Shown: piece by piece, positions 1 through 30,808 of the stretch
Position numbering within the stretch: position 1 is the stretch's first letter
How the letters are laid out: the number at the start of each line of letters is the position of its first letter
Assembly: GCA_039920205.1 (NCBI GenBank)
Contig: JBDSEC010000038.1
Location: 1 to 30,808, forward strand
Length of the DNA stretch: 30,808 nucleotides
From: Pyrinomonadaceae bacterium
GTDB lineage: Bacteria > Acidobacteriota > Blastocatellia > Pyrinomonadales > Pyrinomonadaceae
Direction of reading: 5' to 3'
Notes under the pieces: model-generated
What the model was told of the DNA's origin: nothing
Seen by the model: the letters and a program-made list of their open reading frames with translations, nothing else
Databases searched by the model: none
Translations under genes and position numbers: made by a program

Positions 1-1683
1 GCGCGCAATCCGCGCTGGCGGCCGGACGGAAAGGCGATCCTCTTCATCAGCAGCGTCTTTCCCGGCGCGATGAATGACGATGATAATAAACGGCTGGCCA
101 AAGAGAAGAAGGATCGCAAGTACAAAGCCCGCGTTTACGATTCATTCCCGGTGCGAAATTGGGACCGTTGGATCGACGAGATGCAAACGCATGTCGTCGT
201 TCAGGAACTCGGCGACGGCGCGAAGCCCAAAGACCTGCTGGCGGGAACCAAGCTGGAAGCCGAAAAGGGTTTTGGCGGGCGTATCGGCAGTGGCAGTGAC
301 GATATCGACGCGACCTGGTCGCCGGATGGAAGCGCTGTCGTTTTTGTTGCCACCACCGACCGCACTTCGGCGGCGTTTGCCGAAACTACGATTCAGCTTT
401 ATCGCGTCAATGTTTCAGGCGGCGAACCGGAACCATTAACGAAAGAGAACGCAACCTTCGGGCGGCCCACCTTCAGCCCGGACGGCAAGACCCTTTACGC
501 GGTTTATGAACCGTTCGGGCCGAATGTCTACAACCTGACCCGCTTAGCGGCGATCGAAGGCGGTAAACCGCGAGTTTTGACCGCGAGTTTTGACGGTTCG
601 GTGGGCGGGTTTGCGATCGCACCGGACAGTAAGACGATCTATCTGACGGCGGAAGACGCCGGTCATGAAAACGTTTATAAGGTGTCGTCTTCGGGCGGCA
701 GCGTTGCTATGGCCGTCAAGGCGACCGAAGGCTGTTTTACGAACCTGGCGGTGCCGTCCAAGGCGTCAACTTCTGCTCTGTTCCTGAATTGGGACAGCGC
801 AAACCATCCGCCTGAGATCGTCCGGGTCGACGATCCGATTGGCGCCCGCGGCCGGAAATACTTGACCGATTTCAATCAGGACGCTCTGGCGAAGATCGAT
901 ATGGCGCCGGTTCAGCACTTCTGGTTCACCAGTCAGGGGGGTAAGGGCAAGCGCATTCACAACATGTATGTCACCCCGCCGAATTTCGACCCGAATAAGA
1001 AATACCCTTTGCTGGTTGTCATGCACGGCGGCCCGCACAGCCAATGGCGCGATAATTGGGGCCTACGGTGGAATTATCATTTACTAGCCGCACCCGGTTA
1101 TGTGGTGTTGTTAACTAATTACACCGGCTCGACCGGGTTCGGTGAAAAATTCGCGCAGGATATCCAGGGAGATCCGTTTATCACGCCTGCGAACGAGATC
1201 AACGAAGCCGCGGACGAGGCGATCAAGAAATTCCCGTTCATCGACGGTTCACGCCAAGCCGCGGCCGGAGCCAGTTATGGCGGGCATCTCGCCAATTGGC
1301 TCGAAGCGACCACAACGCGTTACAAATGCCTGGTCGCCCACGCGGGCAGCATGAACCTGGAATCACAATGGGGTTCCAGCGATTCGATCTATTCCCGTGA
1401 AAAGAACGCCGGTGGCCCGCCCTGGGAACCGACCAAGACCTGGGCCGAGCAGAATCCGATCCGGATGGCGAAGAATTTCAAGACTCCCATTCTCGTGACG
1501 GTCGGCGAAAACGATTTCCGGGTGCCGCTGAATCAATCGCTGGAAAATTGGGCGGCGCTGCAGCGGATGAAGGTGCCGGGCCGGCTGATCGTATTTCCCG
1601 AAGAGAATCACTGGATCCTCAAAGGCGAGAACGGGCGATTTTATTACACCGAGCTTTATGCGTGGCTGAAGAAGTGGTTGTAG
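1..1683 (+). CDS. S9 family (prolyl oligopeptidase / acylaminoacyl-peptidase-like) serine peptidase, 5' truncated by window edge
   Basis: Frame is open from base 1 (ARNPRWRPDGK...). PD40/WD40-like WSPDG and FSPDG repeats, VMHGGPH, nucleophile elbow GASYGG, catalytic Asp in DFRVP and His in ENHWIL. Confidence 0.93.
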   Translation, partial: ARNPRWRPDGKAILFISSVFPGAMNDDDNKRLAKEKKDRKYKARVYDSFPVRNWDRWIDEMQTHVVVQELGDGAKPKDLLAGTKLEAEKGFGGRIGSGSDDIDATWSPDGSAVVFVATTDRTSAAFAETTIQLYRVNVSGGEPEPLTKENATFGRPTFSPDGKTLYAVYEPFGPNVYNLTRLAAIEGGKPRVLTASFDGSVGGFAIAPDSKTIYLTAEDAGHENVYKVSSSGGSVAMAVKATEGCFTNLAVPSKASTSALFLNWDSANHPPEIVRVDDPIGARGRKYLTDFNQDALAKIDMAPVQHFWFTSQGGKGKRIHNMYVTPPNFDPNKKYPLLVVMHGGPHSQWRDNWGLRWNYHLLAAPGYVVLLTNYTGSTGFGEKFAQDIQGDPFITPANEINEAADEAIKKFPFIDGSRQAAAGASYGGHLANWLEATTTRYKCLVAHAGSMNLESQWGSSDSIYSREKNAGGPPWEPTKTWAEQNPIRMAKNFKTPILVTVGENDFRVPLNQSLENWAALQRMKVPGRLIVFPEENHWILKGENGRFYYTELYAWLKKWL

Positions 1684-1695
1684 GCCGAAGCGGCC

Positions 1696-1768
1696 GGGGT
1701 CAGGAGCCCGGGGTCAGGAGCCCGGGGCCGAGAGCCGGGGGCCGGGCGCCGGGGGTCAGGAGCCGGGG
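1696..1768 (+). repeat. G-rich heptamer-periodic tandem array (GGGGTCA/GGAGCCC alternation)
   Basis: Ten consecutive 7-nt units read directly: ggggtca ggagccc ggggtca ggagccc ggggccg agagccg ggggccg ggcgccg ggggtca ggagccg. Confidence 0.85.
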
Positions 1769-1859
1769 AGGTCAGTACCACCTGCGATAGAGGGTGGGTT
1801 AGCTCACCAACGGATACGCTGGGCACTTGCACGGAATTGACCCTCTGATTGGGTTTCAG

Positions 1860-2366
1860 ATGCGCGAAAAGAGTTTTCAGATAAGACGGGCGGAATTCGG
1901 AGACGAGCCCCTTTTACGCAAGATCCGGATCGAGGCACTCGCGGATGCCCCCGAGGCTTTTGGATCGACTCTCGATCGTGAGCGAGCCCGCACTCTAACT
2001 GATTGGCAGAAATGGATATCGCCGAGCGCCACCTTTGTGCTCGAGACCGGATCCGGTCCACAGGGGATCGCCGCTGGGGTTCCCGATTCGACCGACCCAG
2101 CGGTCGTGCATCTGATGGCGATGTGGGTTCATCCAGAACGCCGCGGATCAGGTGCAGCCGGGGCATTGGTGAAAGCGGTGCTGGATTGGGCGGAAGGACG
2201 GGGAGCAAGCTCGGTCCGCCTGGACGTCATGCACGGCAATGAACCCGCGCGGAAGCTCTACGAGAAATGTGGTTTCACTGCCACGGGCCATTTCACTTTG
2301 AGGCCGCGCGATGGTGCTCGCGAAGTTCGGATGGAGCGTCACGTTGGCGTCACTTCGCCGAGCTAG
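1860..2366 (+). CDS. GNAT family N-acetyltransferase
   Basis: HLMAMWVHPERRGSGAAGAL acetyl-CoA motif A and NEPARKLYEKCGF motif B. ATG at 1860 preferred over TTG at 1827. Confidence 0.9.
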   Translation: MREKSFQIRRAEFGDEPLLRKIRIEALADAPEAFGSTLDRERARTLTDWQKWISPSATFVLETGSGPQGIAAGVPDSTDPAVVHLMAMWVHPERRGSGAAGALVKAVLDWAEGRGASSVRLDVMHGNEPARKLYEKCGFTATGHFTLRPRDGAREVRMERHVGVTSPS

Positions 2367-2393
2367 TCGCACGTGTAACACGATGTTTTATGC

Positions 2394-2422
2394 TTGACTT
2401 CTTATTTGTGGCGGGCTAAATT
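2394..2422 (+). promoter_or_regulatory. sigma70-type promoter (P1), target unclear
   Basis: TTGACT (2394-2399), 17-bp spacer, TAAATT (2417-2422). Confidence 0.55.
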
Positions 2423-2542
2423 AATGCCGCTCGATTCCTCTTATCGCGAAGGGCCTTTACCGCCGTTTACCCGCGGTTGGAACCTCAATCGTGATGATCA
2501 TTTCTAAACCTGGCAAATTCAATCGAACGTTTGCGTTATCGA

Positions 2543-2562
2543 TGATAATGAGTGAATTATCA
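2543..2562. promoter_or_regulatory. Palindromic operator-like site resembling a Fur box
   Basis: TGATAAT-gagtga-ATTATCA perfect 7-bp inverted repeat. The spacer is one base shorter than in the classical 19-bp Fur box. Confidence 0.35.
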
Positions 2563-2778
2563 AATTGCGTTTTCGTCACCTTAGCGGCATGTGCCAAGCC
2601 TGGAAATGGCGTTTTGCTGGGTAATTCGATTTTCAGATTGTATCGTTTCAATGCAAAGGGAGCGAAAAAAACAATTCGGTCGCGATCGGGCGCGAAGCGC
2701 CGCTTGGCTGAAGAGTTAGACGGGTGAAGGGGTGAAAGGGTGAAGGGATGACGAAGAGAACAGCTTTTCTCTTTTCAG

Positions 2779-2808
2779 ATCCGCGTTAATCCGCGCAGAT
2801 CCGCGGCT
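2779..2808 (+). repeat. 10-bp periodic ATCCGCG repeat (3 copies)
   Basis: atccgcgtta atccgcgcag atccgcggct. Confidence 0.6.
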
Positions 2809-2855
2809 AATTGTTCTTAACTGTGTGCTCAAAAGACTCGGTTTTTGGCGCAAAT

Positions 2856-2884
2856 TTGACGATTTCAACTAAGAGTCTTAGAAT
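2856..2884 (+). promoter_or_regulatory. sigma70-type promoter of acnA (P2)
   Basis: TTGACG (2856-2861), 17-bp spacer, TAGAAT (2879-2884), about 100 bp upstream of the acnA ATG. Confidence 0.75.
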
Positions 2885-2985
2885 TGATGTTTGCTGCTAC
2901 TCGTTGATTCTTTTACCGTCGATCATCTTTACCGCCCGCAACCAGCCGGCGCGGAATTCGCCCTACAGGACAGGTTCAAATTTTA

Positions 2986-5886
2986 ATGCCACATAATCTA
3001 TTCGATACTCTACAAACCTTTAGCACCGGCTCTGGTACGACCGGGCAATACTATTCGTTGCCGCAATTGGAAGCGGCCGGCGTAGGACCGATCTCGCGGT
3101 TGCCGGTCAGCATTCGCGTCGTGTTGGAATCGGTGCTGCGTAATTACGACGAGAAGAAGGTGCGCAAGGTTGACGTACGGAACCTAGCCAACTGGACCGC
3201 CACGGGCGAGCGCACCGAAGAGATCCCTTTCATAGTCGCGCGCGTGCTGTTGCAGGATTTTACCGGTGTACCACTGTTGGTCGATCTGGCGGCAATGCGA
3301 TCCGCGGTCCAGCGTTTGGGCCGCGACACGTCGATCATTGAGCCGTTGGTGCCGGTCGATCTGGTCATTGACCACTCGGTACAGGTCGATTTCTCGAGCA
3401 CGTCCGATGCGTTCCAGCGCAACATGGAGATGGAGTTCAAGCGGAATACCTCGCGCTATCAATTCCTAAAATGGGGCATGCAGGCGTTCGATGGATTTGG
3501 CGTGGTCCCGCCGGGCATAGGCATTGTTCACCAAGTCAATTTGGAGTATCTGGCGCGCGGCGTTTGGGAAAAGGACGGCGTCAATTACCCGGATACCTTG
3601 GTCGGAACCGATTCGCATACGACGATGATCAACGGCCTGGGCATCGTCGCTTGGGGCGTGGGCGGGATCGAGGCCGAAGCCGGCATGTTGGGCCAACCGG
3701 TCTATTTCCTGACCCCGGATGTGATCGGCGTGAATCTAACCGGTCGGATCAACGAGGGTGTGACTGCCACCGACGTCGTGTTGCGCGTCACCGAGATGTT
3801 GCGTGCGGCCAAGGTGGTCGGAAAGTTCGTCGAATTCCACGGCGAAGGCGCGTCGTCGTTGCCCGCCACGGATCGTTCGACCATCGCCAATATGGCGCCG
3901 GAGTACGGTGCAACGATGGGATTCTTCCCGGTCGATGAAAAGACTTTGGAGTATTTCGCCGCCACCGGCCGCACGGACGAGCAGATCGACACCATCGAAA
4001 ACTATTATCGCGCGCAAGAGATGTTCGGAATTCCGACCGCTGGACAGTGCGATTACACCGCGGTCATTGACTTGGATCTGGCGGACATTCGCCCCAGCGT
4101 GGCTGGCCCCAAGCGGCCACAAGACCGCATTGAGTTGACGGACCTGAAGGACAAGTTTACGGAACTGTTTCACAAGCCGCTGAACCAAAGCGGCTACGCC
4201 CGCGGTGCGGAAGAATTGGGCCAGCGCTTTCATGCTAAAATGGGCGCGCGAAAGGGTGTTTACACGCCTGCGTTTGTTAGCGGTGGTGGCGATCAATCTC
4301 ACAAAAGCATACCGTTGCCGGTTTTAAATGAAACCAGCCAAGCGAACACCAACACTACGTCCGAGATCGAAATGATGAACAACCGGCCGACCCCCGACCG
4401 GGTCGAGGACATCATCGCCGAAGAGTTTCCCGTGATCGATGTCGAGGTAGGCCACGGCGATGTGTTGATCGCCGCGATCACTTCATGCACCAACACTTCG
4501 AACCCGAGCGTCATGTTGGCCGCGGGATTGCTGGCCAAGAAAGCGGTCGAGCGCGGGTTGAAAGTTAATCCGGCGGTCAAGACCTCGCTGGCGCCTGGTT
4601 CCCGCGTCGTGACGGAGTATTTAGAAAAGGCCGGTCTGCAGGAATCACTGAACGCCGTCGGCTTTAACTTGGTCGGTTATGGCTGCACGACCTGTATTGG
4701 TAACAGCGGACCGCTCGATCCCGGTATCGAAAAAGCCATCACGGACAATGACATCATCGCCGCCAGCGTGCTTTCTGGTAACCGCAATTTCGAAGCCCGG
4801 GTGCATCAAAACATCAAAGCCAATTTCTTGATGTCGCCGCCGTTGGTCGTTGCTTTTGCCTTGGCTGGCCGGGTGAACATTGATCTGACCAGCGAACCGT
4901 TGGGTAACGACACGGAAGGGAAGCCCGTTTACTTGCGCGAGATCTGGCCGACGCTTGATGAAGTGGGCGAGGTGCTGGGCACCGCCTTCGACCCCGAAAC
5001 TTATCGCGCGCTTTATCACGACTTCGCTGGACAGAATCCGCTTTGGAACGAGATTCCCACCACCGTTGGTGATGTGTACGCGTGGGATCTGCAATCCACC
5101 TATATTCAAGAGCCGCCCTATTTCGACAAGTTCGGCATGAATGCCGGAACGTTCTCGGATGTTAAGGGCGCTCGGCCGCTGGCGATCTTTGGCGATTCGG
5201 TTACGACCGATCACATTAGTCCGGCGGGGTCGATAAAGCCAAGTTCACCGGCAGGTATGTACCTTCAAGATAAAGGCGTGGCGATCGAAGATTTCAATTC
5301 CTACGGCTCGCGCCGCGGTAATCATCAGGTCATGTTGCGTGGTACTTTCGCCAACGTTCGGATCAAGAATCTGATGGCGCCCGGCACTGAAGGCGGCGTG
5401 ACGATCCATCAACCCGATGGCGAACAGATGAGCATCTATGATGCGTCGGTAAAGTATCAGGCCGCGCATACGCCGTTGATGGTCTTTGCCGGAACGGAAT
5501 ATGGCACGGGCAGTTCGCGCGACTGGGCGGCTAAGGGAACCAGCCTGCTGGGCGTCGCCGCCGTGATCGCGCAGAGCTTTGAGCGCATTCACCGCAGTAA
5601 TTTGGTCGGCATGGGCGTGTTGCCGTGTCAGTTCAAGGATGACGTGAATGCTGAATCGCTCGGGCTGGAAGGAACGGAAACGTTCGATCTCGTCGGGCTT
5701 GAGACTAGTGCAGTACGGCCCCGACAGGATGTCACTCTGGTAGTCCATCGGGCGGATGGGACGACCGAACAGGTGCCGGTGACGCTTCGTATCGATACGC
5801 CGATCGAGGTGGAGTATTATCAACACGGCGGGATCTTGCCGTTCGTGCTGCGGCAATTACTTTCGGCGCAGTCGGCAACAGCGTGA
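2986..5886 (+). CDS. acnA: Aconitate hydratase A (AcnA/IRP1 family), 966 aa
   Basis: [27 protein letters not shown], Fe-S ligands [10 protein letters not shown] and [38 protein letters not shown]. Confidence 0.98.
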
Positions 5887-6866
5887 ATATCTTCCGGCTT
5901 GAAGCCGGTAAAGTATGCAGTTTGATCGTGATCAGAAACCGGCCTAGGTCATTTGCGGTTCTTATGGCGGTGATATTTGTCATTGGCGCCAATACTTCGA
6001 CACCTGGATTCGGTGTTTATGAGTCTTCCGCCCAGACTAGGAGACGGGCAGTCAGATCCACGCATGCGGAGAGACGCGACTCACGCCCGCCTATCTGTCG
6101 AGAGCAAGATCCGGCACCGGCAACGGGTAATATGATCGCGGTCGCCCTTCCGCACGGTCTGTCGTTGGAACTGGTCAAGATCCCCGCGGGGAGCTTTTGC
6201 ATGGGGTCGCTCGAAGGTGATTCCGCAGCCGGCGATAACGAAATGCCCCGACATCGGGTAGAGATTACGCGGGAGTTTTTCCTCGGACGGTTCGAAATTA
6301 CGCAGGCTCAATGGAATGCGGTGATGGGCACAAACCCCTCACATTTCAAAGATTGCCCGCAATGCCCGGTCGAAATGATCTCGTGGAGAGATGCCACCAC
6401 ATTTGTGGCTAAGTTAAACGCCAGACAACGCAAATACCGCTTTCGACTGCCTACTGAGGCGGAATGGGAATACGCGACCCGAGCCGGCAGCCAGGCCAAC
6501 TTCGCTTACGGCGACACCTTGTCGTCGACTCAAGCTAACTTTGACGGAAACTTTCCGTTTGGGAACGTCGCCCAGGGCCGCTTTCTGAAACGGACGGCGG
6601 AGGTAGGCGGCTATCCGCCCAACCAGTGGGGCCTCTACGATATTCATGGAAATGTGTGGGAATGGTGCAGCGACTACTTTGGACAATACCGCAATCGGGT
6701 TCAACGTGATCCTAAAGGCCCGGCCACGGGCCGATCGCATGTGCTGCGCGGCGGTTCCTGGTTCGTGAATGCCGTGAACGCGCGATCCGCCACACGGCAT
6801 AATCTTGCTGCGGATCAGAGGAACCCGAATAATGGAATGCGGATCGCGGCGGAGAAGCGGCCGTGA
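5883..6866 (+). CDS. FGE-sulfatase (SUMF1/EgtB/PvdO-like) domain protein with N-terminal hydrophobic segment
   Basis: [50 protein letters not shown]. Start overlaps the acnA stop (GTGA); the true start is uncertain. Confidence 0.88.
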
Positions 6867-6941
6867 CGACCGGCAATATTGATACGCTTTTGGGAATTTT
6901 GCATCCGTCTAAGTAGAGCTTTTATCATTTGTTGAGACGAA

Positions 6942-7157
6942 ATGGATAGGGAACATGTTGCAATAGGGATCAGGGGGGTGGGAAGGAACGATTTCAAGCG
7001 ACATCAGCAGCTGATGCGACAACACCGTATCCGGTTCGCAATTTGGCAACACAAGTGGCAGGATGAGATCCGTGAAATCGATCGGAAGCACAAACACTTG
7101 GATGATTTGTTCTCTGATCTTATAAAACGCTTCCCCTGGTTGGGTAATCAGGGCTGA
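6942..7157 (+). CDS. Hypothetical 71-aa protein
   Basis: ATG-initiated, same strand as neighbours, fills the intergenic gap, helical charged composition. No family recognised. Confidence 0.4.
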   Translation: MDREHVAIGIRGVGRNDFKRHQQLMRQHRIRFAIWQHKWQDEIREIDRKHKHLDDLFSDLIKRFPWLGNQG

Positions 7158-7213
7158 AGCCAAAAGGAAAGAACGTTTTCTAGTTGCGGCTGAAGCCCGA
7201 TGAAAAAGCGTCC

Positions 7214-7235
7214 GCCACTAGCTGAAGCTAGTGGC
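7214..7235. repeat. REP-like perfect hairpin
   Basis: GCCACTAGC-TGAA-GCTAGTGGC, with two nearby GGCTGAAGCC words (about 7151 and 7188). Confidence 0.55.
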
Positions 7236-7313
7236 AATTTATGGAGATCAACGCGAATCAGCGGCGACCTTTGAGGTCATTCGTTACGTTACTAAATTAA
7301 AAGGATTATTCCA

Positions 7314-8822
7314 GTGTCATCTGTACAACCAACACCAAAAGAATCACCGCGCAAATATCAGCTGCTGATCGACGGACAATGGGTCGATGCCGCGTCGGGC
7401 AAGACCTTTGTCACACCCAACCCTGCCACCGGGCAGCCGCTGGCGGAAGTGGCGGAAGCGGACGCCGAGGATGTTGACCGCGCCGTAGCGGCGGCGCGCA
7501 AAGCGTTCGAAGGTCCGTGGTCAAAGATCAGCGCCCGTGAACGCGGTCGCAAGATCTACAAATTGGCGCAATTGTTGGAAGCCAAAACCAAAGAGATCGC
7601 CGAGCTCGAGACTTCCGATAATGGAAAGCCGATCAAGGAATCGCTCTACTTTGACGTACCCAGCGCGGTTGAGAATTTCGAATATTTCGCCGGTTGGGCG
7701 ACCAAGATAGAAGGCGAGACCATCCCCGTCCCCGGTCAGTTCTTTAACTACACTCTGCGCGAACCGCTGGGCGTGTGCGGACAGATCATACCGTGGAATT
7801 TTCCCTTGTTGATGGCGGCTTGGAAATTGGCGCCGGCGCTGGCGGCGGGCAACACCATCGTTTTGAAGCCGGCGGAACAGACTCCGGTCACGGCCATGGA
7901 GTTGGGCCAACTGATATTGGAGGCTGGTATTCCCGATGGCGTAGTGAATATCGTTCCGGGGTTTGGCCCGACGGCCGGCGCGGCGTTGGCCGGGCATCCG
8001 GGCATCGACAAAATAGCGTTCACCGGCTCGACTGAGATCGGTAAGGTGATCGCCCACGCGGCGGCGAACAACCTGACCAAGGTCTCACTGGAACTTGGCG
8101 GCAAATCCCCCAACGTCGTTTTCGCCGATGCCAATTTGGACCAAGCAGTGAACGCCACCATGATGGGCATCTTCTTTAATCAAGGACAGATCTGCTGCGC
8201 CGGTTCACGCGTCTTTTTGCAGGAAGAGATCAAGGATGAATTCCTTTCGCGTTTATCGGAAACGGCCGCCAAGATCCGTATTGGCGATCCGTCGAATAAA
8301 GACACGCAAATGGGGCCGCAGGTCTCATCCGAACAGTTAGACCGCGTAAAATCGTACACCGACATTGCGCGGGGCGAAGGCGCGACGGTGATGATCGGCG
8401 GCGAATGCCCGGCGATGGAGGGCGATCTGGCCGGTGGGTACTTTTTTCAGCCGACCATCTTTTCAGAAGTCAAAAATGACATGCGCGTCGCACGCGAAGA
8501 GATCTTCGGGCCGGTGGTCAGTGTTATCTCGTTCAGTGACGAAGCCGATCTGCTGCGTCAAGCGAACGACTCGATCTATGGTTTGGCCGCGGGAATTTTT
8601 ACCCGCGACATTGTTCGGGCACACAGATTTGCTCGTGATGTTAAGGCCGGCGTGGTCTGGATCAATACCTGGAACATGTTTAATGCGGCTTCGCCATTTG
8701 GCGGATACAAGCAGTCCGGCTATGGCCGCGAGATGGGCCACCACGCGATCGACCTTTACACGCAAACCAAAAGCGTCTGGGTAGATCTCTCTGATCGGCC
8801 GGGGGGATGGTACGGGAAATAA
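7314..8822 (+). CDS. NAD-dependent aldehyde dehydrogenase
   Basis: IIPWNFP, LKPAEQTP, FTGSTEIG, catalytic Glu in LELGGKSP, catalytic Cys in GQICCAGSR, EEIFGPV, FGGYKQSG. Confidence 0.96.
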   Translation: MSSVQPTPKESPRKYQLLIDGQWVDAASGKTFVTPNPATGQPLAEVAEADAEDVDRAVAAARKAFEGPWSKISARERGRKIYKLAQLLEAKTKEIAELETSDNGKPIKESLYFDVPSAVENFEYFAGWATKIEGETIPVPGQFFNYTLREPLGVCGQIIPWNFPLLMAAWKLAPALAAGNTIVLKPAEQTPVTAMELGQLILEAGIPDGVVNIVPGFGPTAGAALAGHPGIDKIAFTGSTEIGKVIAHAAANNLTKVSLELGGKSPNVVFADANLDQAVNATMMGIFFNQGQICCAGSRVFLQEEIKDEFLSRLSETAAKIRIGDPSNKDTQMGPQVSSEQLDRVKSYTDIARGEGATVMIGGECPAMEGDLAGGYFFQPTIFSEVKNDMRVAREEIFGPVVSVISFSDEADLLRQANDSIYGLAAGIFTRDIVRAHRFARDVKAGVVWINTWNMFNAASPFGGYKQSGYGREMGHHAIDLYTQTKSVWVDLSDRPGGWYGK

Positions 8823-8926
8823 TGGATAATGGATAATGGACAATGGGAAATGGTTAATGGCTAATGGATGGAGTCACGGCAAATTCTTCATTATCCATTG
8901 TCCATTATCCATTCTCCATTGTTTTT
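8821..8926 (+). repeat. Inverted heptamer arrays (AATGGAN)x7 and (ATTNTCC)x4, probable terminator of the ALDH gene
   Basis: Seven AATGG(A/G/T/C)N units at 8821-8869, complementary units at 8890-8921, then TTTTT. Confidence 0.8.
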
Positions 8927-8970
8927 CTCTCCCTTTTTCGTCAGTTTGGTAAATTAAGGAGAGAGTTACA

Positions 8971-9321
8971 ATGCAAATGAAGTCGATAAGTTTGGGCCTG
9001 ATCCTCCTCGCGGGCGCTCTGATGTTGACGGCGTGCCCTAGCCGCACCACCATATCGAAGATCAACGCCGATCCGGGCCGGTATCACAATAAGGAAGTCG
9101 CGGTCGTGGGTCGCGTGACCAACAGTTACGGGATCCTCGACCGTGGCGTTTACGAGATTGACGACGGCACCGGCCGCATGTGGGTCGTGACCACGCGCGG
9201 AGTTCCGTCGAAAGGAACCCGGGTCGGTGTGAAAGGTTATGTCTACCCATCGCTGAATGTCGGTATCAAGAATTTCGGCGTCGGAATGGAAGAGACCGAC
9301 CGGCGCACGGAAGGCAATTAG
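8971..9321 (+). CDS. Small lipoprotein, OB-fold-like
   Basis: AGGAGAG RBS, signal peptide with lipobox LTAC, EVAVVGRVT...YEIDDGTGRMWVV pattern typical of extracytoplasmic OB folds. Confidence 0.8.
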   Translation: MQMKSISLGLILLAGALMLTACPSRTTISKINADPGRYHNKEVAVVGRVTNSYGILDRGVYEIDDGTGRMWVVTTRGVPSKGTRVGVKGYVYPSLNVGIKNFGVGMEETDRRTEGN

Positions 9322-9416
9322 GCTCAGCCGATCCCTGTTTGTTTAGGGGTGCAAATAAAAGAGCGAGTTTGTTGTTATCATTAGAGGTGGATGTCTTGCG
9401 CTGAAGTCGAGTGTTT

Positions 9417-9507
9417 GTAGCCCCGCCATCAGGCGGAATCGTTATTAACCGGCTCGTTCCATTCATTAAGACATTTACTGAACGGTTCCGCCTGAAGGCG
9501 GGGCTAC
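9417..9507. repeat. GTAG-family REP doublet in inverted orientation (REPIN-like)
   Basis: GTAGCCCCGCCATCAGGCGGA (9417-9437) versus the reverse complement of 9487-9507, GTAGCCCCGCCTTCAGGCGGA: 20 of 21 identical. Confidence 0.8.
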
Positions 9508-9611
9508 GAGCGCGGGCTTAACTTCACCATCTCGAACTTTTCGCTGCACCCAGCTAAGCAGCGCGGCTCGCCGGCACTTTAGATGCGGGCGAGCCGCAAT
9601 TCTATTATCAA

Positions 9612-10088
9612 ATGGTGCTGATCAAATTCATCGACCAACAGTTCGCCGAACTTCATCGTCGTTCGATCGATCTGTTAATGGATCTGGCTGCGGAACGTCT
9701 TTATTGGGAGCCCGAACCGGTGGGACCGTCGGCTCGCGCCTTTTCGTGTGGGGAGTCCCTAGTGCGGAGTGCGCGCGCGGTCGAACGAACGTTTGGTGGA
9801 TTGACCGCCAACCTTTGGGACGATCCGTTCGAATGGACACTGCCGGAAACGTTGCGAACGCCGGCCGATGTGATCGAGTATTTCGGCGAAGTCGAAGCAA
9901 CGCGCTGCCGCGGATTCGCGTTGTTCCGGGACGATGGCGACTTGGCCCGTGCCATAGCACTGGCGCCCGACGAGTTTAAACCGCTCGGTGAATTGCTGTT
10001 GGACACTTGGGCGCGAGCTGCACATTGGCAGGGACGTGCCTTTGCCGTGCATTCGCTATTTGCCGTGACCGTGCCGCCGCACATATAG
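9612..10088 (+). CDS. DinB/YfiT-like helical protein (hypothetical)
   Basis: 158 aa, helical, with SCGE near the N-terminal third and a C-terminal AHWQGRA segment placed like DinB-family His motifs. Family call is tentative. Confidence 0.6.
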   Translation: MVLIKFIDQQFAELHRRSIDLLMDLAAERLYWEPEPVGPSARAFSCGESLVRSARAVERTFGGLTANLWDDPFEWTLPETLRTPADVIEYFGEVEATRCRGFALFRDDGDLARAIALAPDEFKPLGELLLDTWARAAHWQGRAFAVHSLFAVTVPPHI

Positions 10089-10185
10089 GCGACAGCGAGC
10101 GGGGAACTTTGATAGAATCGCGATCGTAAACAAAATTGACAGTTCGATCGACCCATTTGCTGCGAGTTGGAACGGAGTAAAACGC

Positions 10186-10764
10186 ATGCATTGCCCGCAA
10201 TGCGGACAACAACAAATACCGGGTGAAGTGCGTTTCTGCTCGCGCTGTGGATTTCCATTGAGCGGTGTAAGCGATCTGATCGCCAATGGCGGAACTTTGC
10301 CGCCCGCACCCCATATACAGAATTTCGACGCGGAGTCTCCTAAGAAACGCGGAGTGAAGCAAGGCGTGGTGCTTTTCATGGGCGTCGGGATCGTGCTGAC
10401 GTCGATCCTTGGGGTGTTTAGTTCGTTTCTAAACTTCCCGGAGTTTTTCCCCGCCTTGTCGGCGGTCGTGGGCTTCTTGGGTGGATTTTTGCGCATCGTG
10501 TTTGCCCTTATATTTGAAGAGGGCGCGAAGAAGGTCGTCTACCTCCCGCATCCGAATTACTCATCCATGGCGCCGCAACAGTACAATCAAGTTCCACCGG
10601 CTCAACTGGCCCCGGCCCAGCGACCACAAAGTTTACCTCCGGCACAAAACGTTGCTGTAGGTAGTTGGCGCCGTCCCAACACGGCCGAGTTGGTAACGCC
10701 TTCTAGCGTCACAGAGAACACCACCAAGCTCTTGGAACGCGAACCGCCTCCCGCTTCAGAATAA
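10186..10764 (+). CDS. Zinc-ribbon domain membrane protein
   Basis: CPQCG...FCSRCG zinc ribbon, two hydrophobic helices, P/Q-rich tail ending SVTENTTKLL. GGAG RBS and an upstream extended -10 TGATAGAAT. Confidence 0.85.
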   Translation: MHCPQCGQQQIPGEVRFCSRCGFPLSGVSDLIANGGTLPPAPHIQNFDAESPKKRGVKQGVVLFMGVGIVLTSILGVFSSFLNFPEFFPALSAVVGFLGGFLRIVFALIFEEGAKKVVYLPHPNYSSMAPQQYNQVPPAQLAPAQRPQSLPPAQNVAVGSWRRPNTAELVTPSSVTENTTKLLEREPPPASE

Positions 10765-10777
10765 GCTGCGCGCTCGT

Positions 10778-11893
10778 ATGCCGTCCGGCCTTCACGACCA
10801 CCTCAGCGAGAAATTGGCTGCGCAATTGCGCAAGCGGATAACGCGCGATGGTCCGATACCGTTTTCGGAATTCATGGCAGCGGCGCTCTACGAACCGGAT
10901 CTGGGTTATTACCAACGCTCTGATCTGGTGCGCTGGGGGCGTGCCGGTGATTACCGCACGGCACCCGAATCAAGCGCTCTCTTTGGTGCGACTTGGGCGC
11001 GGTATTTCGCCGGTTGTTATCGTCAAATTGGCGCGCCGCCATCGTGGACCATTGTCGAAGCCGGTGCGGGTGCCGGAGATTTCGCCGCCACCTGCTTAGC
11101 GGCGCTTCGGTCGGACCATCCGGAAGTTTTCCAAGCGACAACCTATTTAGTCGATGAAATTAGCGACGCATCGGTATTGCGATCGAAAGAACGACTGCGT
11201 TCATTTGGCGACACCGTGACTTTTGGCCGGATACACGACTTACCGGCGGACTCCCTTACCGGGATCGTATTTGCCAACGAACTCCTCGATGCCTTTCCCG
11301 TGACACGCGTAACCGAGCAAGGCGGTATACCTGGCGAGTTGTGCGTTGCCCTGGATCAACTAGACGAATTCTTTTGGCGATTCAAACCCGGAATCAAACC
11401 GGAGATCGGGGCATATCTGGAAACGCTCGATATCGAATTGGCCGAAGGGCAGATCGCGGATGTTTGTTTGGGCGCTGCCGAATGGTGGGCTCGGGCAGCG
11501 ACCGTTCTAAAGCGAGGCTATCTGATCGCGGTCGATTACGGTGCCGAAGCCGCTGACCTCTACTCGGCGGAATTGCGACCGCACGGTTCATTACGCGCGT
11601 TCGCCGATCACCAATTGCACCAAGATGCGTTGTACCTGCCGGGCCGGTTAGATCTAACCGCGAATGTAGATTGGACCACTATTCTTAACACCGGCGATGG
11701 CCAAGGTTTGGAAACGGTCTATTTCGGGAGCCTGAACAAATTTCTCCTGGATGCCGGGGTGTTCGAGGTTTTGGAAGGATCGATCCACCAAGCCGACCAG
11801 GTGACGAAGGTCCGGTTGGGCCATTCCGCACGTGAATTCATCCTGCCCGGCGGGTTAGCCGAGAGTTTTCAGGTTCTTATCCAAGGCCGGTGA
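10778..11893 (+). CDS. SAM-dependent methyltransferase, MidA/NDUFAF7 family
   Basis: FSEFMAAALY..DLGYY, GDYRTAPE, IVEAGAGAG, FANELLDAFP, IAVDYG, DLTANVDW. Confidence 0.92.
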   Translation: MPSGLHDHLSEKLAAQLRKRITRDGPIPFSEFMAAALYEPDLGYYQRSDLVRWGRAGDYRTAPESSALFGATWARYFAGCYRQIGAPPSWTIVEAGAGAGDFAATCLAALRSDHPEVFQATTYLVDEISDASVLRSKERLRSFGDTVTFGRIHDLPADSLTGIVFANELLDAFPVTRVTEQGGIPGELCVALDQLDEFFWRFKPGIKPEIGAYLETLDIELAEGQIADVCLGAAEWWARAATVLKRGYLIAVDYGAEAADLYSAELRPHGSLRAFADHQLHQDALYLPGRLDLTANVDWTTILNTGDGQGLETVYFGSLNKFLLDAGVFEVLEGSIHQADQVTKVRLGHSAREFILPGGLAESFQVLIQGR

Positions 11894-12214
11894 AACATAT
11901 TGCACGCCAAGCGCATATTAATATGCCAGGACGTTATCGAGCTCGTCAGTCGCGCCGATCTGTATCGGTTAGCGGTTTGGTGCTTGTCATGAAATTTCGG
12001 CATAAATAGATTGAAAAATCATGATATTTGACGCACAATGCGCGCGTCACCTTTGATTGCACTATTGACCTTGCTTCTGAATTACCGTTTGACTATTGCT
12101 CGCCGTTACGATTGCCTCGCAAAATTGCATCGTACCGCGAGATCCTAGTTTCAGATTCTTGCCTGGGATCGACGACTGATCGACTATCGTCATGAACTCG
12201 AAAAGGGAACAATT

Positions 12215-14113
12215 ATGCCTGACCAAACATCCAGATCGCCGCGTCCACGCAAAGCGGCAAAAAAGAGAATCGTCTCCAATGCGGTCCGCGCCACGGCAAT
12301 CGCCGCAGCGGGTGTGCCGGGGCTTTTTTTAGATTCCACCGCCATCCCGCCGCCGGCAACGCGCCCACTAAAGGCGTATGCCTTTGACCCGAGCCTCGGC
12401 CATTTCATCGGCAATGAAATGACGATCGAGGTAAAGTACGAAAAGCTCCTTCCGGGGCCGGTTGGGCGCAAGGTCGCCGTTATCGATTACGATGGCGCCA
12501 ACAAGTGCTTCTATAAACCGGTCGATCTGGATGACCCCAGTTTGCTAATTCGCGGTGGGCTCGCGCCCTCGGAATCGGACCCGCGCTTTCACCAACAGAT
12601 GGTGTATGCCGTGGTTAGTGACACGGTGCAGCATTTTGAAGCCGCGCTTGGCCGGCGTATTCGCTGGCGCCGGGGGATCGATCGGCTGAATTTGTATCCG
12701 CACGCCATGATCTCGGCCAACGCCGCGTACTCACCGTCGGCGCAGGGAATTCTCTTCGGCTATTTTCGCGCGAGTGACCAGGATCCGGGCCGCAACCTTC
12801 CGGGCCAGACCGTCTTTACCTGTCTGTCGCACGACATCATTGTTCACGAGACCACGCACGCGGTGCTTGACGGCATTCGTACGCATTTTTCGGAGCGGAC
12901 CAACCCCGACGTACCCGCCTTTCACGAAGCGTTCGCCGACCTAGCCGCGCTGTTTCGTCACTTTTCGCACAAGACGGCGCTGCTCGACACCATCGCTAAG
13001 ACCGGTGGCTTGCTCTACCGGTATCACCTGCAACCGGAAAGCGGAGTTAGCAGCGAAGATGGAGTGAAGATTCAAGCCCAGCTGGCTCAGGTAAACCCCT
13101 TGATCGGCTTGGCCCAACAGTTTGGCGAGGCCCGCGGTACGGGTAAGGCTTTGCGTTCGGCGTTGAGCGAAGAACCCGATCCGAAGAAAATACTTGATCC
13201 AAAGCTGGAACCGCATCAACGCGGCGCTATCATGGTATCGGCGGTATTTGATGCCTATTTCACCATCTACCTGCGACGGACCGCCGACCTTTTCCGGCTC
13301 TATCGCGCCAACGGCGCAGGCACTAATACGATGGAGGTTTCGGGATCGTTGGCTAACCTTTTGGCTGAACAGGCCAGCCGAACGGCGGAGATCTTTTTTC
13401 AGATCTGCGTCCGCGCGATCGATTACTGCCCCCCGGTTGATATCACCTTCGGCGATTTCCTGCGGGCGGTCATCACGGCGGACCGCGACCTTCATCCCGA
13501 GGACAAGGACGGCATTCGCGATGCGTTTATGCAAGCCTTTCGTTTGCGCGGAATGCTTCCGGCGGACGCCGAATTCTTTTCTGAGGATGCATTGTGTTGG
13601 CCCCGAATTCAGCCGAAGAGTCTACCCGCAGTGGATGGGTTAGTGTTTGGTGATCCAAACGGATTGACGCGCGAGGAAAAGGATATCAACGGGCCTTTAC
13701 TGCGCGCTTACGCGAAAAAGAACGCCGGGCGTTTGGGTTTCTGGCCGGACCTTCCGGTGGAGGTTCCGTCGTTCCATCCGGCGTTTCGCATTTCCCCCGA
13801 CGGGCGCCTTCGGGTCGATATGGTGATCGAAATGGTCCAACAGTACGACACCCCCTTCGATCCGAATCGGCCGGAACTGGGAACGTTTCCCATGCGCGCG
13901 GGGTGCACGGTGCTAGTTGCCAAGCCGTCAATAGTGGATGACGAATATGCCGGCGCCGAGATCCGTTATCTGATCCAAAAGAAGGTTGACGCTGATTACG
14001 GAGGCACGCGGGAACAGACCCAACGTCAATACACCTTGAGCCAGGGGTTACTTGAAGGCAACGACCCCAAGCGTTTTAGCATTGACTTCAACATGCTTCA
14101 CGGAGGGATCTAA
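12215..14113 (+). CDS. Cytoplasmic gluzincin (M4/M36-like) zinc metallopeptidase
   Basis: HDIIVHETTHAVLDG (HExxH) plus third ligand in FHEAFAD. ESDPRFHQQMVYAV and NAAYSP segments precede it. No signal peptide. AAGGGAA RBS. Confidence 0.85.
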   Translation: MPDQTSRSPRPRKAAKKRIVSNAVRATAIAAAGVPGLFLDSTAIPPPATRPLKAYAFDPSLGHFIGNEMTIEVKYEKLLPGPVGRKVAVIDYDGANKCFYKPVDLDDPSLLIRGGLAPSESDPRFHQQMVYAVVSDTVQHFEAALGRRIRWRRGIDRLNLYPHAMISANAAYSPSAQGILFGYFRASDQDPGRNLPGQTVFTCLSHDIIVHETTHAVLDGIRTHFSERTNPDVPAFHEAFADLAALFRHFSHKTALLDTIAKTGGLLYRYHLQPESGVSSEDGVKIQAQLAQVNPLIGLAQQFGEARGTGKALRSALSEEPDPKKILDPKLEPHQRGAIMVSAVFDAYFTIYLRRTADLFRLYRANGAGTNTMEVSGSLANLLAEQASRTAEIFFQICVRAIDYCPPVDITFGDFLRAVITADRDLHPEDKDGIRDAFMQAFRLRGMLPADAEFFSEDALCWPRIQPKSLPAVDGLVFGDPNGLTREEKDINGPLLRAYAKKNAGRLGFWPDLPVEVPSFHPAFRISPDGRLRVDMVIEMVQQYDTPFDPNRPELGTFPMRAGCTVLVAKPSIVDDEYAGAEIRYLIQKKVDADYGGTREQTQRQYTLSQGLLEGNDPKRFSIDFNMLHGGI

Positions 14114-14114
14114 G

Positions 14115-15668
14115 ATGAGCCCGCGAAAAACTGCCAAAAAAGTAGCCAGGAAATCCGGCGCGTCGACAAAGAAGTCGGCAAAGAAGTCTAGCAAACCGAC
14201 CGCTGCGGCCAAGAAGACGATTGCCCGGAAGACCGTCGCCCGGAAGACGGTGGCGAAGAGGTTGGGTACCGACGGAGCGGCCGAATCCGGGACCGGTTTG
14301 CGCGTCCGGATGTACCGCGTCGGCTTTGGCGATTTTTTTCTGGTCACGGTACCGACCGCCGCAGGTGACAAGTTTATCTTGATCGACTGTGGGGTTTTCA
14401 AGGGTAAGACCGGCAAGGGCGATATCGGATCTATTAACGAAGCGGTTGAGGACCTTTTCAAGACCACTAACGGCGAGTTAGCCCTGGTGATAATGACGCA
14501 TCGGCATGCTGATCACATAGCTGGTTTCAACAAAGCGGAAGATCTCTTTCGCAAATTTACCGCGAGCCAGGTCTGGATGCCCTATTGGGAGCAGTTCAAC
14601 GACGATAAGGATTCAGCTCACAGTCTTCAGTTTGAGATCGAACAATTGGCGATGGAACTTGCCCTTCGTTTTAGGGGCCGTGAGGATGATGAGAGCAAGG
14701 AAGCATTGGCCATGCTGGAAGACGCAACCGGGATCGACTTCAATGCAACCTCCGCGGGACCGAAAAAACTCAGCGGCAATGCCTTGGCACTAGACATACT
14801 GAAGAATCATTTGGGGGCAAAGGGCAAGAAGGTTCGTTACTATGCCGCCGGTGACGAACCGGAACTGCCCGAAGAGTTGGATGGGCTGTCGGCGGTGATC
14901 CTCGGCCCGCCACCGAAGGACGCCCAGGTGTTTATGAAGTTAGAGGACCTGAAAAAAGGGGTTGGGCAATATCTCGACTCCACCTCTGCCGAGGACGGTT
15001 CGGCTTTGCGGCCGTTTCGCGAGCAATGGACCATCACGGCCGACGAGGCTTATCCGCAAGTTGACCTGCGCGACCGGCCGATCAACTACCACGATGTGAT
15101 CCAGCATGTGGCCCGCGCTCAGCCGAGCATGTTGGCCGACGCGGCCAAGAAGGTCGACGATTTTCTCAATAACCAAAGTCTAGTGGTGCTGTTCAAATTT
15201 GCCGGCAAGTCATTGCTCTTTGTTGGTGACGCGCAAGCGGGAAATTGGGAGCACTGGCTTTATGAAGCCGATGCGCCGAGCTCGGACCCAACCAAGCTGG
15301 GCAGCATCAAAGATGAAAGCCAACAGATCCTCCGGACCATAGATTTTTACAAGGTTGGCCATCATGGAAGCACCAATGCCACGCCGATCCAGGCGGTCGA
15401 AGCTCTGTCCGCCGGTCGGAAAGGAGATGGTTTTGTGGCGATGTGTTCGACCCAGCCGGACGTTTACGGCAACCCATTAAAGGGTACTGAGGTTCCGCGC
15501 GACCCGCTGATGGAAGCTTTGGGGGGCGAGTGCGACCTGGTCCGGAGCGACGCCTATGCGATCAACACGGTCGCAAACGGTACGATCGAACCGGGTGAGG
15601 GGGTGCCCAAACCGCCGAAACTGCGCAATCTGGTGAAAGGCGATCTTTACGTCGAGTATTCCTTTTGA
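14115..15668 (+). CDS. ComEC/Rec2-like metallo-beta-lactamase fold hydrolase (putative nuclease) with Lys/Ala-rich N-terminal tail
   Basis: VGFGDFFL, LIDCG, THRHADHIAGF (HxHxDH), LLFVGDA, KVGHHGSTN. ATG at 14115 follows a GGAGGG RBS, 1 bp after the upstream stop. Confidence 0.85.
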   Translation: MSPRKTAKKVARKSGASTKKSAKKSSKPTAAAKKTIARKTVARKTVAKRLGTDGAAESGTGLRVRMYRVGFGDFFLVTVPTAAGDKFILIDCGVFKGKTGKGDIGSINEAVEDLFKTTNGELALVIMTHRHADHIAGFNKAEDLFRKFTASQVWMPYWEQFNDDKDSAHSLQFEIEQLAMELALRFRGREDDESKEALAMLEDATGIDFNATSAGPKKLSGNALALDILKNHLGAKGKKVRYYAAGDEPELPEELDGLSAVILGPPPKDAQVFMKLEDLKKGVGQYLDSTSAEDGSALRPFREQWTITADEAYPQVDLRDRPINYHDVIQHVARAQPSMLADAAKKVDDFLNNQSLVVLFKFAGKSLLFVGDAQAGNWEHWLYEADAPSSDPTKLGSIKDESQQILRTIDFYKVGHHGSTNATPIQAVEALSAGRKGDGFVAMCSTQPDVYGNPLKGTEVPRDPLMEALGGECDLVRSDAYAINTVANGTIEPGEGVPKPPKLRNLVKGDLYVEYSF

Positions 15669-16050
15669 CTGGATCGATTGGACCACAGCTTATCAACTCG
15701 AGCCGGTAGTTAGGAGGACCGGAACCTGGCAGAGAACGAGACCGCGGACGGAACGAGCCCCGACAGTGTGAAATTGACTCCACTGAAGAGACCGCGTTGT
15801 GCCTTTCCGGTGGCGGCTACCGAGCGATGTTATTTCACGTATAGAACTGGCAAACGTGGCGACGCGTTTGAAATGTCTTCCCGCTTTGACACAGGAGCGA
15901 TTGATCATTTGGGGATACGCAGGATGCGACGCGGGAATGCGCAGCCTGTTGATTCCAAACTGCCCGCGCCAACGGCATTTCCGTATCCGGCGGCGGGAGT
16001 TGGCTAAATTTTAAAACTGAGGATCAAAGGCGGTTCCCGCGATGAGGTCG

Positions 16051-16123
16051 GAACCGGGAGCGGTAGCGACTGGGTTATTTTTTGAGCCGGAAGGCACCCT
16101 AACAAAACAAACCCAGTTCTGAC
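16051..16123. terminator. REP-like word GAACCGGGAGCGGTAGCGAC followed by an imperfect hairpin between convergent genes
   Basis: ACTGGGTT (16069-16076) pairs with AACCCAGT near 16112-16119, between a + operon and a - operon. Confidence 0.35.
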
Positions 16124-16124
16124 T

Positions 16125-16304
16125 TCATTCCGGCTGCGCCTCGAACGACGTTACTTCTTCGCCATCGGAGGCGTACGCGATCAAGATCGGTTGGCAGCAG
16201 ACCTCGCAGTCTTCGACGTACTCTTGCGCCGCGACGGAAAGGTCAAGGACCATCGTGATCGTTTGCCAACAATACGGGCAAGCGAAAGCGTATTCGATCT
16301 CCAT
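16125..16304 (-). CDS. CPXCG motif-containing cysteine-rich protein (59 aa)
   Basis: MEIEYAFACPYCW...EYVEDCEVCCQPI. ATG at 16304, 22 bp after the upstream stop. Confidence 0.88.
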   Translation of the reverse strand: MEIEYAFACPYCWQTITMVLDLSVAAQEYVEDCEVCCQPILIAYASDGEEVTSFEAQPE

Positions 16305-16326
16305 GATGGTCCCTGGCCCGCAACAC

Positions 16327-16920
16327 CTAGTTACAGCTACCGTATTTGGCGTCGGCCTGCTGACGGGCCTCCACATTTGCGTTCGGCTTCTTGGCATCGA
16401 TCTCGACGGTAAAGTCAGAGTATTTACCCAAGCCCTGGACCAGCATTGATTGGCCTTTCTGGTTCCCGGGTTGCCACAGCTCAGTCGCTTCGAGTCCGTC
16501 TTTCGGGACATCGATGCGCAAGATAACCGCAAATGGTTTTCCGTTGGCCAACCGCCATTCGATCTTGCGGCCCATTCCGTCGTAATTTATCGGCTGGGCG
16601 GGCAAGTTTACGGGTTCGGCATCACTCTTGGCTAACTCGATGCGCATATGTGAACTCGCCGCACTGTAACCGACCTTGATCACATATCCGCCATAACCTT
16701 TGCATTTCAACGCCTGGTCTTGACCTTCCCCGGCCTTGCCATCGGCCCAGCATTGGGTCTTAAGGTTGGTGTAGAGGCTGGTGAATTTCACCGCCGCCGG
16801 ACTGCCCGCGGGCACAACGCGCCCGACCGGCGAAAGGCTTGCCTTCGTTGTGGTGGTAACCATCGCAGCGGCAATAAGTAATGCCATCGTAAAGAGGGTT
16901 TGAACAATTCGGGTTTTCAT
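16327..16920 (-). CDS. Secreted hypothetical protein
   Basis: AGGAG RBS before ATG 16920, N-terminal signal peptide, two Cys (QC...KC), KIEWRLANGKPFAVILR beta segment. Confidence 0.8.
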   Translation of the reverse strand: MKTRIVQTLFTMALLIAAAMVTTTTKASLSPVGRVVPAGSPAAVKFTSLYTNLKTQCWADGKAGEGQDQALKCKGYGGYVIKVGYSAASSHMRIELAKSDAEPVNLPAQPINYDGMGRKIEWRLANGKPFAVILRIDVPKDGLEATELWQPGNQKGQSMLVQGLGKYSDFTVEIDAKKPNANVEARQQADAKYGSCN

Positions 16921-17176
16921 CAACTTTGCTCCTATTCCCAGCCTGATGTTAGATCAGCCGGGCGACAGATCGCGCCTAGGCGCGTATTGCTAAAACGCTT
17001 GGAGAGAAATCAGTTCGGGTTCGATGGTCGTTGGCGGCCCGTTGGGCAACGCCGCGATTGTATGCAAAACCATGCAAATACATCAAGAGTTGACCGGGCC
17101 AAACAAAAGATTTGCCTAAGACTTCTATGCCTGGCACCGCCGATCGCCCGTAATCATCAGCAATCCTAGGCCATCC

Positions 17177-18169
17177 TTAAGGTCTAGCGGACGCCAGAAG
17201 TTCGAGCGAGCGCAGACGGGCGGTGTGATCGAATATTTGCGCGGTTACCATCACCTCATCAGCCTTGGTCTCGTCAATGAAAATCTCCAGCCATTCACGG
17301 ACCTTTTCCACCGAACCGATCGCGGAAAAACGCAGCGCATTGTTGACCCAACGCATCTCCGATTCGGTGCCAGGTGCTTCGTCGACCGGCGGCGAAAGCA
17401 ACGTACGCGTATCGCGGCGAATATTCAGAAATGCTTGCTGCAGCGACGTCGCCAATCGAGCCGCCTCGGCATCCGTGTCAGCAACGATCGCGTTGATGCA
17501 GGGCATGGCGTACGGCTGGTCCAAGGTTTCCGACGGCCGGAACGATTCGCGATAGGTGGCCAATGCATCTAACAGAAGTTTGGGCGCGAAGTGCGAGGCG
17601 AACGCAAATGGCAAACCCATCAGCCCAGCGAGTTCGGCGCTATATAAGCTTGATCCTAGCAACCAGATCGGTACTTTGGTTCCCGCTCCCGGCACGGCCC
17701 GGATAACCTGGCCTGGCTTCGCATCGGAAAAATAGAATTGCAATTCCGCCACGTCACGCGGGAATTCCTCGTCTACGTTGCTCTGCATTCGCCGCAATGC
17801 TCGCATCGTTATTTGATCGGTTCCCGGTGCCCGGCCCAATCCCAGATCGATCCGGCCCGGATACAGCGATTCCAACGTCCCGAACTGCTCGGCGATCACC
17901 AGTGGTGCGTGGTTTGGCAGCATAACCCCGCCCGAGCCAACGCGGATGATTTTGGTGCCACCGGCGACATAGCCGATCAGAACAGAGGTGGCGGCGCTGG
18001 CGATGCCCGGAATGTTGTGATGTTCGGCCAACCAGTAGCGCTGGTAGCCCCAGGTTTCGGCATGTTGAGCCAGATCCAGGGTTTCGCGGAACGACTGGTT
18101 AATGGTTCCACCCTGCTTGACCGGGGCCAGATCCAAAACTGAAAAGGGAATCGAAGTCCTGCGTGACAT
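17177..18169 (-). CDS. LLM class flavin-dependent oxidoreductase (luciferase-like monooxygenase)
   Basis: [60 protein letters not shown]. Confidence 0.95.
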
Positions 18170-18226
18170 ACCCTATTAGTGACAAGCCAAGCACAAAAAG
18201 TCCAGTGCGCTCAGACCGCCGCGAGC

Positions 18227-19207
18227 TTAACGACGAGGCCGACGACCCGCGCTTCCATAGCGGAGTTGCACTTTGATCAAGAGCGGCTGACTCGCCACTG
18301 CGCCCGGGCGATAAAAGAGCATCTGCGGCGCGGGTTCGGCGTGCGAGAGCAGGCGGCCGTTCGGCGTGGCAGCTTCTTTTTCTCTACTGGTCCAGGTTCG
18401 TTTCCGCCCCTCGGTCAGATCTAGCCGGCCCGCTTGACCGCCCCATTTTTGCTCCCAGACGGTTACTTGTTTCGCGGAAAGGGTTTGCGCCTGATCGCCG
18501 ATCTGCAATTCTTCAAGCGGTTCCGGGGTGACGATAACGGTCAGCATCTCGCCGACCTGATCCGTGCGGCTGCGTTTCAGCGTAAAGAACGGAGGACTGT
18601 CGTCTTGACCGGGAAGATCGATCAATCTTCCCGCCTGAACCTGGTTGTTTCCCCCCAACGTACGCGTCGTGGGAAAGACCAAGAGCGGCTCGCCAAAGGT
18701 GCCATCGGCATACTGTTCACGATCGATAACATAGAGGTATCCGGTCCGGGCAGCCTCGATCGTAAGTCGTACCCGGTTGCCTTCGGACAGGGGGGCATTG
18801 CCGGGGACCAACTCCGGGATCCAGGCTGCGGTGCTTGCACCTTCGTGAACGATTATCCTTTCACCTTCGTCGGCCGCGGCCACGGGACGCAAGCGCCACA
18901 CCGTAACGCCAATAACGGAATCGGCAGTGACATTATTGATCGAGACCTTGGGCGTAACCACGCGGTATTTTCGCGGCGTCGGGTTCTTGGCGGACCTTCC
19001 GGAGGTCTTCGCCGTGGCTTTGAAAGCCGTGTCCCAAAGGTTACGCGTCGTGTCGTGATCTGCGACCTTCTGGGCTCGAACCACAACGCTGTTGAAACAA
19101 AGCAATAACGCGCCCACAAAAATGCCGGCCAATCCTATTCGCGGGGACGCAAGAGCGGCCGCGCGCAATCTCAAATAGGTCCAGTGTCCGTCAAATCTCG
19201 ACTGCAT
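18227..19207 (-). CDS. Exported or membrane-anchored DUF4384-like domain protein
   Basis: ATG 19207 follows GGAGG inside the CHAT gene end. Hydrophobic segment ending VRA-Q; EGNRVRLTIEAARTGYLYVID, LVFP, GEMLTVIVTPEPL match the DUF4384 pattern. Confidence 0.8.
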   Translation of the reverse strand: MQSRFDGHWTYLRLRAAALASPRIGLAGIFVGALLLCFNSVVVRAQKVADHDTTRNLWDTAFKATAKTSGRSAKNPTPRKYRVVTPKVSINNVTADSVIGVTVWRLRPVAAADEGERIIVHEGASTAAWIPELVPGNAPLSEGNRVRLTIEAARTGYLYVIDREQYADGTFGEPLLVFPTTRTLGGNNQVQAGRLIDLPGQDDSPPFFTLKRSRTDQVGEMLTVIVTPEPLEELQIGDQAQTLSAKQVTVWEQKWGGQAGRLDLTEGRKRTWTSREKEAATPNGRLLSHAEPAPQMLFYRPGAVASQPLLIKVQLRYGSAGRRPRR

Positions 19208-19211
19208 AAAA

Positions 19212-22200
19212 TTACCTCCACTCGCCTTGCTGAACGAACGCCGCCCAATAATACGGCGATCGCCACTGCTTCTGTCTCCACAGCGCCAGTTGGGCTTCGC
19301 GGAACGCCGCCGTCGGCCGCATTCCACCCGTGATCATTCCTTGATAGAGGCGCGCCATAAGTTCCGCCGTCCCTTTATCGCTGACGTTCCACATGCTGAC
19401 AATAATGCGGGCGGCGCCGGCGTACATAAATCCACGGGTCAATCCAACCACCCCTTCACCTTTGATCACTTTACCCAGGCCGGTTTGGCAGGCGCTTAGG
19501 ACCACCAGCTCCGCCGGGAGGTTCAGGTTGTAGATCTCCTGCGTCTTGAGTAGGCCCTCGCGCGGTTCACCGCGTTCGTTCACCAGGGAAAGGACCAACG
19601 CCGACAGGCCGGGTCTTTCACTGTCAATGTATCCGTGGGTAGCAAAGTGCACGTAACGATACTTGCTCAACTCTCCATCGGTAGCTGCGGCCAGATTTGC
19701 CTTGAAATCCAGAGCCTCGAAATTTGAGGACTTGGGCGCCACCGCTAGAATTCGTTGCGCTTCCTGCCGAGTGAAGGGAAGTCGGCGGATCTGAGCGTCT
19801 TCATCTGAAAGATGTTCCAACGTTCGAGTTCCGTCGGTTCGTGCGATCGTCCCCGTTGGGGGTGCTTCTGATCTTCCCGGTTGGGAACGGACCCGCGCAT
19901 CCGATCGGTCAAAAACCGGATCCGCTAATAACGCAATGTTGTTGGGCGCCGGTTGGCGGCCGGCTAATTCGTTTCGCTGCAGGGCGAGGATCGAAGCCGA
20001 CGGTAAACTGACGATCTCGTGGTCGACGAACAGCGGTCTATAGGTCTGTCTAGCCAAAGAGTTTTCGGGTCGCCCGGCGATCACTGACCGCTCCGCCGCC
20101 GCTGGAACCGATAACATTGAAAAAGGAATATACTGCAACGCCCCGTCGGCGACGATCGCCAAACGTTTGTTCTCAAGTTCAGCCGCCGCCGGTCCTACTA
20201 GCAAGCCACTCAACTGTTCAGCCGCCGTTTGCGCGTCCCGGTCGGCCTGGTCGATCCGAACCCGTTTCTGTGCGGGACTTTCCTTCTCTTTTCGTTGGGC
20301 ACGCGCGGTCACTAATTCATAGAGCCGCCGCGCCGACATTTCGATCTGGTCGCGGCCCGCTAATTGATAACTGGTCAAACCATTTCGCGTCACCACCCAG
20401 AGATAACTGCGTTTGGTCCCGAGCGAGTATTCCAAGAGCAACGTGTCGGGATCTAACTGTTTTTGCAGTTCAGCCAGGTCCAGCGCTTGCGGCTGAGTCA
20501 CCGCGGCATAGTGAGGGCTGAGCCGGCGAATATCGCCGCGAACCTGCTGATAATCCGCTTCCAGCGCGCCGATCTCTTGCTGCAATTTTTGGATCTGATC
20601 CGCCCGGTCGGACTGACCCTTTAAGGTGATCAAACGCGTCGCTTTAGTGTTGAGAATTTGCGCCAATTCGCGTTCACGATCTAGCAATTTCAGGTCAGCA
20701 CCTTGACGGACGTCAACCCCAAACTCCGCCAGCATATCCAGCAGGCTGCGCGCGCGGGCGCGTTCGCTGACCTTGAGCGCCGCGGCGTCGTAGCCCTTCC
20801 GGGGTTCTGCTTGATGCATTCGCATCAGCAAGTCGATCATCAATTCGTACGCATCTTGCCGCGAAGCAAAAAATGAGGTTCGCAATTGTTGACTGGTAAC
20901 CCGTCCACGCATGGTCTCAACGATATTGATCGCCGCGTCGGCCTGTTCGCGCGCTTGGATGAAGTTATTACTGGCGAGCTGTGCTTCGGCCAGGCCTTGA
21001 CGCGCGCGCGCCTCGTCAAGCCGGTCAGTTAGTTCCAAAAATATCCCTAGCGCTTGGGTGTAAAATTCGATCGCCTGAGCCGCGTTGCCGGCCAGCAGTT
21101 GAGCTTGCCCCAGATAGACCAAAATGATGCCTTCTTCGCGGCGGCTGTGGGTGGTCCGCGCGAGTTCGAGTGCTAATTGCAATTGCCCGATGGCGTCTTG
21201 GGGTTGGCCGAGTGAAGTGTAGGCCGCTCCGATATTCTTTAGCGTGACGGCTTCTCCCCGCCGATCTCCCGATGTCCGTCGCAAGGGCAGCGCTTGGTTG
21301 AAATAATTCAGCGCCGTCGCCGTTTCGCCCGATGACGCATAGGCGAATCCGATCTGATTAAGCGTATTGGCTTCGCCCTGGACGTCTTTGGCTATACGCC
21401 GCAGTTGAAGTGCGCCGGTGAGAAACTCCAATGCCTGTGGCGGCTCGCCCAGCGCGACATAGACCAAGCTGAGGTTATCCAGCGTGTCGGCCTCGCGCCG
21501 CCAATTGCTGCCCTGCCGGCGCAAAGGTAAGGCACGGCTTAAAAAGTCTAAGGAGAGCTGCAGGTCGCCGAGGTTGTAATAAATGACCCCTATGTTGTTC
21601 AACGTGTCGCCCCGCGCCACATCATTGTTAAGCGTTCCCCACAAAGCCAGCGCCTGGTTATAATGAAGCAGGGCCGGTTGCGGTTCGCCTAGTACATCGT
21701 AGGCGCCGCCCAGGTTGTTGAGCATACGCGCCTGATTTCGTTGGTCATTGATCGATTGGCTTAGCTCAAGGGCCCGGTCAAAACGCGCTAGGGCAAGTTG
21801 CGGTTGGCCCAACGCGTTATAAGCCAGGCCCAATCGGTTGAGTACCGAAATTTCCAGGAACGGGTCGGGCAGTGAATGGAAGATGGGTAACAGTGCTTCC
21901 AATTGCACCAGCGCTTCCTGTCTAGTTGCGGGCTGTTGCAGCAATTTCGAAGCGCTCCGAAATCCTTGTTCGCCCTCCACGCGCGAACGGTCGGTGGCCG
22001 TCGGTTCCCGCAACGCTTCCACTTTGATCTCGAAATCACCGGCCGCGGCCCTGGCGTCAGGCGACCGCACTTCGATCAGATACGTGCCCGGTCCGGCGGC
22101 GATGGCCGAGATCGGTTCCGGTCCGAAATTGCCGTTCGGACTGTCCATCTCGATCAACCGTTGATGCTCCGGCCCGATCAGCGCAACGGCGACATCGATC

Positions 22201-22424
22201 CCTTGTTGCTCGACCACCACGCGCACAAATTGTCCGGCGATCAATTCCACCGGAAAGAGTTGAGTCTCGCCGCCAGCGAGCCTTCCATTGACGGACTGGC
22301 CTAGAACGAGCGGAGTCGACGGTGACTGGCCGCGCGCGGTATTGGCGGTCAGGACCAGGGCACCGGTCGCCGCCGTTAATAGGCAAGCACAAAAAAAGGC
22401 ACTGATGTTGTACGGGCGTCGCAT
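19212..22424 (-). CDS. Exported PPC-like + TPR-repeat + CHAT (caspase-like) protease, 1070 aa
   Basis: Signal peptide ending ARG-Q, PPC-like beta domain, about 8 TPRs, CHAT dyad HFATHG and VLSACQT, C-terminal SPYYWAAF. Confidence 0.93.
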   Translation of the reverse strand: MRRPYNISAFFCACLLTAATGALVLTANTARGQSPSTPLVLGQSVNGRLAGGETQLFPVELIAGQFVRVVVEQQGIDVAVALIGPEHQRLIEMDSPNGNFGPEPISAIAAGPGTYLIEVRSPDARAAAGDFEIKVEALREPTATDRSRVEGEQGFRSASKLLQQPATRQEALVQLEALLPIFHSLPDPFLEISVLNRLGLAYNALGQPQLALARFDRALELSQSINDQRNQARMLNNLGGAYDVLGEPQPALLHYNQALALWGTLNNDVARGDTLNNIGVIYYNLGDLQLSLDFLSRALPLRRQGSNWRREADTLDNLSLVYVALGEPPQALEFLTGALQLRRIAKDVQGEANTLNQIGFAYASSGETATALNYFNQALPLRRTSGDRRGEAVTLKNIGAAYTSLGQPQDAIGQLQLALELARTTHSRREEGIILVYLGQAQLLAGNAAQAIEFYTQALGIFLELTDRLDEARARQGLAEAQLASNNFIQAREQADAAINIVETMRGRVTSQQLRTSFFASRQDAYELMIDLLMRMHQAEPRKGYDAAALKVSERARARSLLDMLAEFGVDVRQGADLKLLDRERELAQILNTKATRLITLKGQSDRADQIQKLQQEIGALEADYQQVRGDIRRLSPHYAAVTQPQALDLAELQKQLDPDTLLLEYSLGTKRSYLWVVTRNGLTSYQLAGRDQIEMSARRLYELVTARAQRKEKESPAQKRVRIDQADRDAQTAAEQLSGLLVGPAAAELENKRLAIVADGALQYIPFSMLSVPAAAERSVIAGRPENSLARQTYRPLFVDHEIVSLPSASILALQRNELAGRQPAPNNIALLADPVFDRSDARVRSQPGRSEAPPTGTIARTDGTRTLEHLSDEDAQIRRLPFTRQEAQRILAVAPKSSNFEALDFKANLAAATDGELSKYRYVHFATHGYIDSERPGLSALVLSLVNERGEPREGLLKTQEIYNLNLPAELVVLSACQTGLGKVIKGEGVVGLTRGFMYAGAARIIVSMWNVSDKGTAELMARLYQGMITGGMRPTAAFREAQLALWRQKQWRSPYYWAAFVQQGEWR

Positions 22425-22500
22425 GGTTGTTCTTGGGAGCGGATCACGGAAAATTCCCCCGATCCGCTACCGCTGTTGTCGTTGGTCTCTTCACAACAGA

Positions 22501-22893
22501 TCAGCGCGGGTCGCCGCTGCCTTGTCCCTGAGCCGACCAACTGCCGTCTTCTTGGCCGGTCGGAAGCGTTTTACTGGAAACGGTTCCCGACATACTATTA
22601 GGAGTGTCCAACTGACCAACAAAATAATAGGTCGTGCCATTCAACTCGATCTGGAACGCGACCTGCATGTCGTCTCCGACTGTTGCCTGTTCCAAGGCAT
22701 AGGCCGTCGTTGTTGGTTTCTCGCTGTTTACACTTCCATAAAGGTCCAAACCACCGACGGTTGGTCCTTGATAAGCAATGACGATCTCCTTCATTGTTTC
22801 GAGAACTTGTACGCCCGAAACGTCTAAGGTCCAGGATCCGGTGATCGACGGTAGATCAAGCGCTTTGTTGTTTGTCGGGGCAATGTCAGTCAT
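22501..22893 (-). CDS. Small beta-rich hypothetical protein (130 aa)
   Basis: Strong AAGGAGAG RBS 7 nt before ATG 22893. Alternating beta patterns (ITGSWTLDV, VAFQIELNGTTYYFVGQL, DGSWSAQ). No signal peptide. Confidence 0.8.
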   Translation of the reverse strand: MTDIAPTNNKALDLPSITGSWTLDVSGVQVLETMKEIVIAYQGPTVGGLDLYGSVNSEKPTTTAYALEQATVGDDMQVAFQIELNGTTYYFVGQLDTPNSMSGTVSSKTLPTGQEDGSWSAQGQGSGDPR

Positions 22894-23008
22894 ATTCACT
22901 CTCCTTGTTGGTGACCAAGTGAAACCTTAAGGCGAACACCCGCATTTGCGGCGCGCGCGCCAAAGAAGGCAGACTACGCCGTAAACAGTTGTCAATGCCG
23001 CTACTGAT

Positions 23009-23039
23009 TAATGCGTAATTCAGGCACAGATCACCTCAT
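23009..23039 (-). promoter_or_regulatory. Candidate ECF promoter, copy A (ATGAGG-N18-CGCATTA)
   Basis: Minus strand reads ATGAGG tgatctgtgcctgaatta CGCATTA, about 115 bp upstream of the ATG at 22893. Same words and spacer as copy B. Confidence 0.65.
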
Positions 23040-23182
23040 TCGTTACCGCTCGGTGATATTTGGGGGCAACTACCGGGTTCCGCCGGCCGGATCGTCAAGC
23101 TGAAGGTGAACCCAACTAGACGAAATTATCTGCATTATTATTTGCAAAAGCTAACGGCGGACTCCCGTTCGACAACTTCGAC

Positions 23183-25012
23183 TCAGTGATGCTCAAGTCG
23201 AAGCAGATAGACAAGTGTATCACCATTATATTTGAGCGCGACCTCCTTATTTTCTTCATCAACCGCCACCCGCGGTTTGGGATATTGCGGCGAATTCAAA
23301 AAATTTCTTACGCCCTCGCTCGATCCGAGGTCGCTGATCAAACCACGGTCACGCCGGTTGGCTAGCCCCTTGAGCGCCTCGAGCGAGGGAATTGGCATCG
23401 ACGAGTACACCAACCACAATTTCTCGGTGCCTTGGATAGCGTCGAAGGCGATCCAGCTATCCGCGGGTACCTGCAGCTCGTTACCCGCGGACAGTCGTGA
23501 ATTGCCGGCGTTGGTCGTGGACGAAGGGAATAGGATCACGAACGAACTCGGCTGACCGCTGGTGGCAGGTCCCTCATTAAAAACATAGAGCTGGCCGTCT
23601 TGCGGGCTGCGCAGGTGCAAACGGATCTGATAGTCGTTTTCGAAAACTATCTCTTTTCCCAAGCGGAACGGTGCTTGAAACGGCTTACCGTCCCGGTATT
23701 TCTGCACCTCGATCCAGTAGCTAAGTTGGCGTTCGGGGGCGAATGACGCTGGCCCCGGTGATGCGGGTGACGGGTGGGCCGAGCGCCAGAGCTTTACCGC
23801 GACAAAAGCGGCACCTGCCAGCAGCAACCCTGTGATCAATACGAATAGGACCGTCCGGGCTTTTGATCGGCCGACTTTCCACGGCGGTTGGCCGAGGGAA
23901 TTCATAGGGGCGGACTGCGCGCCGCTGGTAGAGCCCAAACTAGGTTCCAAGTCGCGGTGCAGCGCTTGGAGATCTTCAACCAATTCAGCCGCCGCCGCAT
24001 AACGTTGACGGCGATCCTTGGCGAGTAACTTGCCGAGGACCAGTGCCAGTTTGGCTGTCGCCGCGCGGTTTTCCAACTTTAACGGAAAGGGGTCGCGCTC
24101 TAAAATGGCGGCGATCACATCGCCACGGCTTGGACCACTAAAAGGCGCGGCGCCGGCGATCATTTCGTAGAGCACGACGCCCAGACTCCAAAGATCTGTG
24201 CGCGCGTCCACCGAAAAGGCCCGAACTTGTTCCGGCGACATATATGCGGTGGTGCCCATCAATAACCCGGGCGTGGTCAAGTACGAGTCGCTCGTTGCAC
24301 CCCCGTGGGATGGATCTGGCGCGTATTTGGCCAGGCCGAAATCCAAGATCTTTATCCGGCCGCGTGCGTCCAGCATGATATTTTCCGGTTTAATGTCGCG
24401 GTGAACGATGCCGATCTGATGGGCTTCAGCCAGGGCGCCCGCGATCTGTCCGGCGATCCGCAACGCCTCCTTGATCGCCAAGGGGCCCCGCGTTATTATC
24501 CGGCGCAAGGTCTCGCCGGCAACAAATTCCATGGCGATAAAATGTCGGCCATCGGCCTGCTCGATCTCGTAAATACTGGCAAGATTTGGATGGTTCAAGG
24601 CCGAAGCCGCGCGGGCTTCTTGACGGAATCGTCGAACCAGGTCCGGATCATCCGCCAGATGGTCCGGCATCAATTTTAGCGCGACTTGGCGGCCCAAACG
24701 GGAATCTTCGGCCAAGTAAACCTCGCCCATTCCGCCGGCGCCCAACAAGCTGATGATCCGATACGGGCCTAGCACCGCTCCGTCTAGCTCACCCGTCAAT
24801 GGATCGATCAACAGTTCCGCCGCCATTTCAAATGCCGGAGCGTCAAGAAAACTACCGGGCCGCTCGTCGGCGTTGAGTAAGGCCTCTACTTCAGCACGCA
24901 GTTCGGCATCCGCGCCGCAAGCATCCGCTAGAAACGCCGGTCGCTCGGATTCCGGTTGCTCAAGGGCGGCATGAAAGTGCCGCTTGATGATCTGGTAGCG
25001 CTCGGGATTCAT
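23183..25012 (-). CDS. Hanks-type Ser/Thr protein kinase, one TM helix, C-terminal DUF4384-like ectodomain
   Basis: GAGGMGEVY, VALK, HRDIKPEN, DFGLAK, YMSPEQ, DLWSLG; TM VLFVLITGLLLAGAAFVAV; N-terminal ERPAFLADACGADAELRAEVEALL extension typical of ECF-linked kinases. Confidence 0.95.
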   Translation of the reverse strand: MNPERYQIIKRHFHAALEQPESERPAFLADACGADAELRAEVEALLNADERPGSFLDAPAFEMAAELLIDPLTGELDGAVLGPYRIISLLGAGGMGEVYLAEDSRLGRQVALKLMPDHLADDPDLVRRFRQEARAASALNHPNLASIYEIEQADGRHFIAMEFVAGETLRRIITRGPLAIKEALRIAGQIAGALAEAHQIGIVHRDIKPENIMLDARGRIKILDFGLAKYAPDPSHGGATSDSYLTTPGLLMGTTAYMSPEQVRAFSVDARTDLWSLGVVLYEMIAGAAPFSGPSRGDVIAAILERDPFPLKLENRAATAKLALVLGKLLAKDRRQRYAAAAELVEDLQALHRDLEPSLGSTSGAQSAPMNSLGQPPWKVGRSKARTVLFVLITGLLLAGAAFVAVKLWRSAHPSPASPGPASFAPERQLSYWIEVQKYRDGKPFQAPFRLGKEIVFENDYQIRLHLRSPQDGQLYVFNEGPATSGQPSSFVILFPSSTTNAGNSRLSAGNELQVPADSWIAFDAIQGTEKLWLVYSSMPIPSLEALKGLANRRDRGLISDLGSSEGVRNFLNSPQYPKPRVAVDEENKEVALKYNGDTLVYLLRLEHH

Positions 25013-25039
25013 GCACGTGTTGATCGTTAAGGTCGAGAT

Positions 25040-25603
25040 CTAGGCTTCAAGTTCGCGGCGCAACCAGGCCCGCGCCATTTTCCATTCGCGTTCGATGGTG
25101 GCATGCGAACGCGACATGACTTCGGCGGCCTCTTCGATGGTTAGTCCACCGAAAAAGCGCAATTCGACGATCTGGCTTTGTTGTGGATCCAGTTTCTCCA
25201 GTCTTTTTAAGGCAGCATGCAGATTCAGTAGGTCGACGCCGGGATCACCCGCGACCTGGTTCGCCTCGCTTAGCGACACACTGTATTGATCTCCCCCGCG
25301 TTTGGCCGCCCGGTGCGCGCGGGCATGATCTACCAAAATTCGGCGCATGAGTTTGGCTGAGATCCCGAAAAAATGGGCCCGATTTTGCCATTTGATGTTG
25401 TGTTGGTCGATAAGGCGGACAAAGACTTCGTTGATCAACGCCGTAGGCTGCAACGTATGATCTTGCCGTTCTCGTTCTAAATAATTGCCCGCCAAGCGCC
25501 GCAGATCCTGATAGATCAACGGCACCAATTCGTCGAGCGCACTCGCTTCACCGTTGCTCCAACGTTCCAAAACCACGGTAATGTTTGGTTGGGCCTGCGT
25601 CAC
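25040..25603 (-). CDS. ECF sigma factor, kinase-associated (ECF43 / TIGR02999-like)
   Basis: ALDELVPLIYQDLRRLA, HTLQPTALINE, WQNRAHFF, MRRILVDHAR..KRGG, RFFGGLTIEE. GTG 25603 follows a GGAAGGG RBS; 27 bp from the kinase start. Confidence 0.92.
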   Translation of the reverse strand: MTQAQPNITVVLERWSNGEASALDELVPLIYQDLRRLAGNYLERERQDHTLQPTALINEVFVRLIDQHNIKWQNRAHFFGISAKLMRRILVDHARAHRAAKRGGDQYSVSLSEANQVAGDPGVDLLNLHAALKRLEKLDPQQSQIVELRFFGGLTIEEAAEVMSRSHATIEREWKMARAWLRRELEA

Positions 25604-25769
25604 GTCTGACCCTTCCAGGTGATAGCTTGCAAATACGGAAGTCGGAGAGGGGTTTGGCTGCTGCCGGAAAAAGTTGGTCGAAAGGAAAAACCGCAACAAA
25701 GGCGAACCGGGCAAGTCGAAGAGTACAGGCGGCGAAACAATTTATTCATTCGATCCAGCGTGATCCAGC

Positions 25770-26316
25770 GTGCTTAACTAGTTGAGCAGTTTACCCCTGA
25801 ATCTTGGGAACGGCAACACATTGAAGTTCCTCGCAAAGTTAATAATTGATTGGATTGTGGTGGCGCGAACTTTCTACGCCAAGGTCACGGTAGGTCCGCA
25901 CGCAGAAAACCGAACCCGTTTGGCCGGATCCGCAAATTCGCCGAGGGGTGGCCGAATGCGGTCCGTCGGGTTCGGTCAATTGCCTGCAGGGGTGAATCAA
26001 ACTCTAATCGAGGCCGGTAATGCGGTCGCGGCTATCGGCCGCATCCACCGGCCCATTCAACCCGTCCGTAATCCTTCGGCCACAGCTAGGGGACCTAACT
26101 GTAGGTTACTTACGGGTCAGGGAATCGGTCTCTTCACTTCTTGATCGGGATCAAGAAGTGTCGACCACTCTCCCTCAGACGCTCGCATCGGCCTTTAACA
26201 AGTTCGGTACGCTCAGGAGCGGGAAGCTGCCGAACCCGTCGCCGTTCGATCTGGCACTCAGATCTCGACCGGCGTCATTGTCCCGGTGGGAGAACGAGCG
26301 TTGACGAACCGTCCTC
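25770..26316. ncRNA. Candidate structured non-coding RNA or long structured leader (no known family recognised)
   Basis: At least seven stems read by eye, e.g. ACCGAACCCG/CGGGTTCGGT (25909-25976), GGCCGGT/ACCGGCC (26012-26053), CACTTCTTGATC/GATCAAGAAGTG (26135-26160), GACGCTCG/CGAGCGTT (26178-26302). No credible ORF; strand unresolved. Confidence 0.5.
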
Positions 26317-26322
26317 ACTTAG

Positions 26323-26353
26323 TAATGCGGAAGTACGGGAAAAAGTCCCTCAT
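26323..26353 (-). promoter_or_regulatory. Candidate ECF promoter, copy B (ATGAGG-N18-CGCATTA)
   Basis: Minus strand reads ATGAGG gactttttcccgtacttc CGCATTA, immediately ahead of the structured region. Confidence 0.65.
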
Positions 26354-26467
26354 AAAAAGGAGAATATTTTTTGGGGAGGGTTGTGCGGTCAGTTTTTGGC
26401 CGTTAGCCATTAGCCCGGGGAGGTATCAGCCACCAGGTTCAATGAGGTAACACTCGGGCGCCCGGCC

Positions 26468-26591
26468 GGGACATCGGGCGACCCGCCCGCAGGTTGCGGA
26501 GCCACGATCGACACCGAAAGCATCCAACGTAACCTGTAGGCTTTTTCCTGACTAGACTCCTCCGCATCAGCGGGCAGGTCGCCCGCGCTCC
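26468..26591. repeat. REP-like inverted doublet (GGAGCGCGGGCGACCTGCCCGC type)
   Basis: CGGGCGACCCGCCCGCaggtTGCGGAG on the left is the near reverse complement of CTCCGCAtcaGCGGGCAGGTCGCCCG on the right. Confidence 0.65.
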
Positions 26592-26668
26592 GGCGTTCGT
26601 CCGCCCGTGAGCGTGTAAATTATTTTGTGTAAATGGTCACTGAGCCGATAACCAGCTAAGGTTGGAGG

Positions 26669-27901
26669 ATGGCAAAAGGAGCACGGGTGACCAAAGAAAA
26701 AGATCTGATTGACGAGTTATTAAAGGATTACGAAAAGCCGGAGGATTTGCTGGGGGAAAATGGGCTGCTAAAGGAACTGACGAAGCGGCTGCTGGAGCGA
26801 GTAATGGGAGCGGAACTGACGCATCACGTTGGTTACGAGAAACACGATCCGGCGGGACATAATAGCGGGAACTCGCGGAACGGGAGTTCGGCGAAAACGC
26901 TGAAAGGAAGTTTTGGCACGATGCCGCTGGCGGTGCCGCGGGATCGAAACGGCACCTTTGAGCCACAGATCATTGAAAAGAATCAGACGCATTTTACCGG
27001 GTTCGACGCGAATATCATTTCGCTCTATTCGCGAGGCCTGTCGGTGCGTGAGATCCAGCAACATCTGGAAGAGATCTACCATGTCGAAGTTTCGCCGGCG
27101 TTGATCTCGGGGGTAACGGACGGGGTGGCGGAAGAGGTCAAAAGCTGGCAGAACCGGCAATTGGATCCGCTCTACTTCGTGGTTTATCTGGACGCAATTC
27201 AGTTCAAGGTGAGGGATAACGGACAGGTCAGAAACAAAGCGGTGTACTTGGCGATCGGCATCACGCGTGAAGGCAAGAAGGAAGTATTAGGCCTGTGGAT
27301 CGCGCAAACGGAAGGAGCCAAGTTTTGGTTGCAAGTAGTGACGGAACTGAAGAATCGGGGCGTAAAAGACATCATTATCGCGTGCGTGGATGGGCTCAAA
27401 GGGTTCCCCGAAGCGATTGAAAGCGTGTTCCCGCAAACTCAAGTACAGCTTTGTATCGTGCATCTCGTACGGCACTCGCTGAATTATGTCGGCTGGAAAC
27501 AGCGCAAGGAAGTCGCCCATGATCTGCGGTTGATCTACTCCGCGCCGACCGAGGTAGCGGCCGAACAGCAGTTGGCCGAGTTTGCGGAAAAGTGGGACTC
27601 CAAGTTCCCGATGATCGCGCGGTCCTGGCGAAATAACTGGGCCCGGGTGATTCCCCTATTCGGCTATCCGCCGGAGATTCGCCGGATCATTTATACGACC
27701 AATGCGATCGAGTCGTTGAACATGTCGCTGCGCAAAGTGACCAAAACGCGGGGGTCCTTCCCCCAGGACGAGGCGGTCTTCAAATTACTCTATTTGGCGC
27801 TACGCAATATCGCCAAGAAGTGGACCATGCCGGTACAAAACTGGAAGCAGGCGCTTAACTGCTTCGCCTTGCTTTATGAAGACCGACTGGCAGAACAGTG
27901 A
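26669..27901 (+). CDS. IS256-family (mutator-type) DDE transposase
   Basis: GGAGG RBS; NSRNG, VPRDRNGTFEP, DDE residues in YLDAI, CVDGLKGF and TTNAIESLN. Confidence 0.96.
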   Translation: MAKGARVTKEKDLIDELLKDYEKPEDLLGENGLLKELTKRLLERVMGAELTHHVGYEKHDPAGHNSGNSRNGSSAKTLKGSFGTMPLAVPRDRNGTFEPQIIEKNQTHFTGFDANIISLYSRGLSVREIQQHLEEIYHVEVSPALISGVTDGVAEEVKSWQNRQLDPLYFVVYLDAIQFKVRDNGQVRNKAVYLAIGITREGKKEVLGLWIAQTEGAKFWLQVVTELKNRGVKDIIIACVDGLKGFPEAIESVFPQTQVQLCIVHLVRHSLNYVGWKQRKEVAHDLRLIYSAPTEVAAEQQLAEFAEKWDSKFPMIARSWRNNWARVIPLFGYPPEIRRIIYTTNAIESLNMSLRKVTKTRGSFPQDEAVFKLLYLALRNIAKKWTMPVQNWKQALNCFALLYEDRLAEQ

Positions 27902-27941
27902 ACTCGGTAACATGCGGACCCTGATCGCATCATGGAAATTT

Positions 27942-28003
27942 TTTTCCGGGCGCCGGAGCGGCGCAAAAACGCGCGTTTTTACACCGCTCCGGCGCCCGGA
28001 AAA
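27942..28003. terminator. 62-bp near-perfect palindrome in the IS 3' region
   Basis: TTTTCCGGGCGCCGGAGCGG / CCGCTCCGGCGCCCGGAAAA 20-bp arms enclosing the perfect palindrome AAAAACGCGCGTTTTT. Confidence 0.7.
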
Positions 28004-28083
28004 CCAAAGATTAAGCAGAATCAAAACAACGGAACCGAAATCAAACCAAAGATCATTTACACAGAATATTTGACACTACCGCA

Positions 28084-28674
28084 ATGTTACGGTCCGAAGT
28101 AGAGGAACTACACTACATCACACCGATCGCAATTGTGCCTTCGATATTGCAGCAGGGCATTTTGTCGCATACACTTGCCGATGATGTGCCCCATGAATCT
28201 GTTGCAATGGCTGATATTCAGGATCGGCGCCGATTGAAACAAGTGGGAAACGGACGATCGCTGCACGATTACGTCAACTTGTATTTCAATGCGCACAATC
28301 CAATGCTAAGTCGATGTCGTGATCGGAACTCCTCCATTTGTGTTTTACGCGTCAATCCAATGGTATTGGATCATTCTCAAGCCGTTTTTTCCGACCGCAA
28401 TGCTGCCGCTGATATGGCGCTTTTTTCGACAGTTGACCTGGGACTCGCGGCGATCGACCGAACCCGACTTTTTGCGCGCTATTGGACACATCCGAACGAC
28501 CCGATGGAAGAGAGTCGACACAAGGCTGAAATGTGCGCTGAAGCCTTGATTCCAGACCGAGTTGACGGGAAATCTGTTATGGGCGCCTATGTTGCCAATC
28601 GTGCTGCGCGAGAGATGTTCTTGGGGCTGAAGACCGGTCTAAGTGTCCAAATCAACACAAACCTGTTCTTTTAA
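28084..28674 (+). CDS. darT: DarT DNA ADP-ribosyltransferase toxin (DUF4433)
   Basis: LHYITPI..VPSILQQGILS, LHDYVNLYFNAHNPML, FSDRNAA, catalytic Glu in CAEALIP; directly upstream of a macrodomain gene. Confidence 0.88.
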   Translation: MLRSEVEELHYITPIAIVPSILQQGILSHTLADDVPHESVAMADIQDRRRLKQVGNGRSLHDYVNLYFNAHNPMLSRCRDRNSSICVLRVNPMVLDHSQAVFSDRNAAADMALFSTVDLGLAAIDRTRLFARYWTHPNDPMEESRHKAEMCAEALIPDRVDGKSVMGAYVANRAAREMFLGLKTGLSVQINTNLFF

Positions 28675-28681
28675 CGATGCC

Positions 28682-29794
28682 ATGAAAGTTTTGATTGCAG
28701 ACATATTGAAGTCCGATTCCCAGACGCTGATCAATACGGTGAATTGCGTTGGCATCATGGGTAAGGGCATTGCCCTGGAATTTAAGAACCGGTACCCCGA
28801 GATGTTTGACGATTATGTCCGGCGATGTGCCAGACACGAAGTTAAGCCGGGTGTGCCATATATTTATCGCGGTCTATTCCCGCCCTACATAATCAATTTC
28901 CCGACTAAGGATCACTGGAAGTCGGTCTCGCGGCTAGCGGACATTGAGCGCGGGCTGCAGATCCTTTTGGAAAAATACCGGGAATGGGAGGTCACATCGC
29001 TGGCTATTCCGCCCTTGGGTTGTGGAAATGGACAGCTTGAGTGGAAACAGGTCGGTCCAATGATCTATCACTATGCCAAGCAGATGGATATCCCCGTTGA
29101 GATGTATGCACCATACGGTACGCCGCCGAAGGAGTTAACCATAGATTTTCTTTCTGCGGAACCGGCAGCGTCGGCCAAAATAAGGTCGCCGCCGACCGCT
29201 ATGAATCCAGCGTGGATCGGATTGGTCGAGATACTTCGACAGATCGAATCGAACCCATATCACTGGCCGGTCGGACGAATCATTTTTCAAAAGATCGCGT
29301 ATGTCGCGACCCGGGAAGGTCTTCCTACCGGGCTAGTTTATGCCAAAGGCAGTTACGGTCCCTTTAGTCCCGAGTTGAAAAACGTGCAAATGAAATTGTC
29401 CAATAGTAATTTGCTTCAGGAGGAGCGAAAGGGGCAGTTATTTGTTTTAACCGTTGGTTCCAAGTTCGAGCAAGTTCGCCAGGAATTTCAAGCCTCGCTG
29501 GTCGAATGGAAGTCGATCATTGATCGGACTACGGATCTGTTTCTGCGAATGAACTCGAACCAAGCCGAGGTAGTTGCGACAGTGATCTACTCGGCAGATC
29601 AGTTGCGCAAAGTGAAATGTGGCCCGCCATCCGAAGTCGAGGTGTTTGAATCTGTAATGCTTTGGAAACAGAAACGGTTGGAGAAGGCAGAGGTTGCTTC
29701 CGCGATCCGGAACCTTGCGATGCTTCGCTGGTTGGACGTTACGTTCGATGCGAATCTACCGGTTGTTGAAGAAGACGAGTTCGCGCCGGCTTAA
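28682..29794 (+). CDS. darG: DarG macrodomain antitoxin (DarTG2 type)
   Basis: LINTVNCVGIMGKGIALEFK, IINFPTKDHWK, AIPPLGCGNGQLEW, C-terminal QKIAY...YGPFS domain. ATG 28682 lies 7 bp after the darT stop. Confidence 0.92.
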   Translation: MKVLIADILKSDSQTLINTVNCVGIMGKGIALEFKNRYPEMFDDYVRRCARHEVKPGVPYIYRGLFPPYIINFPTKDHWKSVSRLADIERGLQILLEKYREWEVTSLAIPPLGCGNGQLEWKQVGPMIYHYAKQMDIPVEMYAPYGTPPKELTIDFLSAEPAASAKIRSPPTAMNPAWIGLVEILRQIESNPYHWPVGRIIFQKIAYVATREGLPTGLVYAKGSYGPFSPELKNVQMKLSNSNLLQEERKGQLFVLTVGSKFEQVRQEFQASLVEWKSIIDRTTDLFLRMNSNQAEVVATVIYSADQLRKVKCGPPSEVEVFESVMLWKQKRLEKAEVASAIRNLAMLRWLDVTFDANLPVVEEDEFAPA

Positions 29795-29930
29795 CTGCAA
29801 GTTTGGTCAATAGTGGCGGGCAGTGGTGGCCTGGTTCAAACCCGGTCGCCGCTGCCCGTGTTTTTGTGGAAAGAATATTTATGCCGTGGAACAATGCCAA
29901 GGGCACAAGCGCGCTGGGCCAGGGAAACCG

Positions 29931-30022
29931 GCGCAACCCCGTTGGGGTTGGAACACAAACCGCGTTTCCCTAGGGTAGCGAAGCGCAACCCTAGGCTGTA
30001 AGACGCAATCCCGTTGGGATTG
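29931..30022. repeat. Composite palindromic REP/MITE-like element
   Basis: CAACCCCGTTGGGGTTG and CAATCCCGTTGGGATTG palindromes bracket CCTAGGGT...ACCCTAGG. Confidence 0.7.
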
Positions 30023-30309
30023 AAAAATGACAACGCAATTGAGATAGTCAGTTTTTCGTATGACAAATCAAAACGCCGTTCTCACTTCGAATTTTCGTAG
30101 CCGATGGCGAACCGGATGGGTTGCGATTGGTCGAGCGATCTAGTTGGATCGGCAAGGCCGTGGTCTTTCCGCGTGCTCTGCGACGGCAGGTTAAGGGACG
30201 AAATAAACCGGTGGGCACCCGCCCGGACGGACAACAAGTTTCTACCGTGGCTTCTACGTACGAGGTTAGGCTCGGCTGAAGCCTCGACCCGGTCTGCTAA
30301 GCCGAAGCG

Positions 30310-30346
30310 GCACCCTCCCCTAACCCCTCCCAAAGGGCGGGGAACG
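30310..30346. repeat. CCCTCCCCTAACCCCTCCC...GGGCGGGG REP-like word
   Basis: Pyrimidine-rich arm followed by a purine-rich partial complement; single copy in the window. Confidence 0.35.
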
Positions 30347-30454
30347 GAAGCAGACGGTACCGACCTCATATCCGCGTGGCTCTCGCAGCTCGACTCGATT
30401 CTGAGGTGGATTAGGCTCGGGATGAAAGCGTCGGCGGCAGCGGCCCCGGTTTTC

Positions 30455-30632
30455 ATCGCGTAGCGATGGCGTGATTGTAGACGTGGGTTTTGAACCCACG
30501 GCGAGTGGATGAAATTGTTTGCGTCGCGTAGCCGACGCCGTGATTCAGGCGTCTGCTACGTGACGCGAAATCCAAAACGCCTTTCCGTGGGTTAAAACCC
30601 ACGGCTAAAATCATGTGACCGGTACCCGGTCG
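30455..30632. repeat. REP-like cluster (CGTGGGTT..AACCCACGG x2 with GTCGCGTAGC-type words)
   Basis: CGTGGGTTTTGAACCCACGG (about 30482) and CCGTGGGTTAAAACCCACGG (about 30585); CATCGCGTAGCGATG, CGTCGCGTAGCCGACG and a complementary GCTACGTGACG. Confidence 0.7.
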
Positions 30633-30660
30633 GGCGGCGGAAAAGCAAAGAATAATTAAC

Positions 30661-30734
30661 AATGGATAGTGGACAATGGACAATGGAAAATGTCGGAAAG
30701 TAGACGGTAGACAGTAGCCGGTAGCCAGTAGAAT
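30661..30734 (+). repeat. Two abutting heptamer arrays (AATGGAN)x5 and (GTAGMCN)x5
   Basis: aatggat agtggac aatggac aatggaa aatgtcg, then gtagacg gtagaca gtagccg gtagcca gtagaat. Confidence 0.8.
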
Positions 30735-30776
30735 AAGGACCGCCGTTGGCGGAACTTATTTGCGATTTACCTGTTA

Positions 30777-30808
30777 TGGTAGAATCTCGATCGTGAGGGC
30801 AAATCATG
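30777..30808 (+). promoter_or_regulatory. Extended -10 promoter, RBS and start codon of the next gene (outside window)
   Basis: TGGTAGAAT (30777-30785), GAGGG RBS, ATG at 30806-30808. Confidence 0.5.

Follow-up and report, generated by a model that had tools for sequence, protein, structure and literature searches.

How might a cassette of five genes, which in a soil acidobacterium of the family Pyrinomonadaceae (assembly size 4.7 Mb) places an ECF sigma factor beside a Hanks-type kinase, a caspase-like protease and a free copy of the kinase's putative sensor domain, operate as a signalling system? We addressed this question in a window of 30,808 nucleotides, the whole stretch of DNA analysed. 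An earlier note, made from the letters alone, had seen here five co-oriented genes, a domain shared by two of them, a promoter-like motif present twice and a structured non-coding block. All four elements are present in the sequence, and the five genes do lie on the minus strand at the positions given in Table 1, with 27 nt between the sigma factor and kinase genes and 4 nt between the stop codon of the CHAT gene and the start of the DUF4384 gene. We found no published description of the full architecture.

Table 1 Features of the cassette and of the region upstream of it, with positions in the window.
Feature	Position	Strand	Basis or remark
ECF sigma factor gene, 187 aa	25603-25040	minus	TIGR02999 / PF07638; ECF43-type region 2.2 motif QPTA (Thr54)
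Hanks Ser/Thr kinase gene, 609 aa	25012-23183	minus	domain matches and residue motifs
Small-protein gene, 130 aa	22893-22501	minus	first gene behind site 2
TPR-CHAT caspase-like protease gene (predicted), 1070 aa	22424-19212	minus	PF12770 match
DUF4384 protein gene (predicted exported or membrane-anchored), 326 aa	19207-18227	minus	profile match below gathering score
Promoter-like site 1, TGAGG-N18-CGCAT	26325..26352	minus	directly upstream of the non-coding block
Promoter-like site 2, TGAGG-N18-CGCAT	23011..23038	minus	117 nt before the small-gene start
Candidate structured non-coding RNA of ~415 nt, or long structured leader of the sigma-kinase operon	25903..26316	minus	conservation and folding
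Terminator-like hairpin and U-run (tail GTTTTCTGCG)	25901..25932	minus	terminator scan; 3' end of the block
Possible housekeeping-type promoter of the sigma-kinase operon, TTGCCG-17-TAAACT	25788..25816	minus	inference only

The five proteins of the cassette

The sigma factor contains sigma-70 regions 2 and 4 only, as is the case for the ECF family (PF07638, E 1e-57, together with Sigma70_r4_2), and scored 220 bits against TIGR02999, for which the cut-off is 126. In its region 2.2 the acidic DAED motif is replaced by LQPTAL, which includes Thr54, a residue number that is right provided that the protein starts at the GTG at 25603. The sequence LQ[PTA]TAL, threonine included, is conserved in 13 orthologues and in all seven genomic copies (the source genome encodes seven sigma paralogues of the same type). 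An uncharged QTTA or STTA with a phospho-acceptor threonine, in place of DAED, is the signature of ECF43 sigma factors (PMC13147305, PMC8999054). Furthermore, the kinase gene adjoins the sigma factor gene in all loci, which is the ECF43-type pairing, and domain searches detected no anti-sigma domain in the five cassette proteins. By its domains, its kinase neighbour and its QxTA motif, the protein is probably of the ECF43 type proposed in the earlier note.

The kinase is composed of an 80-residue N-terminal segment, a kinase domain (residues 84-341; Pkinase match, E 6.5e-48), a single transmembrane helix (~388-406) and a predicted extracytoplasmic DUF4384-type β-sandwich (~445-545). All motifs expected of a Hanks-type kinase are in place, namely GAGGMG at 91, VALK at 110, HRDIKPEN at 204, DFG at 224 and SPE at 259. 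The presence of DUF4384 in both the kinase and the free protein was less evident from Pfam (PF14326), which gave 17.4 and 19.2 bits, respectively, below the gathering score of 27; their orthologues in G008, a Pyrinomonadaceae metagenome-assembled genome, scored 21.8 and 24.9 bits. The free protein has a paralogue with 46% identity that reached 41.3 bits, and profile-profile comparison (hhalign) aligned the family of the kinase ectodomain with that of the free protein over 98 columns, with 96.4% probability and an E value of 1e-9. Taken together, the sub-threshold scores, the high-scoring paralogue and the profile-profile match point to the kinase ectodomain and the free protein as divergent members of DUF4384. 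The free protein has a hydrophobic segment at residues 24-42, a β-sandwich core and a conserved TTR(N/K)LWDTAF motif.

The TPR-CHAT protein begins with a hydrophobic signal or anchor (residues 7-25), followed by a β-rich domain (~35-140) common to other CHAT paralogues, tetratricopeptide repeats (~190-500) and the CHAT domain itself (PF12770, residues 733-1067, E 8e-63). The catalytic dyad of the family is intact, with His930 in HFATHG (926-931) and Cys979 in LSAC (976-979), so that the protein is a predicted protease and, given its N-terminal hydrophobic segment, probably the exported TPR-CHAT protein that the earlier note had described. Judging from hydrophobic segments, the C-terminus of the kinase, the CHAT protein and the DUF4384 protein are all predicted to lie outside the cytoplasm.

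The small protein has no signal peptide and is predicted to form an eight-stranded streptavidin-like β-barrel (pLDDT 76), the model of which matched avidins and other streptavidin-like barrels with VIA Z values of 8-11. It had been called an orphan, which proved incorrect, as a small family of 52 clusters includes it. It shows 31-37% identity where the neighbouring proteins show ~60%, and in other genera unrelated small ORFs occupy its slot. A staphostatin cluster was among the nearest named Atlas clusters (score 0.81), and the structural matches listed for the small protein included no staphostatin structure.

Conservation and the possibility of a defence role

A search for synteny, proposed together with the earlier note, showed that the genes do co-occur, as the order sigma-kinase-small-CHAT-DUF4384 is kept, as far as the contigs reach, in the window, L003, L004, L005 (which lies in G008), L010, L011, L012 and L013. 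These eight loci are all those carrying a homologue of the small protein, and represent two or more genera as well as several metagenomes. Identity to the window proteins was 79-93% for the sigma factor, 51-83% for the kinase, 60-82% for the CHAT protein, 61-81% for the DUF4384 protein and 31-82% for the small protein. At a larger scale, the free DUF4384 family occurs in 20 of 401 Acidobacteriota genomes. A kinase with a homologous ectodomain was found near the gene in 19 of the 20 loci fetched and a TIGR02999-type sigma factor in 10 of them; most also have a CHAT or WD40 giant. Across Acidobacteriota, the pairing of the kinase with a free DUF4384 protein forms the constant core, and variation concerns the giants (CHAT or WD40), the small gene and the place of the sigma factor gene.

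This distribution bears on an alternative that we regard as unlikely, in which the module would be a conflict or defence system, and not a homeostatic sensor of the envelope, whose kinase and sigma factor detect a phage, predator or competitor, with the CHAT protein or the WD40/TPR giants acting as effector or pattern receptor and the barrel as immunity protein or inhibitor. Such a role would fit the fact that each genome carries two to three paralogous kinase/DUF4384 loci among which the giant repeat proteins are exchanged, that insertion sequences adjoin two cassettes, and that the small protein evolves fast and is replaced by unrelated ORFs in other genera. Moreover, known systems that combine an ECF factor with TPR-CHAT proteins are linked to defence, as is the case for DdvA-DdvS (PMC11506125) and Craspase (bioRxiv 10.1101/2022.08.17.504292), and EcfK/PknS governs an anti-amoeba type VI secretion system (T6SS) (PMC13147305). 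However, PADLOC returned generic kinase and TPR matches only, the cassette includes no NTPase, nuclease or other classical effector, and in close relatives it is vertically inherited with conserved flanks. The mechanism that a defence role implies would in any case be compatible with the one we favour below, the difference being confined to biological role.

The promoter-like motif and the structured block

The two copies of TGAGG-N18-CGCAT noticed in the earlier note, which extend to ATGAGG-N18-CGCATTA at 26353-26323 and 23039-23009 (both on the minus strand), are the only matches in the entire 4.7 Mb assembly. A generalised form, TGAGGN3TN11TTNCGCAT, likewise matched twice, against 0.11 matches expected, and G008 (98% complete, 5.2 Mb) contains a single match to the motif, at the orthologous site. 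The motif lies 117-125 nt before the start codon of the small gene in 8/8 loci, while the flanks diverge, and is bipartite, with an invariant spacer length of 18 nt and a variable spacer sequence. Its two halves are 23 nt apart from start to start, a distance also found in classical ECF promoters. These observations support the view of the motif as a phylogenetic footprint with ECF-promoter geometry, although we found no published ECF43 promoter comparable with it.

The copy upstream of the sigma factor gene has a narrower distribution. Outside the window it was seen in two close relatives only, L003 and L004, where the 18-nt spacing is kept and the sequence further upstream cannot be aligned. 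It is absent before the sigma factor gene in L005 and L011. Autoregulation is usual for ECF factors; here it is not general, since most relatives lack the motif before the sigma factor gene. Of the shared motif proposed earlier, the two copies and their uniqueness within the genome stand, but the copy before the sigma factor gene is not a general feature of the module.

Assignment of the motif to the adjacent sigma factor is based on conserved linkage, and one of the seven paralogues could read it instead. That TGAGG-N18-CGCAT is the promoter of such a paralogue, or the operator of another regulator, and that the sigma-kinase and CHAT operons are linked merely by co-inheritance, seems to us quite improbable, even considering the number of similar sigma factors in the genome and the sigma factor genes without a site in L005 and L011. 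A bipartite element with an invariant 18-nt spacer resembles -35 and -10 elements and not a palindromic operator, its distance from the gene is constant, and two genomes contain no further copy. Furthermore, a one-base variant travels with a diverged sigma factor in the rearranged cassettes of another family, f4 (G027 and G031), in which the cassette sigma factors are 55-57% identical. The variant, TGAGT...CGCAT, has two and three matches in these two genomes (~8.4 Mb); with one exception, they lie on the contig of the cassette and precede the kinase-DUF4384 operon or genes for exported proteins.

Site 1 is followed by the non-coding block, which is 85% and 88.7% identical to its counterparts in L003 and L004, a level equal to that of the sigma factor coding sequence and above that of the other genes and spacers. 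Alignment with these relatives revealed frameshifting indels, with neither a conserved ORF nor 3-base periodicity. On the gene strand the block folds with a minimum free energy of -192 kcal/mol (z = -5.5), compared with z = -3.4 for the opposite strand, and its terminator-like hairpin sits within a longer stem, CCGAACCCG...CGGGTTCGG. As the block was found in three near relatives only, compensatory pairs were few (3 among 142 predicted), and the proposed structure is based mainly on energy and conservation. RNA-library contigs from two soil studies cover 25982-26302. Rfam gave no match at E ≤ 1 over 15000-28000 of the window, and none at gathering score in L003, L004, L081 and L083. A conserved block with a stable predicted fold and no conserved reading frame is present, as had been proposed, but it is not general to the module, having been detected in the window and two close relatives only.

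It is possible, although we consider it doubtful, that the block is not an RNA in its own right. It would then either lead the sigma-kinase mRNA and act in cis, like an attenuator or a riboswitch, or be a conserved element that acts as DNA. The block lies upstream of the sigma-kinase operon, on the same strand and 300 nt from the start of the sigma factor gene, and the hairpin at its end could serve as an attenuator. The possible housekeeping-type promoter downstream of it is weak, matching 8/12 consensus positions, and is not among the elements that the scan lists. On the other hand, there is an abrupt fall in conservation immediately past the U-run, with no recovery before TTGCCG-17-TAAACT, an element kept in the window, L003 and L004 within an otherwise less conserved spacer. 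The stronger folding of the gene strand argues for RNA over DNA, and more distant cassettes work without the block.

A proposed circuit and its relation to known systems

We consider it probable that the cassette serves Blastocatellia-type Acidobacteria (Pyrinomonadaceae) as a dedicated module for envelope signalling, built on the known ECF43 logic, with every biochemical step inferred. The single-pass kinase would expose its DUF4384 β-sandwich outside the cytoplasmic membrane, where the trigger would act, and the triggered kinase would transfer phosphate to Thr54 in the QPTA motif of the partner sigma factor, supplying the negative charge needed for binding to RNA polymerase. The active sigma factor would then read one private promoter type, TGAGG-N18-CGCAT, the output of which would be the exported caspase-like protease, the exported paralogue of the sensor domain, the cytoplasmic streptavidin-like barrel protein and the RNA. 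Feedback would take place at the sensor, with the protease and the free DUF4384 protein acting on, or competing with, the kinase ectodomain. This appears to be the most likely logic because the free protein is homologous to the sensor, and because DUF4384 is elsewhere fused to caspase-type proteases and occurs on some variants of the substrate of a known TPR-CHAT protein. In the clade that has the block, read-through of the RNA's terminator may add positive autoregulation of the sigma factor and kinase.

A more elaborate version of the circuit, which we think has little chance of being correct, is a periplasmic caspase-like cascade. In this scheme the CHAT protein would recognise DUF4384 and cleave the kinase ectodomain as an on/off switch, the free DUF4384 protein would be a decoy or adaptor, the barrel would act like a staphostatin and keep the protease from becoming active too early, and the 415-nt RNA would represent a new class that tunes the circuit. 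Staphostatin-staphopain and other pairs of a protease with a β-barrel inhibitor would resemble the cassette in that a small eight-stranded barrel without signal peptide is encoded beside an exported cysteine protease. Nevertheless, the small protein has no sequence similarity to staphostatin, inhibition is purely hypothetical, and many binders unrelated to one another have the streptavidin-like fold, among them avidins and the exclusion domain of cathepsin C.

Type III-E Craspase (Csx29, Csx30, Csx31 and RpoE) also brings together a TPR-CHAT protein, an ECF sigma factor and DUF4384 in one system: Csx30, some C-terminal domains of which are DUF4384, is cut by the TPR-CHAT protein Csx29 and binds the sigma factor RpoE (bioRxiv 10.1101/2022.08.17.504292). 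We rejected the cassette as a Craspase accessory module, given that no Cas or Csx family matched the five cassette proteins and that the N-terminus of the CHAT protein is of export type. The cassette lacks Cas7-11 and any CRISPR component, its protease would be exported and not cytoplasmic, DUF4384 is found on the kinase ectodomain and on a free exported protein, and the sigma factor would be controlled by phosphorylation and not by sequestration.

The DdvA-DdvS system shares with the cassette a TPR-CHAT module outside the cytoplasmic membrane that has a genetic link to the pathway of an ECF sigma factor (PMC11506125). A DdvA-type anti-sigma function of the CHAT protein was considered and rejected, since only six residues precede its hydrophobic segment, leaving no room for an anti-sigma domain. 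Whereas DdvA has an N-terminal cytoplasmic, zinc-binding anti-sigma domain that one TM helix joins to the periplasmic TPR-CHAT part, the protein studied here is a separate, predicted exported one, with a signal or anchor only. In addition, the sigma factor of the cassette is of the kinase-activated type and, by the motif, the protease would be an output of the sigma factor rather than, or besides, its gatekeeper.

EcfP-PknT of Vibrio parahaemolyticus and EcfK-PknS of Xanthomonas citri likewise place a two-domain ECF sigma factor by a transmembrane Hanks kinase, without an anti-sigma factor, and have the same uncharged Q-x-T-A with a threonine (T54 here, T51 in EcfK) (PMC13147305, PMC8999054). 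A short conserved N-terminal segment ahead of the kinase domain is also common to all of them. The cassette differs from both pairs in its host, an acidobacterium, in its putative DUF4384 sensor and in its predicted regulon, which would comprise the adjacent operon and the RNA and not T6SS or polymyxin-resistance genes.

Gene content and conservation of the cassette

The window is contig C38 of a MAG of 4.7 Mb that is 80% complete. The genes which an earlier note had described as a co-oriented set all lie on the minus strand, with six features between 26353 and 18227. The sigma factor has 187 aa if GTG at 25603, which is preceded by a GGAAGG ribosome-binding site, is the start codon. The Hanks kinase starts 27 nt past the sigma stop and contains a single hydrophobic helix (residues 388–406), followed by a C-terminal domain of approximately 200 residues. 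A spacer of 289 nt leads from the kinase to the small gene, and both the TPR-CHAT protein and the free DUF4384 protein have a hydrophobic segment at the N-terminus. Comparison of the CHAT protein sequence with solved structures gave TPR matches only, and PADLOC returned nothing beyond generic kinase and TPR matches. No RGxG octapeptide common to the kinase tail and the CHAT protein was found; the one word they have in common is the 5-mer SLGQP, located on the cytoplasmic side of the kinase.

A 7-bp hairpin in the 76 nt that separate the small gene from the CHAT gene might keep CHAT expression below that of the small protein. Past the DUF4384 gene, a luciferase-like monooxygenase gene begins after 57 nt on the same strand; as this linkage is found only in the closest relative, L003, the gene is probably outside the module.

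Table. Cassette genes, associated features and related loci (window positions, unless a locus or genome contig is named).
Feature	Position	Strand	Details
Sigma factor	25603-25040	-	PF07638 E 1e-57; TIGR02999 220 bits
Hanks kinase	25012-23183	-	609 aa; full set of catalytic motifs
Small protein	22893-22501	-	130 aa; AAGGAG site upstream; without hydrophobic segment
TPR-CHAT protein	22424-19212	-	1070 aa; CHAT E 8e-63; His930 and Cys979
DUF4384 protein	19207-18227	-	326 aa; start 4 nt past CHAT stop
Promoter-like motif, site 1	26353-26323		before the non-coding block
Promoter-like motif, site 2	23039-23009		before the small gene
Terminator scan hit	25932-25911		plus U-rich tail
Spacer hairpin	22440-22475	-	GCGGATC...GATCCGC
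Luciferase-like monooxygenase gene	18169-17177	-	
IS256/Mutator-family transposase gene	26669-27901	+	
Inverted repeat	26475-26585		16 nt, 94% complementary; arms 79 nt apart
GCTAACN heptamers, window	~26390-26440	-	
GCTAACN heptamers, relatives	L003:100-200; L004:190-240		
IS1595-family transposase gene	L011:3161-3841		
C214 locus, window genome	L008:1780-16960		
Kinase/CHAT slot ORF	L065:6654-6983	-	109 aa
Kinase/CHAT slot ORF	L068:6051-6416	-	121 aa
Motif variant sites, family f4	L083:9722; L083:13171; L081:1813; G031:C172:19659; G031:C189:545		

The synteny search suggested in the earlier note recovered the same order, within contig reach, in every fetched locus with a small-protein homologue. 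All five genes are present in L003, in L011 and in L005, the latter from a MAG of another genus (G008). In L004, L010 and L012 contig ends interrupt the cassette and the remainder is consistent with this order, while L013 retains the kinase end and the small gene. The genes flanking the cassette vary among loci.

A profile search found the free DUF4384 protein family in 20 of 401 Acidobacteriota genomes, which belong to several families of the class and to one family outside it. In 19 of the 20 fetched loci this protein is accompanied by a kinase with a homologous ectodomain, and three layouts were observed: sigma-kinase-(small gene)-CHAT-DUF4384, as in the window; CHAT-sigma divergent from kinase-DUF4384; and kinase and DUF4384 genes separated by WD40/TPR giants, as on contig C214 of the window genome. 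The near-constant pairing across these layouts indicates that the invariant core consists of the kinase and the free sensor paralogue, which are often joined by a sigma factor and by a giant repeat protein of the CHAT or WD40 type.

At the C214 locus the kinase shares the ectodomain of the cassette kinase, and the free DUF4384 protein matches Pfam at E 1.7e-10; the locus further encodes two WD40 proteins of approximately 1100 aa and two TPR proteins, one of them with an RHS repeat. It also contains a 131-aa ORF whose C-terminus resembles that of the WD40 giants in related loci. No sigma factor was recognised beside this cassette paralogue.

The promoter-like motif and the sigma-kinase pairs

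The motif reported in the earlier note, ATGAGG-N18-CGCATTA, occurs exactly at sites 1 and 2 and nowhere else in the assembly. The spacers upstream of the small gene diverge, yet all eight loci examined keep TGAGG, an 18-nt spacer and CGCAT, with T at position 4 and TT at positions 16–17 of the spacer also conserved, and with 117–125 nt between the motif end and the small-gene start codon. The 13-base consensus is matched twice in the window genome, where 0.11 matches are expected, and once in G008 (98% complete), at the orthologous site.

In family f4, where the cassette sigma is 55–57% identical, the motif is present as a one-base variant, TGAGT...CGCAT, and the pattern TGAGTRAA-N11-TTTSCGCAT is confined to five sites. 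Two are found in genome G027 (8.4 Mb), both in the cassette, one of which precedes the kinase-DUF4384 operon. The other three are in G031 (8.3 Mb), two of them on the cassette contig, each approximately 50 nt before a gene for an exported protein of at least 480 aa, and these three proteins look paralogous. Because the f4 pattern was derived from three of the five sites, only the lack of other matches and the two extra sites count as independent. The other G027 site, downstream of the DUF4384 gene, is followed by a stretch of at least 370 nt in which no ORF is convincing and which folds at z = -2 only, so there is no clear RNA behind it.

The 23-nt start-to-start geometry of the motif is like that of classical ECF promoters. 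Given this geometry, its bipartite form, the fixed spacer, the fixed distance to the gene and the strict locus specificity, the motif is best read as a private promoter of the cassette sigma. That it is read by this sigma rather than by its six paralogues we infer from linkage only. A published ECF43 promoter consensus was not found in the literature consulted.

Region 2.2 of the cassette sigma is LQPTAL, in agreement with the signature of ECF43, in which the acidic DAED is changed to QTTA or STTA and phosphorylation of the Thr activates EcfP and EcfK (PMC13147305, PMC8999054). This Thr is kept in 13/13 orthologues and in 7/7 genomic copies. Kinase-sigma pairs form a large paralogous group in the window genome. 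Besides the cassette sigma, six TIGR02999-type sigma genes are located on contigs C151, C302, C522, C544, C552 and C612, and each of them has LQxTAL. A contig match was obtained by tblastn for six of the seven sigma copies. The conserved N-terminal segment of the kinase lies directly beside the sigma gene on C302, C522, C544, C552 and C612, not on C151, and the window's own kinase is the sixth in this arrangement.

The non-coding block and the upstream edge

When the window was aligned with L003 and L004, the sequence upstream of site 1 could not be aligned, and a block of approximately 415 nt was seen to start at the motif. The 3' end of the block is a long hairpin, CCGAACCCG...CGGGTTCGG, followed by UUUUC; past it lie a poorly conserved spacer of approximately 80 nt and, approximately 190 nt before the sigma start, a conserved TTGCCG-17-TAAACT element. 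Block identity to L003 and L004 (85% and 88.7%) equals the level of the sigma gene and is above that of the kinase, CHAT, DUF4384 and small genes (73–84%) and of other spacers (70–77%). Five indels of one base and one of three bases interrupt the alignment of the block, none of the frames is open throughout the three sequences and substitutions are distributed 31/23/23 over codon positions, so the block is not coding.

The predicted fold of the block has an energy of -192 kcal/mol, and the z-score is -5.5 for the gene strand versus -3.4 for the opposite strand. RNAalifold predicted 142 pairs from the three sequences, with 3 compensatory and approximately 17 one-sided compatible changes. The structured RNA proposed in the earlier note is borne out as a conserved, stably folded, non-coding element found only in the window and two relatives, but covariation falls short of proof, three sequences being too few.

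The block matched no Rfam family, and homologues were found neither in JGI metagenome contigs by exact-pattern scans nor in 150 family genomes by blastn, which gave short matches only. The short matches inspected all lie within ORFs; for two pairs of matches, translated motifs point to HtrA-like and IHF-like coding sequence, and the short matches were therefore treated as chance. One of them, in L029, is 1.5 kb downstream of a CHAT-DUF4384 pair but also lies within an ORF. In two soil metatranscriptome studies, contigs assembled from RNA libraries match 25982–26302 at 85–95% identity, with small shares in the runs. They lend weak support to transcription of a relative's copy of the block, and DNA carry-over is possible in these libraries. 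These runs were chosen with the block, so missing cover on neighbouring genes is uninformative. In our reading, the block is either a non-coding RNA specific to this lineage or a structured leader, under the promoter type of the protease operon.

Approximately 300 nt upstream of site 1 there is an IS256/Mutator-family transposase gene and, in the distant cassette of L011, 110 nt separate the sigma gene from the end of an IS1595-family transposase gene upstream of it, placing insertion sequences at the same edge of two cassettes. Degenerate tandem GCTAACN heptamers are found just upstream of site 1 in the window, L003 and L004, and their copy number varies among the three. An inverted repeat between the transposase gene and site 1 (CGGGCGACCCGCCCGC / GCGGGCAGGTCGCCCG) could represent a terminator or the end of an IS.

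DUF4384, the small barrel protein and the putative circuit

DUF4384 had been claimed to occur twice in the cassette, and the kinase and the free protein do appear to be divergent members of one domain family. Their Pfam DUF4384 matches are both below cut-off; the assignment follows from the BLASTP match between the two proteins (E 2e-6), the match between the family profiles of the kinase ectodomain and the free protein (96.4% probability, E 1e-9), the G008 orthologues, whose DUF4384 scores are above those of the window proteins, and the free-protein paralogue on C214, which scores 41 bits. In the AlphaFold model of the free protein (mean pLDDT 63), a beta-sandwich core is predicted with confidence and the N-terminal third is disordered; the sandwich is generic, with weak matches to RhoGDI and carbohydrate-binding domains. 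Foldseek searches of the PDB with this model and that of the small protein gave no match at E <= 0.001. A predicted complex of the kinase ectodomain with residues 88–326 of the free protein scored 0.00, which is uninformative either way.

The label of orphan given to the small protein had to be abandoned, since it has four close relatives and 52 clusters in 1.8 billion representatives. Its model (pLDDT 76) consists of eight antiparallel strands and aligns best to streptavidin-like barrels (Z 8–11), namely avidins, a haemoglobin linker domain, amine dehydrogenase domain 3 and the cathepsin C exclusion domain. In the Atlas, a staphostatin cluster is among its nearest named clusters, with a score that is a lead only. 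An attractive guess is that the small protein is a staphostatin-like protease inhibitor, as it lacks a signal peptide, its gene directly precedes that of an exported cysteine protease and it evolves approximately twice as fast as its neighbours. The ORFs that occupy the kinase/CHAT slot in other genera (L065, L068) have no profile similarity to the 130-aa family, and the slot therefore seems variable.

In the most likely reading, the cassette follows the logic of ECF43, DUF4384 would be the sensor, the regulon would consist of one operon, and the induced protease and free DUF4384 protein would feed back on the kinase ectodomain. Taken as a whole, this chain seems to us somewhat favoured. Kinase-activated ECF sigmas have been studied in only two or three cases, with signal and regulon mostly unknown. 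Here, comparative genomics leads to a proposed circuit that is complete and open to testing, in a soil phylum that has received little study; it comprises a putative DUF4384 sensor, Thr54 as the presumed phospho-acceptor and a putative private promoter with a one-operon regulon. The circuit would tie its output to caspase-like TPR-CHAT proteases, whose bacterial roles are only now emerging (Craspase, DdvA). It suggests that DUF4384 functions as a kinase sensor and as a partner of caspase-family proteases, and it includes a conserved candidate for a structured RNA outside Rfam.

The module is not described in any of the seven papers in the searchable literature that mention DUF4384; STK-DUF4384 fusions are on record only as a listed domain architecture (bioRxiv 10.1101/2025.01.12.632604), and the occurrence of CHAT genes close to ECF54 sigmas has been noted (PMC8999054). 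New are the putative promoter linking sigma and operon, the recognition of a constant core formed by the kinase and the free DUF4384 protein, the family of barrel proteins and the candidate RNA. Should the sensor be a target of the protease, the circuit would represent a new coupling of extracytoplasmic proteolysis to transcription without an anti-sigma factor. Feedback of the protease and free DUF4384 protein on the kinase ectodomain is put forward tentatively, as possible rather than expected, and draws on two precedents. In the first, the TPR-CHAT protease Csx29 cleaves Csx30, a protein that binds an ECF sigma and whose C-terminal domain is DUF4384 in some versions; DUF4384 is noted there to be often fused to proteases (bioRxiv 10.1101/2022.08.17.504292). 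The second precedent is DdvA, in which a periplasmic TPR-CHAT forms part of an ECF pathway (PMC11506125).

Follow-up and report, generated by a model that had tools for sequence, protein, structure and literature searches.

A conserved bipartite promoter-like motif at a kinase-linked ECF sigma factor locus of Pyrinomonadaceae

The sigma-kinase locus and the two motif copies

The locus lies in a stretch of 30,808 nt (the window, meaning the whole of the DNA analysed) from a Pyrinomonadaceae (Acidobacteriota) MAG, the assembly of which amounts to 4.7 Mb and is 80%-complete. It comprises the genes of an ECF sigma factor and a Hanks-type kinase, a downstream operon ending in orf366, and two copies, A and B, of a bipartite motif. 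The features are listed below in order of position; copy A is also called P1, and copy B is a P2-type box.

18227..19327, minus strand: orf366, weakly DUF4384-like, with which the synteny of the module ends
19212..22424, minus strand: TPR-CHAT protease, second gene of the P1 operon (CHAT E = 8e-63, plus TPR repeats)
22501..22893, minus strand: small ORF of 130 aa, first gene behind P1, without a Pfam/NCBIfam family match
22906-22900, minus strand: ribosome-binding site (RBS) of the small ORF, AAGGAGA
~23005-23001, minus strand: predicted start site of P1
23009..23038, minus strand: P1 (copy A), TGAGG, 18-nt spacer and CGCATTA, by direct reading
23038-23034, minus strand: -35-like box of P1, the extended form of which, TGAGGTGAT, reaches 23030
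23015-23009, minus strand: -10-like box of P1
23183..25012, minus strand: Hanks-type Ser/Thr kinase (Pkinase E = 6.5e-48)
25040..25603, minus strand: ECF sigma factor (PF07638, TIGR02999), likely GTG start at 25603, maximal ORF from 25714
25604..26316, minus strand: non-coding stretch of ~700 nt from copy B to the sigma start (the leader), with no convincing ORF and no Rfam match
25932-25911, minus strand: terminator-like hairpin inside the leader
~26319-26315, minus strand: predicted start site of copy B
26323..26352, minus strand: P2-type box (copy B), TGAGGGA, spacer and CGCATTA, by direct reading, aligning with P2 of seven orthologues
26354..26372, minus strand: A/T-rich, UP element-like tract directly upstream of copy B, which also precedes orthologue and unlinked P2 sites

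The sigma factor has 187 aa and contains regions 2 and 4 only, with profile scores of E = 1.2e-57 for PF07638 and 219 bits for TIGR02999 (cut-off 126); its orthologues start with M(M)QAQPNIT. In region 2.2, QPTA is found where DAED is expected, within HTLQPTALINEVF, which is invariant in nine orthologues. The kinase gene begins 27 nt past the sigma stop, and its orthologues are 53–59% identical and share a C-terminal domain specific to this orthologue group. No anti-sigma domain was detected among the locus proteins scanned. The TPR-CHAT gene is syntenic in all orthologues (59–66% identity), flanking synteny extending no further than the sigma gene at one end and orf366 at the other.

Both copies of the full motif, ATGAGG-N18-CGCATTA, were read directly on the minus strand where the earlier note had placed them (23039-23009 for copy A, 26353-26323 for copy B), with boxes identical at 13/13 positions and spacers of 18 nt each that agree at 8/18 positions. 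Each copy falls between genes, on the strand that codes for the sigma, kinase, small-ORF, TPR-CHAT and orf366 proteins, as had been claimed. The conserved core is TGAGG, the leading A varying among relatives. Even when two mismatches are allowed, the window holds no match but these copies, and an exact scan of the 4.7-Mb assembly with spacers of 14–22 nt retrieved only these two and one further match with a 15-nt spacer. Relaxed patterns gave only scattered matches across the assembly, none of them near sigma genes, so that no larger regulon is visible in it.

The 13/13 identity of this single pair had been offered by the earlier note as an argument in itself, which did not hold, as such identity is at chance level in a 30-kb window. 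The window contains 42 equally good same-strand pairs with the 6-N18-7 layout and unrelated spacers, 13 of them less than 5 kb apart (252 pairs when spacers of 14–20 nt are considered), and 15 of 100 shuffles yield at least two matches at up to two mismatches. Both figures speak for the reading of the pair as a functionless chance coincidence. Because of the 42 comparable pairs, the pair alone is not significant; its significance comes solely from comparative data outside the window, which are needed since the identity of one motif pair is insufficient by itself.

Conservation of P1 and of P2-type sites

The comparison was based on ten orthologous sigma-kinase loci from ten species and seven genera, the kinase C-termini of which are 53–66% identical. 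The motif TGAGG-N18-CGCATTA is kept in all ten, 132–147 nt past the kinase stop, within intergenic DNA that otherwise fails to align among the loci; its presence at orthologous loci was one of the checks on which the earlier note had staked its proposal. The spacer is 18 nt long in 10/10 sites and variable in sequence, and an RBS and an ATG, those of a small ORF heading a TPR-CHAT-DUF4384 operon, follow 97–137 nt downstream of the box at every locus. In the 300-nt regions, the only 7-mers common to at least eight of the ten loci are CGCATTA/CCGCATT and the RBS AAGGAGA, while shuffled controls of the same regions gave none. The extended consensus reads TGAGG[G/C/T][A/G][A/G]T, ~14 nt and (C/G)CGCATTA, usually downstream of an A/T-rich tract. 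The boxes are thus, as judged by their sequence conservation, real, evolutionarily conserved and promoter-like.

The P1 sites show a further feature, an inverted repeat TGAGG-N7-CCTC(A) followed by a T-run, which is present in six of the ten and may have a second function. At one locus the pair occurs in the compensated form TGAGA...TCTCA.

P2 sites recur in seven orthologues and at unlinked places, always ahead of a gene. They are composed of the A/T tract, TGAGGGAGT, CGCATTA and a conserved stretch corresponding to the first ~20 bases of the predicted transcript, with a spacer of 18 nt in 8/8 sites. In the orthologues they are located downstream of the DUF4384 gene or elsewhere, upstream of variable cargo of PixA-, HBL-, Vps62- or collagen-like type. 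No cargo remnants were found in the leader of the window, nor did the 80%-complete assembly contain any homologue of the cargo.

The position of the P2-type box is different here, since copy B precedes the sigma start by ~720 nt, and both this placement and the 700-nt leader are peculiar to this genome. The proposal that the copies bracket the sigma-kinase pair, with the autoregulation that this implies, therefore stands for this genome but does not extend to the orthologues, in which no motif-like site was found within 1.5 kb upstream of sigma (0/8). They consequently lack an autoregulatory site, the feature by which ECF promoters are most commonly diagnosed. Upstream of sigma the orthologues carry TTGACA-N17-TAATAT-like boxes, and in the window no sigma-70-type promoter was recognised at this place. 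The apparent housekeeping-type promoter of the regulators in the orthologues fits control by phosphorylation rather than autoregulation.

The leader has a fold z-score of -3.6. The link between the motif and a structured RNA suggested in the earlier note is one of position only, copy B pointing into this 600–700-nt stretch: no homologue of the stretch was detected in nine orthologous loci or in the rest of the genome itself, the 301 genomes of the family gave no real homologue (two marginal matches of 25–38 nt only), and Rfam searches returned no match, either for the whole window at gathering thresholds or for 25600-26700 at E up to 1. The sequencing runs matching the region are three rhizosphere DNA runs, with no RNA run among them; their Logan contigs are short fragments that span neither copy B nor the repeat/IS junction and are uninformative on assembly and transcripts.

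Distribution of the motif over sigma clades

Across the 301 family genomes, 22 exact sites are found in the ten orthologue genomes and ~0.28 per genome elsewhere, the reversed-pattern control giving ~0.29 per genome. Seven further genomes contain nine exact sites within 200 nt of sigma genes 58–63% identical to that of the window; these paralogue-associated sites are placed in the sigma-kinase gap or upstream of sigma in divergent orientation, and other relatives carry the variant TGAGGGnnT...CGCGTTA in the same places. In sister kinase clades (44–50% identity), GGTGGTTTTCC-N8-TTCTCGCGTTA occupies the same post-kinase position at 8/20 loci, with a different -35 box and a related -10 box (CGCGTTA). 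The different -35 box at an unchanged position indicates that the motif varies from one sigma clade to another.

These data refute chance coincidence, which we regard as scarcely credible: the box is found in the same place in 10/10 orthologues, the motif is enriched and adjoins the sigma clade, and a weight matrix built from other genomes only ranks copy B first and copy A second among the 9.4 million positions of the assembly.

A role in RNA or DNA structure, either as a terminator or attenuator ending the sigma-kinase transcript or as recombination repeats flanking the CHAT cassette, is less improbable than coincidence, yet still very improbable. In its favour are the inverted repeat with its T-run in six P1 sites, the compensated pair, the direct repeats that P1 and P2 of the orthologues form around a three-gene cassette, and the differing genomic contexts of the module. 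The stem, however, is just 4–6 bp long, is absent or in another register in four of the ten loci, including the window, and is lacking from P2 sites. A hairpin explains neither why CGCATTA is invariant and the spacing always 18 nt, nor the A/T tract or the paralogue sites between sigma and kinase or divergent from sigma, and no cassette-free "empty site" was seen.

The boxes could instead be a true promoter or operator read by another factor, a paralogous ECF sigma or a transcription factor with a bipartite site, the neighbouring sigma being a passenger. The motif adjoins several paralogous sigma-kinase pairs, which means that specificity is common within the clade and that, in multi-sigma genomes, its assignment to one sigma is unproven; moreover, the orthologues show no autoregulation, and a regulator might bind the inverted repeat present in six P1 spacers. 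In this assembly, however, both sites are at the sole sigma of this clade; the identity of the six other sigma homologues does not exceed 54%, and they have no motif nearby. The half-sites are unlike each other and asymmetric, as expected for a sigma factor, whereas dimeric regulators use palindromes or direct repeats, and the -35 box, though fixed in position, differs from one sigma-kinase clade to the next. We consider this explanation unlikely, albeit the most serious of the three alternatives.

The proposal of the earlier note, a bipartite promoter of the local kinase-linked ECF sigma, is thus favoured by strong comparative evidence: the presence of the motif at 10/10 loci, the invariant spacer, its association with this sigma clade in several gene arrangements, and the changed -35 box of the sister clades. 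On this comparative evidence, the TGAGG-N18-CGCATTA sites are probably the cognate promoters of the adjacent kinase-linked, phospho-activated ECF sigma factor.

Proposed mechanism and relation to known ECF systems

The canonical ECF promoter consists of a -35 GGAAC/AAC, 16–17 nt and a -10 CGT. The motif described here resembles it in its two-part, asymmetric build with a spacer of strictly constant length, in its intergenic location upstream of a putative regulated operon at 5'-UTR distance, and in being specific to one sigma clade, with a -35 that differs between sister clades. Unlike canonical promoters, the boxes of the window and of the orthologues contain neither AAC nor CGT, the latter appearing only in the CGCGTTA of relatives, and in the orthologue group the sigma gene is not preceded by a site. 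Taking GGGAGT/GGCGAT for the -35 core and C[A/G]TTA for the -10 core would leave a 16-nt gap, the usual ECF geometry.

By its motif and gene context, the sigma factor is most likely of the ECF43-like, phospho-activated type. As in the ECF43-type pairs EcfP-PknT of Vibrio parahaemolyticus and EcfK-PknS of Xanthomonas citri, an ECF sigma is found beside a Hanks-type kinase with no anti-sigma noted, and DAED is replaced by an uncharged threonine motif, here QPTA. The region 2.2 consensus of ECF43 is QTTA/STTA (QTTA for the group, STTA in EcfP), and its threonine is phosphorylated (PMC13147305, PMC8999054). The known targets of these pairs are polymyxin resistance genes or a T6SS, whereas the host here is an acidobacterium and the targets would be the small ORF-TPR-CHAT-DUF4384 operon and swappable cargo. 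The literature searched yielded no promoter consensus for ECF43, and the likeness to ECF43 rests on the sigma motif and the kinase context. Planctomycete and other kinase-linked groups (ECF59-62, ECF217, ECF267 and ECF283) share with the window sigma PF07638/TIGR02999, common among them, and a neighbouring Ser/Thr kinase (PMC7826278), but mostly retain a DAED-like acidic motif (PMC8999054), which the window sigma lacks. TIGR02999 itself was not mentioned in the literature searched.

From these features we infer that the boxes are active promoters with the predicted start sites, that they depend on the sigma and that the latter is phosphorylated, and we propose the following mechanism. The sigma-kinase pair would be made, in relatives, from the housekeeping-type promoter. 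On some signal, the membrane kinase would phosphorylate the threonine of QPTA in sigma region 2.2, the phosphate providing the negative charge required for binding to core RNA polymerase, and the holoenzyme would begin transcription a few bases past CGCATTA. From P1 it would transcribe the small ORF and the genes of the TPR-CHAT protease and the DUF4384-like protein, and from the P2-type sites of relatives one variable cargo gene. From copy B, transcription would here run through the 700-nt non-coding stretch to the sigma-kinase pair, as feedback on the regulators, or would yield a non-coding transcript.

Kinase-activated ECF sigma factors are abundant in soil phyla. To our knowledge, few have known targets, and these are proteobacterial only. 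The locus may, as a more speculative and rather doubtful extension, represent a portable output system switched by the kinase and sigma, in which a fixed P1 drives an exported TPR-CHAT operon and a movable P2 cassette drives interchangeable toxin-like genes; such a system might serve as a defence regulon triggered by predators or competitors, with P2 here re-used for the regulators or for a new non-coding RNA of 400–700 nt. For one acidobacterial sigma clade, the findings yield a promoter consensus concrete enough to be tested, together with a predicted minimal regulon, composed of the small ORF, the TPR-CHAT protease, the DUF4384 protein and variable toxin-like cargo, and the sister clades with altered -35 boxes constitute a natural series for studying the promoter specificity of ECF sigma factors.

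The motif pair and its recurrence at orthologous loci

An earlier note had located two copies of the motif ATGAGG-N18-CGCATTA on the minus strand of the window, and direct reading of the sequence finds both at these positions. The locus and its upstream neighbourhood are arranged as follows:

28643-29794, macro-domain protein, overlapping the DarT gene
28084-28674, DarT ssDNA ADP-ribosyltransferase
26669-27901, IS256/Mutator-family transposase (left end of the element near 26608)
26460-26600, palindromic repeat of about 120 nt
26353-26323, minus strand, copy B
ORF 25714-25040, minus strand, ECF sigma factor (family matches PF07638 and TIGR02999)
25012-23183, minus strand, Hanks-type Ser/Thr kinase
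23039-23009, minus strand, copy A
22893-22501, minus strand, small ORF
22424-19212, minus strand, TPR-CHAT protein
19327-18227, minus strand, orf366, weakly DUF4384-like

Exact matches in the 4.7-Mb assembly are confined to copies A and B, a uniqueness that is circular, the motif having been defined from these two copies. The fair null is the count of equally good pairs: the window holds 42 same-strand 6-N18-7 pairs whose spacers are unrelated, and in 13 of these the partners are no more than 5 kb apart. The pair alone is therefore what chance would produce, and its identity, on which the earlier note had leaned, would not by itself suffice.

The DNA run that best matches the window is a rhizosphere metagenome. 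The kinase-specific C-terminal domain was used as a query against 301 genomes of the family Pyrinomonadaceae (Acidobacteriota), yielding ten kinase loci with 53–66% identity from seven genera (G000, the assembly of the window, G008, G062, G003, G237, G123, G189, G278, G091 and G304), below which identity drops to at most 50%. The sigma orthologues are set apart just as sharply (78–82%; next, 68%). The unpublished genomes G016, G047, G125, G143, G158, G188, G245 and G247 were counted only in family-wide tallies and contribute no evidence locus. At all ten loci, TGAGG-N18-CGCATTA is found 132–147 nt past the kinase stop, with a single mismatch in two of them; presence at orthologous loci, a check named in the earlier note, is thus established with the 18-nt spacer. 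This site, termed P1, is represented in the window by copy A. Around it, the intergenic DNA of the ten loci cannot be aligned except at conserved islands. A weak patch rich in A/T comes first, followed by TGAGGnGAT, by (C)CGCATTA and by a short patch of AGA/AGC; the last island, 97–137 nt beyond the box, is AAGGAGA with the ATG of the small ORF. The 7-mers common to at least eight P1 regions comprise only CGCATTA/CCGCATT and the ribosome-binding site (zero in shuffles). Pure chance is excluded for the box by this conservation.

In six of the ten P1 sites (L021, L022, L023, L024, L026 and L027), TGAGG-N7-CCTC(A) and a T-run behind it, about 132–175 nt past the kinase stop, form a short hairpin or palindrome over the -35 box and spacer; the corresponding stretch of the window, 23038-23016, is not among the six. 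Another locus, L025, has a compensated pair, TGAGA...TCTCA, in another register.

P2 sites, their cargo and copy B

A second site, P2, is found in seven orthologues about 170–200 nt downstream of orf366. Its parts are an A/T tract, cTGAGGGAGT, CGCATTA at the 18-nt spacer and, at the head of the predicted transcript, ~20 conserved bases that are AGATGTAGGCAATGCG-like regardless of the gene that follows. The cassette also occurs elsewhere: G003, G062 and G189 carry it on additional contigs, and G150 has it in an eleventh locus, which is partial. The downstream gene varies by genome: a 145-aa family with a PixA match (inclusion-body-like), a protein resembling Bacillus HBL, a Vps62-domain protein, a collagen-repeat protein, and several without a family. 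In the relatives this cargo (L048:10742-11176, L065:1721-2911, L068:5583-6317 and L052:15035-15958, among others) is interchangeable and toxin-like.

Copy B has the A/T tract and TGAGGGA of P2. A weight matrix made solely from 16 foreign sites, run over all 9.4 million positions of G000, gave copy B the top rank and copy A the next. The seventh-best match (contig C552, ~10971, plus strand, 14 bits) lies upstream of, and points away from, a paralogous sigma gene (C552 10923-10360, 50% identical); it could be a related promoter belonging to a different clade.

Copy B lies ~720 nt before the sigma start codon, a placement of a P2-type site seen only in G000, whose synteny with the orthologues is confined to sigma through orf366. 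No P-like site was found within 1.5 kb upstream of sigma in eight orthologues; the bracketing of the sigma-kinase pair described in the earlier note is particular to this genome. The stretch between copy B and sigma yielded no convincing ORF, no Rfam match, no P2 cargo remnants, no homologue in the orthologous loci and no real one in the 301 family genomes (two marginal 25–38-nt matches only). Its predicted fold is slightly more stable than those of 20 shuffled versions (z = -3.6), and it contains a terminator-like hairpin with a T-run (25932-25911, minus strand, ~310 nt before the sigma start), which could end a ~400-nt transcript from copy B. The stretch may be a long leader with feedback on the sigma-kinase pair, a lineage-specific non-coding RNA, or what a rearrangement close to the IS element and the repeat has left behind. 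The suggested link between motif and structured RNA region is therefore one of position only.

The palindromic repeat, without an Rfam match, recurs in the assembly: BLAST gives at least 48 matches, spread over 31 contigs and sometimes two or three in tandem. Its predicted fold is a single long hairpin (MFE -77 kcal/mol, z = -4.0), and it resembles an element of the MITE or REP type. The DarT and macro-domain genes (within 26608-29794) look like a DarT-DarG toxin-antitoxin pair.

The sigma clade and its box

Exact sites number 22 in the ten orthologue genomes and ~0.28 per genome in the other 291. The reversed-pattern control gives ~0.29, so the background argues against a large hidden regulon and the excess is explained by the sites at orthologous loci. 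Nine exact sites lie less than 200 nt from a sigma gene 58–63% identical to that of the window (G053, G103, G071, G171, G194, G227 and G024), either in the interval separating sigma from kinase or upstream of sigma in divergent orientation, and other relatives carry the variant TGAGGGnnT...CGCGTTA at the same places. Sister kinase clades (44–50% identity) have GGTGGTTTTCC-N8-TTCTCGCGTTA after the kinase stop, at the position of P1, in 8 of 20 loci (L030, L034, L036, L037, L039, L041, L042 and L047); compared with the window clade, its -10-like part is related and its -35-like part different. Judged from sequence, this is how the boxes of ECF sigmas would be expected to change as the sigmas diverge. 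In G000, no motif of the window type was found near the six other sigma homologues (at most 54% identical).

Conservation and co-occurrence with the sigma clade thus support, as the most likely reading, the proposal that the motif is the promoter of the local ECF sigma; that P1 and P2 are active promoters, where they start transcripts and that they depend on this sigma are predictions. It seems unlikely that a different factor reads the boxes. Still less probable is a role as RNA hairpin, terminator or recombination site. Such a role is suggested by the inverted repeat that six P1 spacers contain and by the direct repeats flanking the CHAT cassette, but it would not account for the spacing, the paralogue placements, the P2 sites or the invariance of CGCATTA.

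Predicted activation and regulon

The orthologous sigmas begin M(M)QAQPNIT, which sets the start of the window sigma at the GTG at 25603. Region 2.2 is HTLQPTALINEVF in 9/9 orthologues, with QPTA at the position of the acidic DAED found in most ECFs. Reviews and the paper on EcfK describe the ECF43 group in the same terms (STTA in EcfP, QTTA as group consensus), its threonine being phosphorylated by the neighbouring kinase, which allows core polymerase binding (PMC8999054, PMC13147305, PMC8103513). A TTGACA-N17-TAATAT-like box immediately precedes sigma in several orthologues, which, together with the lack of a P-like site there, fits constitutive synthesis and post-translational activation. 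Three tested features support a sigma of the phospho-activated type, and the window system would work like an ECF43 kinase-sigma switch with a clade-specific promoter. Unlike classical ECF promoters, the window boxes fail the AAC/CGT test, so the predicted promoter is a non-canonical consensus within this known kind; the cores GGGAGT/GGCGAT and C[A/G]TTA would leave a 16-nt gap, an ordinary ECF geometry.

In the proposed mechanism, the kinase would sense a signal and the threonine of QPTA would be phosphorylated, allowing the sigma-polymerase holoenzyme to form. Transcription would then start at P1, toward the small ORF, TPR-CHAT and DUF4384 protein genes, and at P2, toward the variable cargo. 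This would provide a usable promoter consensus for the sigma clade and a small defined regulon, predicted to include an exported caspase-like protease, with swappable toxin-like cargo behind what may be a portable promoter cassette.

Follow-up and report, generated by a model that had tools for sequence, protein, structure and literature searches.

The minus-strand stretch from 26320 to ~25903 of the window (the whole 30,808-nt stretch of DNA from a Pyrinomonadaceae bacterium that was analysed here, contig JBDSEC010000038.1) looks like a real, conserved non-coding RNA gene of ~415 nt that lies outside the Rfam families. The best reading of the data is that this RNA gene is lineage-restricted and belongs to the regulon of an ECF43-like, kinase-gated sigma factor. 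A sequence-only reading of the same DNA had proposed a novel minus-strand structured RNA of ~410 nt, and this proposal is supported by conservation, a promoter motif, a terminator-like site, contigs from RNA libraries and the absence of any Rfam or repeat match. The ~540-nt extent given in that reading (25770-26316) was trimmed: the unit is ~415 nt and the conserved block spans 25898-26333. The 5' end of the RNA is probably at 26316-26320 and its 3' end at ~25903. The features of the locus are listed in Table 1.

Table 1. Features of the RNA gene and its locus, in window coordinates.
Feature	Position	Strand	Basis or remark
Proposed non-coding RNA, ~415 nt	25903..26320	-	Conservation, z-scores, consensus fold, RNA-library contigs
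A/T-rich tract, UP-element-like	26353..26376	-	Directly upstream of the -35; A/T run in window, L129, L130
Predicted promoter B: TGAGG (26352..26348), 18-nt spacer, CGCATTA (26329..26323)	26323..26352	-	Directly upstream of the RNA
5' domain: long-range closing helix (26314-26303 with 26187-26177) enclosing three hairpins	26177..26314	-	Consensus helices 2-7
Hairpin II, invariant palindromic core CTTGATC-GGG-GATCAAG on the plus strand at 26140-26156	26118..26176	-	Helices 8-9
Hairpin III, two stacked helices	26060..26117	-	Helices 10-11
Hairpin IV, 17 pairs, GC-rich	26011..26054	-	Helix 12, 98% of cells paired
Invariant, mostly unpaired stretch GAUUCACCCCUGCAGGC, contains CACCCCU (25994..25988)	25982..25998	-	Invariant in 3/3 homologs
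Terminal hairpin (25977-25908) and U-run UUUUCU (25908..25903), terminator-like	25903..25977	-	Terminator scan, conservation
Spacer between RNA and the sigma gene's promoter region	25851..25897	no strand	34-57% identity with indels
Candidate sigma-70-like promoter of the sigma-kinase operon: TTGCCG (25816..25811), 17 nt, TAAACT (25793..25788)	25788..25816	-	Conservation
ECF sigma factor gene, 187 aa, start GTG at 25603	25040..25603	-	Pfam PF07638, E 1e-57
Hanks-type kinase gene	23183-25012		Adjoins the sigma gene
Promoter A: TGAGG-N18-CGCATTA upstream of orf132 and TPR-CHAT	23009..23038	-	Second and only other exact copy

Full-length homologs of the RNA were compared in three sequences, the window and two contigs from related soil bacteria (L129 and L130), with a mean column identity of 92%. 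The conserved block was 80-97% identical to the two contigs, compared to 34-63% for its flanks (25851-25897 and 26334-26450), and the first 23 nt of the RNA (alignment columns 1-23) were invariant. Divergence of the block from the two relatives was 11.6% and 15.4%, against 24% and 35% at third positions of the sigma gene. Substitutions per codon phase were 12:10:12 and 19:15:17, showing no periodicity, whereas those in the adjacent sigma coding sequence were 14:5:37 and 20:3:55. Frame-shifting indels occur inside the block and its long plus-strand ORF is interrupted by a stop in the relatives; by these phase counts, indels and stops, the block shows no conserved reading frame across the three homologs. 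The combination of conservation and flat codon phases suggests that selection acts on the block as non-coding sequence. The first hairpin of the sequence-only reading (25771-25788) falls in the promoter/5'UTR region of the sigma gene, and was excluded from the RNA for this reason together with 25789-25897, which includes the poorly conserved spacer. The stems listed in that reading were all present, as were words repeated within the region (CCGAACCCGT at 25910 and 26230; AACCCGTC at 26059 and 26233).

Folding was compared with dinucleotide-shuffled sequences, a check under which the native sequence proved better on both strands. For 25770-26316 the z-scores were -2.97 on the plus and -4.29 on the minus strand, and for the unit 25897-26320 they were -6.18 on the minus and -4.11 on the plus strand; none of the 100 shuffles matched the native folding in any of these runs. 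On the minus strand the three homologs gave z-scores of -6.18, -4.29 and -2.75. Stronger-folding intergenic palindromes are present elsewhere in the window (8801-9000, 9401-9600, 27801-28100 and 30401-30700), so that folding alone is not distinctive within it and the case rests on conservation. The minus-strand consensus fold of the three homologs contains 142 pairs with 95.5% of cells paired, at a consensus energy of -161 kcal/mol compared to -145 for the plus strand. Variable columns made up 17% of the paired and 32% of the unpaired positions (p=0.0009). Covariation among homologs, on which the earlier proposal was to be judged, was found in the form of four compensatory pairs, a count attained in 5 of 500 shuffles, but it is thin, coming from three similar full-length sequences from which the fold itself was predicted.

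Sequence changes in the individual domains were examined in the homologs and in the RNA-library contigs described below. The perfect 12-bp stem of Hairpin II in the window is shortened to 7-9 bp in L129 and L130, and contigs from sequencing run X1 carry two double changes that keep pairing there (26139/26156 and, by hand, 26136/26159) along with two mismatches. In L130, a compensatory pair is seen in each of the two helices of Hairpin III, with C-G replaced by U-A in one and U-A by C-G in the other. In Hairpin IV, the pair 26019-26045 becomes Watson-Crick in the RNA contigs, via 26019 A>G in run X2 or 26045 C>T in X1. The motif CACCCCU of the invariant stretch has a second copy in the last hairpin, in its apical loop (25950..25944), and both copies may serve as a binding site. 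Helices 14-15 of the terminal hairpin are 97-100% paired and 90-93% identical, loop included. Together with its U-run, this hairpin is the sole terminator-like site that a scan of the region detected in the window and its counterparts in L129 and L130, always at the same place and on the minus strand, in agreement with the earlier placement of the RNA end at the 25909-25976 stem followed by a minus-strand U-run. The U-run has only four consecutive U, and the scan's terminator count in the region was not above that of shuffles.

The motif TGAGG-N18-CGCATTA occurs exactly twice in the 4.7-Mb assembly (G000, ~80% complete; 0.5 copies expected by chance), and both copies are on the minus strand at this locus. 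Allowing one mismatch added 13 matches compared to 10 for a control, which is noise. In L129 and L130 neither block of promoter B changes, and the spacer differs in sequence but not in length; likewise, an alignment of ten sites (six genomes and two contigs) shows T-GAGG and CGCATTA retained throughout, with variable spacers. Each sister genus has between one and three exact sites; for the control pattern the number is approximately zero. The motif stands ahead of orf132/CHAT in the window, L129, L035, L036, L037, L038 and L044, and this site is conserved in five other genera. What follows the B-type promoter differs: in G003 it is an HBL-like gene, in G099 an unrelated ORF of 356 aa, and in the genus studied here the RNA. 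An A/T run is also found ahead of the B-type promoters of L133 and L136, and the A/T-rich tract upstream of promoter B may act in the manner of an UP element. The placement of motif B directly ahead of the RNA on the minus strand, as first read from the sequence, is thus kept in two relatives, and the motif equals the promoter of the CHAT operon seen in six genomes. Since the RNA has the same rare promoter signature as the sigma factor's other target, it is probably an output of the neighbouring sigma factor's signalling system. The suggested tie of the RNA to the ECF-kinase-CHAT locus holds through this common promoter and not through synteny: orthologous loci in other genera are without the RNA.

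The sigma factor itself carries QPTA in place of the DxxD of most ECFs (QPTALINE at residues 52-59). Kinase-activated ECF43 members have the consensus QTTA in this motif (PMC13147305). The adjacent Hanks-type kinase and the uncharged Thr motif in region 2.2 fit an ECF43-like, kinase-gated sigma factor, which would be the one that reads TGAGG-N18-CGCATTA. The 224-aa ORF was rejected as the extent of the sigma gene, because GTG 25603 is where homology sets in and where the gene was called to start in L129. The sigma-kinase operon appears to be driven by a separate, weaker promoter; in the sigma-70-like candidate both hexamers are invariant and the spacer is variable at fixed length in the three homologs. 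This candidate matches the consensus at 8 of 12 positions and was not flagged by the scan.

Contigs from two soil metatranscriptomes (two studies) matched 25982-26302 at 88-95% identity, and no match was obtained in 25000-25981 or 26303-26460. One of them ends ~10 nt from the predicted RNA start. The contigs reveal neither the strand nor the ends of a transcript and come from relatives, and since they leave the terminal hairpin (25898-25981) uncovered they are silent on the 3' end. Both runs were found with the same stretch as query and are therefore biased toward it; a second search of sequencing runs returned the same two (X1 and X2). A further record from X2 (record 6; 38 nt, 84% identity, coding-like flanks) was judged a chance match.

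Known RNA families and further homologs were sought with several methods. The covariance models of Rfam 15, which include riboswitches, ribozymes, RNase P, tmRNA, 6S, group I/II introns, OLE/ROOL/GOLLD/HEARO and Acido-1, gave no match at gathering score in the whole window. At E<=10 the only matches in 25600-26700 were four at chance level (14-18 bits), all of them outside 25898-26320. No RNA homolog was found in ~550 related genomes, and there was no second genomic copy. Among the genomes searched, three are unpublished (G016, G031 and G133); they contribute negatives to the tallies and carry no claim. With blastn, neither the gap (searched in 60 relatives) nor the core (searched in 400 family genomes) gave a homolog. 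For ten orthologous sigma loci, the sequence upstream was compared by blastn (word 7), nhmmer and tblastx, and only sigma coding sequence aligned. A covariance model of the 3' domain (R1), run against 150 family genomes, 150 class genomes and the orthologous loci, returned one chance-level match (E 0.068). A search for exact 22-23-mers taken from three conserved parts of the RNA revealed no further homologs in two scans of genome_contigs and three of viral_contigs. The best match in a metagenome scan with the kinase protein was 46% identical, so that no closer relatives came from it. An origin from a decayed gene was also examined: no ORF in the gap matched Pfam, and tblastx against the genome found nothing outside this contig. 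The RNA is known from one genus, as three full and several partial sequences. Cluster taxa gave weak evidence that the organism is an acidobacterium.

Which strand is transcribed, and whether the RNA stands alone, are the subject of two rival explanations. The RNA could be a plus-strand transcript that diverges from the sigma gene, leaving the minus-strand promoter motif to serve something else. The plus strand folds well too, with the z-score given above, and its own model pairs 95.9% of cells; a U-G pair there is completed by 26026 T>C, and 26061 C>T in L130 keeps the 25990-25998/26055-26063 stem on the plus strand only. Wobble pairs, counted among the pairs common to both strand models, stand at 3 versus 1 and do not settle the strand. 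However, energy, z-score and covariation score are all weaker on the plus strand, its scan in the window, L129 and L130 gave no terminator-like site, and upstream on that strand there is no conserved promoter footprint, the spacer at 25851-25897 being the least conserved part. We consider plus-strand transcription quite improbable and take minus as the likely RNA strand. On that strand, promoter B might autoregulate the sigma-kinase operon, in which case the 415-nt fold would be a 5' leader and its terminal hairpin a conditional terminator, an attenuator or riboswitch responding to a ligand, a protein or alternative pairing. Autoregulation is common among ECF sigma factors, the RNA lies directly upstream of the sigma gene on its strand, and the short U-run makes read-through at the terminal hairpin plausible. 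A 6-bp core, CCGAAC/GUUCGG, is common to two helices, and 26241..26230 could pair with 25975..25964 at 11 of 12 positions in the window in an antiterminator-like manner, but in L129 and L130 only the common core of 6-7 bp is left of this long alternative pairing. Moreover, the poorly conserved spacer and the conserved sigma-70-like footprint separate the hairpin from the sigma gene, the RNA-library contigs that cover the block leave that gene uncovered, and neither motif nor fold is found upstream of the orthologous sigma genes of five sister genera. The association with the same gene across taxa, free of an intervening promoter, that identifies a riboswitch or attenuator is absent here, and we regard a cis-acting leader as rather unlikely.

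A DNA-level element (protein-binding palindromes, a regulatory region) or a lineage-specific relic, transcribed without consequence, is an unlikely source of the pattern, even though most stems, being palindromes with few imperfections, can fold on both strands, the invariant core at 26140-26156 resembles an operator, intergenic palindromes abound in this genome and the block is restricted to one genus. Its 420 nt of unbroken conservation, at approximately the level of the neighbouring coding sequence, go far beyond what binding sites need; the four compensatory pairs and several one-sided changes that preserve G-U speak against such an element, as do the matching RNA-library contigs and the bracketing by a conserved promoter and a conserved terminator-like site. 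The block is also single-copy, in contrast to the repeat families of the genome. This copy number, which answers the earlier call for a MITE/repeat check with no repeat family matched, makes membership of a REP or MITE family, or of the neighbouring IS256 element, extremely improbable. The block does have a member of a family of 120-nt palindromic repeats (26465-26608) and an IS256-family element (~26609-27988) as close neighbours, but the former, present in at least 30 copies, has no sequence in common with it, L129 and L130 carry the block while their homology to the window stops before the IS, and the genome-wide tblastx result noted above likewise argues against a mobile origin. A small protein gene on the plus strand (ORF 26020-26304, 94 aa, with a GAGG-N6-ATG start) would account for the nearly exact coincidence of this ORF with the part covered by RNA contigs, for the Shine-Dalgarno-like GAGG and for the products P0001 and P0002 that gene callers recorded in related assemblies. 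Codon periodicity is absent, however, and the product would measure 94, 58 and 126 aa in the three homologs as a result of a TGA at 26194-26196, also seen in the RNA contigs, and of frame-shifting indels. Protein identity (81% and 66%) is lower than nucleotide identity, Pfam gave no match, and no other relative appeared among representatives of ~15 billion predicted proteins, where phmmer (1.84 billion representatives) added only an unrelated tandem-repeat protein (P0004); a search for shorter spurious ORFs yielded no further homologs. A protein gene is thus very improbable, and P0001 and P0002 would be spurious proteins recorded over the RNA.

We propose, at about even chances, that a highly folded non-coding RNA of ~415 nt is encoded by a gene of its own at 26320 to ~25903 on the minus strand and works as follows. 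The Hanks-type kinase would activate the ECF43-like sigma factor, which would guide RNA polymerase to the two promoters with TGAGG-N18-CGCATTA, promoter A driving orf132/TPR-CHAT/DUF4384 and promoter B the RNA. Transcription of the RNA would end at the conserved terminal hairpin and U-run, and the sigma-kinase operon beyond this terminator would be transcribed from its own weaker sigma-70-like promoter. The RNA would then act in trans as the riboregulatory arm of a small regulon, and its two invariant, exposed CACCCCU stretches, which are anti-Shine-Dalgarno-like, would be the likeliest contacts with ribosome-binding sites of mRNAs. The ribosome-binding sites of the genes of this locus contain no obvious complement to CACCCCU. 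A more tentative and less probable alternative is that the RNA differs from ordinary small RNAs that act by base pairing and belongs to a new class of large functional RNAs with several domains, working as a scaffold that binds or sequesters proteins, as a sensor or as a catalyst. It would then be one of only two dedicated outputs of the sigma factor and an RNA effector or regulator in a stress/defence module. Its place behind this promoter cassette would be taken in sister genera by protein genes, for example that of the HBL-like pore-forming protein.

The proposed trans-acting RNA resembles GsrN in being a stand-alone non-coding RNA gene with the promoter of an ECF regulon, to which it would supply a post-transcriptional arm. 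GsrN is reportedly ~100 nt long and found in Alphaproteobacteria under an EcfG-type sigma factor controlled by partner switching; the RNA described here is ~4x longer, has at least five helical domains and goes with a kinase-gated sigma factor, and the Rfam scans gave no match for it. MicA, RybB and MicL, the Sigma-E-dependent RNAs of enterobacteria, are likewise small RNAs bearing the promoter of an ECF sigma factor, and they give a sigma factor that can only activate a repressing arm. They are 70-300 nt long, Hfq-dependent and have known outer-membrane protein targets, whereas the RNA here has no Rfam match. We know of no RNA gene that is a direct target of a kinase-activated ECF43 sigma factor, from a literature search that was not exhaustive. 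For the locus as a whole, one counterpart is the VP0055 system, known as EcfP-PknT. As in EcfK-PknS of Xanthomonas citri (PMC13147305) and VP0055, an ECF43 member of Vibrio parahaemolyticus (PMC7826278), the ECF gene sits beside a Hanks-type kinase gene with no recognised anti-sigma gene next to it, and QPTA with Thr corresponds to the QTTA consensus. The output named for EcfK-PknS is a protein system, type VI secretion, in contrast to the present locus, where one putative output is an RNA. With OLE, ROOL, GOLLD and raiA the RNA has in common a length of several hundred nt, many helices, conserved loops and the lack of coding capacity; it matches none of them, and those families span many genera with strong covariation, unlike the RNA here from one genus.

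Kinase-gated ECF sigma factors are widespread in soil bacteria and few of their outputs are known. The general importance of the RNA is uncertain, as it is known from one uncultured genus only. In the assembled genome the regulon appears limited to two promoters, one of which drives a large folded RNA outside Rfam. If the proposal is true, this would be, to our knowledge, the first RNA output reported for kinase-gated ECF signalling, and the locus would constitute a compact circuit in which a kinase and a sigma factor act through a single promoter motif on one RNA and one protease operon.

The block lies in a 950-nt gap between a minus-strand sigma-kinase-CHAT locus and an insertion sequence, on a contig that the window covers in full, from a metagenome-assembled genome made up of 677 contigs and ~80% complete. 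The order sigma-kinase-(orf132)-CHAT-DUF4384 is kept in ten genomes from other genera, and Acidobacteriota is the taxon most often represented in the Atlas clusters to which the kinase and CHAT protein belong, a weak pointer to an acidobacterium; nothing pointed to a planctomycete. The sigma gene starts at GTG 25603 (187 aa), the position from which homology extends and at which the gene was called in L129, a contig of a relative; the 224-aa ORF (25040-25714) was rejected as too long. In region 2.2 of the sigma factor, QPTA replaces the acidic DxxD found in most ECFs. A replacement of the QPTA type marks kinase-activated ECF43 members (PMC13147305; PMC7826278). On the other side of the gap, the first 180 nt of the IS256 element have a 95% identical copy at the end of contig C382, its right end falls within a 62-nt near-perfect palindrome (27942-28003), and the DarT/macro-domain pair is a DNA ADP-ribosylating toxin-antitoxin/defence module.

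Features of the locus and its surroundings in the window
Feature	Position	Strand	Remarks
Small ORF, TPR-CHAT protease, free DUF4384 protein	left of gap, beyond kinase	minus	
Promoter A	23038-23009	minus	between kinase gene and orf132/CHAT
Hanks-type Ser/Thr kinase gene	left of gap	minus	weak DUF4384 signal
ECF sigma factor gene	left of gap	minus	PF07638
Conserved block	25898-26333		
Terminal hairpin	25977-25908	minus	with UUUUCU
Promoter B	26352-26323	minus	TGAGG-N18-CGCATTA
Copy of ~120-nt repeat	26465-26608		adjoins the block
IS256/Mutator-family insertion sequence	right of gap, 26609-27988		transposase 26669-27901, PF00872
DarT (PF14487) and macro-domain (DarG-like) pair	right of gap, 28084-29794		directly behind IS element

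DNA searches for the block in ~460 family genomes were negative. Since regions like this one are often overlaid with spurious ORFs by gene callers, the long plus-strand frame was translated and used as a query. This returned two "proteins" from Logan assemblies, on contigs L129 (4.6 kb, with kinase, sigma and region) and L130 (1.6 kb). Their alignments to the window are 82% and 78% identical, respectively, and the contigs were taken to be other species within its genus. Because the homology of both stops before the IS256 element, that insertion may be peculiar to the window's assembly.

In the three-way alignment the block is 80-97% identical, against 34-57% at 25851-25897 and 47-63% at 26334-26450. 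Substitutions in the block are spread evenly over the codon phases (12:10:12 and 19:15:17), those in the sigma CDS are concentrated at third positions (14:5:37 and 20:3:55), and block divergence is about half that of sigma third positions. The plus-strand ORF 26020-26304 has a Shine-Dalgarno-like GAGG, yet its product changes from 94 aa in the window to 58 and 126 aa in the two relatives, a TGA interrupts it at 26194-26196 in L129 and in contigs of relatives from two soil metatranscriptomes, and its protein identity is below its nucleotide identity; it was rejected as spurious. The even phase spread, reduced divergence and broken ORF show that the block is under selection as non-coding sequence. 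Public assemblies record the spurious ORF as proteins P0001 (58 aa) and P0002 (126 aa).

Every stem listed in the sequence-only reading was found, and 25770-26316 is more stably folded than its dinucleotide-shuffled controls, whichever strand is taken (z -2.97 plus, -4.29 minus). On its own, this carries little weight in the window, where stable folds are common because the genome is packed with palindromic elements; a whole-window scan found several other intergenic palindromes more stable than the block. For the refined minus-strand unit (26320 to 25897), z in the window and its two homologs was -6.18, -4.29 and -2.75, compared with -4.11 on the window's plus strand; the RNAalifold consensus energy was -161 kcal/mol for minus versus -145 for plus. 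The consensus for the minus strand comprises 15 helices with 142 pairs: a long-range helix closes the 5' domain, three hairpins follow in succession, and a stretch that is conserved but unpaired leads to the long terminal hairpin. In this model 95.5% of cells pair, falling to 33-43% when partners are slid as a control, and four pairs changed on both sides still pair, a count equalled in 5/500 shuffles; for the plus model the count is three (equalled in 69/500). Variable columns made up 17% of paired and 32% of unpaired positions (p=0.0009), although there is some circularity in this test, since the same sequences had been used to predict the fold. The changes listed for the metatranscriptome contigs mostly preserve pairing in the minus model; those in run X1 leave eight pairs paired, add one and break three. 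The plus model tolerates the changes as well. Collectively, these results support a conserved fold, as judged on three sequences and short of proof. The G-U wobble evidence, described earlier as split, came to 3 versus 1 among pairs common to both strand models and was not used to call the strand; from the promoter- and terminator-like signals we infer that the minus strand is the RNA strand.

The promoter motif reported directly ahead of the RNA (promoter B) is indeed there, and TGAGG-N18-CGCATTA occurs exactly twice in the 4.7-Mb assembly (0.5 expected), both times on the minus strand in this locus. One-mismatch variants across the assembly were no commoner than control. In L129 and L130 both blocks of promoter B are invariant, the 18-nt spacer varies in sequence at constant length, and an A/T-rich tract lies upstream. 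The other copy, promoter A, is kept as T-GAGG-N18-CGCATTA in L129 and five other genera (six genomes; loci L035, L036, L037, L038, L044 and L129). Since the exact motif has only one to three sites per genome in other genera, where a control pattern almost never occurs, the regulon appears very small and well defined. The motif fits the expected look of the local sigma factor's target promoter, suggesting sigma dependence.

The terminal stem and U-run were also borne out: the hairpin is in the same place in the three homologs and is the only terminator-like site from the scan common to all three, always on the minus strand. The predicted start at promoter B and predicted end at this hairpin refine the earlier ~410 nt to ~415 nt; one metatranscriptome contig terminates at ~26305, ~10 nt inside the predicted start. 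Downstream of the hairpin, a variable spacer is followed by TTGCCG-N17-TAAACT (hexamers invariant, spacer variable), a plausible candidate for a weak sigma-70-type promoter of the sigma-kinase operon. At the predicted start of that transcript lie a 10-nt direct repeat, GATCCAGCGT twice (25752-25771), and a small palindrome (25771-25788) that is lost in L130.

Extra promoter sites in sister-genus genomes belong to the B type, in which TGAGGGAsTT follows an A/T tract. In genome G003 (L133 1501-2886) a third promoter copy precedes a 260-nt leader and a Bacillus HBL-family gene (PF05791, E 1e-33), whose product is pore-forming toxin-like. In G099 (L136 281-1530) a third copy, just behind the same-locus DUF4384 gene, precedes an unrelated 356-aa ORF with no Pfam match. 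Neither protein has a relative in the window's assembly. The RNA resembles these leaders in its promoter and over about 35 nt at its start; the body beyond shows no similarity. Unrelated cargoes behind the same promoter suggest that the cassette is common to the lineages and its cargo lineage-specific, the RNA being the probable cargo in the window's genus.

At conserved orthologous loci in other genera, the gaps upstream of sigma genes are short (130-570 nt). Because these gaps have no similarity to the block, the RNA is not a conserved component of the locus across genera. The proposed tie to the ECF-kinase-CHAT locus thus holds for the promoter motif shared with orf132/CHAT and fails for cross-genus synteny, other genera being without the RNA. 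The block was not found in ~550 other genomes (family and class) or in any of the other searches. A few of its 31-mers are present in the two metatranscriptomes, whose contigs, compared with 25000-26460, match at 25982-26302 only (88-95% identity), leaving the sigma gene and both flanks uncovered. Known instances of the RNA are thus the copy in the window's assembly, those in the two assembled relatives and several variants from the two metatranscriptomes.

The block is single-copy in the assembly. It has no Rfam match even at E<=10, no frame matched Pfam, and tblastx against its own genome found no relative. The feature is real and has no Rfam family. The adjoining palindromic repeat belongs to a family of ~120 nt with at least 30 copies in the assembly, often tandem with a 120-nt period (contigs C240, C266, C16, C450, C232) and many at contig ends. 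It also occurs at the equivalent position in L129 and, in tandem, in L130. Other intergenic palindromes (8801-9000, 9401-9600, 29801-30000, 30401-30700) are very stable, with z down to -10, and short ATGG-rich tandem repeats (GGATAATGGACAATGG-like) lie at ~8820-8900 and 30690-30740; all are unrelated in sequence to the block.

The main rival is a leader, in which ECF-driven transcription passes into the sigma-kinase operon via a conditional terminator. Strand swapping between shared CCGAAC/GUUCGG helix cores would be possible, but the swapped pairing is not conserved outside the core, sister genera have nothing of the kind and a promoter footprint intervenes between the RNA and the sigma gene. 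In the most likely mechanism, with a separate RNA, the kinase would activate the sigma factor, which would fire promoters A and B, and promoter B would yield a terminated, folded RNA of ~415 nt that would act in trans. Conservation, fold and promoter link are demonstrated parts of this picture; strand, ends, sigma dependence and action in trans are inferred. Contact would most plausibly be made through the unpaired, invariant segment 25998-25982 and through the terminal hairpin's apical loop, as each contains CACCCCU, which resembles the anti-Shine-Dalgarno sequence. Together, these results are best described by a lineage-restricted non-coding RNA of an ECF regulon, unusually large for its kind.
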